Positions 1-64,000 of a DNA stretch of 64,000 bases are shown here, in pieces. Origin of the DNA: a virus. Position 1 is the first letter of the stretch, and each line of letters starts with the position of its first letter. The notes under the pieces were generated by a model. That model ran no database searches and was not told the DNA's origin. It was given only the letters and a program-made list of their open reading frames with translations. The stretch lies in the IMG/VR virus record IMGVR_UViG_3300031603_000002, positions 32,596-96,595 of that record, one strand, 5' to 3'. The position numbers were made by a program, and so were the translations under genes.

Positions 1-13
1 ACTTCTTTCCGAA

Positions 14-214
14 ATGAACCCTAACGGAACAATTTCTGATGATGAGGACCAGGCACGAGATGATCTTATGGCAGCTGTCGAAATACAGGTCGATGAGCTT
101 GTACAATATATTGAAGAGCAAGCGTGGAAAATCGGCGGAGACTTTAGAGGTCCAGGAATCAGATATCAGGCATTGAAGATTCTCAATAAAAGAGTTCAAA
201 GGAGATCACTATGA
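14..214 (+). CDS. hypothetical protein (possibly the 3' part of a gene starting upstream of the window)
   Basis: ORF ends with an ATGA overlap into 211; no motif. Confidence 0.5.
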   Translation: MNPNGTISDDEDQARDDLMAAVEIQVDELVQYIEEQAWKIGGDFRGPGIRYQALKILNKRVQRRSL

Positions 215-708
215 AAATCACACGCAGACAAATCAGAAATTTGATTAGCGAGCAGTCAGACAACGGTTTTTCAGTTGGCGACACAGTCGTTGCAACAATT
301 TTCGGCAAGGCCAAAAAGGGAAAAATCACAGAAATGCATGGCATGGGTGACATGGCAAGCGTAGATTTTGGAAACGGAGACGTTTATGGAATTATGCTGA
401 ACAGGCTAAAACCTTCGAAACGGGTTAACGAGCAGAACTACGGCCGCGGTCAGAACTATGGGTACTCACCCACTGGTCGTCCACCTCGCAAACGCGGATT
501 TAATCAGGCTAGCTCGGCATCAATGTCAGCGGCAAAATCATTGCGTGCAAAATTCAAACGACGATACCCTGACGCACAGATAAAAATTGATGGCAGAAAC
601 GGGTGGATCATCGTAAATGGAAAGAATGTCGTAAACATGGGTGCCAACGGCGCCAGCAATTATGACGAAATGGCAGAAAAAATGGAAGCTGCGTTATCAG
701 GATTCTAG
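211..708 (+). CDS. putative head-internal protein with MKIT..IR.LISE leader and SH3-like domain
   Basis: N-term MKITRRQIRNLISEQ shared with other ORFs; FSVGDTVVA...ASVDFGNG beta barrel; internal VNE site; GGAG SD. Confidence 0.7.
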   Translation: MKITRRQIRNLISEQSDNGFSVGDTVVATIFGKAKKGKITEMHGMGDMASVDFGNGDVYGIMLNRLKPSKRVNEQNYGRGQNYGYSPTGRPPRKRGFNQASSASMSAAKSLRAKFKRRYPDAQIKIDGRNGWIIVNGKNVVNMGANGASNYDEMAEKMEAALSGF

Positions 709-715
709 GTTTACC

Positions 716-722
716 ATACTTA
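716..722 (+). promoter_or_regulatory. putative late promoter ATA(T/C)TTA upstream of tail tube gene
   Basis: ATACTTA; same motif at 3064, 4232, 16111, 17274, 34762, 41148, 45810, 53119, 59295, 60525 and on the minus strand at 21414 and 44197. Confidence 0.7.
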
Positions 723-762
723 GACTTGCAATATAGCGAAGCCTCAGTCTTAGGAGATTAAA

Positions 763-1251
763 ATGGCAGAAACACTATCAGTAACGGACATGCTTCCGAA
801 TAAATTTGAACCAAAACGCCAGTTTAGGTGGGTCCTTGCTGTTGAGGGTATTGATGCCTTTATCGTAAAGACCGCTTCACGACCAAACATCGCGATTGAA
901 GAGCTGGAAATCCCGTATATCAATCACAAACGATATGTGGCAGGCAAGGCGACATTCGAAACGCTTTCAATTACATTGCACGACCCAATTGCTCCGTCAG
1001 GCGCTCAGCAGGTTATGGAATGGATTCGAACACACTTCGAGTCGGTCTCAGGTCGAGCAGGCTATGCAGATTTCTACAAGCGCGACATTCAGTTGAAGAT
1101 GCTTGATCCTGTCGGCACAGTCGTTGAACTGTGGGATATCCGTGGTGCATTCTTGACTGCAGCTGATTTCGGTACGCTTGATTACAGTACATCAGACGCT
1201 TCAGAAATCGCATTGACGGTCCGGTATGATAATGCCGTGCTTCAATATTGA
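763..1251 (+). CDS. tail tube protein (T4 gp19-like)
   Basis: FEPKRQFRW, YVAGKATFETLSITLHDP, YKRDIQLKMLDPVG, FGTLDY pattern; AGGAG SD; head of tail module. Confidence 0.9.
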   Translation: MAETLSVTDMLPNKFEPKRQFRWVLAVEGIDAFIVKTASRPNIAIEELEIPYINHKRYVAGKATFETLSITLHDPIAPSGAQQVMEWIRTHFESVSGRAGYADFYKRDIQLKMLDPVGTVVELWDIRGAFLTAADFGTLDYSTSDASEIALTVRYDNAVLQY

Positions 1252-1273
1252 TGTAACGTTACGATAACGAGAT

Positions 1274-1302
1274 TTTACATAATCCCTTCCTGTTGGTATA
1301 CT
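1274..1302 (+). promoter_or_regulatory. sigma70-like promoter for the endonuclease gene
   Basis: TTTACA-17 bp-TATACT followed by GGGGAGG SD. Confidence 0.6.
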
Positions 1303-1322
1303 AATATCATAGGGGAGGGGTT

Positions 1323-2126
1323 ATGTTTTTATGCCCAAATTGTAATTACAAAACTGAAAAAATCAACTCGTTACGTGTTCATGCACAAAAAGTGCATAAA
1401 CTTTCAAGCGAATCAATTTATCTGTCAACGGTTATTGGAGGCACACGGCCTACGTGTGCGTGTGGCTGTGAATCAAAGACAAAATTCCACGGCATCACAA
1501 AAGGTTATTCAAAGTTTTGCCCGGGTCATCAAGCAAGGATCAAAAACAATTGGGGACATAATGAAAATGCAAAGAAGAAAAGCCAGCAAATACGAAGAGG
1601 AATGTTGAAATCTGGAGAAATGGTCGTGTGGAATAAAGGCTTGACGAAGAATGATGACGAAAGACTTCTCAAGGCCGGAATATCAGTTGCAAAAACTTGG
1701 ACTCCAGAAAAACGAGAAAAGTATAGCAAAATAATGTCAAAAAACAGGTTGGCTGGGATCATTCCATCCTTGACAGGATCAGCACACCCGCAATGGAAAG
1801 GTGGGACATCAACAATCGGTGCTTTATGTCATTCAAACAATCGATTATACAGCGAATGGAAATATCCAAAACTCGCAGCAGCAAAATTCAAATGCGAAAG
1901 ATGCTCAAGCACCACAAAATTGCATGTTCATCATGATAAAGAAAAAATGGCTGCGATCATAAAGGGGCTCCGGAGCGACATTGATGACCTTGTCTTGACA
2001 CCAAAGCAAAATCAAGCAATCGTTGAAAAAGTGATTGATTACCACACATCACAAAAAGTGTCCGGAATCGTCCTGTGTAAGGTTTGCCATGGGCATGAAC
2101 ATCCATCTTTGAATTTTGACAACTAG
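1323..2126 (+). CDS. free-standing HNH homing endonuclease with Zn finger and NUMOD-like motifs
   Basis: CPNC..H..H, CACGC, VWNKG, HPQWKGG, CERC...LHVHH...LCKVCH..EH. Confidence 0.8.
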   Translation: MFLCPNCNYKTEKINSLRVHAQKVHKLSSESIYLSTVIGGTRPTCACGCESKTKFHGITKGYSKFCPGHQARIKNNWGHNENAKKKSQQIRRGMLKSGEMVVWNKGLTKNDDERLLKAGISVAKTWTPEKREKYSKIMSKNRLAGIIPSLTGSAHPQWKGGTSTIGALCHSNNRLYSEWKYPKLAAAKFKCERCSSTTKLHVHHDKEKMAAIIKGLRSDIDDLVLTPKQNQAIVEKVIDYHTSQKVSGIVLCKVCHGHEHPSLNFDN

Positions 2127-2252
2127 CTCAATCATGTCAATCATCTAACAACCCCAGTCGTCCATCCAGCCACCGGAAACTCATTCAATACATACTACAC
2201 CACTTTATTAGTTACGGACGTCCAGAACCCATCATGCGTGATAATTAGTGAT

Positions 2253-3041
2253 ATGAACATCTCATCAATAAGAGCATTTGTCCGCACCACTCTCCTACAA
2301 GAAAAAGCTTCAACGGCAGAAATGGCCTCGAATGACAATTTAGCGCTGGCAACATATAAAGACCGTGACGAGTATGGCGACATTTCATATGTCCTTTTCG
2401 ATAGAAATTTGTTCATTCATTTTTTCATACAAGAAGTCAAGGCAATTGCGAAAGACGATGGCATATCAATCTCTGACATAATAAGAGACGAGTTTGATGA
2501 TGTCTTATCTGACTTATCTGCTAGAATGGCGGAACACGCAGTTTCGTTCGTCCTAGGCACAATTGACATAGAGAAGGCATGGGACGGGCCGAGTAACGAC
2601 GCCAGTATGGTACATGCTCCGGCGGCCTCAAAAGGTTATGGCCCGTTGATGTACGATATAGCCATGGCAGACGCCGGCGAGCTCATGCCTGATCGTCAAC
2701 CCGATGTGTCGAAATCTGCACAGAGCGTTTGGAAATATTACAAAAACAAAAGAAGCGACGTCGTATCAACACCCCTAGACAACATTCGTAATCCGCAGAC
2801 ACCACAAAAAACAGACGATGCCTCTGTTCATAAAAAAGGCAAAGAGAATTTTGGTAACTTCTTGGATTCATCGTACCATCTTAAGGGTAAGGGTCCTGAC
2901 GTTGCTGGAATGACTGCATCATTTAAACAACTCGAGGCGTATGTTGGCAAGAAGCTAAACATAACTCCGTACACCCTCCATGACATTTTGTGGACTTCTG
3001 CCGAGGCTTTTTACGACATCAGGCACGACACAGAAAACTAA
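2253..3041 (+). CDS. GNAT-like acetyltransferase with leader-like N-terminus
   Basis: KGYGPLMYDIAM (GNAT motif A-like), VSKSAQSVWKYY; N-term MNISSIRAFVRTTLLQE; ATAATTA 5 nt before ATG. Confidence 0.6.
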   Translation: MNISSIRAFVRTTLLQEKASTAEMASNDNLALATYKDRDEYGDISYVLFDRNLFIHFFIQEVKAIAKDDGISISDIIRDEFDDVLSDLSARMAEHAVSFVLGTIDIEKAWDGPSNDASMVHAPAASKGYGPLMYDIAMADAGELMPDRQPDVSKSAQSVWKYYKNKRSDVVSTPLDNIRNPQTPQKTDDASVHKKGKENFGNFLDSSYHLKGKGPDVAGMTASFKQLEAYVGKKLNITPYTLHDILWTSAEAFYDIRHDTEN

Positions 3042-3128
3042 CTCACGCGACTTTCACACACTTATACTTATGTTTACAAGCGTGCATACAGGGCTACAGT
3101 ATGTATGTGACAATTACAGGAGTAATAC

Positions 3129-3983
3129 GTGAGCAATAAAAGAGAAGGGAACCATGTTTTCGATGCCCAGCGAGCGCAAGCCAGCGGAATGCAGACAAGA
3201 AATGTGATGAGGGAAGATTTTGGAATGGAAATTCCAGTTGATGCCGCACCACTACCATCACAGGGAAAAATCTACCCAGAAGGTTCGGCGGCACACAATT
3301 GTGAAACGCTTGAAATCAGGGCTATGACGGCAAAGGACGAGGACATTCTAACCAGTCGTGCTCTCCTCAAGAAGGGCACGGTTATCACGGCACTTCTTCG
3401 TTCATGCCTGGTAAACAAAGCAGTCAGGGTTGATCAGCTCATCTCAGGCGATCGTAATGCGCTAATGGTTGCGGTCAGGATTACAGGATACGGCTCTGAT
3501 TACGAGGTCGATATCCCATGTCCAGAGTGTGACCAACACCAAAAGCAAACGTTCAGTCTCGCTGAGCTTCCTATCAAGCGACTAGAAATCGAACCATCAG
3601 AACCAGGCGAGAACAAATTCACCTTCACATTGCCAGTTAGCAAGAAGGTCGTAACGTTCAGGTTCCTAACAGGCGCCGACGAACAGAATATTTCCCTAAC
3701 GGCAGAGCGAAAGAGAAAGAAGAAGCTATCGGGTGATCTCGACAGCATGGTGACTAGTCGACTCCAAGCGGCCGTTGTTGCCGTTGATAACATTGAAGAC
3801 CGTTCAAAGCTCGCAATGTTTGTGAATAACATGCCGGCTCGAGACAGTCGGGCACTTCGCAAGTTCATGAATGATAATGAGCCGGGTATCGAGATGAAGT
3901 GCGTTATGACTTGTGAAAGCTGCTATGAGTCTTCGGAGGTAGACCTGCCCATCGGCACTTCGTTTTTTTGGCCTGACGCCTAA
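3129..3983 (+). CDS. tail/baseplate-hub assembly chaperone (T4 gp26-like)
   Basis: LPSQG..Y, MTAKDEDILT, GDRNALMVAVR, CPEC, LPVSKK..FRFLT; directly upstream of tape measure. Confidence 0.8.
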   Translation: MSNKREGNHVFDAQRAQASGMQTRNVMREDFGMEIPVDAAPLPSQGKIYPEGSAAHNCETLEIRAMTAKDEDILTSRALLKKGTVITALLRSCLVNKAVRVDQLISGDRNALMVAVRITGYGSDYEVDIPCPECDQHQKQTFSLAELPIKRLEIEPSEPGENKFTFTLPVSKKVVTFRFLTGADEQNISLTAERKRKKKLSGDLDSMVTSRLQAAVVAVDNIEDRSKLAMFVNNMPARDSRALRKFMNDNEPGIEMKCVMTCESCYESSEVDLPIGTSFFWPDA

Positions 3984-4218
3984 TGACAAAGAGGTCTACC
4001 TCGAGCCTATATTTTCATTGATGTATTACATGGGCTTTACGTTTTATGATGCCATGAATTTGCCGATTTGGCAGCGTAAATGGTTCGTACAAAGATTCAT
4101 CACGGAAATTGAGTCAAGCAACACATCAAAAAGCGTGACCGACAATGCTCCGGACCAAAGAGCGCTAATGGGGCGCCAGAGAGAACAGGTACCGGCAAGA
4201 TTACGTAGATTCACCTAA
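3943..4218 (+). CDS. second tail chaperone segment, probably reached by a +1 frameshift from the upstream gene
   Basis: frame open from 3943 across the T7 run at 3963-3969; LPIWQRKWF motif; no clear SD before 4018. Confidence 0.65.
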   Translation, partial: TCPSALRFFGLTPNDKEVYLEPIFSLMYYMGFTFYDAMNLPIWQRKWFVQRFITEIESSNTSKSVTDNAPDQRALMGRQREQVPARLRRFT

Positions 4219-4253
4219 CTTTTTCGAAGTCATATTTAGTATAGAGGTGTGGC

Positions 4254-7200
4254 ATGGCAGAAGAAGGCTCAGTCCAACTACAAATACAGAATCAAATGAA
4301 CGAAGCCGTGAAGGCTCGTTCTACTTTGCTTAACACTCAAACTAAGATTTTGTCGACGCAACTTGATTTGGTTGTCAAAATGCGTAATGCTTTGAAAGGT
4401 GAAGGCCTCAAAGAGGCACAGAAGGCAATTGATGATGTAAACAAAGCTTTGGATGCCAACATCATTGCCAGCGAAAAAGCCGCTGAAGGTAACCGTGATC
4501 TAGGAACCGCAGCCGCAGAAACTGGCCAAAAGCTGGAGAAGACAAAAGAGTCCCTTGTCACCGGCAAAAAGGTTTTCGGTGTGTTTGCTGATGCAATGTC
4601 AGCTGGTATCAGCACAATGACAAATGTTGGGAGTTCAATCCTCAACATCGCCGGCGCTATTGGTAAGTTAGGAATCACAATACTATCGACGCCATTCAAA
4701 ATATTTGATGCATTTGTTGAAACAGCACAGACACTTCCAAGAAACACGGCGATTGTTGATGCCCTAGAGGACATCCGCGACGCATTCGGTGATATTGCAA
4801 CAGGACCAGGAAAAGCTGTTGCAAGCCAACTGGGCACGATTAGCAAATCAGCAAGGAATCTGGCTGGGACTGGGTTGAGCGTTACTCGAGTTTTCGGTTT
4901 CGGCGCAGAGGGAATCGCAGGAGCGCTCAAGGCTGTAAACGAATTGGCCCAAGGCACCGGTGAATCGTTCACACGATTGAAAGGGGTTTTCCAAGAGTCC
5001 GGCTTACAGCTCACGATGATGCAAAAAGGCTTGGGCGTCACGGCCGAGAACATGGGCCAGTTGATGAATATCGCTGAACTCCGTGGTGAAGATGTTGGCA
5101 AATCGCTCGAGGAATTCTCAAAAATAACATTGCAAACGGCTGACGAATTTGGAATGGGCGTTAAAACCATGGCCAAAGGAATGGCAGAACTTAATGTAGA
5201 AGTCTCGACGTTTGGTCACCTGGGCCCGAAAGCATTTGCACCGATGGTTGTGTATGCAAAGAAATTGGGTATCGAGGTGAAGCAACTGTCAGGAACAATG
5301 AAGAAATTCTCAGGGTTCTCTGACACAGCAAAAGCTGCATCAGAATTGGCTCAAGGTTTCGGTATGAACATCGATGCTATGAAATTGATGGCTGCGCAGA
5401 ATCCTGCCAAGAAAATTGATATGTTGAGGAAGTCATTTTTCAACGCAGGCAACGACATTTCGAAGATGAGTTACCAGCAACGACAATACCTCGAGCAAAC
5501 AACCGGTCTTGAAGGAACAGCGTTGGAAGCTGCGTTCTCACTGGACAAACAAGGCCTGTCATACGAGAACATTGAAAAACAGGCAAATAAAGCCGGCAAG
5601 CGGCAAATTACACAAAAGAAAGTAATGCAAGATCTCGGTAAGCAAATCAAGAAACTCAATCATTTGATGAACGTCGAAAAATATGCCGGCTTCTTTGATG
5701 CGTTCATCAAAGGCTTTGGCGTTGGGCTTCTGAAGGCTGGCGGAATGCGCGGCGCCCTGAAAAATATCCAGAAGGTACTTCTGAAGGTGCACGTCGCCGG
5801 CCGTCAAGTTGCAAAAATGTTCGTGAAATATTTCCCCGGTGTACAGACGATGCTGTCGGCGATAGGCGAATTGTTTGATCCTGCAAAGATAGACGGATTC
5901 ACTGACGGCATAAAGCATGCATTCAAAACACTATTCCAATCGAAAAATGGGTGGGGTCAGTTCTTCACTGACATTGAAAATGTATTTGAAGAACGTGCTG
6001 GTGTGGGCGGAAGCATACTAAAAAAGCTAAAATCCGGATTCAACAAGTTCGCAACTTTCATTTTGAAGGGCGTAACCTCAGGTATATCAGCAGCTGTCGG
6101 GCAAATAGGCGAAAAAGTATTGCCAGCGATACAAAAATTCCTTGATGGTCTGGCATCTGACCTGGCCAAAGAAGAGAATAAAGGAAAAGGTCTGTTATCG
6201 GTGTTGTTCCAGAAAGCATCATCATCAGACATAACTAAAAAGTTTGGGCCGCTGATGGAGCCGGTGCTTGGTGCTTTACAAAAAGCGTTTACGACATTGG
6301 CACCTAAGGTCGGCAAAATACTCGAGACAGCTTGGCCGCTTATTAAGCCCTATGTCATGAAACTCGCCGGCGTCATGGCACTTTCATTCGCCGCAGGATT
6401 CGCAAAAAGCCTCATAGGCGGAATTGCATCCATCGGTATGTCTGTCATCGGCGCGAATATTTGGGGCGGAGCTAAAAAAAGTGTCGAGAAGGCATCTGGA
6501 AAAGAAGGGCTTGTCCTGCAATCAACGATTCGCGACAAGCTGGATCTCCATGTCAACTCAGCAATAAATAAAATCGATAATACTAAAATTGGCAAAAAGC
6601 TACTTGAAAAATTCGATCGTGTAGCGCTGAAATTCGGCCCGAAAATTGCCGCAGTTGGGACAAAATTAATACCGATTGCAGGCTGGGCAATTGCAATAGG
6701 CGACGCCGCGTTGAGCATAAACAGTCAAATGGACAAAATGGAGGGCAGCTTACAAAAAGATTATGGGAAGCTCGAAGGTACAATTGGCGCTGGCTCAGCA
6801 GGCATGCTCGCTGCATTGACATTGGGATTGCTTCCTGACACGATTTATAAAACGTTCGGCGAAGGTACTGCATCAATCGTAAAGTCTATGCGCGATATGA
6901 GCAAAAAAATTGGTATGGAGAATATATTTGAGACGTACCTGAAGGGCATCCGCGGCCAGATAAAAATATTCCAGGGTCTCGGAGATGTACTCGTCGGCAT
7001 ATTCGAAGGTGATACAGATCGGATCGGCACTGGATTAATCAGAATGTTTGATGGGCTTATGACAAGCCTCACGCTGTTCCCGAAGATGCTGTTTAGTGCA
7101 GTCATCGATTTGGGTCCAACGATTATCAAGGGTTTCTACCGCGCGCTGGAATTTATGTTTTTGGACATTCCGATCGGCATATTCGACATTGTTGTGGGCG

Positions 7201-8369
7201 CAGTAAATGGTTTCGTCGCCCTGGTCTCCGGAGACGGCAAGGGGTTCAGTGGCACCGTCGGTGCAATCGGTGATGCACTCGCGAACATGTTTAGCAGTCC
7301 TTTGGGCTTGCTGCAAGCAGCGCTGGAGGAAACTGCGAACAATTTCATGGAGCAGGGCAAAAGGATTTTCCTTAAGATCAAGCTTGTTGTGGCCAAAGGG
7401 CTGAACGTGATCGGCCAAGTTTCAGATGCAGACGTCAAGGCTGCGAAGATCAATCTCGCCACATTCAATGATGGCGTTAAAGAATCTACAGAAAAAAAGC
7501 TTAAAATTATTGAAGTTGCAAAAAAAGATAGCGAAAATAAAATTAAGCAAATGGGCAAATATAAAGACACCAGCTGGCTTGATATGATAGGTGCCCCTTT
7601 GGATGCAATGAAAAAAATGGAGGCTGCAAAAATATCAGCAGCTGAAAAGAAGAATTATGAAAAAATGTCTGCAGCACGCAGAATGGTTTCACAGATTGAT
7701 GACATAAAAGATATAGAAAAAAAGCTAGCTGCTGCCACAAAAAAATTAGCAAAAATTAACATCAAGAAACTAAAAAAGGATGTAAAATACTCAGTCGAAA
7801 AGCTTGGGCAGATATTTTCCGAAATCGCGACAGTTTTAGATGCTGGTAAGCTAAACGAAACAGCAAAAATAATCGCCCCGGCGTACGACACTTTTTCTTT
7901 GGCCATCGACCAGACACTGGTTCCTATTATGAAGCTCAATGATAAATTCATAGCGCTGAAAACAGGTATGTTGGGAATTACAGACAGCACCGGTATAGCC
8001 GTAAAGGCGATGCGTAAAGCACCGTTTACAAGGCTCACAAAAGAGCTACCGCATATGGAGGCAGCAATTCTCGGTATTGACAAGGTGGTCTCGTCTGTCA
8101 ATACTGCAGGCGGCAAGCTAACAAACGAAAATATCTCAAAGATGCAACCCGTTCTTGATGCTATAAAGGGTTTCAAAGGCGGTAAGATTGAAGTTTCACA
8201 TAACCTGCCCAATACTAAAATAGAGCTTACTGTGAATATAGACAGCAAGAAGCTCGCCGAAGCACTTGTGGCTGTCGACCTAGGCAAAACACCAGCATCA
8301 ACAAGCCCTAACGACAGAACGTATTTAAGCACACAAAAAGGCCAAACGAAATTACCTGGAAGTAAATGA
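4254..8369 (+). CDS. tail tape measure protein
   Basis: 1371 aa, helical Ala/Gly/Lys-rich with hydrophobic stretches; lies between chaperone and baseplate genes; ATATTTA at 4232. Confidence 0.85.
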   Translation: MAEEGSVQLQIQNQMNEAVKARSTLLNTQTKILSTQLDLVVKMRNALKGEGLKEAQKAIDDVNKALDANIIASEKAAEGNRDLGTAAAETGQKLEKTKESLVTGKKVFGVFADAMSAGISTMTNVGSSILNIAGAIGKLGITILSTPFKIFDAFVETAQTLPRNTAIVDALEDIRDAFGDIATGPGKAVASQLGTISKSARNLAGTGLSVTRVFGFGAEGIAGALKAVNELAQGTGESFTRLKGVFQESGLQLTMMQKGLGVTAENMGQLMNIAELRGEDVGKSLEEFSKITLQTADEFGMGVKTMAKGMAELNVEVSTFGHLGPKAFAPMVVYAKKLGIEVKQLSGTMKKFSGFSDTAKAASELAQGFGMNIDAMKLMAAQNPAKKIDMLRKSFFNAGNDISKMSYQQRQYLEQTTGLEGTALEAAFSLDKQGLSYENIEKQANKAGKRQITQKKVMQDLGKQIKKLNHLMNVEKYAGFFDAFIKGFGVGLLKAGGMRGALKNIQKVLLKVHVAGRQVAKMFVKYFPGVQTMLSAIGELFDPAKIDGFTDGIKHAFKTLFQSKNGWGQFFTDIENVFEERAGVGGSILKKLKSGFNKFATFILKGVTSGISAAVGQIGEKVLPAIQKFLDGLASDLAKEENKGKGLLSVLFQKASSSDITKKFGPLMEPVLGALQKAFTTLAPKVGKILETAWPLIKPYVMKLAGVMALSFAAGFAKSLIGGIASIGMSVIGANIWGGAKKSVEKASGKEGLVLQSTIRDKLDLHVNSAINKIDNTKIGKKLLEKFDRVALKFGPKIAAVGTKLIPIAGWAIAIGDAALSINSQMDKMEGSLQKDYGKLEGTIGAGSAGMLAALTLGLLPDTIYKTFGEGTASIVKSMRDMSKKIGMENIFETYLKGIRGQIKIFQGLGDVLVGIFEGDTDRIGTGLIRMFDGLMTSLTLFPKMLFSAVIDLGPTIIKGFYRALEFMFLDIPIGIFDIVVGAVNGFVALVSGDGKGFSGTVGAIGDALANMFSSPLGLLQAALEETANNFMEQGKRIFLKIKLVVAKGLNVIGQVSDADVKAAKINLATFNDGVKESTEKKLKIIEVAKKDSENKIKQMGKYKDTSWLDMIGAPLDAMKKMEAAKISAAEKKNYEKMSAARRMVSQIDDIKDIEKKLAAATKKLAKINIKKLKKDVKYSVEKLGQIFSEIATVLDAGKLNETAKIIAPAYDTFSLAIDQTLVPIMKLNDKFIALKTGMLGITDSTGIAVKAMRKAPFTRLTKELPHMEAAILGIDKVVSSVNTAGGKLTNENISKMQPVLDAIKGFKGGKIEVSHNLPNTKIELTVNIDSKKLAEALVAVDLGKTPASTSPNDRTYLSTQKGQTKLPGSK

Positions 8370-8563
8370 AAACCGACGATGAAAAAATTGATGCAGTCAA
8401 AAAATGGCTTGTAACTGAATCCGCAACTGGAAATGAGCTAGCGGCGGTATACTCATCTTTGCTAACATCGGCAAACACAGAAATTACGTCGCACTATTAT
8501 CTTATGCTCCACGATATGTTAGAATCATTCAAGAAAGTTGCGGCATCTTTCAAGGACAAGTAA
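8366..8563 (+). CDS. hypothetical protein
   Basis: translationally coupled on both sides. Confidence 0.6.
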   Translation: MKTDDEKIDAVKKWLVTESATGNELAAVYSSLLTSANTEITSHYYLMLHDMLESFKKVAASFKDK

Positions 8564-11500
8564 ATGTCAAAAAACACATTCGAGCAAATCGCAGCACAGC
8601 AACTGACAGATCCTGCGTATGACCCGCAATCAGATGATAAGAAGAGTCTGGAGGGCGTCCCGGTCACGGAGCCCAATCAGGCAGACCTCAGTTCGTCGGG
8701 CATAACTGTACTCGGTTCATATCTCAATAGCTATACAACGTCTGGCCGGCGACAAAACGGAACAGGCAACGAATTCTATCCATCATGGGAGGCGTCAGAA
8801 GCACCTTCGCTGAATCGCCCAACAGGAAAAAAAGAGATTCAAAAAGAAGGCAAATCATTCCTGCAACAAGACGATAATGCAAAGATTTCATCCGATGCCT
8901 TTTTCGACACGAAAGATTTAGAAGATCTCCTGAGCAAAGATGGAAGCAAAGAAAGCCCGTCGGGCAATGAGCTACTCCGCTCGGTTGAGGGGAACGACCA
9001 CCCGTTAGTTAGGGCTGTCCTGGACAAGCTTACCAAAGATAACGTGTACACCCCTGAAAAGCATACACAGTTCATCAAGGACAACGGAACGACCAACGAA
9101 GAAATCGCGACACGAGGACTGTTCACAATACAACGCGATCTGGGATCATTTATCCTGGATGGGAAACAAGGAAAAAATGAGTCGTCGGGTCGCCGCGTTC
9201 AAGTTTCAGACATGTCGAAGATGGCACTCGCATTGCTTGCCCAGAGTGTAGGAAACTACACCGCCGCCGGTTCAATCATGGAAAACGGTACGATATCGTT
9301 TCTTTCGAGGAACCTTGCCAACCCTGTTGAGCAATTGGGAATTCAGGGAGTAAGTGTCGATCGCCTAAGACTGTCCGGGCTTTATAGCTCGAACCCAGAC
9401 ATCCGTAGGCTCATCGATGGTGCCAAAGGCCAGAATGATCTGATAACAACACAGAATCAAACAAATCTCAACAATCGCGGCATATCATCAGATGGTGGAA
9501 CCGATCCAAAGCTCCAGTCATCAGCATATAACAGCGTGTCACATTCACAATTGAACTCATTCATGGCACCATTCGGTGGCCTAGTAGGCAGCGCAGGAAT
9601 GCTGACAATTGCCATCGAGGGTGTTTTAGGATTACTCGCGATCTCACTATTACTTTCAGCATTACCTAAAGGAGAAACAAAGGACTACATCGATCCCGAG
9701 AGTCCATGGCTGTACGGGTTAGGCTCACATAGGAAAAATGAAACGACAGGAGCAACGACGATACTTTATGATCTGTTGCGAATCACAGACACAGACTACG
9801 ATTTCAAAAGTTGCGTCGAGACTGGAATTTTATTGCTGCTGGGTTTCAACCCGTCAGTGGGAAAAACCGGTCTTAAAGCGGCGCTTTCAAACCCGGCAAG
9901 CCTGGGTGTATTTGCAGCCAACCTGGCGCTGACTCCGTCATACTACGCAAACCTATTTCGACAAATCACTCGTGATACGAATGATGTTGTTGCAGGTTTC
10001 AGAGAAATCGGAGGAACATACTCAAGCGGTCTAACATCAATAGCAGCAGCAATAGACAAACTGGTGAACTCAAAAGCATACCAATTTGTGATGATGGCTG
10101 CAGGTGTGGGAGATGCGGCCTTAAAATCGATAAACGGCCAACTCGATATGGGCACTACAAATGTGTTGCTTCAAAACCAAGACATCGTACCGGAACAGCT
10201 TGAAGATAAATCTTCGAAAAGCTTCAGGGCGCTTGGTGATTGGCGTCGGCATGTCTCTAGGTGGTCAGGAGGCCGGAACCCGTTGTCATTGCATACTTTC
10301 CCCGCCGCGATTGTTCGACAAACTGAAACCGCAGGTAAGCACACCGCGATTAGATCATACAAAAAGCCAAGTCGGGATGAGGTAGAATCGATTGAAAATG
10401 ATCTGGATGCTGAGTACATGCCATTCTATTTTCATGATTTGAGAACACACGAAATTATATCATTACCTGCGTTCATCACACAGTTTGATGAAAGCTTTAA
10501 TGTAACATACAACTCAAACATCGGGTATGGACGACAAGATCCTGTTCGAATCTATGATAACACAGAGCGTTCTATGAGCTTCGGTTTCAAACTTGTTGCA
10601 TTCAACAAAGAGGACTTTGATGAGATGTGGTTTATGGTTAACAAATTAGTCGCTATGTGTTATCCGCAGTACTCCAAAGGCCGCGAACGACAGTTTTCAG
10701 AAAATGAAACAGAATATAAGTTCACACAACCATTTTCACAAGTACCGGCCGCAAGCCCAATGATTCGTTTACGTCTAGGTGATGTACTGAAATCGAATTA
10801 TAGCCTAAGCTCGGCAAAGAAACTGTTTGGCGATCTGTCGATTGAGGCAGCCACCGAACGAAATGAATACGAAGTTGCAAAAGCAAACAATATTGAGAAG
10901 GCGAGGAAGAAGTTTGAAGCTGACAAACTCGGCACAATGTTCGAATATGGTAAACTCAAAGATCCTACTAAAACATTCCCATACGCAAGTCTCGGCGGAA
11001 GACGGAAAGCTACATGGCCAGACTATGCAGTTGTCAATTTTGTGCCAGCATCATTCGCCGGCAAGTTTAATTTAGGTTCTATCATTCCAGGCACGAAAGA
11101 TAATCAGCGCGACGTAATTGCGAAGTCAACAACAGGATCTGGTAGGTATATCATAAAGGTTACTGCTGCCGACATCGCGTTTGACGTTGCATCTGCAAAA
11201 AAAGCAATATCAGCAGACGTCGAGGCCGCGAAGGCGAAGCTTGATGCAAAACTAAAACTAATACGTGCGCCGACAAATACGCAGCAGTCTGACTTCTTCA
11301 GGCCAGAAAATAATGCAATCATAAGATCATTCAATTCAACACGAGGTAAAGGTCTTGCAGGCGTTATCACATCATTGGCATTCGATTACGGAACGTACCC
11401 GTACGAGATAACCCCAGGAAGTAGGGCACCAAAAATGATCGATGTATCACTTGGCTTTGCGCCAATTCATGACTTGCCACTTGGGTTGGACTATAAGGGC

Positions 11501-11710
11501 GAATTACGGGCGCCATCACACCCAGTCGGCGGTATCGCCGGCGATTTTGGTGATGTGTACGATGATGTGCCGCCATCAGCTGCAGATTTGGAAAGCGTAA
11601 GCTCGCAAATATCAGATCTGTTCGGCTCCAATACAGTAGCTGGCCAGGAAACAATGGAGCGTTTATCAAAGATCGCAAAAGGCCCGAATGACAAATCGAA
11701 GGGGGCATAA
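8564..11710 (+). CDS. baseplate / tail-tube initiator protein
   Basis: PFYFHDLR...GRQDPVRIY.NTERSMSFGF...PMIRLRLGD...GVITSL...PKMIDVSLGF.PIH tube-initiator-like segments. Confidence 0.7.
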   Translation: MSKNTFEQIAAQQLTDPAYDPQSDDKKSLEGVPVTEPNQADLSSSGITVLGSYLNSYTTSGRRQNGTGNEFYPSWEASEAPSLNRPTGKKEIQKEGKSFLQQDDNAKISSDAFFDTKDLEDLLSKDGSKESPSGNELLRSVEGNDHPLVRAVLDKLTKDNVYTPEKHTQFIKDNGTTNEEIATRGLFTIQRDLGSFILDGKQGKNESSGRRVQVSDMSKMALALLAQSVGNYTAAGSIMENGTISFLSRNLANPVEQLGIQGVSVDRLRLSGLYSSNPDIRRLIDGAKGQNDLITTQNQTNLNNRGISSDGGTDPKLQSSAYNSVSHSQLNSFMAPFGGLVGSAGMLTIAIEGVLGLLAISLLLSALPKGETKDYIDPESPWLYGLGSHRKNETTGATTILYDLLRITDTDYDFKSCVETGILLLLGFNPSVGKTGLKAALSNPASLGVFAANLALTPSYYANLFRQITRDTNDVVAGFREIGGTYSSGLTSIAAAIDKLVNSKAYQFVMMAAGVGDAALKSINGQLDMGTTNVLLQNQDIVPEQLEDKSSKSFRALGDWRRHVSRWSGGRNPLSLHTFPAAIVRQTETAGKHTAIRSYKKPSRDEVESIENDLDAEYMPFYFHDLRTHEIISLPAFITQFDESFNVTYNSNIGYGRQDPVRIYDNTERSMSFGFKLVAFNKEDFDEMWFMVNKLVAMCYPQYSKGRERQFSENETEYKFTQPFSQVPAASPMIRLRLGDVLKSNYSLSSAKKLFGDLSIEAATERNEYEVAKANNIEKARKKFEADKLGTMFEYGKLKDPTKTFPYASLGGRRKATWPDYAVVNFVPASFAGKFNLGSIIPGTKDNQRDVIAKSTTGSGRYIIKVTAADIAFDVASAKKAISADVEAAKAKLDAKLKLIRAPTNTQQSDFFRPENNAIIRSFNSTRGKGLAGVITSLAFDYGTYPYEITPGSRAPKMIDVSLGFAPIHDLPLGLDYKGELRAPSHPVGGIAGDFGDVYDDVPPSAADLESVSSQISDLFGSNTVAGQETMERLSKIAKGPNDKSKGA

Positions 11711-12007
11711 ATGGCATCAATAAACAGATATGAAAATGACAAGCTGGTGTCAGCCGGCAAGCTTTTAGGGACTAACGCCGCGATAATAAAACTCAGAAAT
11801 GCGATTTCAGCGGGCACAATACAAACGACGGCGACAGTGTTAAGAGGCGCTCAGCGCCTCGACGTAATTGCCCACGATAGTTATGGAGACGGTCGGCTTT
11901 GGTGGGTTATTGCGGCGGCATCAGGTATAGGTTGGTGGCTTCAGGCCCCCGCGGGCACTCGGATCGTAATCCCAAGCGATATCAGCGCGGTTTTAGAGGT
12001 AATCTAA
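11711..12007 (+). CDS. LysM-like baseplate protein (gp53/gpX-like)
   Basis: RLDVIAHDSYGDGRLWWVIAAAS...GTRIVIP. Confidence 0.8.
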   Translation: MASINRYENDKLVSAGKLLGTNAAIIKLRNAISAGTIQTTATVLRGAQRLDVIAHDSYGDGRLWWVIAAASGIGWWLQAPAGTRIVIPSDISAVLEVI

Positions 12008-14964
12008 TGGCAGTTCGAACAGCGAGAAAAATATACAATGACTTAGCACGATACTTCGGACTGCGCGAGCAGGATGCATTTCTGTCTGCAATTGAAAGCT
12101 CATCGGCGAAATCAACAAATTCAACACGTCAAACCAGCAAGGACATATTCTTTCAGGAGATTTTTGGTGACGGTGTCGAGTTCATGTCAGACGCTGAAAT
12201 CTATAAGCTGCTAAGTAGCTACGGCAAAAATGCAAAAATCGATGTTTGCGTGACGCCAGCAGATGAGCAAGGCAGTATACCAGACGATGTATTGAATTTG
12301 CCGGGTAAAGATCAGGGGTGGGGTAAACCAAAAGAAAAGCATTACGGAATATACACAGATCTTATCCAGACATCGAAAGTGGCTGAGCATTCATCGACTG
12401 TTTACCAGGTTTTCCCGGCTGCTCGAGGACATGACATTGCAGACACCGAAATCATCACACTGTTTCTGAGCAACTTGACATCACTAGAAATGTCTCGTGC
12501 AGTGCCGTACATCGACATCGCAGTGTCGACGGCTGTAGGGGAAGCCGGCGTTGATAAAGACACCGGAAACTTCGTGCAAGACGCACATTTTTCACTGGGT
12601 AGGTTTTTAGGTGCTGGTAAGTCTGAAAAGGCTCTCCGAGGCAAGTTTTTGGGTGAGGTTGGAACTGCTGACACGTTTGCGTCTAGCAAGCAATCAAATT
12701 TGCAAGCTGTTTCGTCAATGGAGGTTTTTACGTCTCCACAAACAATGGTGAACGCCGATAGAACATATGAGGCAGGTGAATCGAGGCCAATTGATAAGTT
12801 CCGGCCGTTTTTGAGTCTTGATGGGATAGAAATTAGCATTGTACCAACAGCGTTTGGAACTATTTCTCATAAGTCTGCGAAGCTGAATATGAAACTGTTC
12901 GACAGAGGCCGCCTGCAGGATATTGCCCCACTAGTTTCACCACAACGAAAAGGAAACATACAGTTTTATATCACATACGGCTGGTCGCACCCAGACGGCC
13001 AGTTTATACAAAGGGATGCCGATGCATCACAGGCAAAAATGGGCGACCTGATAAATGCAATGCGTATATCAGAGGCATATATTGTAACAAACAGCTCGTT
13101 TGAATTTGAAAGTGACGGAACTGTGGCGATCAGCGTTGACTTGGCAATGGTAGGTACAGGCGCTGCGTCGGCAACAGACATCCTAAGTGTTGCCGACAAC
13201 GAAAGCGTTGCTAGCGTGATGTCTGTTATGCACGCAATTCAGAAAAAGATGCGAGACATTCAAAAAAGGATGCCGAACGTTAGCATTCCCCAAATCGTCA
13301 TGGGCATAAGCCCAGAGAACGTTCTAAACCTTACGAAGAAGGATAAAAAAGCCCTGCATAAGGCATCCGCGAAGCTCAGAAAATCAGGAACAAGCCTAAA
13401 AGACATCAGCGCCGAGCTTGTCAAGTTAATCGGTGTCAGATCCCGTGGTAAGCAGTCATTGTTAAGTCGTGCTGAAAAAACAGTGCAAGATAATATCAAT
13501 GATCATATCGACTACCTTCGTTCAACCCCAGATCCATTTCTTCGACCGACTAAGCTCGGCGTTACATCATCGAAACTAAGTGGTAGGCACCTCACCAAGG
13601 CCGGCAAGCTTAACCAAAACAAGAAATCAAAAGCTGGAAAGCAGTCGTATATCTCATTTGGAAAGCTGATGACGCACTTTTTGACGCCAGTGTTCTCATC
13701 AGACAATAATGATTTGCAGTTGGTTTTTACGCCATTCAACAGTTCAGCCGGGGCGATGTATGATCACAATATTTCGCAGTTCCCAATTGACATTGACGAT
13801 TTACGAAAATATCTCGTTGCCGAAGCGAAAAAGAAGACAAAAATCTCAGCGTATGAATTACTGCAGTTTGTAGAGAAGTACTTTTTGTCATTTCAAGGAA
13901 ATAGCGCGTATGGTCTATCAGGGATTTACAGGCCTGACAAGCGAGATGATAAAACCCATGCCGCTGTGTATAGAAGGGAGATTGACAGGATACTAAGCAA
14001 AAAAGGAAACAGAAAATCGTTCAACAATAAGCTCCATGAGAATTTGCGAAACATTTATGAAATGAAACGAATCAGGCCAACGTTTAGACCACCACATGTG
14101 ACAATGAATATTGTGACAAGAAAGAGTTCCGACAACTCAGGAAAGAACATCACCCGGGTGACATTTTTTGATGCCGCCGCTGGCCAGGTTATGCCGATCA
14201 TAGACACATTCAACAAAGCAGCTCGATTAGGTCACTTCGTAAATGATTCGCTTAATGGTCCTGCAAACGAAAGAGGGGCGAGGCACAGCGAAACGTCAGC
14301 CGCAACATACAAAACTCTCCGTGATAGAAAACTTACGGCTTCACTTGCTGACCATCTCGACGGCGGCACAAAGAAAATTGATGACATCATCGAGGAAATA
14401 AAAAGGATATCGAAGGCTGATAAACTCCCGTTCCCACCAAAGAAAGAAATTGAACTAAGGGAGCGCCTCAACGCAACAGAGGTTTTCAATTTCAAAAAGG
14501 CAAAAAACAACATCAAAGAACTGTTTTTTGAGTTTGCCCCGAGTCTTATATATGGATCAGCAGGATCTGGTATCCTGTCGGCGAATTTGGCATCTCAACA
14601 AAATGATGCCCTCCTGTCAATCGCGCTAACGAAGGCAATAACTGGAAAAGATGGAGTCGGAGCAAAGGAAGATATGTCACTCCCACTGATGGTTCACCCT
14701 ACGACACTGAGGCTGGAAACATTTGGATGCCCGTATTTCCGGATGGCGCAGAAGTTTTTTGTTGACATGGGAACGAATACATCTGCTGACAATTTTTATG
14801 CAGTAACAAGTGTGAGCCACACAATCAACCGAGGCGAGTTCAAAACAAACGTCGATATGATTCAAACTGATGCATACGGATCGTTTGTCCATGTAGACAG
14901 CGAAATTGAAGATACGATCATCACTGTCGAAATTGCGAATGCATCGCAACGAAAAAAGTCCTGA
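12007..14964 (+). CDS. baseplate hub protein (gp27/late control D-like)
   Basis: ITYGWS; C-term LETFGCP...YAVTSVSHTI.RGEFKT; TAATG coupling to the LysM gene. Confidence 0.65.
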   Translation: MAVRTARKIYNDLARYFGLREQDAFLSAIESSSAKSTNSTRQTSKDIFFQEIFGDGVEFMSDAEIYKLLSSYGKNAKIDVCVTPADEQGSIPDDVLNLPGKDQGWGKPKEKHYGIYTDLIQTSKVAEHSSTVYQVFPAARGHDIADTEIITLFLSNLTSLEMSRAVPYIDIAVSTAVGEAGVDKDTGNFVQDAHFSLGRFLGAGKSEKALRGKFLGEVGTADTFASSKQSNLQAVSSMEVFTSPQTMVNADRTYEAGESRPIDKFRPFLSLDGIEISIVPTAFGTISHKSAKLNMKLFDRGRLQDIAPLVSPQRKGNIQFYITYGWSHPDGQFIQRDADASQAKMGDLINAMRISEAYIVTNSSFEFESDGTVAISVDLAMVGTGAASATDILSVADNESVASVMSVMHAIQKKMRDIQKRMPNVSIPQIVMGISPENVLNLTKKDKKALHKASAKLRKSGTSLKDISAELVKLIGVRSRGKQSLLSRAEKTVQDNINDHIDYLRSTPDPFLRPTKLGVTSSKLSGRHLTKAGKLNQNKKSKAGKQSYISFGKLMTHFLTPVFSSDNNDLQLVFTPFNSSAGAMYDHNISQFPIDIDDLRKYLVAEAKKKTKISAYELLQFVEKYFLSFQGNSAYGLSGIYRPDKRDDKTHAAVYRREIDRILSKKGNRKSFNNKLHENLRNIYEMKRIRPTFRPPHVTMNIVTRKSSDNSGKNITRVTFFDAAAGQVMPIIDTFNKAARLGHFVNDSLNGPANERGARHSETSAATYKTLRDRKLTASLADHLDGGTKKIDDIIEEIKRISKADKLPFPPKKEIELRERLNATEVFNFKKAKNNIKELFFEFAPSLIYGSAGSGILSANLASQQNDALLSIALTKAITGKDGVGAKEDMSLPLMVHPTTLRLETFGCPYFRMAQKFFVDMGTNTSADNFYAVTSVSHTINRGEFKTNVDMIQTDAYGSFVHVDSEIEDTIITVEIANASQRKKS

Positions 14965-14995
14965 AAATCTGGCATAACTTTGTTAGTATTACTAC

Positions 14996-16111
14996 ATGGA
15001 TTTATGCCTCCAAATCAAAAATGAGCTTCTTAGGGTCGGCAATGTTGCAGAAGATCTTGACGGGATTCTGACGCTTGATATGCTCGAGGAATTTCTATCG
15101 ATCGTCGACAATGAAAAGTACCAATTCGTTGGTGACGAAACACTTGCCATGACGAACATCCTCACAAGCGATTCATCATTGTGGCCCGTCATGATTGCAA
15201 AAAAGAAGCGGGATGAGATTGTCGCGGCTGCTCTTCGGGCAATGAAGCAAGCGATGAGTTTCGATGAAAACCAAACGTACTTGTCAACATGGCTGCAGGT
15301 TCGGGGTTTCCTTGACAGTTTGCACAGGATCTACACGGTTCCGAAGCCATGGAGCACAATCCGCCAAGAATCACAAATCATGAAAGGGAATGCATTCAAG
15401 GCATCAATTTTGACCGGAATTCTTCCAAGGGTGAAGTACTCAACGGCGGGTTCTGCAACGGGTCGCCTGACGATTACCAAGGGGCCGAATTTTCTTGTCG
15501 CCCCTGCAAAATCACGAAAAGCTCTCCGGGCGTCAAATGAAGAATCAGACATAGCAATTATTGATTTCACGTCCATGGAGCCACGAGTTGCCCTAATGCT
15601 ATTGAAACATGATATCGGAGACATGGATGTGTATGAGCATCTTATGGATGCCTGTGATATTTCGACAAGACCAGTAGCCAAGCTCGCGACGATCTCAGCA
15701 TTATATGGAGCGTCAGCACGTAGCCTCATAGAAACAGTAAAGTCAAAAAGTAAGGCGACATCAGTCGTGGCAAACGTCAAGGCATTTTTTGATGTGTCGA
15801 GCCTAGAGGAAATGCTAGAAGAACAAGCCAGACAAGGATTGGTCAGGAACTTTTTCGGGAGACCGCTCTTCGACGCGACAAAAACGGAAAGAGTAAGGGT
15901 TAACCACTACATTCAATCAACCGCTGCCGAATTGGCAGTATTACTATTCGCGAAGCTGTGTGACGCGGTACCTTCCTTAAAGCCTCAATTGGTGATTCAT
16001 GATGCTTTAGTAGCTGAGGTTCCAAAGCACGACATTGAAAAATTGAAATCCGCTCTGAGGAATCTTCAGTTTGAAAACACAAAGTTTCCATCGACGCTGG
16101 CTATTGTTTGA
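14996..16111 (+). CDS. compact family A DNA polymerase (polymerase domain only)
   Basis: TGRL, DFTSMEPR (motif A), RPVAKLATISALYG (motif B), NHYIQSTAAE, IHDAL (motif C). Confidence 0.85.
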   Translation: MDLCLQIKNELLRVGNVAEDLDGILTLDMLEEFLSIVDNEKYQFVGDETLAMTNILTSDSSLWPVMIAKKKRDEIVAAALRAMKQAMSFDENQTYLSTWLQVRGFLDSLHRIYTVPKPWSTIRQESQIMKGNAFKASILTGILPRVKYSTAGSATGRLTITKGPNFLVAPAKSRKALRASNEESDIAIIDFTSMEPRVALMLLKHDIGDMDVYEHLMDACDISTRPVAKLATISALYGASARSLIETVKSKSKATSVVANVKAFFDVSSLEEMLEEQARQGLVRNFFGRPLFDATKTERVRVNHYIQSTAAELAVLLFAKLCDAVPSLKPQLVIHDALVAEVPKHDIEKLKSALRNLQFENTKFPSTLAIV

Positions 16112-16137
16112 TATTTATTATGTGGAAAGGTGATACA

Positions 16138-16635
16138 ATGAACGACAAACTTGATGCGATGCTTTTAGAAGCGGTTAAAGATTTTCTACATGAGGAAAAA
16201 GCCAGTAAGAGTAAGGTGGACTATCGGGGAGCGTATGGCACCGGCGGTGCCTTTAGCAAAGAGATCGCGTTTACTAAAGGCCGGGCTGAAACTGATCCAA
16301 AAGGCCTATTACGCGATCTCGGTATAACTCAAAAAGCAGAAGGAAAGACTGACGCAATCAAAGCGGCATCTATCTTGCAACAAGCAATTCGGGCAAACGA
16401 GACCATGGCTGAGGCCTTCGGTGACGTCAAAAGAACGATGACGAAGACTTCAAAAGGTAAAGACATTGAAGGTTTTAGCATTTCGTTTGATGACGATTTG
16501 AAACAACGTGATGCAACGAAATATCTCGTCATCACCTTACGTGCTGCGGAGAATGGTGGCGTGCTGCACCTCGACAAGGGCATCAGTTTTGCTAGTGCTA
16601 AATTGGTTTCAAAACCAACAATTTACTCAAAGTAA
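16138..16635 (+). CDS. late hypothetical protein
   Basis: ATATTTA at 16111, AAGGTG SD; N-term LLEAVKDFLHEE. Confidence 0.65.
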   Translation: MNDKLDAMLLEAVKDFLHEEKASKSKVDYRGAYGTGGAFSKEIAFTKGRAETDPKGLLRDLGITQKAEGKTDAIKAASILQQAIRANETMAEAFGDVKRTMTKTSKGKDIEGFSISFDDDLKQRDATKYLVITLRAAENGGVLHLDKGISFASAKLVSKPTIYSK

Positions 16636-16670
16636 TTGAAAATATTCCGCTATATGACTATAATGTTATC

Positions 16671-17243
16671 ATGGAAAATTTTGAAGAACTAAAACAAACG
16701 TATAGCATGTATTTGACACTTCTCGAGAAGTTCTTTCCCGAATCCGTCGATGCAATTAAAGGCATCGAAGCAGATCTTGGAGAACGATTATTTCTTGCGC
16801 CGAGAGACATAACCCCAGATTTGGGCGGGGTTCCAGGGGGATTAATATCGTTTTCACTGAATGTGGCTAAGCGGACGAAGATATTTCATGAAACTGTCAA
16901 TCATAGATCGTTGGTGAGGGTTGCCTTACTTCATGAACTGGGTCGTGTCGGTGGTCCTCACGCTGATTTGTTTGTGACGGAAACGTCTGATTGGCACCGA
17001 GAAAAACTGAATCGCAACTACAAATACAATGAAGCATGTCCAAAAATGTCGTCATCTCATAGAACGCTATTCTACATAGCGAAGTATGGTTTCAAGGTGA
17101 CGGTGGACGAGTGGGTTGCCATCTTGACATCGGCCGGGTTTCAATATGACGAGAACCGTTTTTACGCGAATGAGAACCTACCATTGGCCAGCGCGCTACA
17201 AATGTGCCGCACGTTAGAGTTCAATGAAATGAAACAAAAGTGA
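16671..17243 (+). CDS. degenerate HD-domain protein (YhaM-like)
   Basis: GGLISFS, ALLHELGRVG (HD replaced by HE); TTGAAA-17-TATAAT just upstream. Confidence 0.6.
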   Translation: MENFEELKQTYSMYLTLLEKFFPESVDAIKGIEADLGERLFLAPRDITPDLGGVPGGLISFSLNVAKRTKIFHETVNHRSLVRVALLHELGRVGGPHADLFVTETSDWHREKLNRNYKYNEACPKMSSSHRTLFYIAKYGFKVTVDEWVAILTSAGFQYDENRFYANENLPLASALQMCRTLEFNEMKQK

Positions 17244-17285
17244 ATATAATGTTGTCAAAACGAATGCAACAGGATATTTAGATAC

Positions 17286-17552
17286 ATGAAGAATAACAAG
17301 GAAAAGAGCCTTTGGGAAGTTGTAAAGTGGATGCATGAAATCTATGATAAGGGTGAGGACGATGATCCATCGACTGAATTGCTCGTAGAACCAGACGCAT
17401 CGACTGAAAATGAGGAAGATGCCCAAGAGCAAAGCGTTGCAGCCGGTGTAGCCGGTGTCACGACTCCGCTGGGAACAGACTCAGCATATCCAGACAAGAA
17501 GTCCGCAGTCGCGGCATCCGGTGGCAACGCAAAAGCACCAAACACTAAATAA
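17286..17552 (+). CDS. small acidic late protein
   Basis: ATATTTA 5 nt upstream of ATG; EQSVAAGVAGVTTPLG. Confidence 0.6.
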   Translation: MKNNKEKSLWEVVKWMHEIYDKGEDDDPSTELLVEPDASTENEEDAQEQSVAAGVAGVTTPLGTDSAYPDKKSAVAASGGNAKAPNTK

Positions 17553-17649
17553 ATATTTGAACAACAGCAACAAAAACAATAAGATATAACATACAAATTT
17601 GACAAATTGCAAATTGTGGAAGCCTAATTTATAAACTTGGAGGTTTAAG

Positions 17650-18438
17650 ATGGCAGTTAATTTAGAAGCACTACGTAAGAAGTTGGCCCAATTGAATGGT
17701 GAGGGCTCTCGAAAGAATGCGTTCTGGCGACCTGAGAAGGGTAAGGAGTCCGTTGTACGACTCATCTCTTTTCCAGACAACGACGGACAACCGTTTAAAG
17801 AACTTTGGTTCTACTACAACATCGGAAGCAATCGCGGCCTGTTGTCACCGAACCAGTATGGTAAGCCTGACCCAATTCAGGAGCTAATCAACAAGCTACG
17901 TGCCCAGGACACAAAGGAAGGTTACGAGCTTTGCAAGAAGCTATACCCGAAAATGCGTTCATACGTCCCAGTCATCGTTCGTGGTGAAGAGGACAAGGGC
18001 GTTCGTTTGTGGGGCTTCGGAAAGCAGGTTTACCAGGACTTGATTACCACAATGCTTGATTCTGACTTTGGCGATATTACAGACCCGAAGAACGGATTTG
18101 ACATCAAGGTCACCGTGACCCAGCCTGCTGGTCAGCAGTACGCGAAGACGACTCCTCGAGCTCGTCCAGTTCGCTCGCCGTTGAGTGAGGACAAGAAGCA
18201 AGCGAAGGAATGGCTCGACGCCATCCCGAACCTTGATGACCTGTTCACCTTGAAAAGCTACGATGAGTTGGAAAACATCATCAACGCGTGGTTGGAGAAC
18301 CCAGACGACGATGCGCCCTCGGCTCCTCGTCATTCCCCAAAGAAAGCCGACGAGTCAGAGGAAAAAGCAGGTGATGCTGCTAAGCCTTCGACGTTCCAAG
18401 AGTTGGACGACGCTTTCGCTGATTTAGACAAGATGTAA
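17650..18438 (+). CDS. single-stranded DNA-binding protein (T4 gp32-like)
   Basis: FWRP, RLISFP, LWGFGK, DITDPKNGFDI, acidic tail ELDDAFADL; GGAGG SD. Confidence 0.85.
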   Translation: MAVNLEALRKKLAQLNGEGSRKNAFWRPEKGKESVVRLISFPDNDGQPFKELWFYYNIGSNRGLLSPNQYGKPDPIQELINKLRAQDTKEGYELCKKLYPKMRSYVPVIVRGEEDKGVRLWGFGKQVYQDLITTMLDSDFGDITDPKNGFDIKVTVTQPAGQQYAKTTPRARPVRSPLSEDKKQAKEWLDAIPNLDDLFTLKSYDELENIINAWLENPDDDAPSAPRHSPKKADESEEKAGDAAKPSTFQELDDAFADLDKM

Positions 18439-18458
18439 ATGACTGTGTAAGGTCAGCG

Positions 18459-18502
18459 ACAAAGCGGGGACGGCATTTATTGTCATCCCCGCTTTGTTCT
18501 TT
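18459..18502 (+). terminator. rho-independent terminator after SSB
   Basis: ACAAAGCGGGGA...TCCCCGCTTTGT inverted repeat followed by a T-rich stretch. Confidence 0.75.
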
Positions 18503-18529
18503 GGAGGTAAAAATACTAATATTACATAC

Positions 18530-19795
18530 ATGGAGAAAATTATGGTAGTAAAAAAGAAAGTAACGCCAAGAAAGAAACCAGCGCCACGAAAAAAGAAAGT
18601 CGCTAAGAAAGACGAGTTGACCGAGGACTTTACAAAAGACCTGATTGCCTCGCTAAACAAAGAATTTGGTTCAAAGGTTGCGTATAATCTAGGCACCGAA
18701 ATTTCTCCTACACATGTAAAGCGGTGGATTCCAACAGGATCACGCCAGATTGATTACATGGTCGCAAACCGCCGCCATGGCGGGCTTCCAGAAGGTCGTA
18801 TTATCGAAATTTTCGGTCCGCCTTCGATCGGCAAGTCACACATCGCAACCCAGATTGCAAGGTCAACTCAAGAAATGGGCGGGCTGGCTGTATATATTGA
18901 CACCGAGAACGCAACCTCAGTTGAGAATCTGGCAATGCTCGGTATCGATATTTCAAAACGATTCGTTTATGTTGACCAACACTGTACAGAAGACGTCTTG
19001 AAAACCGCAGAGTCCACGATCTTGAAAGCGAAAGCTATGAAAAAAGACGTGCCGATTACAATAATCTGGGATTCTGTCGCAGCATGTTCCCCAAGGGAAG
19101 AACTTGACGGTGATTACGACAAAAACTCAATTGGACTTCAAGCAAGAGCTATCTCAAAGGGCATGCGCAAAATCACAGGTGTCATTGGAAGCCAAAATGT
19201 CCTCCTTGTTTGCCTGAATCAAACGAGAACGAAAATCGGTGTGATGTTTGGTGACCCAACGACGACTCCAGGTGGTGCCGCGATCCCATTCCATTCGTCA
19301 GTAAGGATCAGGCTCGGTGCCGGTCAACAAATCAAAGCCAAAAATGGAGATGTGATCGGCATCCACGTGTGGGCAAAGACAATCAAAAACAAGGTTGCCA
19401 TGCCCTTCCGGAAAGTCAAATTCGAAATCCACTTTGGTAAGGGCATTTTTGAACATGAGCAGATTTTTGATGTGTTGCGGAAACACGGCCCTGAAGATAT
19501 TGATGGGAAAACGATATCAGTCAGCGGAGCCGGCGCAAGCAAAGATTTCATTGTCACCGACACAGAAACCGGCGAAGTCCTTATCGAAAAGAAGTTCTAC
19601 AAATCGAAATTCAACAAACTCCTAGATAGCGATGAATATGGTCCGTACCTCGCAGATTTGTTCGACAAGGTTTACGTGAAAACAATAGCGAACCCATATG
19701 ACATGGAAATCGACGAGAACTCATATGAAGAGGTAAGTGCCTTAGCGGATGAGCTAGGAGCCATCGACGCCGATGTCCTAGAGGAAATTGCATAA
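18530..19795 (+). CDS. recA: RecA/UvsX recombinase
   Basis: GRIIEIFGPPSIGKS, IDTEN, WDSVAA, NQTR.KIGVMFGDP.TTPGG. Confidence 0.95.
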   Translation: MEKIMVVKKKVTPRKKPAPRKKKVAKKDELTEDFTKDLIASLNKEFGSKVAYNLGTEISPTHVKRWIPTGSRQIDYMVANRRHGGLPEGRIIEIFGPPSIGKSHIATQIARSTQEMGGLAVYIDTENATSVENLAMLGIDISKRFVYVDQHCTEDVLKTAESTILKAKAMKKDVPITIIWDSVAACSPREELDGDYDKNSIGLQARAISKGMRKITGVIGSQNVLLVCLNQTRTKIGVMFGDPTTTPGGAAIPFHSSVRIRLGAGQQIKAKNGDVIGIHVWAKTIKNKVAMPFRKVKFEIHFGKGIFEHEQIFDVLRKHGPEDIDGKTISVSGAGASKDFIVTDTETGEVLIEKKFYKSKFNKLLDSDEYGPYLADLFDKVYVKTIANPYDMEIDENSYEEVSALADELGAIDADVLEEIA

Positions 19796-19796
19796 G

Positions 19797-20762
19797 ATGA
19801 ATCAGCCTGCCCACCAAGATCGTCCAGTTTTGATTATCGACTTCATGAACATGTTCATCAGGCATTTCAAAGCCAACCCGTCAATGGCATCCACCGGAGA
19901 ACCAGTCGGCGGAGTTATGGGCTTTCTTGGTGGTTTGGGACGGTTGTGCGAAACATACAATCCAAAAAAGGTAATCGTTGTTTTCGAGTCAGGCGGAAGC
20001 CAAAGAAAACGAGCAATTTCAGCGTCGTATAAGAACGGTCGAAAGGCACCGAAAATGAATCGGTACTACGGCGATGACATTCCAACGACACCTGAGAATT
20101 TTGCCATGCAAGTTCTGTTTATTACCCGTGCATTGAAATGTTTGCCGGTGACACAGGTGTACGTCTCAGGCTGCGAAGCAGACGACGTTATAGGTTACCT
20201 AGGCCGGTACCATTTCAAGACGTCCAGGGTCATTCTGGTGTCTTCAGACAAGGATTTCTATCAGCTCATCGATGAACGAGTGCAACAATGGTCGCCCGGA
20301 CAGAAAAAGTTGATTACAGAACAGGCTGTTATAGACAAGTTTGGTGTTTCTCCACAGAATTTTTGTTCAGCGAGGGTGTTCATCGGGGATCCGAGTGACA
20401 ACGTTTCTGGTGTGAAAGGTGTAGGCTTCAAGAATATGGCAAAGTGGTTCCCGCAACTGGGTGGATCCGAGTTCATTAGTCATAACGATGTTGTTGATAG
20501 CGCCATCGAATTGGCGAAAACAAAGGCAGCCAAAACGATTCATCGGATTGCTGAATCTAGAGATTTGGCGCTGAAAAACTGGAGACTGATTTACCTGGAT
20601 ACATCTCAACTATCAGGAGACCAGATTCAAAAGGTAAATCATCAGATTGAAAATGAGGGTGAGGGAAACAAGATGCAGTTGATGCGTCAGTTAATCCAAT
20701 CGGGCATGCAAAAATTTGATATTGATCGACACTTCGCCGCGATTATGTCAATTCGACGCTAG
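19797..20762 (+). CDS. 5'-3' exonuclease / flap endonuclease
   Basis: IIDFMN, YKNGR, EADDVIG, SSDKDF.QL, GDPSDNVSGVKGVG. Confidence 0.9.
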   Translation: MNQPAHQDRPVLIIDFMNMFIRHFKANPSMASTGEPVGGVMGFLGGLGRLCETYNPKKVIVVFESGGSQRKRAISASYKNGRKAPKMNRYYGDDIPTTPENFAMQVLFITRALKCLPVTQVYVSGCEADDVIGYLGRYHFKTSRVILVSSDKDFYQLIDERVQQWSPGQKKLITEQAVIDKFGVSPQNFCSARVFIGDPSDNVSGVKGVGFKNMAKWFPQLGGSEFISHNDVVDSAIELAKTKAAKTIHRIAESRDLALKNWRLIYLDTSQLSGDQIQKVNHQIENEGEGNKMQLMRQLIQSGMQKFDIDRHFAAIMSIRR

Positions 20763-21091
20763 CCAGAATATTCTGTGCCCCATTCTTCAACAGCAGCCTG
20801 GACCCGCTGAACAGGGACGCCTTCATCTTCGGCGACTTGTTCAATTGCATACTTCTCAGCGTTATAACCAGGTGCACCGTAAGCAATGTATTCACCAACA
20901 TATTGAGCGAGGTTAAAGTCAGAAGCCTTAGGTGGTCGACTCTGTTGTGGTCTCCGGCGTGGCGTTGAAGCCCCGGGAACCATACGTTGTTCACCATTGT
21001 GATCTGTGTACCAATCAAGCGTTGAATCTCGAATATCAGCCAGTCCGGCTTCACGAATGAGTTTTGTTAGTCGTTTTTTTGTAATTTTCAT
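20759..21091 (-). CDS. leader-bearing putative head-internal protein
   Basis: N-term MKITKKRLTKLIREA; coupled to the upstream minus-strand ORF. Confidence 0.75.
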   Translation of the reverse strand: MKITKKRLTKLIREAGLADIRDSTLDWYTDHNGEQRMVPGASTPRRRPQQSRPPKASDFNLAQYVGEYIAYGAPGYNAEKYAIEQVAEDEGVPVQRVQAAVEEWGTEYSG

Positions 21092-21390
21092 TCTGTCCCG
21101 CTTATTAGGTCACGCGTGTTGACTGTAAAGAGTCTGTCTCTACGAAGGTCATACACTTCTGTTCGCGATCCATCATCGCTTGTGCGTCCCACTTCAATTT
21201 CAGTTCCTGCGAGCAGCCACGCTGTTCGTCCTGATGAGCGATTTTGCAGTCCGCCCTGGTTGAGCCATAAAACATCACCGGTCAGGACTTCGCGACTACC
21301 AGGCCCTAGACCGTAATCTTCGAGCTCTGATTGGTGCAAATCAGCATATTCTCGAATGAGCCTTGTCAGGCCATTTTTTGTCATTTTCAT
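21088..21390 (-). CDS. leader-bearing putative head-internal protein
   Basis: N-term MKMTKNGLTRLIREY; AAGGA SD; ATATTTA at 21414-21420 on the minus strand. Confidence 0.75.
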   Translation of the reverse strand: MKMTKNGLTRLIREYADLHQSELEDYGLGPGSREVLTGDVLWLNQGGLQNRSSGRTAWLLAGTEIEVGRTSDDGSRTEVYDLRRDRLFTVNTRDLISGTE

Positions 21391-21521
21391 AGGTTATCCT
21401 TTTCTTCTTTCTATAAATATCTGCACAACACACCAGCGAAAATAAACATGTAAATACGGGTTTGCTTTCCTATTATTTATGCATACGAACGTGTCGGAGT
21501 TAGGCACCAAAGAGGCAATAA

Positions 21522-22967
21522 GTGGCGGAATCGAAAAACAACTTCATGCAGAACATCATCGACAACGCAAACAATGTACCATATTTTGCCCAACATGGAA
21601 AATCATTTCAAGAGAAAATCTTTCAGGGCCTAATTTTTGACATTCCATGGGCATCTCAAATGGTTGAGGTCATGCGCCCGAACTTTTTTGATGTTGAGTA
21701 TCTCCAGTTTCTAACTGAAAAATACTTCATGTATCACCAGAAATACAAGTGCTTTCCGACATTGGGTTTACTCGTCAACGTCATCCGCGATGAGTTGTCC
21801 GACGGCGAAGATGACATTCTACGTGACCAAATTATCGAGTTCTTGCTTCGTGTCAAGGCCAACCGCAACCCAGGAGACATCGCTTACGTCAAAGATAAAT
21901 CGCTAGACTTCTGTAAGCGACAAGCATTCAAGGCTGCGTTGGAAAAGTCTGTCACGTTGATTGAGGGCGATGGGTTCGAAGAAGTCATGGTGTTGATGAA
22001 GGACGCTATTTCGTTGGGAATGCCTCACACAGTCGGCCATGATTTTTTTGAAGATATCGAAGCGAGGTTTCTGAAAATAAACAGAAACGCTATCCCAACA
22101 GGATTTCCAATCCTAGATGCGAAGGACATACTCAGCGGTGGTCTCGGAAGAGGCGAAATTGGAATTATCGTTGCCAACACAGGCGTGGGAAAATCACATT
22201 GGCTTGTTGCATTGGGCGCAAATGCAATGCGTGCGAAAAAGAATGTACTGCATTATACATTCGAACTGTCAGAAACTAAAGTCGGAATCAGATATGACAG
22301 CAATTTATGCGGAATACCTTCAAATGATGTACAGGACAATATTGAATTAGTCAAGGGTGTATACGACAAAAAGGGTCTCGGACGACTAATCATCAAAGAG
22401 TACCCGACAGGAAGCGCGACAGTTCAAACGTTGCGCAACCACATCGAAAAACTCGCGATGAAAGGCTTCAAACCTGACATCGTCCTCGTAGACTATGCTG
22501 ACATCATGCGGTCAGACAGGAAATCGAGCGAGCTTCGACATGAGCTAAAATTCATTTATGAAGAACTAAGAAACCTTGCCATGGAATTAGACATTCCAGT
22601 TTGGACAGCATCACAAGCGAACAAAGACAGCGCGCAATCGGACGTCGTAGGCCTCGAAAACATGTCAGAGGCATATGGCAAAGCCATGGTTGCAGACGTT
22701 GTCATAAGCATATCAAGAAAAGCAGCCGAAAAAGATCTCGGCGTTGGGCGTCTTTTCATTGCAAAAAACAGAGCAGGAAGAGATGGCATACTTTTTCCAA
22801 TCTCAATTGACACAGCAATGTCAATGTTTGAAATACTTGATGACAAGTCTTTAACATTGTCAGAAACAATAAGACAATCAGACAGCAGCGCAAAAGCAAC
22901 ACTAATGGATGCGTGGAAAAAAGTAAAAAGTGACGGCGAGCCGTGGAAGACAGAAGGAGTGAATTGA
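21522..22967 (+). CDS. DnaB-like replicative helicase (gp41-like)
   Basis: ANTGVGKS Walker A, YTFELSE, IKEYPTG, LVDYAD, WTASQ, KNRAG. Confidence 0.9.
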   Translation: MAESKNNFMQNIIDNANNVPYFAQHGKSFQEKIFQGLIFDIPWASQMVEVMRPNFFDVEYLQFLTEKYFMYHQKYKCFPTLGLLVNVIRDELSDGEDDILRDQIIEFLLRVKANRNPGDIAYVKDKSLDFCKRQAFKAALEKSVTLIEGDGFEEVMVLMKDAISLGMPHTVGHDFFEDIEARFLKINRNAIPTGFPILDAKDILSGGLGRGEIGIIVANTGVGKSHWLVALGANAMRAKKNVLHYTFELSETKVGIRYDSNLCGIPSNDVQDNIELVKGVYDKKGLGRLIIKEYPTGSATVQTLRNHIEKLAMKGFKPDIVLVDYADIMRSDRKSSELRHELKFIYEELRNLAMELDIPVWTASQANKDSAQSDVVGLENMSEAYGKAMVADVVISISRKAAEKDLGVGRLFIAKNRAGRDGILFPISIDTAMSMFEILDDKSLTLSETIRQSDSSAKATLMDAWKKVKSDGEPWKTEGVN

Positions 22968-22969
22968 TA

Positions 22970-25435
22970 ATGTATACGAAAGAGGAGGTGTTAGCAGCAT
23001 CACGAAAATATTTCAGCGGTGATGAGCTTGCTGCAACGGTCTTTACGACCAAATATGCGCTGACAGACAAATATGGTGCCATCTGGGAAAACACGCCAGA
23101 TGGTATGCATCAACGATTAGCAAAAGAATTCGCAAGAATCGAAAGAAAATATCCCAACCCAATGAATGAATCTGAAATATTCAGGTTGCTTTCATCATGG
23201 GAGGTTGTTCCACAAGGTTCACCGATGTCAGGCATTGGAAACGACCACCAGCTCCAGTCACTTTCAAACTGTTTCGTCATTGGTGCTCCAGAGGATTCAT
23301 ACGCAGGCATTCTCCACACAGATCAGCAGCAAGTCCAGATAATGAAGCGTCGTGGGGGCGTTGGGTTTGACATTTCAAACCTTCGACCGAAGGGAATGGT
23401 TACATCCAATGCAGCCAGGACAACGGACGGTCTTGCAATCTTCATGGAACGCTTCTCCAACTCGACAAGAGAAGTTGCTCAAGGAGGGCGGCGTGGTGCA
23501 CTGATGATTTCAATCGATATTCGCCACCCTGAGATCGAAACATTCATCAACATTAAGCGAAACCTCGATAAAGTCACCGGCGCCAATATTTCAATTCGCC
23601 TAACAGATGAGTTCATGCTGGCAGCAGCCAGCAACAAGAATTACACACAACAATGGCCAGTAGACTCAGCTAATCCTGAATGTGCAAAATCTGTCAGCGC
23701 CCGAAAAATCTGGGACATGATTATTGATTCGGCATGGACAATGGCTGAGCCGGGTGTTCTGTTCTGGGACAACGTAATTAAGAGCTCAATTCCAGATTGC
23801 TACGCCGACTTGGGTTTCAAAACAGAATCATGCAACCCGTGTGCGGAGCTGGTTCTTTGTCGAGATGATAGTTGCAGATTGTTGCTCATCAACCTCGCCA
23901 AGTTCATCAAGGGCGCATTCACCGGTAATGCTCGCTTCGAGTGGGACCGTTTTTCAAAGGTGGTCCAGCAATCGCAACGTCTCATGGACGACCTGATTGA
24001 TTTGGAGATTGAAAGCGTTGACAAAATCATCGCCAAAATCAAGGCTGATCCAGAGGATGAAAGTGTCAAGGCTATTGAGTTAGATTTGTGGGAGCGAATC
24101 AAGAAGAAGGCACTCCTGGGACGAAGAACAGGATTGGGTGTCACCGCAGTTGGTGACGCTGTTGCAATGCTGGGCGTGAAATACGGATCCAACAAATCGA
24201 TCAAGGTCATCGGGGAAATCTACAAGGCACTTGGTGTTAATGCTCACATCTCATCATGCAAGCTGGCCAAAGAGCGTGGCGCATTTCCGATTTTCGATGC
24301 AGCACGTGAAACAGATCTTCCGTACTTGGTACGACTATTGGCTTCAAACAAAGAGCTTGCCAGCTTGTACAAGAAATATGGTCGCAGAAATATTGCGTTG
24401 ACAACAACAGCGCCGGCGGGTTCTGTTTCGACAATGACACAGACAACTTCAGGGATCGAGCCGGTCTTCATGCTCAAGTACCGCCGCCGAAGGAAAATCA
24501 CCCATGGGGAGAATCTCAAGGCTGATTTTGTTGATGCGATGGGTGATGAGTGGGTCGAGTACGATGTTTACCATCACATGCTTAAAAAGTGGATGGATGT
24601 GACAGGTGACGACAACATCGAGAACTCACCGTATTGGGGCGCAACGGCTCCTGAGTTGGATTGGGTACAACGTGTGAAAATCCAAGCAGAGGCCCAGAAG
24701 TGGGTTGACCATGGAATTTCGTCGACGTGCAATCTACCAGCAGACGTTTCAAAGGAAACAGTTCGCAAGATTTACGAGGCTGCCTGGAAATCAGGATGTA
24801 AGGGTTTCACTGTTTATCGAGATGGTTGCCGAACGGGTGTGTTGGTTTCTGCAGATGATAAGAACGATAGTGCACACAAGGACGACTTTTTCCCAGCGGT
24901 CAGCGCCCCGAAACGCCCTGACTCGCTTGAATGTGAGATTCGTCACGCATCGATCAAAGGAGAAAAGTGGGTGATTCTTGTTGGGATGTACAAAGGTCGT
25001 CCCTACGAGTTGATGGCAGGACTTAGTTCCTCAATTGAGATCCCTGGAAAGTATAAGACCGGTCAAATCATCAAGCGCCCACGAAAGACAAAGAACAGCA
25101 TTTACGATTTAAGCTTCGGTGAGGAAGGTTCACAGATTGTTATCAAGGACATTGTGAAAATGTTTGATAATCCGTTGCACGCGGCATTTACTAGAACGAT
25201 CTCATTGGCCCTCAGGCATGGGGCGGATGTTAAATATATTGTTGAACAATTGAATAAATCAGGCGAAATTGATTTCACGAGTTTCAACAAGGTCGTATCA
25301 AGAATCCTAAAGAAATATATCCAGGACGGCGAGGTCGTGAGCGGTTCAAAGGAGTGCGATGCCTGCGGTGACAATGCTCTGGTGTATCAGGAAGGCTGCG
25401 TGACATGTTCATCTTGCGGAAACTCAAAATGTTGA
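22970..25435 (+). CDS. nrdJ: class II (adenosylcobalamin) ribonucleotide reductase
   Basis: SLSNCF, RRGGVG, NPCAE, RRTGLG, TTAPAG, YRDG; TSCPD-like region and C-terminal Zn ribbon; no beta subunit nearby. Confidence 0.9.
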   Translation: MYTKEEVLAASRKYFSGDELAATVFTTKYALTDKYGAIWENTPDGMHQRLAKEFARIERKYPNPMNESEIFRLLSSWEVVPQGSPMSGIGNDHQLQSLSNCFVIGAPEDSYAGILHTDQQQVQIMKRRGGVGFDISNLRPKGMVTSNAARTTDGLAIFMERFSNSTREVAQGGRRGALMISIDIRHPEIETFINIKRNLDKVTGANISIRLTDEFMLAAASNKNYTQQWPVDSANPECAKSVSARKIWDMIIDSAWTMAEPGVLFWDNVIKSSIPDCYADLGFKTESCNPCAELVLCRDDSCRLLLINLAKFIKGAFTGNARFEWDRFSKVVQQSQRLMDDLIDLEIESVDKIIAKIKADPEDESVKAIELDLWERIKKKALLGRRTGLGVTAVGDAVAMLGVKYGSNKSIKVIGEIYKALGVNAHISSCKLAKERGAFPIFDAARETDLPYLVRLLASNKELASLYKKYGRRNIALTTTAPAGSVSTMTQTTSGIEPVFMLKYRRRRKITHGENLKADFVDAMGDEWVEYDVYHHMLKKWMDVTGDDNIENSPYWGATAPELDWVQRVKIQAEAQKWVDHGISSTCNLPADVSKETVRKIYEAAWKSGCKGFTVYRDGCRTGVLVSADDKNDSAHKDDFFPAVSAPKRPDSLECEIRHASIKGEKWVILVGMYKGRPYELMAGLSSSIEIPGKYKTGQIIKRPRKTKNSIYDLSFGEEGSQIVIKDIVKMFDNPLHAAFTRTISLALRHGADVKYIVEQLNKSGEIDFTSFNKVVSRILKKYIQDGEVVSGSKECDACGDNALVYQEGCVTCSSCGNSKC

Positions 25436-25490
25436 GTATATTTTTGTATACATATTGCTAAAGAAACAATGAACGAAGAGAAATCATTGC

Positions 25491-26135
25491 ATGAGAAATA
25501 GAAACAACGACCCAACGTTCAAAAAAATCCTGAACACGATGCTCAATCATACAGAAGAAGTCGTCCGGAATACAGCGAAATACATTAGAAAACGGGGCAC
25601 GCCCGTGTATGTCGTCGGTGAAGATGTCACCCCTGAGATCCCATACATCATTAATGGGATCAAATCCGCATACCAACTAACATACAAAGATTTGATTCCG
25701 TTTTCTGGTGCGACGCTGTGCAATGAAATATTTCTATCTAAAGCGCTGTTTCACCAAAACGACAGCTTCAAAGTGGAAGATTTGAAACATGTGATCTGCG
25801 ACGACGGCTATAAAATAGATCCTGTTATCGAGCTACAAACGATTGCAGTAATCGTCCACGAGGTAAACCACATAATAAACAGACAATATGTCACAGGCTC
25901 TCACTTCACACCAACATTTGAAGATTACGTTGTGTCTTTCGATGCAAAATCAAAATATGAACAGGCTCAACTCAGGGCAAAAGACGAATATCACGCATAC
26001 TCTTCAGCACAGGGTGTACTTTACGGGATGTCAGACAACAACATCAAAAAAACAATCCGTCGGGAAGCCCTTTGGGGGTGTGCAATTGATGAATCAAGTT
26101 TTGCCTTTGACTGGAACACAACAAATGAACGATAA
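25491..26135 (+). CDS. hypothetical protein with HExxH motif
   Basis: IVHEVNH...DEYHAY. Confidence 0.55.
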   Translation: MRNRNNDPTFKKILNTMLNHTEEVVRNTAKYIRKRGTPVYVVGEDVTPEIPYIINGIKSAYQLTYKDLIPFSGATLCNEIFLSKALFHQNDSFKVEDLKHVICDDGYKIDPVIELQTIAVIVHEVNHIINRQYVTGSHFTPTFEDYVVSFDAKSKYEQAQLRAKDEYHAYSSAQGVLYGMSDNNIKKTIRREALWGCAIDESSFAFDWNTTNER

Positions 26136-26316
26136 AGAAGTACGAAAAGAGCTCGAGCACATCATGGGCAAAATATCCATAAAAGACCAGCTTCTTGCGT
26201 GGCACAGAAAAACCCATGATGACTATGAAGGGTTCGACAATTACAACGATTACATCAAGTACGGTGGAATGTTTGTGCCAGTCGAACCACCGAAAAAACA
26301 GGAGGAAACGAAATGA
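26125..26316 (+). CDS. hypothetical protein
   Basis: overlap-coupled short ORF. Confidence 0.5.
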   Translation: MNDKEVRKELEHIMGKISIKDQLLAWHRKTHDDYEGFDNYNDYIKYGGMFVPVEPPKKQEETK

Positions 26317-26864
26317 ACACAGAAGAAGAAAATGAAGCCCTTAGGGTTGAAGAAGCGCGACTAGTCAAAGAGCTCAAAGAGTTTTCAGACTTGGCCGCAG
26401 CAGAAGAGGCGAAAGATAGGGCGGCGTTTGAATCAGGCGATGAGAAGTATAAACTGATCGCAGCATGCGAATATGGCGAGCATTGCCTGGAGATTGTTCC
26501 GCCTCCAAGAACGTCACGCCTTGTATACCTGACAGAAAAAGAGTCTGATGAAGCGATAAAATCAGGTAAGATCTCAGCGTGTACTACGCCAGACGGTAAG
26601 TACATCGATGCAACTGTAGACGATGACCTGGAAAAGTTTCAACAATTGGTTGATGAACTCTTTGGGCATGTATATTCAATGGGCCGTAACCTTGGAATGG
26701 GTAACCGTGATCGTAAACTTGAGGCTCACGAACTTATGGCCGCTCTTGACGGCACACGTAACCTAGGTCGCGATCTTGCGGATGACATCATGGAAAAACG
26801 CGGAGATTTCAGCGAGTTGTGCAGTCGGATTTTAGGTTGGGGTTGGTTTGAAGCCGGAAAGTAA
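26313..26864 (+). CDS. hypothetical protein
   Basis: GGAGG SD, 183 aa. Confidence 0.7.
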   Translation: MNTEEENEALRVEEARLVKELKEFSDLAAAEEAKDRAAFESGDEKYKLIAACEYGEHCLEIVPPPRTSRLVYLTEKESDEAIKSGKISACTTPDGKYIDATVDDDLEKFQQLVDELFGHVYSMGRNLGMGNRDRKLEAHELMAALDGTRNLGRDLADDIMEKRGDFSELCSRILGWGWFEAGK

Positions 26865-26913
26865 ATGAACACCTGACGCTCATCCCATATAATGTAAGCA
26901 AGAAAGGGGTGCT

Positions 26914-27126
26914 ATGGTTGCCAGGTATACAACGAAATTTGTGTATATTGTGATGTATACGACATTCACGAAGGATGGATTTCCTGAAACGAAAATCCTC
27001 CGCGTTTGCAAGAATGAAGACGCAGCAATCCGCTTTAGTAAGAAGTGTCAATGGGGTGTACCTGAACACGCCGCGAATTACTCCGTAGACACGCACATGG
27101 TATATGATGAAACGTATGATGAATAA
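26914..27126 (+). CDS. hypothetical protein
   Basis: TGAACA-16-TATAAT at 26866-26893 and GGGG SD upstream. Confidence 0.55.
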   Translation: MVARYTTKFVYIVMYTTFTKDGFPETKILRVCKNEDAAIRFSKKCQWGVPEHAANYSVDTHMVYDETYDE

Positions 27127-27336
27127 GCGCCGAGTCTACGAAATAGACATCAATGAAATCCCCAGCCGCTACGACATATTATCATACATGGAAGGTGTGT
27201 CCCCATGCAATGCGCTTGGTGAAAGAAGCCGATGAAGCAGAGCAAAATAAAGAATACGAAGATGCATGCGACCGACTAGATGAACTTTCAAGAAACAGAG
27301 GCTGGAATGATCCAACCGCAAACACACCGGATTACA

Positions 27337-28194
27337 ATGGCGAATAAGACAATTTTCAAATATGCTGGTAATAAAGCCAAAGTTATGGCCAAGATTTCCC
27401 CGTATTTCAAGTGGGATGGTGTGACGGCATACTTCGAACCCTTCTGTGGGACATTAGGCTCAGCACTCAACGTCGAAATCCCGGAAGAGGTCACGAATGT
27501 GATGCTCTCAGACGAGAACTGGGAAGTTATCAATGTCCATAAAATGTTCATCAGGCAACCCGGGCTCCTCGAAGAAAAAGTGAACGCCCTTCCGTTTGGC
27601 GAAGATGCATACTACGAAATCCGGAACAAGGATCGTGAAGAGGTCCACTTCGAGGAAAGAACGAAAGACATCGACCAGGCAGCCAGAACACTTTATCTGA
27701 ACAAGAATTGTTTCAATGGCCTGATGCGATACAACCCGAAGAAAGGGTATTTCAATGTTCCATGGAACCATGCCAAAAAGAAAGCCGTTGTCAACCTGAC
27801 CGGTAAAGACATGCAATATGCCCGCGATTTCTTGGCATCAGAACGTGTTTGTGTTAAGTGGTTGGGTTTTGAGCAGCATTTCGATGGGTTCGGGAAGGGC
27901 GATTTGGTCTATTGTGACCCGCCGTATATCAGCATCAAAAACCCAAAGCAAGAGTTCGTTGGCTTTGTTGGCAACTTTGATAGGGATAAACAATCTGACC
28001 TTGCAAAGGCGGGAGTTGATGCCCACAAACGTGGCGCTAAGGTTTATATCTCAAATTCTGACTGTCCGGCATCACGCGGCCTTTATGCTTTTTACGGGTA
28101 TAGGATTGTTGAGGTAAAAAATGTCCAAAGAAGCTTGTCGTCCAAGGGCACATCGCGTAAGAAAGTCGGTGAAATCCTCGCAATATTGGACTAA
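27337..28194 (+). CDS. D12-class (Dam-like) DNA adenine methyltransferase
   Basis: KYAGNK, EPFCG, YLNKNCFNGL.RYN, YCDPPY, ISNS. Confidence 0.9.
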   Translation: MANKTIFKYAGNKAKVMAKISPYFKWDGVTAYFEPFCGTLGSALNVEIPEEVTNVMLSDENWEVINVHKMFIRQPGLLEEKVNALPFGEDAYYEIRNKDREEVHFEERTKDIDQAARTLYLNKNCFNGLMRYNPKKGYFNVPWNHAKKKAVVNLTGKDMQYARDFLASERVCVKWLGFEQHFDGFGKGDLVYCDPPYISIKNPKQEFVGFVGNFDRDKQSDLAKAGVDAHKRGAKVYISNSDCPASRGLYAFYGYRIVEVKNVQRSLSSKGTSRKKVGEILAILD

Positions 28195-28197
28195 ACA

Positions 28198-28665
28198 ATG
28201 ACTAACGAAGAAAGATTTGCCAAAGCAAGGGCTCGAATTGGCCCGTCAACTCATCCGGCCCCTCCTAAAGTTTTGCCTCAAATCGGTGAGCCCACCGAGA
28301 ACATCAAGTCAGACGACAAAGTGTTGATACGTCCATTTCCATGGAAACTGAAAGCAGATTGGAGTGGAGGCAGGTATGGTTTCAGGCATCAACCATGCCA
28401 TTATATTTGGCTTAAGGGAACTGTTGTCGACCACGAGTCATTTCCAATCTCCAACGGAGTGTTTGTTCAATTCGACAAGAACCAAAACGAATTTGCCGTT
28501 GCTGAAGACTACGAACGCTGGAATAACTGCCCACTGTTTTTCACATGGGAGCAGGTTTCAAAAGGGATCAAGCATTTGTATACACAACATGGGTTCAAGC
28601 AAGGTGATGTTGTAAGACGTAAAAACGCGGATGAAACTGAAATCAAGGAGAAAAGCGAATGCTAG
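28198..28665 (+). CDS. hypothetical protein
   Basis: tightly packed ORF. Confidence 0.6.
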   Translation: MTNEERFAKARARIGPSTHPAPPKVLPQIGEPTENIKSDDKVLIRPFPWKLKADWSGGRYGFRHQPCHYIWLKGTVVDHESFPISNGVFVQFDKNQNEFAVAEDYERWNNCPLFFTWEQVSKGIKHLYTQHGFKQGDVVRRKNADETEIKEKSEC

Positions 28666-28871
28666 GACCACCTGTTTGCGATAAATGCGAACTGATTATG
28701 CAACCAACGACTGATCAGACATCCCCTGATATTCATCATTATGTCTGCCCAAAATGCACGACCCAAAACTGTCACACGTTCAGCAATCGACCAATACTAA
28801 CACGTCAAAACTATCGTAAGATTGTGGCTGACACGTTCCACTTTCTGGAGAAGCATGCTGAAGGAAAATGA
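28659..28871 (+). CDS. small Zn-ribbon protein
   Basis: CDKC...CPKC; AGGAG SD. Confidence 0.6.
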   Translation: MLGPPVCDKCELIMQPTTDQTSPDIHHYVCPKCTTQNCHTFSNRPILTRQNYRKIVADTFHFLEKHAEGK

Positions 28872-29187
28872 GTGCCTCGAGGAAGATGAGTTCAAAACCG
28901 GAGATTTGATTTGGACGATAGGAATCAATTCACCGTATATGCAGTATACATCGTTTTCGGCCTTACTCATTGATGCTGAAAACAAAATATTACTTTTCGA
29001 GTGCAAGAAAAAGAAATGGAAAAACCGATTCTACAAAACAGAACAGGAAGCAAAAGACGCGGTCGATGCTAAGCGTCGGAGTATGTATATGAGTGCCAAA
29101 GACATATGTTCTGTTCAGCCTATGACATTACCCAAGAGTGAAATATTTCACCTCCCATATGAATACAAATACAACGAGGATGACTAA
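28855..29187 (+). CDS. SH3-like protein with C-terminal capsid-protein-like (Gol-region) peptide
   Basis: FKTGDLIWTIG...FYKTEQEA scaffold; tail AVDAKRRSMYMSAKDICSVQPMTLPKSEIF resembles gp23; GGAG SD. Confidence 0.65.
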   Translation: MLKENECLEEDEFKTGDLIWTIGINSPYMQYTSFSALLIDAENKILLFECKKKKWKNRFYKTEQEAKDAVDAKRRSMYMSAKDICSVQPMTLPKSEIFHLPYEYKYNEDD

Positions 29188-29479
29188 AGTGCAAAAGTTC
29201 TATACGGTATGGGAAAACACGAATCCTGATGAACTCGAAGACAGCATTATGTCTATCATTTCATATAAAACGCAGACTGAAGTTGCCCAACTGCGAAAAC
29301 AATCGCCGAGAGCGGTCAGCAACAGGCATTGTGAAGCCGATTGGTATTTCAGGCCAGTCGCACCAGATGATGAAACAATCGCCGAAATGTTCGGGGATAA
29401 TTGGAAATATGAAACAGCTGCCGGCTTTAAGACCGACGAGGCTTTCACAGAGTGGAATAGGGGAAAAGAATGTTTGTAA
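29180..29479 (+). CDS. hypothetical protein
   Basis: overlap-coupled ORF. Confidence 0.55.
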   Translation: MTKVQKFYTVWENTNPDELEDSIMSIISYKTQTEVAQLRKQSPRAVSNRHCEADWYFRPVAPDDETIAEMFGDNWKYETAAGFKTDEAFTEWNRGKECL

Positions 29480-30093
29480 AGAAGGTAGTGAGTAACTTGT
29501 TGAAGTCTGAAGCTGCGCTCAAGAACGAGCCAGTGATTGTGTACGTCAACAAGTTTAATGAGGAAGCAGCTAAGAAGTTCTCCGAGGACATGGCAAAAGC
29601 CCAGGGAACCGGTCAACCTGTTATTCCTATCGTTATTGATAGTTATGGTGGCGCTGTATATTCGCTGATGTCCATGGTGTCAGCAATCAAAGCATCAGAA
29701 GTTCCGGTCGCTACAATTGTACTTGGAAAAGCAATGTCGTGTGGTACTGTTTTAGCTTCATGTGGTGCTGAAGGCATGCGATTTTGTTCGCCTGACGCAA
29801 CATATTTGATTCATGATGTTTCGTCATGGGCTGTCGGCAAGGTTGAAGAAATGAAAGTCAGCACCAAAGAATCCGACCGACTAGACAAGAAGTTGTACAC
29901 CCTGATGGCACGTAACTGTGGGCAGAAGGACAATTACTTCAAAAAGCTCAGTCGTAAGAAGAAGGGCGCCGACTGGTTCTTCACACCAAAAGAAGCAAAG
30001 AAGCACAATATGGCAAACCATATCTGCATTCCAAAAATGACAGTCAGCGTCGATGTCAACTTCAAGTTTCACAACTGCGATGAGGGTGAATAA
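29470..30093 (+). CDS. clpP: ClpP-like protease
   Basis: IDSYGG.V, AMSCG (catalytic Ser), YLIHD, DWFFTPKEA. Confidence 0.9.
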   Translation: MFVKKVVSNLLKSEAALKNEPVIVYVNKFNEEAAKKFSEDMAKAQGTGQPVIPIVIDSYGGAVYSLMSMVSAIKASEVPVATIVLGKAMSCGTVLASCGAEGMRFCSPDATYLIHDVSSWAVGKVEEMKVSTKESDRLDKKLYTLMARNCGQKDNYFKKLSRKKKGADWFFTPKEAKKHNMANHICIPKMTVSVDVNFKFHNCDEGE

Positions 30094-30096
30094 GTC

Positions 30097-30513
30097 ATGG
30101 ATATCCCCGGGTTTGAAATTAAGGTAAACGTTCCGCCAAAGCCTCGAAAGCTAAGAACGAAATGGGCCAGCGAACCAATCACGGACACACCCGAGGGGCT
30201 ATCAGAAACTCTGAAAAAAGATACTATAAGAGATATAATATCTCAACAGATAGCTGACGAAATTGATGCTGAGATTGCAGCTGATTTCGCTGAAAAACTT
30301 GGTACACTCCACGTGCGATTTGAGGTCGTCCCGAGAAAGGGTATGATGGTGAATTACTGCCATCCTATGAACGAAGAGAAGATGCCAGGATTGATTCTGC
30401 GCGAATGGGATCCAAACGTCAAGAACTCTGGACAAATCCTGCTTGGTGGTGGAACCAAATTCGCTTTCGCAAGTGATGACAACGCTGAGCAATGGTTCGA
30501 GGAAGTTAAATGA
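30097..30513 (+). CDS. protein with N-terminal capsid-protein-like segment and C-terminal SH3-like domain
   Basis: GFEIKV..PRKLRTKW...IISQQIADEIDAEI resembles the gp23 middle segment. Confidence 0.65.
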   Translation: MDIPGFEIKVNVPPKPRKLRTKWASEPITDTPEGLSETLKKDTIRDIISQQIADEIDAEIAADFAEKLGTLHVRFEVVPRKGMMVNYCHPMNEEKMPGLILREWDPNVKNSGQILLGGGTKFAFASDDNAEQWFEEVK

Positions 30514-30788
30514 ACCCAATGATGCCCAAGAAACCATGGTACAGCGGTCAAGGAATGAGAGTAAACCATGCAAGCGTAAAACTTACGCAGGTCCCGAAAG
30601 CAGGCGATTTGATAAAGTATGTGTTTACGCCTGCAGGTGGGATCGTGAGGTTTGGACTATGTATACAACCACAGATACATGACGGTGTAGGAAGTTTGCT
30701 AATAAATGGCGAAGTCTGGACATTTTCAGATCACCCGACATGTCAGATTGCCTGGTTTGATGTCGTTAACAACAAGGAGATAATATGA
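30510..30788 (+). CDS. SH3-like hypothetical protein
   Basis: VPKAGDLIKY; resembles the C-terminal half of 30097. Confidence 0.6.
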   Translation: MNPMMPKKPWYSGQGMRVNHASVKLTQVPKAGDLIKYVFTPAGGIVRFGLCIQPQIHDGVGSLLINGEVWTFSDHPTCQIAWFDVVNNKEII

Positions 30789-31018
30789 TTAAGAATGAAC
30801 AATGCTATAGGTGCGCTTCACTTCTGGATGAAAAACAAACATGCTCAGGATCTGGATTCACATTGAACTGTGCCTCATGTCATAAATGCCACGGTAAGGG
30901 CGGTAAGCCTATCTGCATCACATGTGGAAAATGCGCGTCGTGCGGAAACTATCGGATTAAGTTTAGGTCGCTCAGCCAAGGCGCTCGCCAACTGAAGATA
31001 AAACGATGCGAATGTTGA
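30785..31018 (+). CDS. Cys-rich Zn-binding protein
   Basis: multiple CxxC; AGGAG SD. Confidence 0.55.
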   Translation: MIKNEQCYRCASLLDEKQTCSGSGFTLNCASCHKCHGKGGKPICITCGKCASCGNYRIKFRSLSQGARQLKIKRCEC

Positions 31019-31028
31019 TGGCGATATA

Positions 31029-31445
31029 ATGAAATACGGTATGACGGGCTCACGAAAAGGCATGTCACATGAACAATATCAAAAGTTTTTTGCGCTGTTA
31101 GAACGGTACCCGAAGCTTAACCATTTGATTCATGGCGACTGTCATGGTGCTGATACAGAGGCACACATGCTTGCTGTTGAAAAAGGCCATGAAGTTACAA
31201 TCCGACCGTGCGATTTCCCAGGAGCAAGAGCTCACTCGCATGCATCTACAATTCATGAAGAAAAACGCCCGTTAGTAAGGAACCACGACATCGTCGACGA
31301 AAGTGAAATGATGTTTGCGTTCCCAGCTCAGTGGAAAGAACAGTGGCGTGGCTCCGGGACCTGGGCAACAATTCGGTATGCAAAAAAAGCTGGGAAAATG
31401 CTCTGGGTCATTTATCCTGACGGATCTGTTGTGTCTCACGTGTAA
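31029..31445 (+). CDS. SLOG (YspA/DprA-like) nucleotide-binding protein
   Basis: GMTGSR, HGDC.GAD, PLVRN..IVD, SGTWATIRYA. Confidence 0.85.
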   Translation: MKYGMTGSRKGMSHEQYQKFFALLERYPKLNHLIHGDCHGADTEAHMLAVEKGHEVTIRPCDFPGARAHSHASTIHEEKRPLVRNHDIVDESEMMFAFPAQWKEQWRGSGTWATIRYAKKAGKMLWVIYPDGSVVSHV

Positions 31446-31468
31446 AACACCGAATATTGTGGTATAAT
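31441..31468 (+). promoter_or_regulatory. sigma70-like early/middle promoter TGTAAA-16-TATAAT
   Basis: same arrangement at 21449, 35939, 44222, 62214. Confidence 0.75.
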
Positions 31469-31506
31469 AAACATGTTCCCGGGGACGATACAAAGAGGCC
31501 AACTAA

Positions 31507-32742
31507 ATGCGTGTTACAGAAATTCTAAATACAGTGAATGAAACAAAAGGCACAAATGCCAAATTGGACATTCTACGAGCCAACGCCGACAACGAAACAC
31601 TGAAGCGTGTTTTGAAGCTCAGCCTTGACCAGACAATTCAATTCTGGGTCAAGAAGGTCCCAAAGATTAGCCTTCGCATTGATGTGAAGCACCCGCGGAC
31701 CGATGCCGAGATTTGGGAGCTGCTTTTCAACGTGTTGGAAATGTGCCAGGCACGAGAGCTTACTGGCAACGCCGCCCGCGAGGCAATCCTTGATGTGCTG
31801 GTTCAGGTCACTCCAGAAGATGAGTACTGGATGCGTCGACTGATTCAGAAGAAGTCAGCCGTTGGCATCGCCCGGACAACCACGAACAAGGTTTTCCCCG
31901 GACTCATCACGACATTCAAGGTCCAGCTCGCCGATAAGTGGAATGAGAAGACTGCTAAGAAAATGCCCGACCGGGTTTTCGCCGAGCCAAAGCTTGACGG
32001 AATCCGTCTTCTTTCAATCGTGCGGAATGGGACATGCGAATCGTATGCCCGTTCAGGCAAGCGAATCTCTAACTTCGATGATACCATCGGCAAAGAATTG
32101 GCCAGTCTACCAGAAGGTGTTTACGACGGCGAGGTTATGGATGAAGACTTCACTGCTTTAATGCGTCAATACCGTCGCAAGACAGGCGCAAACGTTACGA
32201 AATCGTACCTTACAGTTTTCGACTATGTCACATTGGAAGAATGGGACAATCGAAAAGGAACTGTAACGATGCGTGCTCGTCGTGATCTCCTTGAAGACAT
32301 TTTCATGGCTAATCGTCTCGAAGGTGTTTTCCTGATTGAGCAGGTCGAAGTTGACAAGTCCATGGACGCAATTGCGGTCTGGCAGGCCAAGTGGGAATCG
32401 CTAGGTTTTGAAGGCGCCATGGTTAAGAATCCGGATGCCGTTTACAAGTTCGGTCGCTCCCGTGACATGCTGAAGGTGAAGTCATTCATCGACATCGACC
32501 TTGAGGTTATCGGTTTCAAGGAAGGAACCGGCAAGAACATCGGAAAACTCGGTTCACTCTTCGTCGACCACAACGGCGTCGAGGTAAACGTTGGTTCTGG
32601 TTTCGATGACGAGCAGCGTGTCGAGATTTGGAACAACCAAGATGATTTCCTGGGAACCACAGCTGAGTGCCGGTACCAGGAAGAGACCGATGACGGTTCG
32701 CTACGATTCCCGACCTTCGTTTGCTGGAGGCTTGATAAGTAA
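31507..32742 (+). CDS. ATP-dependent DNA ligase
   Basis: EPKLDGIR, DGEV, EGAMVK, LKVK, VGSGF, SLRFP. Confidence 0.95.
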   Translation: MRVTEILNTVNETKGTNAKLDILRANADNETLKRVLKLSLDQTIQFWVKKVPKISLRIDVKHPRTDAEIWELLFNVLEMCQARELTGNAAREAILDVLVQVTPEDEYWMRRLIQKKSAVGIARTTTNKVFPGLITTFKVQLADKWNEKTAKKMPDRVFAEPKLDGIRLLSIVRNGTCESYARSGKRISNFDDTIGKELASLPEGVYDGEVMDEDFTALMRQYRRKTGANVTKSYLTVFDYVTLEEWDNRKGTVTMRARRDLLEDIFMANRLEGVFLIEQVEVDKSMDAIAVWQAKWESLGFEGAMVKNPDAVYKFGRSRDMLKVKSFIDIDLEVIGFKEGTGKNIGKLGSLFVDHNGVEVNVGSGFDDEQRVEIWNNQDDFLGTTAECRYQEETDDGSLRFPTFVCWRLDK

Positions 32743-32927
32743 TGGAATGTTTTGGGTGGCTTTTCATCATCGGAGGCATCACGCTATGTCTCTTCCTTTT
32801 GCGTGGTCCAAAGCTGTATCACAAGAGACAAGGCAAGCCCAGCGGTAAACGTCCTTCGTTGCCATTCTCACGATTGACAACTGAATATGAGGAACACCCT
32901 GGCATTCAGATCTACAAGGAGTGGTGA
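32742..32927 (+). CDS. small membrane protein
   Basis: N-terminal hydrophobic helix; TAATG coupling. Confidence 0.5.
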   Translation: MECFGWLFIIGGITLCLFLLRGPKLYHKRQGKPSGKRPSLPFSRLTTEYEEHPGIQIYKEW

Positions 32928-32930
32928 TAA

Positions 32931-33473
32931 ATGAGTTTACCCACACGAAAGTTTATTGAAAGCGAGATGACGAACCTGGCTGACTATGTCCAGAAACATC
33001 CAGACGCCAAGAACATCGCCACGGTTTTCTGTGCTCCCAAAGGTTATGCAAGTTCGTACCCGTGGAAAACAGGCGACACACTTCTTTACGTCGGCGAGAT
33101 GCATAACATGGCCGGTCATGGTGTGTTCGTTCCAAATAAAGGAAAAATCGTCTGGGGTTACCATCTGGACAGCTTTTACGTTGAGAAACATGATGAGTTT
33201 GAATATACGTCCGCCAGATTTTTGGTCGGGTTCAGCTACTTCAAAACGTCGTCATGGAGTATGCTAGCCCGTGAACCTTCAATCGTATCGTTTACAGCCC
33301 ATGCTTCAAAGGGGTTGGCATTGAATCTTGATTTCTGGATGGCAGAATCCCTAAAGGAAGGATGGCCGCCGATGACGAAGAACGATTTTTATGACAAGGT
33401 GATGCAGGAGGCCCTAGATTATTATCACGTCTGGGATGGGCCACGAGATGAGATGTTATGCAAAAATGGGTGA
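32931..33473 (+). CDS. hypothetical protein
   Basis: AGGAG SD; WKTGDTLLY SH3-like start. Confidence 0.6.
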   Translation: MSLPTRKFIESEMTNLADYVQKHPDAKNIATVFCAPKGYASSYPWKTGDTLLYVGEMHNMAGHGVFVPNKGKIVWGYHLDSFYVEKHDEFEYTSARFLVGFSYFKTSSWSMLAREPSIVSFTAHASKGLALNLDFWMAESLKEGWPPMTKNDFYDKVMQEALDYYHVWDGPRDEMLCKNG

Positions 33474-33742
33474 GCGTCCTTGGCAAAATGCCAAAGAAAG
33501 GTGATCTGGTACGCCTGACAAGGCTCGAACTTTCATCGACGACTTTCGGCGAGGTGACAACATATAGTTGCACACGCAATAACTGGCGTCCAGCAATGTG
33601 TTCAGGGGTGACACGCTCACACGATGCGAAATATATAACATTACAATTTCACGACAGAATGGAGTGGTTTTTCTTTGAAGATGATAAAGACAAAGTGCCC
33701 TTCGCAAAATACGAATTAGGAGTAATAGAAAATGGAAAATGA
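33458..33742 (+). CDS. SH3-like hypothetical protein
   Basis: MPKKGDLVRL. Confidence 0.55.
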   Translation: MQKWVSVLGKMPKKGDLVRLTRLELSSTTFGEVTTYSCTRNNWRPAMCSGVTRSHDAKYITLQFHDRMEWFFFEDDKDKVPFAKYELGVIENGK

Positions 33743-34244
33743 AATCAAATATGTCAATGGTGACGCAACAAAACCAATCGGTGAAGGTATAAAGTATATC
33801 ACGCATATCTGTAATGATATCGGGGGATGGGGACGCGGGTTTGTCCTGTCTCTATCGAAGGAACATCCGCATGCTGAAACAGCATACCGGTCGTGGTATC
33901 AGCAGAATGATGATGAGTTGTTTGAGCTTGGACGCGTCCAGCTCGTCGAGTCGAAGGATAAAATCACCGTCGTGAACATGATTGGCCAGCATGGCATCTT
34001 TACCAAAGATGGCGTACCCCCAATTCGCTATCCTGCTGTTCGATCTTGCTTCCACCAGGTTGCGAAGTTTGCAATAGGTGTTGGCGCCTCGGTTCACATG
34101 CCTCGAATTGGTTGTGGGTTGGCAGGCGGTAAATGGTCTGAGATTGAGAAAATCGTGAACGAAGAGTTGATCGCGAAGGGCATCGAAGTCTATGTGTATG
34201 ATTTCGACACAAAAGATGCCCGCACAATCCCTTGGAAGAAGTAA
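33732..34244 (+). CDS. macrodomain ADP-ribose hydrolase (DarG/TARG1-like)
   Basis: GDAT, HICNDIGGWGRGF, NMIGQ, MPRIGCGLAGGKW. Confidence 0.9.
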   Translation: MENEIKYVNGDATKPIGEGIKYITHICNDIGGWGRGFVLSLSKEHPHAETAYRSWYQQNDDELFELGRVQLVESKDKITVVNMIGQHGIFTKDGVPPIRYPAVRSCFHQVAKFAIGVGASVHMPRIGCGLAGGKWSEIEKIVNEELIAKGIEVYVYDFDTKDARTIPWKK

Positions 34245-34762
34245 TGATTACCAACACCGATGAATATTGGGACGCGATTCTTTGGGAAGCGTCGCAGGAA
34301 GACACCAAAACAATCATGATTTCGACGTATGGAATGTACGCCGGCGTTTCTGATACTGGCGAGAATACTGCAGCAAAGTACAGCTTTGATCGACGCCCAC
34401 AGCGAATCTTGGATTTGTCAAACAAGGGTAAGAAGGTGATCTTTCTGTTGTCGGAGAGTGATCCGATCATTTGTACTCCTGGCTGTGAACATTGCATTGC
34501 AAAATCGAAGAAACGCGACGCAAGGAATAATGCCCATTTCGAAGCATGGCCGAATGTCGCTTGGTTTATGACACAAAATCATCACCTCAAGGCATTTATC
34601 GTCCAGAAAAAGGATGGCCGAATTGTAGGATACACCGGAGGACGTAATTTCTCATCTTCTTCCTGGCGTGACGTTTCAGTTGCTCTTTCTGAGGACGACG
34701 CAGCAAACTTGATGAAACACCTGCTTTTCATTATAAAAACGTACGCCGTGAAATTGAACTGA
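34244..34762 (+). CDS. single-domain phospholipase D-family (HxK) protein, probable nuclease
   Basis: ISTYG, HHLKAFIV...YTGGRNFS. Confidence 0.7.
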   Translation: MITNTDEYWDAILWEASQEDTKTIMISTYGMYAGVSDTGENTAAKYSFDRRPQRILDLSNKGKKVIFLLSESDPIICTPGCEHCIAKSKKRDARNNAHFEAWPNVAWFMTQNHHLKAFIVQKKDGRIVGYTGGRNFSSSSWRDVSVALSEDDAANLMKHLLFIIKTYAVKLN

Positions 34763-34788
34763 TACTTAGTGTCACAACAGGGGAAACT

Positions 34789-35127
34789 ATGAAAATCACA
34801 AAAAACCAATTGCGCAGACTGGTTCGAGAGCAACTTGAGCCCAGTTCAAAATGGGAAGTGCTTGTCAGGCATTCACAAGATCCTAATGCTATAAAGGGTG
34901 CTCCAGGCGTCCAAGAAGCTCTGCGGGCTCTAGCACTCGAGGTTTCCGAGCTTGGCGTATATAGCGATCAGCATGGCGCCGCGATGGACATACTCGAATC
35001 CGCCGGAATGTCATACAAGGACACGTACCAATATGCAGAAGATGCTATGCGGAATTACGGTAATGTTGAAGAAGGCGATGAAGATTGGGACGACGAAGGC
35101 GAAGGCGACGGCGAAGAAGACTGGTAG
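34789..35127 (+). CDS. leader-bearing putative head-internal protein
   Basis: MKITKNQLRRLVREQ; ATACTTA at 34762; acidic tail. Confidence 0.75.
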   Translation: MKITKNQLRRLVREQLEPSSKWEVLVRHSQDPNAIKGAPGVQEALRALALEVSELGVYSDQHGAAMDILESAGMSYKDTYQYAEDAMRNYGNVEEGDEDWDDEGEGDGEEDW

Positions 35128-35160
35128 CATCCGCGAATAACTCAAACAAAAAGGTGACAA

Positions 35161-35943
35161 ATGCCAGAAGGCGCAGAATGCAAGCTAATTGGTGAGTCTC
35201 TAGCAAAAATGGTGGGCCTTCGTCGCGTTACGTCGATTGAGCCTATCACAGGAAGATATACAAAAAAGCCAATCGAGGGTGTTGAGAATATTCTCGGTGC
35301 CAAGGTCGTTGGCATCGGTGTTAAGGGGAAATTGCTCTTCTGGATATTCGATAACGACCACTTTCTATTAAACACATTGGGAATGTCGGGAGCCTGGTCT
35401 TCTGAGCAACCAAAGAATACCAGAGTCAGCATTGAATTTGACACCGGTAAGCCTGTCTATTTTGCTGACCCACGAGGTTTTGGGACGCTGAAGGCGATTT
35501 ACGGGCGCACGGCATTCCTAAAGAAGCTGGAATCTCTAGGTCCTGACATGCTGACTGAGCCACCGTCATTGGAGGAGTTCACGGCAAGACTGGACACAAA
35601 ACCCCATTGGACAATCTGTAAGGCATTGATGGACCAAGGAGTCATCTCAGGCGTAGGAAACTACGTAAAGGCAGAATCCCTTTACCGAGCGACCGTGTGG
35701 CCTGGGACGACCGTCGCGGCGATGTCCGGCAAGGAAATCAAAGGATTGTATCATGCGATTCTCGGGGTTCTGCAGGAGAGCTACGATTTAGGCTTGAGCG
35801 GGTTGTACGGTAATCATGACAGGTTTCAAGTGTACGGAAAGAAAACTGACCCGTATGGGAACGAAGTGAAGAAAACAGAGTTCTCAGACAAGCGTGTGAC
35901 GCATTGGGTTCCTGCCGTACAAGGCGTTCAAAATAAAGTGTAA
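35161..35943 (+). CDS. mutM: Fpg/Nei DNA glycosylase with zincless finger
   Basis: MPEG.E N-terminus, KGK, LGMSG, D.RGFG, LGPD, GVGNYVKAE. Confidence 0.9.
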   Translation: MPEGAECKLIGESLAKMVGLRRVTSIEPITGRYTKKPIEGVENILGAKVVGIGVKGKLLFWIFDNDHFLLNTLGMSGAWSSEQPKNTRVSIEFDTGKPVYFADPRGFGTLKAIYGRTAFLKKLESLGPDMLTEPPSLEEFTARLDTKPHWTICKALMDQGVISGVGNYVKAESLYRATVWPGTTVAAMSGKEIKGLYHAILGVLQESYDLGLSGLYGNHDRFQVYGKKTDPYGNEVKKTEFSDKRVTHWVPAVQGVQNKV

Positions 35944-35990
35944 ACATCACAGATTACCATTATAGTATTGATATTACTTATGAGGAATCT

Positions 35991-36575
35991 ATGGAAAAGA
36001 CACCCGACTATGGCCACGCGCCGTCAAATTATTCTACCGAAGACACAACCTGGAAAAGGTACTGTAAGAAGTTGCTTCAAAGCACAACACAAAGACTGTC
36101 AAATCAGTTCCTAGACAACGTTGTCACGGAGTGTATTGTCACAAACGACGACCGGAGCATTAACTATTTCGATGAGGAAAAGTTTTTGAATCTCGCTGGC
36201 GAGTTTTTCGACAAGACATTTATTGAGGTTATAATCAACACCAATAGCGATCGCTTGAGCACAGCCAAAATTACATATGTGAAAGAACCCAAAGAACAGA
36301 AGGCTTCCTGGGAATTGGCGCTTTCGGCGGTCCAGAATAACGACAGAATAGTCAAGGGCGCCGCAGGTGCTATCGACATCGAAAACGACGAACGTTTCGA
36401 TGTCGACGGTATGGATCAGCTAATGGCAAGTCTTGAAGTCTTGTCAGCCCGTGACAAAGCAAAACGAAAAGAAAAATTCGGAACAGAGATTGACACAAGC
36501 AGACTCCACAAGTGTGGCGAAATCATGTGGCACGAAGGACCTAAAAAAGATGATCTTACGATCGAGGACAAGTAA
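35991..36575 (+). CDS. hypothetical protein
   Basis: TGTAAA-16-TATAGT upstream; GAGG SD. Confidence 0.65.
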   Translation: MEKTPDYGHAPSNYSTEDTTWKRYCKKLLQSTTQRLSNQFLDNVVTECIVTNDDRSINYFDEEKFLNLAGEFFDKTFIEVIINTNSDRLSTAKITYVKEPKEQKASWELALSAVQNNDRIVKGAAGAIDIENDERFDVDGMDQLMASLEVLSARDKAKRKEKFGTEIDTSRLHKCGEIMWHEGPKKDDLTIEDK

Positions 36576-36803
36576 ATGAAACTATCAGACAACAGCATTT
36601 CACAATTGGTACGGGTTTTGCAGCTCGCAATTCTCACCGGAACTGATGTAACGGACAACATTCGAATGATTCAATTCGTTGAGGAAGATGGATTCCTCGA
36701 GCTTGATGATGAGTATCTGTCGACGTTTGAAGACAATCTCACCAAACTTAGCGACAGCGGTGATGAAATCCGTGAAGCACGAGTTCCAAAGGACGCTAAC
36801 TAA
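36576..36803 (+). CDS. hypothetical protein
   Basis: LQLAILTGTDVTDNIR; coupled. Confidence 0.65.
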   Translation: MKLSDNSISQLVRVLQLAILTGTDVTDNIRMIQFVEEDGFLELDDEYLSTFEDNLTKLSDSGDEIREARVPKDAN

Positions 36804-37171
36804 TGGCTGATCGTCTCAATCGTATGTTCGTGCAACAACGGGCATTTATCAAACTTTTGGAGGAGAAGCGAGGACATCCCTCGGCTCCACTTGATTTGAC
36901 TGATAAAAAGAATCAGCAATTCCTGAAGCATTTATCGCATGAGTGTATGAATGAGCTTTTTGAGTCGATCGCCCACCTGAAAAACACAAAGATTCATCGA
37001 GCGACGAATTTGCCTGATTTCAATCGTGAGGAATATAAGGAAGAGCTCAGCGATGTGTTGCATTACCTAATTGGCATCATGATCTATTCTGATATCGACT
37101 ACGAAGAAATCTTTGAGATGTATATGAAGAAAGGTGAAGTCAACGTGAAACGAATCGAAACAGGATACTAA
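36803..37171 (+). CDS. all-alpha NTP pyrophosphatase (MazG/dimeric dUTPase/dCTPase-like)
   Basis: E..ELFE...KEELSDVLHY...Y.KK..VN..R...GY. Confidence 0.8.
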   Translation: MADRLNRMFVQQRAFIKLLEEKRGHPSAPLDLTDKKNQQFLKHLSHECMNELFESIAHLKNTKIHRATNLPDFNREEYKEELSDVLHYLIGIMIYSDIDYEEIFEMYMKKGEVNVKRIETGY

Positions 37172-37399
37172 ATGCTATCGCAAAATGTAAAGCAGAGAAT
37201 CAGGGGTGCAGTAGCGCTTGGTGCCCAAATTGTTGGGCCAAAGCTGGTTCCAACAACAGCTCACCCGGTGAGAAACCCACATGCCCATTTGTGGCGAGAA
37301 ATCAAAACAAAAATGGGCAAATCATATTCTGAATGTGAAGACGCCGATGAGAAAGAAATCATGGAAGTCATCAAGTTCTATGTCGAAAACCCGCGCTAA
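37172..37399 (+). CDS. hypothetical protein
   Basis: HPVRNPHAHLW...GKSY; coupled. Confidence 0.6.
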   Translation: MLSQNVKQRIRGAVALGAQIVGPKLVPTTAHPVRNPHAHLWREIKTKMGKSYSECEDADEKEIMEVIKFYVENPR

Positions 37400-37408
37400 A
37401 GAGAAATT

Positions 37409-38353
37409 ATGAAACTCAAGAAAATGCTGAAAAGGCAGAAGAAGTTTTCTGACTGCTTTTTCGATTCAAAGTCATTAACTGAAGCTGAAAAAATTGAGCT
37501 TCATAAAACCTTTTGCCTTTCGATGCACTCTGAGTTGTCATTCTTGGCGAACACGGTGCAATATCGAGATCATCGACCGACAAGCGTAGCGACCCATCGT
37601 GAGAACATTTTGTTCGAGACAATGGACGTTATGCGATATTCCATGGCGATGCTCAATTTGTGGGACTTCTCCATTGAAGAAATTGAGCATGCATTCAAGT
37701 CACGTGCAGCACATCTCGAAAATCGAAATGTAAAGAACATCGAAAGCTGGAATGGCAATCCCGTGATCATATGTGATATGGATGATGTCCTGACGCGGTT
37801 CCGCGAAGATTTCTATGGCTGGATAAATACAGCATACGACCAGGAATTAGATGAGAAATCAGGCGAGTATTACCTGAAGAGTACCGTTGAGGGAAAATCA
37901 AGTGATGCACTCCTTGCAGAATTCACTCACGGTGGGCATAATGAGGATCTAGGCGTTAACACTCATATGATTGCAGAACTAAAGCAACTTCATGATGCCG
38001 GCTACTGGATTCATATTTTGACAGCACGGCCATCGAGTAACCTGAAGTGCCTATATGAAACGTATGAATGGCTGGCAAAGCATGCCCCGTTTTTTGATTC
38101 TGTTTCATTGCAGTCAGAGAAATACCTCTGGTTGGCGAGCACCGAACCTTACAAGGCAGGACAGGTTGTATGCGCGATTGATGATTCGCCGAAACATGCA
38201 GCAGAATTTGCCCAGCACGGTATCCCAACACTGGTTCCAAAAAGGAATTACAACCGCTCAGTGTGGAAAAATGAGAACGTCACGTACTTCGATTGGGAGC
38301 GCGGATCGATTCAAAAATATGTTGCAGAATGCTTGAACAACATCGGCGCATAA
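37409..38353 (+). CDS. MazG-like domain fused to HAD 5'(3')-deoxyribonucleotidase
   Basis: N-term SEL...FETMDV.RY; C-term CDMDDVL, LTAR, IDDSP. Confidence 0.75.
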   Translation: MKLKKMLKRQKKFSDCFFDSKSLTEAEKIELHKTFCLSMHSELSFLANTVQYRDHRPTSVATHRENILFETMDVMRYSMAMLNLWDFSIEEIEHAFKSRAAHLENRNVKNIESWNGNPVIICDMDDVLTRFREDFYGWINTAYDQELDEKSGEYYLKSTVEGKSSDALLAEFTHGGHNEDLGVNTHMIAELKQLHDAGYWIHILTARPSSNLKCLYETYEWLAKHAPFFDSVSLQSEKYLWLASTEPYKAGQVVCAIDDSPKHAAEFAQHGIPTLVPKRNYNRSVWKNENVTYFDWERGSIQKYVAECLNNIGA

Positions 38354-38397
38354 GTTACTATATCTAAAGTTCGACAACACAAAAAAGGAGCACAATC

Positions 38398-39333
38398 GTG
38401 ACGGCTACAAGAGGATTCAAGGATATTGAGGTTACCCTATTGGACAGTGGAAACCCAGAACCATTCAAGATGTTTTGGAATTGGTACCGTGAGACATGGT
38501 ATTCACTTCGAAACCAGGAGTACGACCCGAAGAACCCTGAGCATCGTAAAGCATGTGAGGATGTGGTCGCAGCACGTGCTCTTCCGATTCCCCAGGAGGC
38601 CCTAAGCTTCCAGGTTCGTGTCGAGGGACTTAGTCGGGTTGGACTGGCACAATTCACAAGAGGCCGTATTGGGTGGGCCTATGTTGTGACGTCGCAAATG
38701 CCAGAGGCAATCGAGCATGCAGTTACGGTTCCAACCAATGTCTACGATTTTGGTTTTGGAGACGAGGCTGAGAAGTTGGTTGCAAAGTCACAGGAATTGT
38801 ACGACAAAATGCTTGAGGCAGGTATTCCTCCACAAGATTGTCGATACCTGACGATTCATGGCCAACAAACAAACCTCACATGTGTGGTCAACTTCATGGC
38901 CCTAAAAGGCTACTTTGCCCGCCGGTGTGAAAATGGTCTGACTGACGAGTTGAATTTGGTTGGTCGTAAGATTCTGTGTGAGCTGAAAAAGGTGCATCTC
39001 AATGCCGATGGAACCGACAAGGTCGTAGGTTCAGGCTGGTCTTTCTTGATGACTAAGCTCGAAGCGATGGGAGGTAATCGCCATTGTCTAAACAGCGACA
39101 AGGTTTTCGGCAATACGGGTCGTGCAGAGAGCGCAGGCCAATGGATTCCATCGCTTGTGAATGAAAACAACCTATGCGATTTTGATTTCAGCAAATCAGC
39201 GTGGTACAAAGAATTGCTTGAGTTACCAGACGAATTATTGTTCGCCGGTGAGAGAGAAATGATCAACGACTGGAAATCGATTGGTTTTAAGGGTCGTCTC
39301 AACAAGCTTGCAGGTCGCCCGGTGAGCAAGTAA
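38398..39333 (+). CDS. divergent ThyX-family flavoprotein
   Basis: E.LSF..EGLSR..AQFTRGR...SQ, YDKMLEAGIP.QDCRY, N...L..YF.RR; RHR motif altered to RGR. Confidence 0.75.
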   Translation: MTATRGFKDIEVTLLDSGNPEPFKMFWNWYRETWYSLRNQEYDPKNPEHRKACEDVVAARALPIPQEALSFQVRVEGLSRVGLAQFTRGRIGWAYVVTSQMPEAIEHAVTVPTNVYDFGFGDEAEKLVAKSQELYDKMLEAGIPPQDCRYLTIHGQQTNLTCVVNFMALKGYFARRCENGLTDELNLVGRKILCELKKVHLNADGTDKVVGSGWSFLMTKLEAMGGNRHCLNSDKVFGNTGRAESAGQWIPSLVNENNLCDFDFSKSAWYKELLELPDELLFAGEREMINDWKSIGFKGRLNKLAGRPVSK

Positions 39334-40382
39334 TGGCCGAGATATTGACGGCAGCTGATTTTGCAAGTTTCAAATCCCTAAAACAGGGCGGGTTCTCTAA
39401 CAAAGACCAGGATGCAATCTTGGCTAAGATCGTACAATATCTCAAACAAATTGATGGGTTCCCAAGTGAGTATCCATTGACAGGTCGTCCGTTTCCAGAG
39501 AACCCGACATTCAAAGACATCAGGTCGTTCGATGATGAATCGGTGCTGCTGTCAGAGAGTGGTTCAGCAGAAAATGAAGATTGGCATAAGGTTTACAACA
39601 AACCGTCGTATGTCCTGAATTCGTTCTGCTATTACCATTTTGGTTCAAATACGATGATGAATGCATTGATTAGTGCGTTCGGAAAGTTTGAATATATGCC
39701 AAAGGTGATTCTGGATTTCGGGGGCGGTTGTGGACTGACAACGGCACACTTGGCTAGGGCCTTTCCTGATACAGAGGTTCACGTTCTAAATAAGCCAGGT
39801 ATCCAGTTGGAGCTGGCGAAGAATTTTGCAGACAACATCGACAACATGTTCGCGCATGAGATTGATGATTATGACGATGAGATTCCTTTGAAGGCGGACG
39901 TTGTCGTGGCCCTTGATGTTTTCGAACATGTCTATAGGCCCCTCGAGGTCCTGGACAAAATTGTCACACCTGATTGCAAGTTCTTCGTTGAGAACACACC
40001 GTTCAAGACTCCTGGACTTGGACACTTTTCGTTGTTCGAAACGTATGGTCACCCATGTTCCAGGAGGGCATCTCGAAATACAGACCGGGATGCACTTCGC
40101 AAAGCGCTAAAAGACAATGTTTCAATCGATGAAATTATTGCCGCTGGAATTGTCCCGGATGTCAACATCTTATTCAATCACAGGATTCGTCATCACGGAT
40201 TTCATGATGGAGTTGTAAAGCTGTTCAATTCACGTCCAAAGGTTCATATCAATGCTGACATTTGTGAAGAAATTGATGAGAGAACGAAGGATTGGTCAAG
40301 GAATACTCGCCGCCTGATGAAAAATGGTTCCCTCAAGGCTGACTACCGAAAGAAGATGGAAGTCCCGGAGAATCTACAATGA
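39333..40382 (+). CDS. class I SAM-dependent methyltransferase
   Basis: VILDFGGGCG, DVVVALDVFEHV. Confidence 0.8.
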   Translation: MAEILTAADFASFKSLKQGGFSNKDQDAILAKIVQYLKQIDGFPSEYPLTGRPFPENPTFKDIRSFDDESVLLSESGSAENEDWHKVYNKPSYVLNSFCYYHFGSNTMMNALISAFGKFEYMPKVILDFGGGCGLTTAHLARAFPDTEVHVLNKPGIQLELAKNFADNIDNMFAHEIDDYDDEIPLKADVVVALDVFEHVYRPLEVLDKIVTPDCKFFVENTPFKTPGLGHFSLFETYGHPCSRRASRNTDRDALRKALKDNVSIDEIIAAGIVPDVNILFNHRIRHHGFHDGVVKLFNSRPKVHINADICEEIDERTKDWSRNTRRLMKNGSLKADYRKKMEVPENLQ

Positions 40383-40912
40383 GCCAGCAGATCGTGATAT
40401 TCGATGGTCCGGACAATTGTGGCAAAACCAATATGGCATTGGATTTGGCAAAGCGGACTCGCGTTACATACTTCAAAAACAAGGACGAACACAAATATTT
40501 CCTGTCAGATCCGTCGTACTTCAAGAACGCGATTCGCTATGTGGACACGTATTTCACATCTTACCTCGAGGCATCTGGCAATTCGGTCATTCTGGATAGG
40601 GCGTGGCCATCAGAGTACGTCTACAGTCATGTTCTGAATAGGCCAACAGACATGGCGGTTTTAGAGGCCTTAGATGCAAGGCATGCAGTGTTAGGCACGA
40701 AGATTATCATCCCATTTCGGACTGATTATTCGATGTGCAAAGACGATTATAAGATTGTGAATGACACAATCAAAAACATTCATGATAGGTATCATGAGTT
40801 TGCAGAGTGGTCAAAGTGTCGCACTCTGCTATTGAACGTAGACGATGAAGATCTCAGTCGAGAAATGGATGAAATCCTTCCATTTTTGGGTATGGCTAAT
40901 CTCACAAAGTAG
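40379..40912 (+). CDS. deoxynucleoside monophosphate (thymidylate-like) kinase
   Basis: IFDGPDNCGKT, ILDRAWPSEYVYS. Confidence 0.85.
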   Translation: MSQQIVIFDGPDNCGKTNMALDLAKRTRVTYFKNKDEHKYFLSDPSYFKNAIRYVDTYFTSYLEASGNSVILDRAWPSEYVYSHVLNRPTDMAVLEALDARHAVLGTKIIIPFRTDYSMCKDDYKIVNDTIKNIHDRYHEFAEWSKCRTLLLNVDDEDLSREMDEILPFLGMANLTK

Positions 40913-40920
40913 GAAAATAA

Positions 40921-41118
40921 ATGACATTTCAAGAGTTGAAAAAAGAGAATATAAAAGGTGCGAAATCAATAGGCTATCATGTTTATCACGAATCACCAGA
41001 TTGTGTGATTTTGTGCAAGAACGATTTCGCGCAGGAGTGGATAGTCACCAATGAGGGCATTCTCGCAAATGGTAGGCCCACCACTGAAGTTGAGCGCACA
41101 TGGTTACGCAACCAGTAA
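40921..41118 (+). CDS. hypothetical protein
   Basis: AGGA SD. Confidence 0.5.
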   Translation: MTFQELKKENIKGAKSIGYHVYHESPDCVILCKNDFAQEWIVTNEGILANGRPTTEVERTWLRNQ

Positions 41119-41160
41119 ATTACTTTTTTACATTTCTACAATAACAGATACTTATTAACC

Positions 41161-41337
41161 ATGAACAAAGCAACAATCAACATCGACAAAAACCTACACA
41201 AAAAACTGAAATTGCATTGTGCAATTCATGGTGTAAAACTAGGCACGCTCGTTGATAAGATTGTTGAGGGGTGGTTGGAAGATGCTGGTAGAAATAACGA
41301 GAGAGAACGGGATCCGCGAAGCGATTCTCAAGTGTGA
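41161..41337 (+). CDS. ribbon-helix-helix DNA-binding protein (not in ORF track)
   Basis: MNKATINIDKNLHKKLKLHCAIHGVKLGTLVDKIVEGWL, 58 aa; ATACTTA 6 nt upstream. Confidence 0.7.
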   Translation: MNKATINIDKNLHKKLKLHCAIHGVKLGTLVDKIVEGWLEDAGRNNERERDPRSDSQV

Positions 41338-42220
41338 CCAATGTGATGATACGTTCAGAAAAACGTTTGGTTTCACAAAAAGATTTCATTTTTGTTCAAA
41401 GAAATGTGTATACGCAGCCCAAAGAAAAGGCGGTGTGTCGTATGAACTAAGAAAGAAAAGGTCACTTGAAAAGCATGGTACAGAATTTCCGATGTCAACT
41501 GACGCCGTCAAAAACACCCGCAGAAAAAACGTTAGGGCGAAATATGGTGTCGACAGCGTGTTTCAACTTGAAAGCATGAAGGAAAAGTCAAAACAGACAT
41601 GCCTTGAAAAGTACGGTGTTGAGGTTTATTCACAGGTTGATGAGTTTAAGGAACGCATCGCAGCAACTAACATGACGAAATTTGGCTATGGATCTCCAAT
41701 CGAAAATCCTGACGTTTTGGCGCGCCGCCGTACAACAATGCTTCGATTGTATGGAGGTCGATCAACATTCGAATCGCCTGTATTGCGCGAGCGAGCAAAA
41801 CGAACATGCCTTGAAAGATACGGTGTGCCAAATATCGTTTATTCACCATCATTTATTAGTTCATCGATGGACAAAAAACTCATGAAAACCCATGGTAAGA
41901 CATGGCAGCAATACAAAGACGAGCTACCTGCAAATCACGATTATAGACGAAGGGTCGATCATGTAACGAGAATGCAGCCAATTCATTTGCTTCAAAACAG
42001 CGAAAAAAGAGGTGAGTATCACTTGGACCACAAATATTCAGTAGCAGAAGGCTTCAGGAATAACGTCCCAGTTGAAATTATCGGGAGCATTGCAAATCTT
42101 GAATTTATACCCGCGACTGATAACATGAAAAAGGGCGCAGCATGCTCTATTACTGAACAACAGTTACGAAAACTATACTATACTAATCTAAAGGAGAACA
42201 CAAACAATGAAAACACATAA
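41282..42220 (+). CDS. free-standing HNH-like homing endonuclease with T.LEKYG repeats
   Basis: CDQC/FCSKKC; repeated KQTCLEKYGV-type units; YHLDHKYS...NLEFIP...N..K. Confidence 0.75.
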   Translation: MLVEITRENGIREAILKCDQCDDTFRKTFGFTKRFHFCSKKCVYAAQRKGGVSYELRKKRSLEKHGTEFPMSTDAVKNTRRKNVRAKYGVDSVFQLESMKEKSKQTCLEKYGVEVYSQVDEFKERIAATNMTKFGYGSPIENPDVLARRRTTMLRLYGGRSTFESPVLRERAKRTCLERYGVPNIVYSPSFISSSMDKKLMKTHGKTWQQYKDELPANHDYRRRVDHVTRMQPIHLLQNSEKRGEYHLDHKYSVAEGFRNNVPVEIIGSIANLEFIPATDNMKKGAACSITEQQLRKLYYTNLKENTNNENT

Positions 42221-42662
42221 ATGCTATCTTGCAGCCGGCTGGTTCAATCCCATTCAAGCCCAGGAACTAGATAAACTCGAGTCAGTACTTGACACCCGAG
42301 CCGATTGGATTGACTTAGCATCACCACGCAGAATCTTTATTTGCCCGCCAAACGCGTCAAAGGAGGTTCAAGACTCTACATACCATGGTAACCTGAAGCA
42401 TATTCGTGAGGCAGATTTTTTGATTGCAAATACGCGCGATAAAGATTTGGGTACGATCATGGAATGCGGCTATGCCGCAGCACATAAAAAACCGATCGTT
42501 TATTTCTGTGACGGACTGCCAGCGGGCGCCAAGTTCAATTTGATGCTGGCAAGATCGGCAATCAAGGTATGCACCTCATTCGACGAGCTTAATGATTACC
42601 TCGACCGATGCCACACGGCAGGTGAGCTTTTGGAGGAGCCATATGACGCAGCAATCGAATAA
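42207..42662 (+). CDS. nucleoside 2-deoxyribosyltransferase / nucleotide N-glycosidase family
   Basis: YLAAGWF, D.GT..ECGYA...KPI, FNLML. Confidence 0.85.
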   Translation: MKTHKCYLAAGWFNPIQAQELDKLESVLDTRADWIDLASPRRIFICPPNASKEVQDSTYHGNLKHIREADFLIANTRDKDLGTIMECGYAAAHKKPIVYFCDGLPAGAKFNLMLARSAIKVCTSFDELNDYLDRCHTAGELLEEPYDAAIE

Positions 42663-42951
42663 TATAAAATTGACGTTGACGCCGTCAATCGTGAACCATG
42701 AAGCAACTGTAAACGGTGTTGATGTTTGGTCAATCAAGCGGGGCTATATGTATTGGAACATTGCCGAGAACAGGACTGAAAAGTTTGATCCGCCACAGTA
42801 TAAAATGTTGGGCCTTTATGAAAAGATCGATGCCGAATCAGAGTTTGCACGCTCAGGCCGAGCTCACACGGTTACAATTATCAACTTCCCATCATTTAAG
42901 CCTCAGGAGATGTTTTTCAAGAAAATTGCTGAGGATGAGCTGGGAGAATGA
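42643..42951 (+). CDS. hypothetical protein
   Basis: GGAGG SD. Confidence 0.55.
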   Translation: MTQQSNNIKLTLTPSIVNHEATVNGVDVWSIKRGYMYWNIAENRTEKFDPPQYKMLGLYEKIDAESEFARSGRAHTVTIINFPSFKPQEMFFKKIAEDELGE

Positions 42952-43271
42952 TTCGCGGTACCTGCAAGGTTGGTGACTTAGTTTGGACGATCGGCCGAGG
43001 TATGCCGCATGCTGTTCGTCCTGGTTTGGTGACACGAGTAATAGCACCAACACACATCGAGTCGACATGGGATAAATATGAAGTCCTAGTCGATGGCCAG
43101 AAGAAAGAATTTTATGCAGAAAGCGTTTGTGAGTCAGAGGAGAAAGCTGAAAAGGTAGCTGTTGAATGCCGCCGCAACTCAGTCAGTCGTACAGGACAAA
43201 CATACCTTGAATCTGGTTTTGTTTATGCTCCGTATGTCCCGTTGGAAGTCACACCAACGCTGGTTGTTTAG
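42948..43271 (+). CDS. SH3-like protein with C-terminal capsid-protein-like peptide
   Basis: KVGDLVWTIG scaffold; tail GQTYLESGFVYAPYVPLEVTPT resembles the gp23 C-terminal strand. Confidence 0.7.
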   Translation: MIRGTCKVGDLVWTIGRGMPHAVRPGLVTRVIAPTHIESTWDKYEVLVDGQKKEFYAESVCESEEKAEKVAVECRRNSVSRTGQTYLESGFVYAPYVPLEVTPTLVV

Positions 43272-44191
43272 GGCCAGTTGGCCATAGCGGCTGCTTCATC
43301 ACGCAAAAACTTTTTGTAGCCGGCGGCACTTTCCACATCAACTGAAATAGCTGCCGCTGGAATTCTTGAGTATGTCCAAAACGATTTGCCTTTGTACCGC
43401 GACGTGGCAAATTCTGAATCTTCATAAAATTTCGTTCCGGGCAGCAATTTGCTCGTGTCAATTCTAAGAAACGTATAGTCCTCATAGTCGGATGCACTCG
43501 CGTCCGGACCATCATCCTGAAATGAAAAGGAGAGCTCGTCTGCCAATTCAAGACTTTGTGTGACGTATACTCGCGGGGAGTATTGCCGACCTTGTTTAAG
43601 CTTTTCTCCCGACTCGCTGTCTTTCCACTTATCTTCTTCAGTTGCATGCGACGCCTGCCGAGGGATTAATCCCTGTCGCAGGATCTTTTTTACGTCGTGT
43701 GATCTGGTGACGTGATATAGGTGAGATTCTGTTTCACTTACACGGTCGCCATAGTTTCTTTCGAGGTTATAACGAAGTTCTCGGGCAGGTGGTGGCCGAT
43801 GATTTGCAGAAAGAACCGACCATCCATAATTTTTAGATGTTTTTCGAATTATATCGTCTGCACGTTTTTCGACCATCGTTCTAATTGGTCCTGGGCTCAA
43901 AAATTGAGAAATATAAAACTCTATGACAACATATCCTGAGCCTCGATGTTGTTGCGCGATGTGTGACGCGTTCGAAATATCATCACGGACAAACCTTTCT
44001 AGCTTGTCATCATCACGAAGACCTGTCGATCCACGCAGTTTCGCTTTCATTTCACTCTTCGCGTCCGGCTCAGACAAAAGTTTCTTGATTTCTAAATTCA
44101 GGCGCTTTACTAAATGCTCAGCACCGACGGGCTGCATGCGTTTCTCAGCGAGTAATGTTTCACGAATTAATTGACGAAGTGTGTTAGTCAT
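43268..44191 (-). CDS. leader-bearing ADP-ribosyltransferase (Tpt1/KptA-like fold)
   Basis: LYHVT...ILRQGLIP...RVYVT...LRID...FYED...FWTYSRIP; N-term MTNTLRQLIRETLLAE; ATATTTA 5 nt upstream. Confidence 0.75.
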   Translation of the reverse strand: MTNTLRQLIRETLLAEKRMQPVGAEHLVKRLNLEIKKLLSEPDAKSEMKAKLRGSTGLRDDDKLERFVRDDISNASHIAQQHRGSGYVVIEFYISQFLSPGPIRTMVEKRADDIIRKTSKNYGWSVLSANHRPPPARELRYNLERNYGDRVSETESHLYHVTRSHDVKKILRQGLIPRQASHATEEDKWKDSESGEKLKQGRQYSPRVYVTQSLELADELSFSFQDDGPDASASDYEDYTFLRIDTSKLLPGTKFYEDSEFATSRYKGKSFWTYSRIPAAAISVDVESAAGYKKFLRDEAAAMANWP

Positions 44192-44221
44192 ATCATTAAA
44201 TATCGTGTAGTTCGCACCACG

Positions 44222-44249
44222 TGTAAATGGCGAAAAAACGTGGTATAAT
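44222..44249 (+). promoter_or_regulatory. sigma70-like promoter
   Basis: TGTAAA-16-TATAAT with TG extension. Confidence 0.75.
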
Positions 44250-44306
44250 ATGAACACGAGGCGTTCACACGTCGAGGACAATAAAACTCAACGGAGGGAT
44301 GATTAT

Positions 44307-44609
44307 ATGACTGCTGAGCACTGTATCACAAAGTTTCGAGAATGTGTGGAAGTCGGTGAATATGTTTCTGCCATACGCGTTTGGGCGGGATTGACTGGAA
44401 AGCTTTCTAGCGGCGCCGCGGAACCTTCAGATCGTAAACTCATCGTTGCTGTTCACGCTGCAATTCGTGTTGAGCTTGTGAATCTCATCGACGCAGCTAG
44501 AAAACCTCAGAATGCGCCGCAGCAGTATGATCGTTCCGGGTTGGATCTCCTGAAAGTGGCAATCGAGACAGGAGACTACAGTGAAACATCGCCAAGCAAA
44601 AAAGATTGA
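44307..44609 (+). CDS. hypothetical protein
   Basis: GGAGG SD. Confidence 0.6.
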   Translation: MTAEHCITKFRECVEVGEYVSAIRVWAGLTGKLSSGAAEPSDRKLIVAVHAAIRVELVNLIDAARKPQNAPQQYDRSGLDLLKVAIETGDYSETSPSKKD

Positions 44610-44820
44610 GAAAAACGCCTTTGACACGACCTGCACTCAATACAAGATCCACACGCTCAACGCTGCATATCGTCACCTGGGCTATGCCCTTCATGTTGTC
44701 GCGACTAATTTCGGTTTGCAACATCGTTGGTTTGAAAAAGGTCGCGATGCATTTGGGTATCGCTACGGTAAAAACCCATACGATTTATACCTGAAAAGGA
44801 AGAAAGATGAAAACCGGTGA
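44581..44820 (+). CDS. hypothetical protein
   Basis: AGGAG SD before GTG. Confidence 0.5.
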   Translation: MKHRQAKKIEKNAFDTTCTQYKIHTLNAAYRHLGYALHVVATNFGLQHRWFEKGRDAFGYRYGKNPYDLYLKRKKDENR

Positions 44821-45088
44821 TTTGGTTTGGGTAGCGAGAACACGACCGTACGGGCAAGCAACTCCTGCGAATCCCGAGTTTTATCTCGAGGGTCCGGTTT
44901 TGCTTATGGAACCCGTTGATAATTGGTCCGTGAGCTCGTTGAGCAACAAGCGTACAGGAGGGCCAGGCTTCAACGTTTTATACGACGGCAAAATTGGGTG
45001 TGTCTCATATGAAGATGTGTTTATGACAAAAGCCGAGGGTGATGAATGGGCTGATGCACCTATCGGCGATAAAATTGAGTTCCTCTAA
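44807..45088 (+). CDS. SH3-like hypothetical protein
   Basis: MKTGDLVWV...VFMTKAE. Confidence 0.6.
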   Translation: MKTGDLVWVARTRPYGQATPANPEFYLEGPVLLMEPVDNWSVSSLSNKRTGGPGFNVLYDGKIGCVSYEDVFMTKAEGDEWADAPIGDKIEFL

Positions 45089-45099
45089 AGGAGAATGAA

Positions 45100-45537
45100 A
45101 TGAAAACGTGGCAAGAAAAATCGAAAGAAGCAATGAAGGCCGACTGGAAAATGGTCTGGCAAGGATGCCTGGTTAGGGACTTGACGACTGGTTATTGGCG
45201 CCGAGTCATTACCGTTTACTGTCCAAACATGAATGATTGGCATTTCCTCGGGATCAAAGCAGGGTGCGGACAAGTTCATGACAAGCAAACCGATGTGTAT
45301 CTCGACCTTGTTGACGAGGGAACGGTCGGCTGTATTCAGCGTGCCGTCGAGGGTGCTTGTAATTACTACGAGCTTGATTTGTCGTGGAAGAAAACACATC
45401 GGCCCGATATGTGGACTGTTTCAATTGTCAAGAATGAGATGACGTTTTATTCAAAAACAGTGAAAGCGACTGATGAAGCGGCCCTCGGCATCTTGGCACT
45501 GGATGCCCTAACATGGGTCCGTGGATATGAGGAATAG
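45100..45537 (+). CDS. hypothetical protein
   Basis: AGGAG SD. Confidence 0.6.
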   Translation: MKTWQEKSKEAMKADWKMVWQGCLVRDLTTGYWRRVITVYCPNMNDWHFLGIKAGCGQVHDKQTDVYLDLVDEGTVGCIQRAVEGACNYYELDLSWKKTHRPDMWTVSIVKNEMTFYSKTVKATDEAALGILALDALTWVRGYEE

Positions 45538-45540
45538 GAA

Positions 45541-45780
45541 ATGAACACTGACAGAATCATTACATTGGTTATTTGCACAGTGATTGCGTGCGGAGCCTCC
45601 TATAACGTTGGGGAAGCCAGAGGTATTACTCAAGGCAAATACGAAGTTGACTGCTACGAAAAAGTGCATAAAACTCGCGCAGCGCTTATCAAAGTAAACG
45701 AGTCACCGTGCCTCATTGAAAAGATTGAGTATGATGCATGTAAGAAAGTAGAGGCATTGATGAAAAACATAAAACAATAG
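45541..45780 (+). CDS. small membrane-anchored protein
   Basis: N-terminal hydrophobic helix. Confidence 0.55.
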   Translation: MNTDRIITLVICTVIACGASYNVGEARGITQGKYEVDCYEKVHKTRAALIKVNESPCLIEKIEYDACKKVEALMKNIKQ

Positions 45781-45821
45781 AAAAGGTTGAGTGTCCATGA
45801 ATGTTACCTATACTTAGACAC

Positions 45822-46733
45822 ATGAAGATATACACCAAAACATGCCAAGTTTGCGATTGCAAATTTGAAACGAAGAACGGGACAGTGAAAACCTGCGGGA
45901 AAACCTGTAGTTACAAGCTTAGGAACAAAACCAGGCACACTAAACATGAACCAATTGAGAAGGTGTGCCTGGTTTGCTCTGGAACGTTCCAAGACACCAG
46001 CAAAAAGAAACAGGTGTCCAAATGTTTTCCGTGCGTCCAGGACGGAATGGTGGCCACCAGAAGGGCAAATGGAAGCTATGTCCGGACTGACGAGCAGAAT
46101 GCGAAACTTAGTGCATCGCTAAATAAGATGTATGCAGCCGGAATCGGGTTTGTGTCTGATGAAGCAAAAGAGAGGATGTCGAAAGACTTAGCGGCTCGCT
46201 GGAAAACCGAAGAATTCAGAACAAAGGTGAAACAAGGATATTTGGAAAACCATGGTGTCGAGCACTGGACGAAAACACCTGAAGCTCGCAAACTTGCAAG
46301 CACCCGAAGTAAAGGATATCGGCACTCTGAAGAAACAAAACGAAAAATGAGAATATCGGCCTCAAAACGTATCCGTGAAGGCAGGAACAAACATTCATTT
46401 TTTGGCCGCGGGGGAACCCGTGAGGATCTAGGGTTGTATGTTCGAAGCAGTTGGGAAGCTAACTTCGCACGTTACTTGGCTCATGAAGGAAAAGTATTTG
46501 AATATGAACCTGACAGTTTCACGCTTGAAAGTGGAAGAACATACACACCGGATTTCAAAGTTGGTGATTTGTATTACGAAGTGAAGGGTTGGTGGACACC
46601 CAGGGCGAAAGAAAAGTTTGCTGAATTTAGGGTGCAATACCCTGAAGTAAAAATTGAAATAGTCGATGAATCTGCGTATAATGATCTTTGTGGACGATAC
46701 TCATCCACAATACAACACTGGGAATCTAAATGA
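45822..46733 (+). CDS. free-standing PD-(D/E)XK homing-type endonuclease with NUMOD3 and Zn ribbons
   Basis: CxxC repeats, KGYRHSEETKRKM, RSSWEANFA...YEP...YTPDF...EVKG; ATACTTA 5 nt upstream. Confidence 0.8.
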   Translation: MKIYTKTCQVCDCKFETKNGTVKTCGKTCSYKLRNKTRHTKHEPIEKVCLVCSGTFQDTSKKKQVSKCFPCVQDGMVATRRANGSYVRTDEQNAKLSASLNKMYAAGIGFVSDEAKERMSKDLAARWKTEEFRTKVKQGYLENHGVEHWTKTPEARKLASTRSKGYRHSEETKRKMRISASKRIREGRNKHSFFGRGGTREDLGLYVRSSWEANFARYLAHEGKVFEYEPDSFTLESGRTYTPDFKVGDLYYEVKGWWTPRAKEKFAEFRVQYPEVKIEIVDESAYNDLCGRYSSTIQHWESK

Positions 46734-49700
46734 CAGGTATTCTAACTCCTCCGGATCGCTTTGTGTCTATACACGGCCATTCCGATTTTTCGCCGTATGA
46801 CGGTCTAGGGCACCCCAGCCAACACATTGACTTCTGTTTGTCGAACGAGCTGGACGCCTGGACACTGACAGATCATGGCAATGGCAACGGGCTGGCACAT
46901 GCTCATGCACATGCTAAAAAGCTAAAGAAACAGGGCAGGAACTATCGTCAAATCTACGGCGTTGAGTTCTACTTTGTCCCGTCTCTAAAAGAATGGGCAA
47001 CAAACCGTGCCGCTCAAAAAGACGCAAAAAAGGTGGGACGTGAAGATACTGATAAGGAAGCCGGCCTTGTAGTTGAAGATGTGGCCGAATCCCGCGTGGA
47101 CATTTCAGGTTTCAATGTAAACCGTCGCCACCACCTCGTTGTCATTGCAAAAAACGCAACCGGTCTTTCGAACCTATTCACATTGGTGAAGCGCTCTTTC
47201 ATGGAGGGGTTCTACAGGTTTCCACGAATTGACTATGAGATGCTGAAGGAGCACGGCGAAGGCCTTGTAGTTTCTACGGCATGCGTCTCAGGTCGCCCAG
47301 CAGGCATCATTTTCCAGGAGTTTCCTGATACAAAGTTCATGGGGTTGAATCCCGGACTTGTTGACGACGCAAAATTGCGTGGTAAGATCGTTGGAAATAT
47401 CGAGAACATGATTGACCGCTTCACAGACTGTGTGGGTGTTGACAACTTCTTCTTGGAATTGCAGTTCAATGAGCTCGGGGCGCAGGACCTAACAAACCGT
47501 TGTGTTCTTGATGCTGCTAAAAAGACAGGAACCCGCTTGATTTCGACCGCTGATTCTCACTTTCCTGGTCCTGACCTTTGGAAGGCTCGTGAGATTTATC
47601 GCAATTTGCTTCCCGGCCGGATGAAGGTTGGCGAAGAGATTAAATTGCCCGAGCGTGAAGATATGAAGACCATGCTTTACCCGAAGAACGCAAAACAAAT
47701 GTGGGACGAATACCTGAAGTGTCGTGACAAGTATGACTGGTATGAAGGAACAGAAGATCTGGTTCGTGGTTCCATTGAGAACGGCCACGATGTTGCATGG
47801 CAAATGTGCGACGAGGTCTGGTTCGACACATCAGCCAAATTGCCATCATTCGATAGACCTGAAAAATCAGCATTCGACCAGCTCCGAGATAACGTGAAGC
47901 AGGCTTTGGTTGATGAAGGCCTGTCGAAAGACAAGGTTTACGTCGCCAGAGCGTTGTCAGAGTTAAGCGACATCAAGTTCCTAGGCTTTGAAAACTACTT
48001 CTTGACGCTACAGAAGGTGATGCATCTCGCTGAGCAAAAGACATTGATGGGTGCAGGACGTGGTTCTGGCGCCGGTTCATTGGTGAATTACCTTCTGGGC
48101 ATCACCCATGTTGACCCAATCCCGCATGGCTTGCTTTGGAGCAGGTTCCTTGGGCGTCACCGTGTCGGTTGGCCTGACATCGATGTTGACGCTGGAGACC
48201 GTGATGAGCTGATTTTCGCAGCCCGAGAACTGTTCGGCGACGACTCAGTAATCCCAGTCTCGAACTTCAATACACTGAAATTGAAATCGCTGGTCAAGGA
48301 TGTTTCGAAGTTCTTCGGTGTCCCATTCACTGAAGTCAATGCGGTCACAGGACCATTGGAGAAAGAGGTCGAGCGGAAATCACGTGATCCGAATATGGAG
48401 AAGTCCATGTTTGTGCTCAAGCATGATGATTGCATGAAGTACTCAAAAGCATATAAAGCGTTCATGGAGAAATATCCTGATGTCGAGAGTAACATCAAGG
48501 CTCTCTTCATGATGAATCGATCTGTTGGTCGCCATGCAGGTGGTGTTCTGATTTGTCCTGAATTGGAAAAGTCGATGCCGCTAATCAAGGTCCGCGGAGA
48601 GCTTCAAACGCCATGGACTGAAGGTGTAAACATTCGGAACCTTGAAGAGAACGGGTTCTTGAAATTCGACTTCCTCGGTCTCAAGCAAATGAAAATGGTG
48701 GAGAGTTGTATTCGACGAATCCTGAAAAAGGAAACTGGGAAAGCTCCAACATTCCTTGAAATCAAGGCATTCTATGATGACAAACTCAACTGTCGATACG
48801 TGAAACCTGATGATACCACTGTCTTCGACAACGTGTATAAGCAAGGTAAGTGGCCAGGCATCTTCCAGTTTACATCAAGCGGAGCCCGCAAGTTCTGCAA
48901 AGATGCCCAGGTCAATAATGTGACCGAGTTGGCGGCCGTGACTGCAATTTATCGTCCTGGTCCGCTAAAAGCCAATGTGCATAAGGATTATGTGAAAGCT
49001 AAGGGAAACCCTGCAGCACAGGTCTACGATCATCCTGTTATTAAGGAGGTCTTGGAGGAAACGTGCGGCTTCATTGTGTTTCAGGAGAGTTTCATGCTCT
49101 TGGCTGTCAAACTTGCTGGATTTACCGAAGGTGAGTCTGATAAGATGCGGAAAACGCTGGTGAAGAAGGACCTGACGTCATTAGGTTCGAAAACATCTGA
49201 GAAGGCAATCCTTGAAAAGAAATTCGTGGATGGTTGTATTGAGAAAAGTGGCATGCCTCGCAAGAAAGCGCAGGACTTGTTTGATAAGATTGCGTACTTC
49301 TCATTGTACGGTTTCAACAAGTCACATGCAATTGCGTATGCCATCGATTCGTATTACGGAGCATGGTTGCTGACCCACTATGAGAAGGAATGGCTGGCAA
49401 CTGTCCTTGAAACAGAGAATGGCAGCCCGAAGGGTCTTTCGAAGGCGCTGGCTGAAATCAAGGAGCTCGGACATGCAATCGCGAAGGTCGATGTGAACTA
49501 TTCAGACTTCGAGTGGACATTTGCTGAGGCTGCAGGTGCTTTCGTGCCTCCGATGGCAGCAGTAAAGGGTATTGGTAAGGTCGCCATGCGTGAGATTATC
49601 AGCCAACGGCCATTCAAAACGCTTGATGCACTATTCTTCGATGAGGATGGCAACTGGAAACTGAGCAAGGCTAACAAAACAGCCTTGAAAGCACTCTGCA

Positions 49701-50287
49701 AAATTGAAGCCATGGATTCATTGGAAGATATTCACAATGGATCAGTTCTAAACTACAGGCAACTACTGTTTGCGCTCACTGACGACAAGAATTACATCAA
49801 ACTCAAGCGTGGCAACCTGGGAATGACGACGGCAGCAATCAAAAAGGCAAATAAGCTTGGAGAGGTGCCACCATTGTTCCTGGAAACTGAATTGGCCCGG
49901 TTCGCTGACATCAACGATTGGACTCGAGCTGAAAAGGTTGAAATGTCATACGAGTTAACGGCAGCAGCTAACACCGAGTTGCTGTTTCCACCCAAACTCA
50001 TGGCACATCTTGAATCAAAAGGTATCCCAAAGCTGCATGACATTCCACAAGGCCATGAGGGCATCGGCTGGATGTGTATTGAGACGATTCAGCGTAAGAA
50101 AACGAAGAATGGAAAGGCGTTCATGCGTTGCCGTGTGATTGATAATGAATCACGAATTGCATGGTTGCGTGTCTGGGGCAAAGAAAAGACAAAAGTCGAG
50201 CCGTATACATTATGGTTGGCGTATACCAAGCACGACGCTGACTGGGGACACTCCACGGCAGCATACAAAATGAAGCAAATTCTGTAG
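46730..50287 (+). CDS. dnaE: DNA polymerase III alpha subunit (family C)
   Basis: PHP H.HS.FS.DG/TDHG, GRGSGAGSL, PDIDVD, HAGG, KFDFLGL, YRPGP, YGFNKSHA. Confidence 0.97.
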   Translation: MTGILTPPDRFVSIHGHSDFSPYDGLGHPSQHIDFCLSNELDAWTLTDHGNGNGLAHAHAHAKKLKKQGRNYRQIYGVEFYFVPSLKEWATNRAAQKDAKKVGREDTDKEAGLVVEDVAESRVDISGFNVNRRHHLVVIAKNATGLSNLFTLVKRSFMEGFYRFPRIDYEMLKEHGEGLVVSTACVSGRPAGIIFQEFPDTKFMGLNPGLVDDAKLRGKIVGNIENMIDRFTDCVGVDNFFLELQFNELGAQDLTNRCVLDAAKKTGTRLISTADSHFPGPDLWKAREIYRNLLPGRMKVGEEIKLPEREDMKTMLYPKNAKQMWDEYLKCRDKYDWYEGTEDLVRGSIENGHDVAWQMCDEVWFDTSAKLPSFDRPEKSAFDQLRDNVKQALVDEGLSKDKVYVARALSELSDIKFLGFENYFLTLQKVMHLAEQKTLMGAGRGSGAGSLVNYLLGITHVDPIPHGLLWSRFLGRHRVGWPDIDVDAGDRDELIFAARELFGDDSVIPVSNFNTLKLKSLVKDVSKFFGVPFTEVNAVTGPLEKEVERKSRDPNMEKSMFVLKHDDCMKYSKAYKAFMEKYPDVESNIKALFMMNRSVGRHAGGVLICPELEKSMPLIKVRGELQTPWTEGVNIRNLEENGFLKFDFLGLKQMKMVESCIRRILKKETGKAPTFLEIKAFYDDKLNCRYVKPDDTTVFDNVYKQGKWPGIFQFTSSGARKFCKDAQVNNVTELAAVTAIYRPGPLKANVHKDYVKAKGNPAAQVYDHPVIKEVLEETCGFIVFQESFMLLAVKLAGFTEGESDKMRKTLVKKDLTSLGSKTSEKAILEKKFVDGCIEKSGMPRKKAQDLFDKIAYFSLYGFNKSHAIAYAIDSYYGAWLLTHYEKEWLATVLETENGSPKGLSKALAEIKELGHAIAKVDVNYSDFEWTFAEAAGAFVPPMAAVKGIGKVAMREIISQRPFKTLDALFFDEDGNWKLSKANKTALKALCKIEAMDSLEDIHNGSVLNYRQLLFALTDDKNYIKLKRGNLGMTTAAIKKANKLGEVPPLFLETELARFADINDWTRAEKVEMSYELTAAANTELLFPPKLMAHLESKGIPKLHDIPQGHEGIGWMCIETIQRKKTKNGKAFMRCRVIDNESRIAWLRVWGKEKTKVEPYTLWLAYTKHDADWGHSTAAYKMKQIL

Positions 50288-50294
50288 GAATACT

Positions 50295-51296
50295 ATGAAG
50301 CAAATTAAAAAAGCCCTGGTGACGGGCGGGCTGGGATTTATTGGATCACACCTTGTAAGAGAGTTATATGTAAAGGGCTGGACGGTTACCATCGTCGATG
50401 ATTTTTCGGCAGGAACACCATACAACCTCGCTGATAAAGAAGTCGAGTATAGGGTAGTACTGCCATCGATGATACGCCAGTTTCGAGATCAGCTTCCTGA
50501 CTTTAATGACGTGCTAGTTTTGAATGGTGATTTTGCTCACAGGCAGGTTCTCCGGGAGTTAGTGACGGGAGATTACACACATGTGTTTCACCTCGCCGCG
50601 AATCCAAGGGTAGAATATTCTGTTGAGCACCCAGTGGAGACGACTGAAACGAACGTCATGAAGACCGTGAAGCTTCTCGACGCATGCCGCAAAGCAAACT
50701 TGGAGCGGTTTGTCTTTGCATCATCATCATCTGTTTACGGCGATCATGACAGCACATGGTATGATGAACGAGATGCATGTGAACCGGTCAGTCCGTATGG
50801 TCTCCAGAAACTCGTCTGCGAACAGTTCATAAAGCTGTATGCAAACCTGTACGACTTCCCAACGGTAGCACTCAGGTTCTTCAATGTATACGGCCCAGCG
50901 AGAGCTGATGGTACGAAATACATGACAGCCATCACAGCATGGGTTGATGCAATTGCAACTGGGAAGCCATTACGGCTTGATGGGGACGGCACCCAAACAC
51001 GAGATCTGGTATATGTCGACGATGTTGTCGGTACCATGATAGCAGTTGCGATCCGGAAATCACCACCAAGGTTTACGTGTCTCAACGTGGGCACAGGACA
51101 ATCTGTTTCTAGCAATGAAATCTTGAAGATATTGAAAAAGCATTGTCCAGGGATTATAATCAATAAGTCACCTCCTCGTCGCGGAGACGTGAAGCATACA
51201 TGCGCTGGAACCATTCGGCTCCGTAATGTATGGGATGTCAAAACGACAGTTGAGCAAGGGCTCGAGAAGATATTGAAACTAAAAGGACTAATTTGA
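50295..51296 (+). CDS. NAD-dependent nucleotide-sugar epimerase/dehydratase
   Basis: GGLGFIG, HLAA, SSSSVYG, YGLQK, RFFNVYGP. Confidence 0.9.
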   Translation: MKQIKKALVTGGLGFIGSHLVRELYVKGWTVTIVDDFSAGTPYNLADKEVEYRVVLPSMIRQFRDQLPDFNDVLVLNGDFAHRQVLRELVTGDYTHVFHLAANPRVEYSVEHPVETTETNVMKTVKLLDACRKANLERFVFASSSSVYGDHDSTWYDERDACEPVSPYGLQKLVCEQFIKLYANLYDFPTVALRFFNVYGPARADGTKYMTAITAWVDAIATGKPLRLDGDGTQTRDLVYVDDVVGTMIAVAIRKSPPRFTCLNVGTGQSVSSNEILKILKKHCPGIIINKSPPRRGDVKHTCAGTIRLRNVWDVKTTVEQGLEKILKLKGLI

Positions 51297-51850
51297 GCAA
51301 CGTAAGGAACCCGAAATTTGTATTGTATGTAGGCCCCATGTTTGGTGGGAAAACCTCATGGATGCTGGCAGCAATTGACAGGGCGAAATACCAGTCTAGA
51401 ACAGTCGCCGCGTTCAAGCCGAAAATGGATCATCGCTATACAATTGACAAGATTGTGACGCACGGAGGTGCTGAGGTACCGGCTATGTGTGTGAGTACCG
51501 GCGAAGAGATTTTAGGACTCAGCGCAGGTGCAGACGTGATTGCCGTCGATGAGGCCTTCATGATCGATGGTGCTGCAGACGCTCTCATCAAGCTGTTCAA
51601 GTCTGGGAAAGATGTATACGTATCATCGATCCAGTTGTCGTCAACAGGCGAACCATTTGATGAAATACAGAAAATGTTTCCATGGGCAACTGCGGTCGAG
51701 GTATGCCCTGCAGTTTGTCCAATTTCCGGTGCTGATGCGTTCTACACGATCGCGACGGTCGAAGGCTTAGATAAAATCCATGTGGGTGGAGAAGAAGTGT
51801 ACTCACCAAGATGCCACGAACATACATTTTTTATGAATGGCGATGAGTAA
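51293..51850 (+). CDS. tdk: thymidine kinase
   Basis: GPMFGGKTS, VDEAF, VGG.E.Y.PRC. Confidence 0.9.
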   Translation: MSNVRNPKFVLYVGPMFGGKTSWMLAAIDRAKYQSRTVAAFKPKMDHRYTIDKIVTHGGAEVPAMCVSTGEEILGLSAGADVIAVDEAFMIDGAADALIKLFKSGKDVYVSSIQLSSTGEPFDEIQKMFPWATAVEVCPAVCPISGADAFYTIATVEGLDKIHVGGEEVYSPRCHEHTFFMNGDE

Positions 51851-51867
51851 ACAAAAGGGGAATAAGA

Positions 51868-52710
51868 ATGAGTAGAGTTAATCCTAGTGATGTTAACGTG
51901 GTGATTTACCATGCAAAGTGTTCTGATGGTATGGGCGCAGCATATGCAGCCTGGAAGCTATTGGGGAACAGGGCGGAGTACATTCCATGTGCACACGGAA
52001 ACCCACCACCCGATGTCAAAGGTAAGAACGTCGCAATTCTTGATTTTTCGTTCCCAAATGCGGTGACGAAACAGATGATTGAAGATGCGAACTCGCTGAT
52101 TATCATTGACCACCACAAAAGTGCGATGGTTGAGTTGCACGACATTTCTGAAACAATATTCGACATGAATAATTCAGGTGCGTCGATGGCGTGGTTGTGG
52201 TTCCACCCGGACAAAAGTGTCCCGAAATTCATTCAGTATATTACTGACCGTGACCTTTGGAAGTTTGAGCTGCCATATTCTAAGGAATTCAGTCGTGCAT
52301 TCGACATGGTCCCATTTGATTTCGAGGACTATGAAAAATTCGAAGACGACAGCGTATTTGATGATGCAGTTAAGCGTGGAAGCTATATTCTGGCATACAC
52401 AAAAACAGTTGTCAAGACACTGATGGAAAAAGCAGCGAAACGGAAACTGCAGGGTCACGATGTGTTGGTTATCAACTCTCAGCACCTGATGTCAGAGCTA
52501 GGCGCCGCAATGGCGATGAAGGCAGATCTTGCTGTGATTTGGTTCTACGATCATCACAGCAACAAAACGAAAGTCAGCTTACGAGGCCAGCATGCGATCG
52601 TAGATGCATCAGAGATTGCAAGGAAGTTCGGTGGCGGTGGCCACGCAAATGCATCCGGTTTCATAATCGACGGCATGGACATTGAGGGCATTTTTGATGT
52701 CGAAGAATGA
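51868..52710 (+). CDS. DHH/DHHA1 phosphoesterase
   Basis: YH..C.DG, IDHH, SLR, GGGGH..ASG. Confidence 0.9.
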   Translation: MSRVNPSDVNVVIYHAKCSDGMGAAYAAWKLLGNRAEYIPCAHGNPPPDVKGKNVAILDFSFPNAVTKQMIEDANSLIIIDHHKSAMVELHDISETIFDMNNSGASMAWLWFHPDKSVPKFIQYITDRDLWKFELPYSKEFSRAFDMVPFDFEDYEKFEDDSVFDDAVKRGSYILAYTKTVVKTLMEKAAKRKLQGHDVLVINSQHLMSELGAAMAMKADLAVIWFYDHHSNKTKVSLRGQHAIVDASEIARKFGGGGHANASGFIIDGMDIEGIFDVEE

Positions 52711-53113
52711 AAGACCGTCATGGGATTCGATCTGGATGCAATTTGCCAGAACGATTTCCCATAGAAGCATTGACCCTCGCTGGAAGGTGGGTGCTATTGT
52801 TGTGTCAGGGAATAACACTCAACTCTTGGCAGTAGGATATAATGGCGACGAGGCCGGTGGGTCTAACGAGGTTGAATCTGCACTCCCAGGTGAAAGTGGA
52901 TGTATTCATGCCGAAATCAATGCTTTGATAAAAATGGACTACAACAATCCTGTCGACAAACGAATGTACGTGACATTGTCACCATGCGCATCGTGCGCTA
53001 AAGCAATCGTCAACGCCGGTATTGATGAAGTCATTTATGACGTGAAATACCGCGATGAGAGAGGAATCGAACTCCTACAAAATTCTGGCACTTCAGTTCG
53101 TCAATTTGAATAG
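52697..53113 (+). CDS. dCMP deaminase
   Basis: VGA, GYNG, HAEINAL, SPCASC. Confidence 0.9.
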   Translation: MSKNERPSWDSIWMQFARTISHRSIDPRWKVGAIVVSGNNTQLLAVGYNGDEAGGSNEVESALPGESGCIHAEINALIKMDYNNPVDKRMYVTLSPCASCAKAIVNAGIDEVIYDVKYRDERGIELLQNSGTSVRQFE

Positions 53114-53146
53114 CCGCCATATTTAGTATGGCAAAGGGGTATAGCA

Positions 53147-53383
53147 ATGGCAAAGATTTCAAAAACAGAATTACGTAAGTTGATCAAAGAACAATTCACC
53201 GGGGATGGAACAAGTGCCGCTGATGTTGCATTATGGGAAGCCGTTAATGATTATCTGGCACTGAAAGAAGAAGAGCTGGGGTATAATACGATGGGAGGCC
53301 AGCTTGTTGACGAGTGCATGAGAGTTGTTAAAGAAGCCCTTGCTGACGCAGAAGGTGTCGGCTACGGTCCGGGTGGATACTAA
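53147..53383 (+). CDS. leader-bearing putative head-internal protein
   Basis: MAKISKTELRKLIKEQ; ATATTTA at 53119. Confidence 0.7.
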   Translation: MAKISKTELRKLIKEQFTGDGTSAADVALWEAVNDYLALKEEELGYNTMGGQLVDECMRVVKEALADAEGVGYGPGGY

Positions 53384-53388
53384 ACAAG

Positions 53389-54549
53389 ATGAAAAACCGC
53401 ATGAAAATTGTCGCTGACCCAAAACTACAAGTAATTTTGGAAAAATGCCTGGATGCAGATCGGGCTATGGAATTGTGCCTTTTTGAAGGCAGTGTCTCAC
53501 GTCTTATAACTGAAGAGATTGATGCTGCCGATATCCAGGAAGTCCAGGCAGCTCTTGAAAAAGCAAGAAAAGCAGCAGCGGAGATAACGAAGTACATTTC
53601 AGGTTTAGGTGTCCCGCTGACCCAGGTGACTGAATATATTTCTGGCATTGAGCAGGCTTTGAACACAGCGCAAGGTGAACTTGCAAATATTAGTTTTGCA
53701 GGAGGTAACCCAGTCGCGCAGGCTTGGGGAGGAAAAGTTACCCTTCCGCGAATAGTTAAAGCTGTCGCCGTACTGTACACAAAGGCAACAGATTTCACAA
53801 CAGGCTTCACCGGCATGATGACAAACATTCAAACAAACCTGAAACCTATGTTTACATCAGAGAATGATGAAGCCGGATGGCTTCACCTAAAAGGTACATT
53901 GATGACTCACGCTGGCAAGAATGGAGTCCCTACTGGCGAAAAGCTCGAATCGGGAATAAAAAACGCCGTGACTCAAGCTCTCAAGGGTGGCTATTTAACT
54001 CGAATCAGGAATTTTTTTGGGAAAGGCAAAATAGGAAGTGTTGAAAAAAAGATAATGAGTTCTATTCCAAGCATTGACGATTCAATGATCGAACGTATTG
54101 TCGACGACATTATGCGTATACCTCTTTCAAAGCTTACACCGCCACCCGAAGGTGACCCTAACCCAAGCGATGATATCGGTAATTCATCAAAAGAAGCCGA
54201 AGCTGAGCTAGAGCAGGAAACGTCTGAGACCGAAGCCGAAAACACCGAACAAGGCGACCCAGAAGATCAGGCTGGTGAACAGGCCGATGAACAAGCTGAC
54301 GAGTCTCCTGTCGTTTCGAAGCAGGCGTTTATCGATTTGCTGAAAAGGTCGCCACGAATGGGCCAATCCAAGAGGGGCGGAAAGCAGCAGCGACTCAAGT
54401 TCAAACAGGCCGTAAACAAAGCAGCCGGCAAAACAGTCTTCGAGGAAGGGCTTTTGACGGGTCCTCGTCGCATTAAGGCAGACAAAGTCAGTGACAAGGA
54501 TGCCGAGATATTTAGCAGGTGGAAAAACTTGGCAGGGGTGATTGACTAA
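53389..54549 (+). CDS. late hypothetical protein
   Basis: LFE/ITE sites; C-term RWKNLAG. Confidence 0.7.
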   Translation: MKNRMKIVADPKLQVILEKCLDADRAMELCLFEGSVSRLITEEIDAADIQEVQAALEKARKAAAEITKYISGLGVPLTQVTEYISGIEQALNTAQGELANISFAGGNPVAQAWGGKVTLPRIVKAVAVLYTKATDFTTGFTGMMTNIQTNLKPMFTSENDEAGWLHLKGTLMTHAGKNGVPTGEKLESGIKNAVTQALKGGYLTRIRNFFGKGKIGSVEKKIMSSIPSIDDSMIERIVDDIMRIPLSKLTPPPEGDPNPSDDIGNSSKEAEAELEQETSETEAENTEQGDPEDQAGEQADEQADESPVVSKQAFIDLLKRSPRMGQSKRGGKQQRLKFKQAVNKAAGKTVFEEGLLTGPRRIKADKVSDKDAEIFSRWKNLAGVID

Positions 54550-54905
54550 TGCAGAACATAAAAGAAATGGACGTGAAAGATCCCCGCGGGAATGTAGTAA
54601 TCTCAAAAGGCCTTAAAGTGCGACATGTATCGTCGCAATACGAATATACAGTTGACAGTGTAATTCAGGAACCTTCGGGTGATATAACGGTCATGCTGGC
54701 CTCGCCAGAAGCAGCAAGGTTTGACACGAAGAAGAAGTCGAAAGTACTACCACATCAGCAACGTCAGGGCGGAGTGCTTTATGAAACGGAGCCTGTCGAA
54801 GATCTTGGCTCGATGTATTATGAACCCACAGACCAGGCGCAAAAGAAAGATGACTTGCTGGCAGTACCGTCAGATGAGTTTGAAAAGGAGTATGAGGTTA
54901 GATGA
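54549..54905 (+). CDS. late hypothetical protein
   Basis: GLKVRH..S.YEYTV; coupled. Confidence 0.65.
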   Translation: MQNIKEMDVKDPRGNVVISKGLKVRHVSSQYEYTVDSVIQEPSGDITVMLASPEAARFDTKKKSKVLPHQQRQGGVLYETEPVEDLGSMYYEPTDQAQKKDDLLAVPSDEFEKEYEVR

Positions 54906-55591
54906 AAAGCAATATCAAAAATGACGTGCTACGAGCTATCGATGGCGTTCTACCAAAACGAAAACGACTGAATGAAGCATACGTCGTATCTCCTCGTAAG
55001 TTTCAACTCAGTACCGAAAAGCTCAGTGAGAAAGTGAAGGCTGCCAGGATCAGGCACTTCGAAAAGTCAGTGACGACCCTAAACAGGGTGAGCGCTGAAC
55101 TGGACGGAGCTCGAATTGAAGAAGCCGATAACGACATCAGTAACACGTTTCGAAATCTTAAAATCGCGGAGTCATTCGCAATCAATGATTCTTTCCTACA
55201 AGGAAAGTTCATGGACAACATCAGCGATCCAAACAGTGAAATCAACATGGATATGCTATGTTATATGCGCCTCACACGAGACTTCGGAACGTTTGATAAC
55301 TGGCAGAAGCACTTTATCGCGTGTGCTAAGAGTTCACGTGATGGGTACGCCGTAACAGCATACAGTATATACCTCAGGCGATATATCAACTTTGTCGTTG
55401 ACTCTGCAGACATTGGCGTCCCATTCTCAGCAATTCCAGTTATCGTCCTGGACGTATCAGAAGGTTGCTACTACAGAGATTACTTGGACAACATAGAACT
55501 ATACATCACAAATATGATGCGAGAACTCAAGTGGGGAATCATCGACGATCGATTTAAGACGTGCGAGAAGATCGCAAGGATAACAGAATGA
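54902..55591 (+). CDS. Fe/Mn superoxide dismutase-fold protein lacking metal ligands
   Basis: RDFGTFDNWQKHF, PVIVLDVSEGCYYRDY (canonical DxWEHAYY). Confidence 0.7.
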   Translation: MKSNIKNDVLRAIDGVLPKRKRLNEAYVVSPRKFQLSTEKLSEKVKAARIRHFEKSVTTLNRVSAELDGARIEEADNDISNTFRNLKIAESFAINDSFLQGKFMDNISDPNSEINMDMLCYMRLTRDFGTFDNWQKHFIACAKSSRDGYAVTAYSIYLRRYINFVVDSADIGVPFSAIPVIVLDVSEGCYYRDYLDNIELYITNMMRELKWGIIDDRFKTCEKIARITE

Positions 55592-56307
55592 ACAAATTCA
55601 CCTTAAAAAAACTAGTCTACGGTCGACTTTTCGAGCAGGACGAAGAACCCGATGTTGAACCAGAGGGTGGCGACGATGACCTTTTCGGAGATGAAGACGC
55701 TAGTGGCGACGACGGCGAAATTTCCGGTGATGCTGGCGGCGAAGGTGGAGAAGAAGGCGCCGAAGAATTCGGTGATGATGCTGACTTTGGCGGCGGCGGC
55801 GGCGGTGGTGGAGGTATGGGCGGCGGCGGCGGCGGCGGAATGGGTGGAGATGACATGGGCGGAGAACCAGCAGCTGAAGCTGAACCAGAGGTCGAGGTTT
55901 CTGCCGCAGAGGAATACAGTATGAGCGACTCAATTGATCAAGAGCTTGACGCTCTCATGATTGATTTTGAGGAAGAGGCCAGAAAATCATCAGTCGTAAA
56001 TTCACCTGTCACCGAGTCTCGTATGCTTTATGAGGGAGAAGGAAGTGACATTGACCTTCAAAGCTTTGCAGCTAATGTTGCAAGGTTCGTAAAAAATTAC
56101 CAGAACTTGATTGATTGGGAGTCAGTAATCCTAAACAAGGCGAGGTCATTTGTCAATAATCACTATGGCGAAGAAACATCAAAGGCACTCTTCGATATTT
56201 TGGAACAGGAATATGACATTGAAACAGGAAGCATCGGCGGAACCGAAAAAGAAGAAGCACCAGAAGCCCCAATTGCGGTCGGTGGCTCAGCGGCAGGCGG
56301 ACTCTAA
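55588..56307 (+). CDS. acidic Gly-rich late protein
   Basis: MNKFTLKKLVYGRLFEQ; poly-Gly/acidic linker. Confidence 0.7.
   Translation: MNKFTLKKLVYGRLFEQDEEPDVEPEGGDDDLFGDEDASGDDGEISGDAGGEGGEEGAEEFGDDADFGGGGGGGGGMGGGGGGGMGGDDMGGEPAAEAEPEVEVSAAEEYSMSDSIDQELDALMIDFEEEARKSSVVNSPVTESRMLYEGEGSDIDLQSFAANVARFVKNYQNLIDWESVILNKARSFVNNHYGEETSKALFDILEQEYDIETGSIGGTEKEEAPEAPIAVGGSAAGGL
55789..55863 (+). repeat. GGN trinucleotide run encoding poly-Gly
   Basis: two (GGC)n tracts separated by ATG. Confidence 0.85.
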
Positions 56308-56317
56308 AGTTAGGGCA

Positions 56318-56593
56318 ATGCTCAACGCGGGCAGGAAGAAATCTGTTCATGTTTCAATGTTTGGTAAAACACACATGGGCTTGAAAAAGGAACTGGTGAC
56401 GCGTGGTCTATCAATTCAGGAGACGCTAGAGTACGTTGCATCATTGATCGTTGAAGGCCATCCTCATGCAATTAAAATGCTCGATGAGCTCCAAGCTTCA
56501 AAACACAACAAAGAGGTTGGCAAGCTTGAAGAAAAATACGCTGAGAACCTTTACGATGTAATCGGTAATGAAGGTCTCTTCAAGGAAAACTAA
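56318..56593 (+). CDS. RHH-like small DNA-binding protein
   Basis: KKSVHVSM..KTH..LK..L...GLSIQE. Confidence 0.55.
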   Translation: MLNAGRKKSVHVSMFGKTHMGLKKELVTRGLSIQETLEYVASLIVEGHPHAIKMLDELQASKHNKEVGKLEEKYAENLYDVIGNEGLFKEN

Positions 56594-56594
56594 C

Positions 56595-56978
56595 ATGTGG
56601 ACAAAAACAAAAAACTTTGTGTCGAAATATTGGCAGGTACTCATCGGTGTCGCGTTAGCAATCGGTTTGTCGATTCGATTTGCTTTGATATCCCATGAGC
56701 AGCGACAGGTTCTAACGAATGAAATAGAGACCAACATTCGTATTGATGAAATCAAAAGGCAATATGACGTTAGCATTGCTCGCCATGAAAAGGCCATTGA
56801 AAAAACCCGTAGCGAAGCGCTCGTAAAAATCGAAACTGCAAAGATTAAAGACTTGAAGGCTGCGAAAGATAAGGCCATCGAACGAGAGCAGGAAAATGGA
56901 AAGCTTACAGGTGAGGAGCTGACCAAGCGCTTTGCCAATACATTCGGTGCGGAGGTTGTTGATGCAGAAGATGAGTAA
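56595..56978 (+). CDS. membrane-anchored coiled-coil protein (inner-spanin-like)
   Basis: N-terminal TM helix followed by charged coiled coil. Confidence 0.55.
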   Translation: MWTKTKNFVSKYWQVLIGVALAIGLSIRFALISHEQRQVLTNEIETNIRIDEIKRQYDVSIARHEKAIEKTRSEALVKIETAKIKDLKAAKDKAIEREQENGKLTGEELTKRFANTFGAEVVDAEDE

Positions 56979-57423
56979 ACGTATCACCGCATTCCTTCTG
57001 GTTTTTTTCATGGCCATGGGATCGGCGCTTGCCAACCCTGGAGACAAAGTTTCAAACCTGCAAAAAGGCCAGCGCGCACCGTTTGCTGGAACGCTGATGA
57101 ATAAGCAGTTGGCTAGCAGGATTGAAGCAGAAAGGAAGACACATCTCCCGAAGAAGTTATGTGAAGCAAGCACAAAAGCATCAGTTGCAATGTGCGAAGC
57201 TGAAGCAACACGCAAACTTGCACTAGCGGATGCCAAGTACACCGCCACTGAAGAAAAGCATAAAGCGATCCTGGGTACCAAGCAAGAGCAAATTGACTTC
57301 TTGAGAAAAAACTATCTTCCGAGGGCTTGGTATGAGTCAACACCTGTGCTAATTGGTATCGGTGTCCTCGGTGGTTTTGGTTTGGCGTTGGGTGCAGCAA
57401 AACTTGTCAGTCTATCAAAATAG
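56971..57423 (+). CDS. exported protein with C-terminal TM helix
   Basis: signal peptide ending ALA; LQKGQRAPFAGTL; C-terminal hydrophobic Gly-rich helix. Confidence 0.6.
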   Translation: MSKRITAFLLVFFMAMGSALANPGDKVSNLQKGQRAPFAGTLMNKQLASRIEAERKTHLPKKLCEASTKASVAMCEAEATRKLALADAKYTATEEKHKAILGTKQEQIDFLRKNYLPRAWYESTPVLIGIGVLGGFGLALGAAKLVSLSK

Positions 57424-57438
57424 TGCCTATTTATGAAT

Positions 57439-58620
57439 ATGAGAAAACTCCGAATAACTAAAAGAAAGCGATCAAGCAAGAAAGCGTTGAATGAACTTAC
57501 CATGGACTATGGTATGTTTGATCAGCCCGGACCTGTTGAGGACGACGAAGAAAAGTTTGGCTTGGAAGATGTGGTAACCCCGGTTGTGGCATCTGAACAG
57601 GTCGCCACCCAACTTTCTGTTGACCGTCCACCTGTCGACGATCCGGATTATGTGCCAACAACAATTAAAAGTTTATCGCTTGCTGTTGCGGAGCTGGCAA
57701 AAACGATACCTGAAGAACAAATCCATGCATTTTATAAGCAGTACCAAGGCATGGTTGAAAAAATTGAAATGGAAGCTGAGCAAGAAATCGCAGGGGGACC
57801 GATGAGCGAATCAAAAACACTAAACATGCTAATCAAAGAGGCAATGGAAGATGAGGATATCGATTATCTTCGAAAGCAATTTGAAGAGGAATTCGGCACC
57901 AGTTCTGAAGACACGTTAGATGCGTTGATGGATGACAGCGGATCAGCACCTGAACCTGAGCCTCCACAAGACGAAACATCACTAAAGGATATTGCAAACG
58001 AGACAGGTTTTGCGGGCCCGAGTGGTGTGAAAAACTTTTTGTACAAGCTCCTCGGGCGTGTCAAGCAGTTTTCTAATATCCCTGACGATGAGTTCGACGC
58101 ACTAATTGAGTTTGGTGTCGGTGAGTACCTTGATTTGCTTGAACAATCAGGTGCTGTCAGTGGAGAAGATGCTAAGTACATGGCTCAGAACAAATCTGAG
58201 GTTGCAAACCTGCCATCATACAAATACTTTTTGTTCCATGCGATGGTACTGCCTGCTGCAAAAGCTGTTGAGAAGCAAGGCAAAAATTCGCTGAACCAGG
58301 CACTCGGTAAACTGAACCTGCCACCAAGAGTTAAGGCGTCGATGATTAATCAGCTCGTTGGAGAGGTTCCAAGAAATCATCAAATTATCACTGACCAACT
58401 CCAGGCTGCAGTTAAAGCTGGACAAATCAAGCAAAGCAGGGCTGACGATCTGGCCGATGAACTCGCGAACAAGTTCCGTGCGCTCCAGACACTTGCTGTA
58501 ACAGGTGACGACTTCGCCGAAATGGCGTTGCAACGATATGCGAAGCTGAACAAGAAGAAGCTAATGAGCATTCTGAAGAAAGCATCAAACGACGCAAACG
58601 TACAATCAGCAGCGGTGTAA
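57439..58620 (+). CDS. late hypothetical protein
   Basis: CTATTTA 5 nt upstream; LNE and LIKE sites. Confidence 0.7.
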   Translation: MRKLRITKRKRSSKKALNELTMDYGMFDQPGPVEDDEEKFGLEDVVTPVVASEQVATQLSVDRPPVDDPDYVPTTIKSLSLAVAELAKTIPEEQIHAFYKQYQGMVEKIEMEAEQEIAGGPMSESKTLNMLIKEAMEDEDIDYLRKQFEEEFGTSSEDTLDALMDDSGSAPEPEPPQDETSLKDIANETGFAGPSGVKNFLYKLLGRVKQFSNIPDDEFDALIEFGVGEYLDLLEQSGAVSGEDAKYMAQNKSEVANLPSYKYFLFHAMVLPAAKAVEKQGKNSLNQALGKLNLPPRVKASMINQLVGEVPRNHQIITDQLQAAVKAGQIKQSRADDLADELANKFRALQTLAVTGDDFAEMALQRYAKLNKKKLMSILKKASNDANVQSAAV

Positions 58621-58626
58621 TGAAAT

Positions 58627-58983
58627 ATGGAAGTCGCAACCCTAATGCAGGAATATTTCAAAGCCAATGGTCGAAGGCTCTTCGAAGCGCCGGGTAGGGA
58701 CGTTCCCATTACCGTTACAAAGGAAGTATGGACGAGAACAGAAAACCCAGAAGCGATCAGGCGACTATTCGAGTTTGAAACGACACAGGCCTTGATTGAT
58801 TTTTTGGAAGACGTCCTACAAATGCAGGAGGAGCTCGGTCATCATGGCAAGCTCCTGGTTGAGAAAAAGAAGGTTTTGGCACACGCAACAACGGAAGTTC
58901 TTCAACAGGTTACCGAGCTCGATATTGAGTGGGCAGCCAAGGTAGACGAGATTTATGACGACATCGCAGCATTCGACAGATAG
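58627..58983 (+). CDS. pterin-4a-carbinolamine dehydratase-fold protein
   Basis: IRRLFEF...GHHG...VTELDIEWA..VDEIY. Confidence 0.7.
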   Translation: MEVATLMQEYFKANGRRLFEAPGRDVPITVTKEVWTRTENPEAIRRLFEFETTQALIDFLEDVLQMQEELGHHGKLLVEKKKVLAHATTEVLQQVTELDIEWAAKVDEIYDDIAAFDR

Positions 58984-59290
58984 CACACTAATCATGAGCG
59001 AAGAGCTTGAAAACAGGGTAGGCAACCTACTTGAAGAGTCAACAGGCACGGGATTACAGTTGAGCATCCCTTCGCTATTCGCATCGTTTGATGTTGTAGG
59101 GTGGGACACAATTGATAACAGCATTTCAATTCACTCGCCCGCGAGACATCTCATTCAGTTTTTCAGAGATTTACCGCTTCATGGTCTTGTATGCGAATCA
59201 GCAATTGTTGCAAATCATACGAATGCCGAGTGCAATGAAGGTGTATGGACTGTTCGCCTTTTTTTGAATGATATGACACATGTCGGATGA
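58955..59290 (+). CDS. hypothetical protein
   Basis: packed ORF. Confidence 0.5.
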   Translation: MTTSQHSTDSTLIMSEELENRVGNLLEESTGTGLQLSIPSLFASFDVVGWDTIDNSISIHSPARHLIQFFRDLPLHGLVCESAIVANHTNAECNEGVWTVRLFLNDMTHVG

Positions 59291-59306
59291 CGGGATATTT
59301 ATGGTT

Positions 59307-59474
59307 ATGCAAGAATTTAATTTTGACAAGTTTATGAAGGACATCGAGAAACGTACTGAAAAGAACAAAACTCGAAAGAAACAGCAGAAACGTGATGAGG
59401 ATGAGTCACTTGGAAAAAAGTGGCGCCGCCGATATCAGGAACTGCCAGGCAACAAAATAAGGTATGATAAATGA
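59307..59474 (+). CDS. small basic late protein
   Basis: ATATTTA 5 nt upstream of ATG. Confidence 0.55.
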   Translation: MQEFNFDKFMKDIEKRTEKNKTRKKQQKRDEDESLGKKWRRRYQELPGNKIRYDK

Positions 59475-60148
59475 GTTTTCTCGACGAGCTTGATGATTTG
59501 GTTGTAAAGGCAGTTAATGAGACGTTTGGCTCTCGTGAACGATTGCGTCAAAAAGTACAATCAAAAAAGATAGATAAGCATAATTTCCGGGCCCCCGCGA
59601 AGAACGAGGACGAAGAGGTTGTAGAAGTCGAAGATGATATTGAAGACGATGAGAAAGAAGAGAAGCCCAAGGGTATCAAGCTAACAGGCGATCCAGACGT
59701 GGCTGCTGCAAAGGTTGAAAAGCAGAAGACTGACATTGCAAAACAGACACCAGGAACTCCTACCTCAAAGAGCATGCATGATCCAACCGAGCAGGAACTG
59801 CAGGCACCGGATTTTCAGACGATTGCAAAAAACATAAATCTACTCAGAGGCGGTAAGTCAATCAAAGATACGATGGTTCGCAGGAACTTGAAAGCCTATA
59901 TTGATAAGCTTGATCAGGTCGAGCGCCGTGAGGTACTGATTTATCTGAACAGCCTGGCACAGGTAATGTCAGGGGTGTCGTCAGGAACAACAGCCGCCGA
60001 ACCAGATCATTCTGCGCCTGTAACAACTCCGAAAGAACAACCAAAACAGGCACAACCGCAAAAGAAGCAGGAACCAAAGAAGAACCTAAACAAAGGTTCC
60101 ACATTACCAAAGACGCGACAAGACGTAATCGTTGTTGGGGCATCATGA
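59471..60148 (+). CDS. late hypothetical protein
   Basis: VNE site; INLLRGGKSIKD. Confidence 0.65.
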   Translation: MSFLDELDDLVVKAVNETFGSRERLRQKVQSKKIDKHNFRAPAKNEDEEVVEVEDDIEDDEKEEKPKGIKLTGDPDVAAAKVEKQKTDIAKQTPGTPTSKSMHDPTEQELQAPDFQTIAKNINLLRGGKSIKDTMVRRNLKAYIDKLDQVERREVLIYLNSLAQVMSGVSSGTTAAEPDHSAPVTTPKEQPKQAQPQKKQEPKKNLNKGSTLPKTRQDVIVVGAS

Positions 60149-60507
60149 TAATTCCAATTGGTTCGGGCACAAATGTTAATGTCCTTATCGAACAAAAGAA
60201 GAAGACGGGACAACACAAATGTCTCACCGGTCGTGTCGTAAAATTCTACAGCGACCGAGCCCGCAGTGACATTGAAAAGAGAATCACCGATGCAACACAT
60301 TCACGCAACGAAGAAAAACTTCGGTCTGCGGCGCGAAGCCACTACAACGGCGTTTTGAAGGTTCTCCGCGGCAAACTCAGGGACATCAATCGTAACCTGC
60401 CCAAAGATGACATTTTAGAGTCCCACGTCGTCCCCAGAACGTCCCGAAGGTCACGCCATGGGGTATTACATGCCCAAAGACTCCTGAAGCTCTCTGGCGT
60501 CCTTTAG
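60145..60507 (+). CDS. late hypothetical protein
   Basis: LIE/ILES sites; RLLKLSGVL end. Confidence 0.6.
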   Translation: MIIPIGSGTNVNVLIEQKKKTGQHKCLTGRVVKFYSDRARSDIEKRITDATHSRNEEKLRSAARSHYNGVLKVLRGKLRDINRNLPKDDILESHVVPRTSRRSRHGVLHAQRLLKLSGVL

Positions 60508-60552
60508 GGTACATTGCCGATTCAATATTTATAATACAATCAAGGGGTTGTA

Positions 60553-61854
60553 ATGTCATCAAATTTAGAAACAAGAATAAATTACCTGACGGCGAAGCGA
60601 AAGTATGAGAAGATTCTTCGTGAAGCCAAGGTAATCGTTGAACAAAGATGGGATCCAGGTTCTGGTCCGGCGGTAAAGGCGTTCGTGAAACCATTCGCGG
60701 ATATTTTCAAAGCGTTAAAACTGACTGCAATGGATATCGGTAACTCGACAAGGCTTATTTTGGGGACGTTGCTTGCCTTCGACTCGAAAAAGCTGATTGA
60801 AAAAAGAAAGGCCTTTGAAGAGAGACGAGCAATGCTTCGTGCAGAATGGAAGCCCATCATCGGAGACTCGCTCGACGCGATCAAGAACGCTGACCCACTC
60901 CTTTCGTTTTCATTGATGCCCACAGCATATTTTGCAGCCCAGGGTCTAGCGGCCGGAATTAAGACGGGCGCGACCGCCGCCGAGATCATCTCAGGTGAAT
61001 CTTGGGAACGACTACTTGAAAAGTTGTGGAGAATGCCAACGGAGCTTGATGCCCTGAATGCAATTTTGAAGTTGCAATCGGAAGAAGCTGGCAAAGGTAA
61101 TAGCAAAGGTTCAACAATCAAAAGTAAGTTATCAAGACTCTTCTTTGGTGGGGAAACAAACGAATCAGTTCTCCGCGAACAAAAAGAAAAAGCAGCCAAG
61201 TATGACACAAGCAGCGAACAGGCATGGTTGGCAGATTTCTTCAAAGACACCGGTCTTGATCAGGCGTTTGATGAGGTTGCAGCGGATTCAATCAAAAACC
61301 AGCTTAGCGTTCAACAGGAGGTCGCATCAGCTACGCAGCGAATGCTCGTGGTCGCAGAACTAATTGGAACAGACTCAGTGGAGGATTTCCAGGAGGTCCT
61401 GAAAGCTGCTGTTTCAAAAAACCAATTGGACGCTGGCGATATATCAGAGTTCGAAAAGATCATACCACAAATCGAGCAGCAGGCAAAACAATTAGCAAAC
61501 AGTCAGGATTTTAGGGTTACTGCAGCGCAGACACAAGGTGTTGATGCAGAAAAGGTGACAGACGCAACGCTGGCAGATGCTGCACGTAAAGTGGCGTTTA
61601 ACGCCGGGAAGGTAAGTTTCAATGAACAAGCAATTGGTGGAGCCGGTGGACTCGGCATTGCAAATTTCGCATCCGAGATAAAAAAACTCCGCGAAGAAAC
61701 CAAGCTAGATTCAAAAACGATTGAGCAACTCAAAAAAAGAACGAATATCCCAGAAGCCAAGCAACTCATAGAGATTTACGAAAATTCCCAGCAAAGTTAT
61801 GATAAAGCACAACAGGCACTGACGAATGCGCTCGGTTCCTCACAAGCTAACTAG
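60553..61854 (+). CDS. late hypothetical protein
   Basis: ATATTTA at 60525; ILRE, IVE, LRE sites. Confidence 0.7.
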   Translation: MSSNLETRINYLTAKRKYEKILREAKVIVEQRWDPGSGPAVKAFVKPFADIFKALKLTAMDIGNSTRLILGTLLAFDSKKLIEKRKAFEERRAMLRAEWKPIIGDSLDAIKNADPLLSFSLMPTAYFAAQGLAAGIKTGATAAEIISGESWERLLEKLWRMPTELDALNAILKLQSEEAGKGNSKGSTIKSKLSRLFFGGETNESVLREQKEKAAKYDTSSEQAWLADFFKDTGLDQAFDEVAADSIKNQLSVQQEVASATQRMLVVAELIGTDSVEDFQEVLKAAVSKNQLDAGDISEFEKIIPQIEQQAKQLANSQDFRVTAAQTQGVDAEKVTDATLADAARKVAFNAGKVSFNEQAIGGAGGLGIANFASEIKKLREETKLDSKTIEQLKKRTNIPEAKQLIEIYENSQQSYDKAQQALTNALGSSQAN

Positions 61855-61867
61855 AGGTAAATTAACG

Positions 61868-62218
61868 ATGTCAAATCAATGGGTCCCAGAAATTTTTTAT
61901 GAAGATGATTCCGATGCTGCGCTGACCAGCCATATTCCATTCATCGCCGTTCCTGACGATGAAGAAATGCCGAAGATGCTCTTCATTTTTGAATCTAGGG
62001 AGTCCGGTGATGTCGAGCCAGGTCCTGATGGTGAGGAGTTGCCAATCACAGAACTTACGCTGACGCAGTATGCAAATACTGATACACTGAAGCGCAAACT
62101 TGATGCAGTGACATACGATAAAGTACGTTCAGCCCTAGGTTTGCAGCCGCTAGTTGAGGCAACAGCCGCCGGACAACAGATTACAGAAAACATCCGTAAA
62201 GCCATTTCATCTGTGTAA
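61868..62218 (+). CDS. hypothetical protein
   Basis: GAGG SD; WVPEIFYE. Confidence 0.65.
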   Translation: MSNQWVPEIFYEDDSDAALTSHIPFIAVPDDEEMPKMLFIFESRESGDVEPGPDGEELPITELTLTQYANTDTLKRKLDAVTYDKVRSALGLQPLVEATAAGQQITENIRKAISSV

Positions 62219-62241
62219 AAGTACATCGTTTGTGTTATAAT
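62214..62241 (+). promoter_or_regulatory. sigma70-like promoter
   Basis: TGTAAA-16-TATAAT. Confidence 0.75.
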
Positions 62242-62254
62242 GTTCTAGAGGCCA

Positions 62255-62932
62255 ATGGTGGCTGATGGAGCAAAAATGACGTACATCACACGTGAACATG
62301 CAAGATTGGCCCTTTCCGATATGAAAAAGTTCAATACTGAATTACAATCGTTGTATGGCAGGCATGGTTTGTCGATGGCGTCAAACACGGGCCGTCGTAA
62401 CATGATGATGTCACAACCGCAGGAACGTTTTTTTGCGAATGCCTTATCTTCATCATTTAGTGGTGTAAAAAACGATGGAAACACAGGTGCAGCTGATATC
62501 TTGATTGGCGAGCTTGACAAAGAGCTTGAGTGCAAGCTAACAACTCCGTATAAGTCTGGCGCTGTGGTGTTTCAAACGGATTATGCCACGCTACAAAAAA
62601 AGAAAAAGCTGGATTATCTTTACGTCATAGCTGATAAATCTTTTGAAAACTTCATCGCAATCCATTATACTGGTCTAGAGGTAACTGACTTCGCAAAGCC
62701 TCATGCATCTGGCAGGGGCAAAGCAAAGATGTTGAAGCATGTTGCTCTTCCTAAGCGAAGGGTTATTTGGGGAAACATTCATGATAAGAATGAAATCAGG
62801 TTGAAAAAGCTGAACACGCAACTTGATAATTGCTCACAGCGAGCGGTAAAAAAACGTGAAAAGTTGCTAAAACAAATTGAACATTGGAAAACAACACCCA
62901 CAGAATTCGTATATGAATTCGAGGCTGCATAA
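62255..62932 (+). CDS. putative PD-(D/E)XK nuclease
   Basis: QE..F...ADILI...ELECK. Confidence 0.5.
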   Translation: MVADGAKMTYITREHARLALSDMKKFNTELQSLYGRHGLSMASNTGRRNMMMSQPQERFFANALSSSFSGVKNDGNTGAADILIGELDKELECKLTTPYKSGAVVFQTDYATLQKKKKLDYLYVIADKSFENFIAIHYTGLEVTDFAKPHASGRGKAKMLKHVALPKRRVIWGNIHDKNEIRLKKLNTQLDNCSQRAVKKREKLLKQIEHWKTTPTEFVYEFEAA

Positions 62933-63352
62933 ATGTATAAAATTGGACAAGTATTATGGTTGGTTTCGAAGACATCGAGTTCAATTGCACCGGTACAGAT
63001 TGTATCGAAAACAACGACCGAGAATGTTGACGGGTTTGCGACGGCGCACACCATTCAAACTGTAGAGGGTCAAACTGCGTGTCTTGAAGATACGAAAGCG
63101 GACATTACAGTTTTCGAAACGTCAGCAGACGCCGAAAATCACCTGCTTGAAAACGCGAAGAGGTTCATCCAAGCTCTCAGCATGCAGGCGAAAGAAAAAG
63201 CAACGCACTTCGCGAAGGCACAGGCCGCACCGGCCGGGATGATGCCAGTGCCCCAAACAAAACAAACAGATCCAAACGTCAAGCAAATTGTTCTAGAGAA
63301 TGGAACAAAAGCAAATGTGAGCATGATCGTTCCAAAAGGCTTCCAAGCATGA
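62933..63352 (+). CDS. SH3-like hypothetical protein
   Basis: MYKIGQVLW...VFETSADAE. Confidence 0.6.
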   Translation: MYKIGQVLWLVSKTSSSIAPVQIVSKTTTENVDGFATAHTIQTVEGQTACLEDTKADITVFETSADAENHLLENAKRFIQALSMQAKEKATHFAKAQAAPAGMMPVPQTKQTDPNVKQIVLENGTKANVSMIVPKGFQA

Positions 63353-64000
63353 AAGTATTGATAATCGATTCGCATAACATGCTTCATCGTGCCAGGTTTG
63401 GTTTCGGGCGAGGCGACTACAAAATCTACTTCAATTTTTTCCGAATGCTCATGAGCGAAATGAAGCGTCACTCACCTGACATCATATATATTGTTGATGA
63501 GGGCACGCCAACTCAGTCGCTAAGTCTCCAGCCTGACTACAAGGCAAATCGTCCGAGGCTTGATCTCCCGCAGTTCCACCGCGAAAAAGCGGAGGTTTTC
63601 GAAACGATCAAGAACATATCTGGATTGGTATACATTCAGCATGACGACTTCGAGTGCGACGATGTAATTGGACAGATCGCAACTGATTTCCACAAGGACG
63701 ACGATGTAACAATCGTGTCGAACGATACGGATTTCATCCAGCTAATATCTGACACAGTCAAACTTTGGGATCCGAGGAAAAAAGCATTCACCGAACCGTG
63801 GTATTGTGATTACCTCATTTGGAAAGCCTTGAAAGGTGACCCAACGGACAATGTCCCGGGCGTTGCCGGCGTCGGTAAGAAGCGCGCAGATGCACTCGCA
63901 GTGGCACCAGAGCAACTCGAGGAGTTCCTTGATGCCAAGGAAGGTCGGCGGTATGCATATGAGACATCATATGCTGTCATCAAGCTCAAAAATGTCCCCA
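63349..64000 (+). CDS. second 5'-3' exonuclease (runs off the window; not in ORF track)
   Basis: MKVLIIDSHNMLHRA, YKANR, ECDDVIG, SNDTDFIQL, GDPTDNVPGVAGVG. Confidence 0.85.
   Translation, partial: MKVLIIDSHNMLHRARFGFGRGDYKIYFNFFRMLMSEMKRHSPDIIYIVDEGTPTQSLSLQPDYKANRPRLDLPQFHREKAEVFETIKNISGLVYIQHDDFECDDVIGQIATDFHKDDDVTIVSNDTDFIQLISDTVKLWDPRKKAFTEPWYCDYLIWKALKGDPTDNVPGVAGVGKKRADALAVAPEQLEEFLDAKEGRRYAYETSYAVIKLKNVP

Follow-up and report, generated by a model that had tools for sequence, protein, structure and literature searches.

Base replacement in phage T4 involves the dCTPase gp56, the dCMP hydroxymethylase gp42 and the dNMP kinase gp1, while 5-hmdU systems of the SPO1/phi-e type combine a dUMP hydroxymethylase with enzymes that degrade dTTP and dTMP. 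To our knowledge, all characterised cases of phage base replacement use ThyA-fold synthases. PolB, of polyoxin biosynthesis, keeps the canonical ThyX motifs. It offers an earlier example of an additional ThyX whose substrate use has changed while a housekeeping enzyme is present (PMC5954106). Phage base replacement at the pre-replicative stage is textbook material and is covered in PMC8989533, as are thymidine hypermodification clusters, which contain a dUMP hydroxymethylase, the P-loop kinase 5-HMUDK and aGPT-Pplase.

We analysed a viral DNA stretch of 64,000 nucleotides (the window), in which a nucleotide cluster with a non-canonical ThyX had been predicted. All six genes of the original prediction were confirmed in position and lie on the + strand. 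It had not included the ORFs at 36576-36803, 37172-37399 and 40921-41118, nor a homing-endonuclease-like gene between the kinase and deoxyribosyltransferase genes. The features are as follows:

35161..35943, + strand: Fpg/Nei-type DNA glycosylase (Pfam Fapy_DNA_glyco, H2TH and C-terminal domain)
36576..36803, + strand: conserved 75-aa ORF without Pfam or PHROG match (96% identity in L002; present in 9 related loci)
36803..37171, + strand: all-alpha NTP pyrophosphatase, dimeric dUTPase/MazG-like (Pfam dUTPase_2, 27.8 bits, cut-off 22.9; phrog_12184, E 2e-14)
37172..37399, + strand: conserved 75-aa ORF without family match (95% identity in L002; found in several relatives, with a duplication in L017)
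37409..38353, + strand: fusion of a MazG-like domain (aa 1-107) and an NT5C/HAD 5'-deoxynucleotidase (aa 115-292) (phrog_173; Pfam NT5C, 28.3 bits, cut-off 24.8; phrog_415/420/2643)
38398..39333, + strand: divergent ThyX paralogue, 311 aa (Pfam Thy1, 60 bits, over aa 51-200 only)
39333..40382, + strand: class I SAM-dependent methyltransferase (Pfam Methyltransf_12, 36.7 bits, also 23 and 2; motif I LDFGGGCG)
40379..40912, + strand: TMPK/dNK-family P-loop kinase (phrog_761, E 1e-11)
40921..41118, + strand: 65-aa ORF without family match and without match in related loci
41252..42220, + strand: homing-endonuclease-like gene (Pfam DUF7487, 90 bits; phrog_3339 and phrog_12131, homing endonuclease)
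42207..42662, + strand: nucleoside 2-deoxyribosyltransferase (NDT)-family protein (Pfam Nuc_deoxyrib_tr, 52 bits; phrog_7995, E 5e-27)
46730..50287, + strand: DNA polymerase III alpha (DnaE-type) replicase (Pfam PHP, DNA_pol3_alpha, finger, HHH_6)

The 311-aa ThyX-like protein, whose gene has a GTG start 6 nt downstream of AAGGAG, consists of a ThyX fold (aa 6-200) followed by a conserved C-terminal extension of ~110 residues (aa 201-311). It is ~16% identical to known ThyX, and its family profile reaches one PDB ThyX only (E 3e-4); profile-profile alignment to canonical ThyX using hhalign gave 99.8% and E 1.9e-27. An AF2 model (pLDDT 94) matched T. maritima ThyX with Z 14.5 and rmsd 2.7 A over 202 of ~218 residues, the model being a monomer without ligands and ThyX active sites sitting between subunits. 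Residue roles, dUMP contacts among them, were taken from solved ThyX enzymes (PMC6514825) and from mutant and ligand structures (H53A and E144R with folate; R90A, Y91F, S88A and R174A). The alignment bore out the motif changes that had been predicted, and the strings ALPIPQEA, LAQFTRGR and SQMP are all found in the translation. In T. maritima numbering, the family-fixed changes are H53 to Leu, H79 to Gly (RHR to RGR), R90 to Met and Y91 to Pro (SxRY to SQMP), E144 to Gln and R165 to Met. Kept are Q75, R78, R80, N163 and, as predicted, S88, R147 and R174. The protein retains four of the five dUMP-holding residues (Mtb R87, the 'SR' arginine, R95, S105 and R199, corresponding to R80, R88, S99 and R176 here), as is the R147 equivalent (R149). 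Invariantly lost are the fifth dUMP arginine (now M101), the tyrosine that covers uracil C5 and flavin N5 as a lid (now P102), the RHR histidine (now G89) and, at the folate site, the equivalents of His53 and Glu144 (now L62 and Q146). New invariant polar residues have appeared at C230, D234, GNTGR 238-242, S267 and E272.

The protein belongs to a large family confined to viruses and metagenomes, with over 150 homologues (46-91% identity) and 47 invariant columns across 80 sequences. No relative was detected among 185,579 prokaryote species, represented by one genome each, and we found neither a cultured phage carrying the family nor a published description of it. Comparison with the closest relative gave a dN/dS of 0.09, indicating purifying selection; beyond that relative, synonymous sites are saturated. 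Of 10 records of related phages, 8, including one that is 93% complete, carry a canonical ThyX as well as the divergent one, so the divergent protein is a second, non-redundant copy; ThyA was absent. The canonical copies have intact His, RHR/KHR and SxRY motifs, represent several different canonical subtypes and share no BLASTP similarity with the divergent copies. In the relative G003, a canonical ThyX and a canonical Tmk lie side by side, and a divergent ThyX with its own kinase is encoded separately. The source record carries the divergent copy only. Because this record is 28% complete and synteny with G001 places the canonical copy past its end, we infer coexistence for this phage as well. 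The ThyX-like protein is truly non-canonical, as had been proposed, and in addition conserved, under selection and, in most of the related records, accompanied by a canonical enzyme.

The neighbouring genes are conserved to different degrees. A gene for the same TMPK/dNK-family kinase lies downstream of the divergent ThyX in 16 of 16 related loci, within ~30 bases in most relatives. The NDT gene is syntenic in 14 of 17 loci, and the all-alpha NTP pyrophosphatase and the MazG-HAD fusion, which contains the HAD motif DMDDV and a further DD later, in 11 each. The Fpg/Nei-type glycosylase gene is a frequent upstream neighbour (9 of 17 loci, including L002, L004, L006, L007, L009, L011, L016 and L018), and the PolIII alpha gene is a conserved neighbour on the downstream side, where most related loci have it within their flank. 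In L014, an AdoMet decarboxylase gene follows the kinase. The family profile of the kinase matches thymidylate kinase (5xbh, E 8e-4; 2pbr, E 2e-3), LDR motif included, and its AF2 model (pLDDT 93) gave deoxyadenosine kinase, thymidylate kinases and YorR as best Foldseek matches; the earlier label of dNMP kinase thus stands at the level of the TMPK/dNK family and no finer. A tblastn search of 50,697 phage records, among which the published 5-HMUDK phages should be represented, gave no match to the kinase. The last gene had been called a deoxyribosyltransferase or N-glycosidase. Its product aligned to PDB 6evs (E 5e-5), the glutamate of DxGTxxExG being in register, and is more like a transferase-type NDT than like the N-glycosidase Rcl/DNPH1. 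As for the proposed pairing of a synthase homologue and kinase with nucleotide-destroying enzymes, the kinase is always present, and NTP pyrophosphatase, nucleotidase and NDT usually are; the deoxyribosyltransferase is of the base-swapping type and is no clear nucleotide destroyer. A dCMP deaminase is encoded in the phage genome. Trimeric dUTPase was not found in the two most complete relatives, and the 93%-complete relative yielded neither it nor a canonical Tmk.

The best explanation is that the 311-aa protein is a neofunctionalised ThyX paralogue, which an uncultured jumbo-phage lineage has conserved by vertical descent, and that it belongs to a conserved pre-replicative module predicted to make a non-canonical C5-modified pyrimidine nucleotide. 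We assign this whole reading a probability of roughly 0.5; the module would probably feed the unusual pyrimidine into phage DNA. It is the best available reading because a non-canonical ThyX under selection coexists with a canonical one in related records, its own kinase always accompanies it, and genes for NTP pyrophosphatase, nucleotidase and NDT are usually close by. Linkage to PolIII alpha and the parallel synthase-kinase pairs of G003 were also counted in its favour. Counted against it are that no known downstream hypermodification gene was seen, that the dUTPase-like NTPase and TMPK-like kinase of the cluster and the dCMP deaminase elsewhere in the genome also suit ordinary dTTP supply, the more so as the 93%-complete relative has no canonical Tmk or trimeric dUTPase, and that loss of folate-site residues could mean lost rather than new catalysis. 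The single copy in the source record, the absence of the family from cultured phages and the ligand-free monomer model weigh on the same side. Mechanistically, the divergent ThyX would keep binding flavin and a pyrimidine deoxynucleotide and would release a C5 product other than dTMP; the likeliest nucleotide is dUMP, for which the phage dCMP deaminase could be a source. As a first guess, an exocyclic-methylene intermediate may be captured by water or another nucleophile, giving for example 5-hydroxymethyl-dUMP. The partner kinase would then phosphorylate this product on the way to a triphosphate that the PolIII-type replicase encoded nearby could use, and the all-alpha pyrophosphatases, HAD nucleotidase and deoxyribosyltransferase may trim or recycle competing canonical nucleotides.

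Alternatively, the divergent protein may be an ordinary second thymidylate synthase that still makes dTMP, perhaps with another reductant, one-carbon carrier or timing in infection, in a cluster for dTTP supply and salvage. The retained core nucleotide-binding arginines and serine would suit this, as would the neighbouring genes and the dCMP deaminase in the genome; G001 has neither a canonical Tmk nor a trimeric dUTPase, so ordinary roles may fall to the kinase and NTPase of the module, and the PDB holds other atypical ThyX proteins (3ge9, 3fnn). However, 8 of 10 relatives keep a canonical ThyX, drawn from several subtypes, which suggests that the divergent copy fails the ordinary need, and G003 maintains a separate canonical ThyX-Tmk pair. 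The invariant loss of the lid tyrosine, the Arg90 equivalent, the RHR histidine and both folate-site residues likewise argues against dTMP synthesis, and we consider this alternative possible but somewhat unlikely.

The original prediction also made the methyltransferase a partner in the pathway. Its gene overlaps the ThyX-like gene at TAATG, as had been noted, and the kinase gene at ATGA, and its GC content is like that of its neighbours. It is predicted to be a small-molecule enzyme rather than a DNA methyltransferase. The co-occurrence check that had been proposed linked the ThyX-like gene to the kinase and not to the methyltransferase: none of the 17 related loci contains the latter, nor do five related genomes, including one at 93% completeness. 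No relative was found in viral or metagenome contigs or in cultured phages, and 5.8 billion proteins contained one homologue (92%). Because homing endonucleases occupy the same ThyX-like/kinase junction in three relatives, this junction is an insertion hotspot, and the methyltransferase is a strain-specific insertion outside the conserved module. The window's own homing-endonuclease-like gene is missing from all 17 related loci and has the lowest GC3 in the cluster (0.40). Both genes are best explained as later insertions, and the module could do without them.

An inserted methyltransferase might nevertheless add a strain-specific step, methylating the product of a module that works without it, for example by O-methylation of a hydroxymethyl group. 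Its exact, translationally coupled placement within the operon, an O-methyltransferase-type Pfam match (Methyltransf_2, E 7e-6) and related viral methyltransferase clusters in the ESM Atlas are consistent with this idea. Co-occurrence evidence is nil, however, and the slot attracts unrelated selfish or accessory genes (homing endonucleases, and the AdoMet decarboxylase gene after the kinase in L014), leaving this step distinctly doubtful.

It is very unlikely that the ThyX-fold protein is a non-catalytic pseudoenzyme, acting as a nucleotide-binding regulator or as a scaffold for a kinase or replication complex. The lost catalytic and cofactor-site residues (folate His and Glu, RHR His, lid Tyr) would fit such a role, and among remoter sequences of the long family even the second RHR arginine is variable. 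Against it, the substrate-binding residues R80, R88, S99, R149 and R176 are very strongly conserved, the new invariant residues look like an active site rather than a scaffold, and dN/dS is low.

A two-enzyme, folate-independent route with SAM as methyl donor, or a path to a methylated modified base, is barely credible and as a general mechanism largely refuted: translational coupling on both sides, the matching GC content, the small-molecule class I type and the missing folate-site residues speak for it, but more than 150 ThyX-like proteins and 17 loci are conserved without this methyltransferase, which has a single homologue, and most relatives place the kinase directly behind the ThyX-like gene or, in three, a homing endonuclease in the same slot.

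The predicted modified-pyrimidine module can be set beside several known systems. With ThyX/FDTS (EC 2.1.1.148; T. maritima TM0449, M. tuberculosis, H. pylori; PF02511), the divergent protein shares the fold and a Pfam match above cut-off, and it differs in its 110-aa C-terminal extension, its family-fixed motif changes and its coexistence with a canonical ThyX in related genomes. PolB, a UMP/dUMP C5-methylase (PDB 4p5a, 4p5b), is a structural match at Z 13.9, the same rank as ThyX; it is bacterial and serves antibiotic synthesis, whereas the divergent ThyX is virus-only and has rewired motifs, the extension and linkage to a kinase and a replicase. As in thymidine hypermodification clusters, a synthase homologue adjoins a P-loop kinase, although by profile and by fold this kinase is like nucleotide kinases of the TMPK/dNK type, and no gene of the aGPT-Pplase kind was noticed among its neighbours. 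Base replacement of the T4 and SPO1 types follows a similar logic, in which a homologue of thymidylate synthase and a nucleotide kinase of its own are combined with NTP pyrophosphatase and nucleotidase activities (predicted here) among replication genes; in the present system the synthase homologue has the ThyX fold.

The window comes from an IMG/VR virus record of 96.6 kb and makes up its final 64 kb. CheckV puts the completeness of the record at 28%, which marks it as a fragment of a jumbo phage. Around the cluster, the plus strand encodes RecA, a 5'-3' exonuclease, DnaB, a class II ribonucleotide reductase and a Dam-type methylase and, further, an ATP-dependent ligase, an Fpg/Nei glycosylase, PolIII alpha and an epimerase. 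The original prediction had named six genes within 36803-42662. All six were found and their family assignments were confirmed, while the list itself proved incomplete, as three small ORFs and a homing-endonuclease-like gene had been left out. The TAATG overlap between the ThyX-like and methyltransferase genes was seen in the sequence, and an ATGA overlap joins the methyltransferase and kinase genes.

36803-37171, NTP pyrophosphatase (all-alpha NTPase)
37409-38353, MazG-HAD fusion
38398-39333, plus strand, ThyX-like protein of 311 aa
39333-40382, SAM methyltransferase (MTase)
40379-40912, kinase
41252-42220, plus strand, homing-endonuclease-like gene (DUF7487, phrog_3339)
42207-42662, nucleoside 2-deoxyribosyltransferase (NDT)
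52682-53113, dCMP deaminase (Pfam dCMP_cyt_deam_1, 74.5 bits)

The dCMP deaminase, whose gene is also found in four of five relatives, is a source of dUMP for the ThyX enzymes. Upstream of the module, a 170-aa protein (33732-34244) matches phrog_335 'phosphatase' (E 7e-32), is kept in the nearest relative, and is possibly another nucleotide-processing enzyme. For the sole long minus-strand ORF nearby (43268-44281, 337 aa), neither Pfam nor PHROG gave a match, nor did tblastn against the related loci.

The ThyX-like gene has a GTG start with AAGGAG in front of it. Pfam Thy1 (PF02511) matched the protein at 60.1 bits (cut-off 24.8) over residues 51-200 only, PHROG gave no match, and a PDB search with the single sequence returned nothing significant. 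When a profile of the family was used instead, H. pylori ThyX was the only PDB match (E 3e-4). An AlphaFold model built from 80 family members (pLDDT 94.1) aligned with T. maritima ThyX (1o26/5iot) at Z 14.5 and an rmsd of 2.7 A over 202 residues, followed in rank by PolB and the Mtb, H. pylori and PBCV-1 enzymes, and all strong matches in whole-model structure searches were ThyX chains. Profile-profile alignment by hhalign against 21 canonical ThyX sequences covered residues 6-200 at 99.8% probability, and the residue map that it provides shows that the by-eye alignment of the original prediction was right. Residues kept (T. maritima = window) are E58=E67, Q75=Q85, R78=R88, R80=R90, S88=S99, R147=R149, N163=N165 and R174=R176; those changed are H53 to L62, H79 to G89, G89 to Q100, R90 to M101, Y91 to P102, E144 to Q146 and R165 to M167.

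The ThyX motif RHR-x7-8-S reads RGR-x8-S, with both arginines and the serine retained and the histidine replaced by glycine in at least 90% of the 80 family members, and SxRY reads SQMP, in which M101 and P102 are invariant. L62 and Q146 occupy the columns of T. maritima His53 and Glu144, whose mutants were crystallised with folate in 4gtf and 4gte; from the work behind PDB 4gt9, 4gtf and 4gte, we take both to line the folate site. In the Mtb enzyme, dUMP is held by R87, R95, S105, R107 and R199, and Y108 closes as a lid over uracil C5 and flavin N5, keeping solvent away from both (PMC6514825). Four of these five dUMP contacts survive in ThyX-like, including the 'SR' arginine (Mtb R87, kept as R80), while the equivalents of R107 (T. 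maritima R90) and of the lid tyrosine (T. maritima Y91) are lost. Residues 201-311 form an extension not present in canonical ThyX, with C230, D234, V236, G238, G241, R242, F264, S267 and E272 invariant.

An ordinary second thymidylate synthase, with which the largely retained dUMP contacts agree, is the likeliest alternative to a changed function. The window's own record contains neither ThyA nor another ThyX, and ThyA was absent from all five relatives tested. Two ThyX-family genes were found in eight of ten related virus records, one copy of each pair scoring 122-165 bits at 211-266 aa and the divergent copy 57-70 bits; completeness is 12-17% for the two records in which only one copy was found. 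Those with the high scores are canonical, with the histidine, RHR (or KHR) and SxRY all intact. They are visibly of different ThyX subtypes, in contrast to the vertical conservation of the divergent copy. BLASTP found no similarity between the two copies of the nearest relative, and a recent duplication of the canonical copy was therefore rejected as the origin of the divergent one. In that relative (G001, 93% complete) 41 kb separate the two ThyX genes, and the canonical one is on the side that would lie past the end of our record, so that its absence here is expected from truncation. A second related genome, G003, encodes a canonical ThyX with a canonical thymidylate kinase directly after it (L021:1417-2768) in addition to a divergent ThyX with its own kinase, amounting to two parallel synthase-kinase pairs in one genome. 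The presence of a canonical ThyX beside the divergent copy, together with these parallel pairs, argues that the divergent enzyme has a function that canonical ThyX does not provide, and we consider a mere second thymidylate synthase unlikely, though it keeps a real share of the probability. The canonical ThyX of G003 carries a long insertion between its RQWW motif and SGRY.

Linkage was counted by tblastn of the window proteins against 17 related viral loci. The conserved order is Fpg, a small ORF, the all-alpha NTPase, a small ORF, MazG-HAD, ThyX-like, kinase, NDT, (endonuclease), PolIII alpha and epimerase. The kinase follows ThyX-like in all 16 loci that extend past the latter, separated from it by about 30 bases or less in most, and NDT is present at 14 of the 17 loci, MazG-HAD and the all-alpha NTPase at 11 each, and the MTase at none. 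At the most distant loci (57-61% identity) ThyX-like retains only the kinase among its usual neighbours, and the surroundings are otherwise different: one locus has an AdoMet decarboxylase 3' of the kinase (L014:5119-5496), and in another a glutamine-synthetase-like (amidoligase-type) ORF immediately precedes the ThyX-like/kinase pair (L009:6923-7939). The kinase carries the P-loop GPDNCGKT and the motif LDRAW. Its family profile matched thymidylate kinases 5xbh (E 8e-4) and 2pbr (E 2e-3) across the P-loop and LDR motif, and the best Foldseek matches of its model (pLDDT 93) were deoxyadenosine kinase, TMPKs and SPbeta YorR at TM 0.55-0.68. Profile and predicted fold thus place it in the TMPK/dNK family, a nucleoside or nucleotide kinase by family. 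A sequence relation to M6 gp54, ViI gp67 and PhiW-14 gp37 was sought by tblastn at E 1e-3, with no match in 50,697 phage records. Since profile and fold point to TMPK/dNK, an identity as 5-HMUDK, the 5-hmdU DNA kinase of thymidine hypermodification, was set aside.

The remaining partners are likewise of nucleotide-enzyme families. The NDT protein (PF05014, 52.4 bits against a cut-off of 28.8) aligns its DLGTIMECG with DTGTAWELG of 6evs at the catalytic Glu motif DxGTxxExG, and is nearer to transferase-type NDT than to Rcl/DNPH1, for which the match was weaker (E 0.15). The module also holds two all-alpha NTP pyrophosphatase domains and one NT5C/HAD nucleotidase. Neither of the two most complete relatives has a trimeric dUTPase, and the dUTPase_2-like NTPase may therefore be the ordinary dUTPase of the phage. 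In one locus a 392-aa ORF (L003:10183-11361) begins with a GIY-YIG endonuclease domain and has the NDT-family domain fused behind it.

The MTase is a genuine class I SAM methyltransferase of the small-molecule type. Residues 108-212 matched Methyltransf_12 (36.7 bits, cut-off 30), Methyltransf_23 (29.6, cut-off 27) and Methyltransf_2 (26, cut-off 22.3), motif I (GxGxG type) reads LDFGGGCG, and PDB sequence matches were to generic small-molecule methyltransferases only, at E 1e-3 or weaker. The pairing with ThyX-like on which the original prediction had built is not a conserved one: besides its absence from the 17 loci, the MTase went unmatched in five related genomes, among them that of the nearest relative (93% complete), and in cultured phages, viral contigs and metagenome contigs, and it had a single homologue (92% identity) among 5.8 billion proteins. 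It is not a member of the conserved module. At the same ThyX-like/kinase junction, three other loci carry NUMOD3/TnsA-type homing endonucleases of 259-285 aa:

L002:8912-9919, NUMOD3 and TnsA-like/endonuclease I nuclease
L010:8924-9793, NUMOD3 and TnsA-like/endonuclease I nuclease
L017:8927-9794, TnsA-like/endonuclease I nuclease

Its near-absence elsewhere and the endonucleases at this junction identify the MTase as an accessory gene in an insertion hotspot. The GC content of the gene is like that of its neighbours, so that it was not acquired very recently from far away. A strain-specific extra methylation by the MTase would be compatible with our main reading, but we found nothing in support of such a decorating role and give it a small chance.

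Several further observations concern insertions in these loci. In L002 and L010 the kinase N-terminus ahead of the P-loop is replaced (STGQI... versus IIFDGPD), and L002:8976-9146 contains a weak additional kinase-like stretch; the kinase gene of these two loci may be split or intron-interrupted. No group I intron reached the Rfam gathering score around the homing-endonuclease insertions of the window, L002, L003, L010 and L017. In three loci (L003:11436-15487, L008:10590-15404 and L018:12259-14297) PolIII alpha matches the window gene in two pieces 0.5-1.4 kb apart, a pattern suggestive of an intein or an intron/endonuclease element inserted in the replicase gene.

Homologues of ThyX-like number more than 150 proteins of about 310 aa at 46-91% identity, all of them metagenomic. 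A profile search of the whole library returned a first tier of 25 representatives below E 1e-30 and a second tier of proteins of about 320 aa with the same extension, and only afterwards ordinary ThyX, matching positions 5-202. Within this long-form superfamily the RHR motif varies as RGR, RQR, RHR and RE[KQ], and the Arg-Tyr of SxRY is kept in none. Among viral models, the best full-length structural look-alikes also came from uncultured phages. No relative was found among 185,579 prokaryotic species representatives, megablast of the cluster gave no match in cultured phages, and tblastn of ThyX-like against phages reached only canonical ThyX at no more than 32% identity over less than 60% of the query. 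No fused forms (546-2000 aa) were found, which is weak evidence, and literature searches found no description of the family. Against the nearest relative, dN/dS is 0.09; beyond it, synonymous sites are saturated and protein identity is still 57-73%. ThyX-like is a functional, virus-only gene. A pseudoenzyme, which the loss of signature residues might bring to mind, has a slim chance beside such selection, and the SAM-dependent, folate-independent route of the original prediction is very improbable given an MTase outside the module. One of the weaker structural matches of ThyX-like was a 'thymidylate synthetase' of Bacillus phage SP-15 with the ThyX fold and 413 aa (BFVD A0A127AWA5); this phage carries dihydroxypentyluracil, a hypermodified uracil.

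Our main reading, to which we assign a probability of roughly one half, is a putative altered C5 pyrimidine chemistry performed by the divergent ThyX, whose product is passed to the kinase; it draws on the fold, the residue map, the paralogy, the kinase linkage and the nucleotide enzymes that usually lie near the replicase gene. The enzyme would still bind a pyrimidine deoxynucleotide against flavin. Since it lacks the lid tyrosine and one arginine and has a rebuilt folate site and an added C-terminal element, its C5 chemistry would end in something other than methylation to dTMP, most simply by capture of the exocyclic methylene intermediate that has been discussed for ThyX (PMC8989533). The kinase would hand on the product, and the pyrophosphatases, nucleotidase and NDT may deplete or recycle the canonical competitors. 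Tentatively, and with somewhat less confidence, we extend this altered-chemistry reading to a virus-only ThyX-fold branch that would be a new flavin-dependent pyrimidine-nucleotide modifier and the first enzyme of ThyX type to parallel the dUMP/dCMP hydroxymethylases, which are of ThyA type. Paired with a kinase of its own, it would provide a non-canonical pyrimidine dNTP, and uncultured jumbo phages of a widespread lineage might in consequence replicate with a partly or fully replaced base; in the present phage the inserted MTase might methylate the product further.

If the reading is true, a ThyX-fold enzyme whose folate site is rewired and whose tyrosine lid is gone would perform a new kind of flavin chemistry on nucleotides, and jumbo phages that are abundant but uncultured might contain a new DNA base, with bearing on restriction evasion, virome sequencing bias and enzyme tools. 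The question is directly testable, as this large and conserved family is easy to express. A useful correction is that the MTase should stay out of the pathway model.

To our knowledge, all characterised phage routes to C5-modified pyrimidines begin with ThyA-fold enzymes. Compared with canonical ThyX/FDTS (EC 2.1.1.148), ThyX-like shares the fold and PF02511 but has lost the RHR histidine, the Arg-Tyr of SxRY, His53 and Glu144. PolB, a neofunctionalised bacterial ThyX paralogue, is the nearest precedent. As in the base-replacement modules of T4 (hmC) and SPO1 (hmU), a kinase is consistently linked to a synthase homologue. Unlike in those modules, the synthase counterpart here is a rewired, non-redundant ThyX paralogue. 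Near it are encoded the two NTP pyrophosphatase domains, the first of which may be an ordinary dUTPase, and the nucleotidase.
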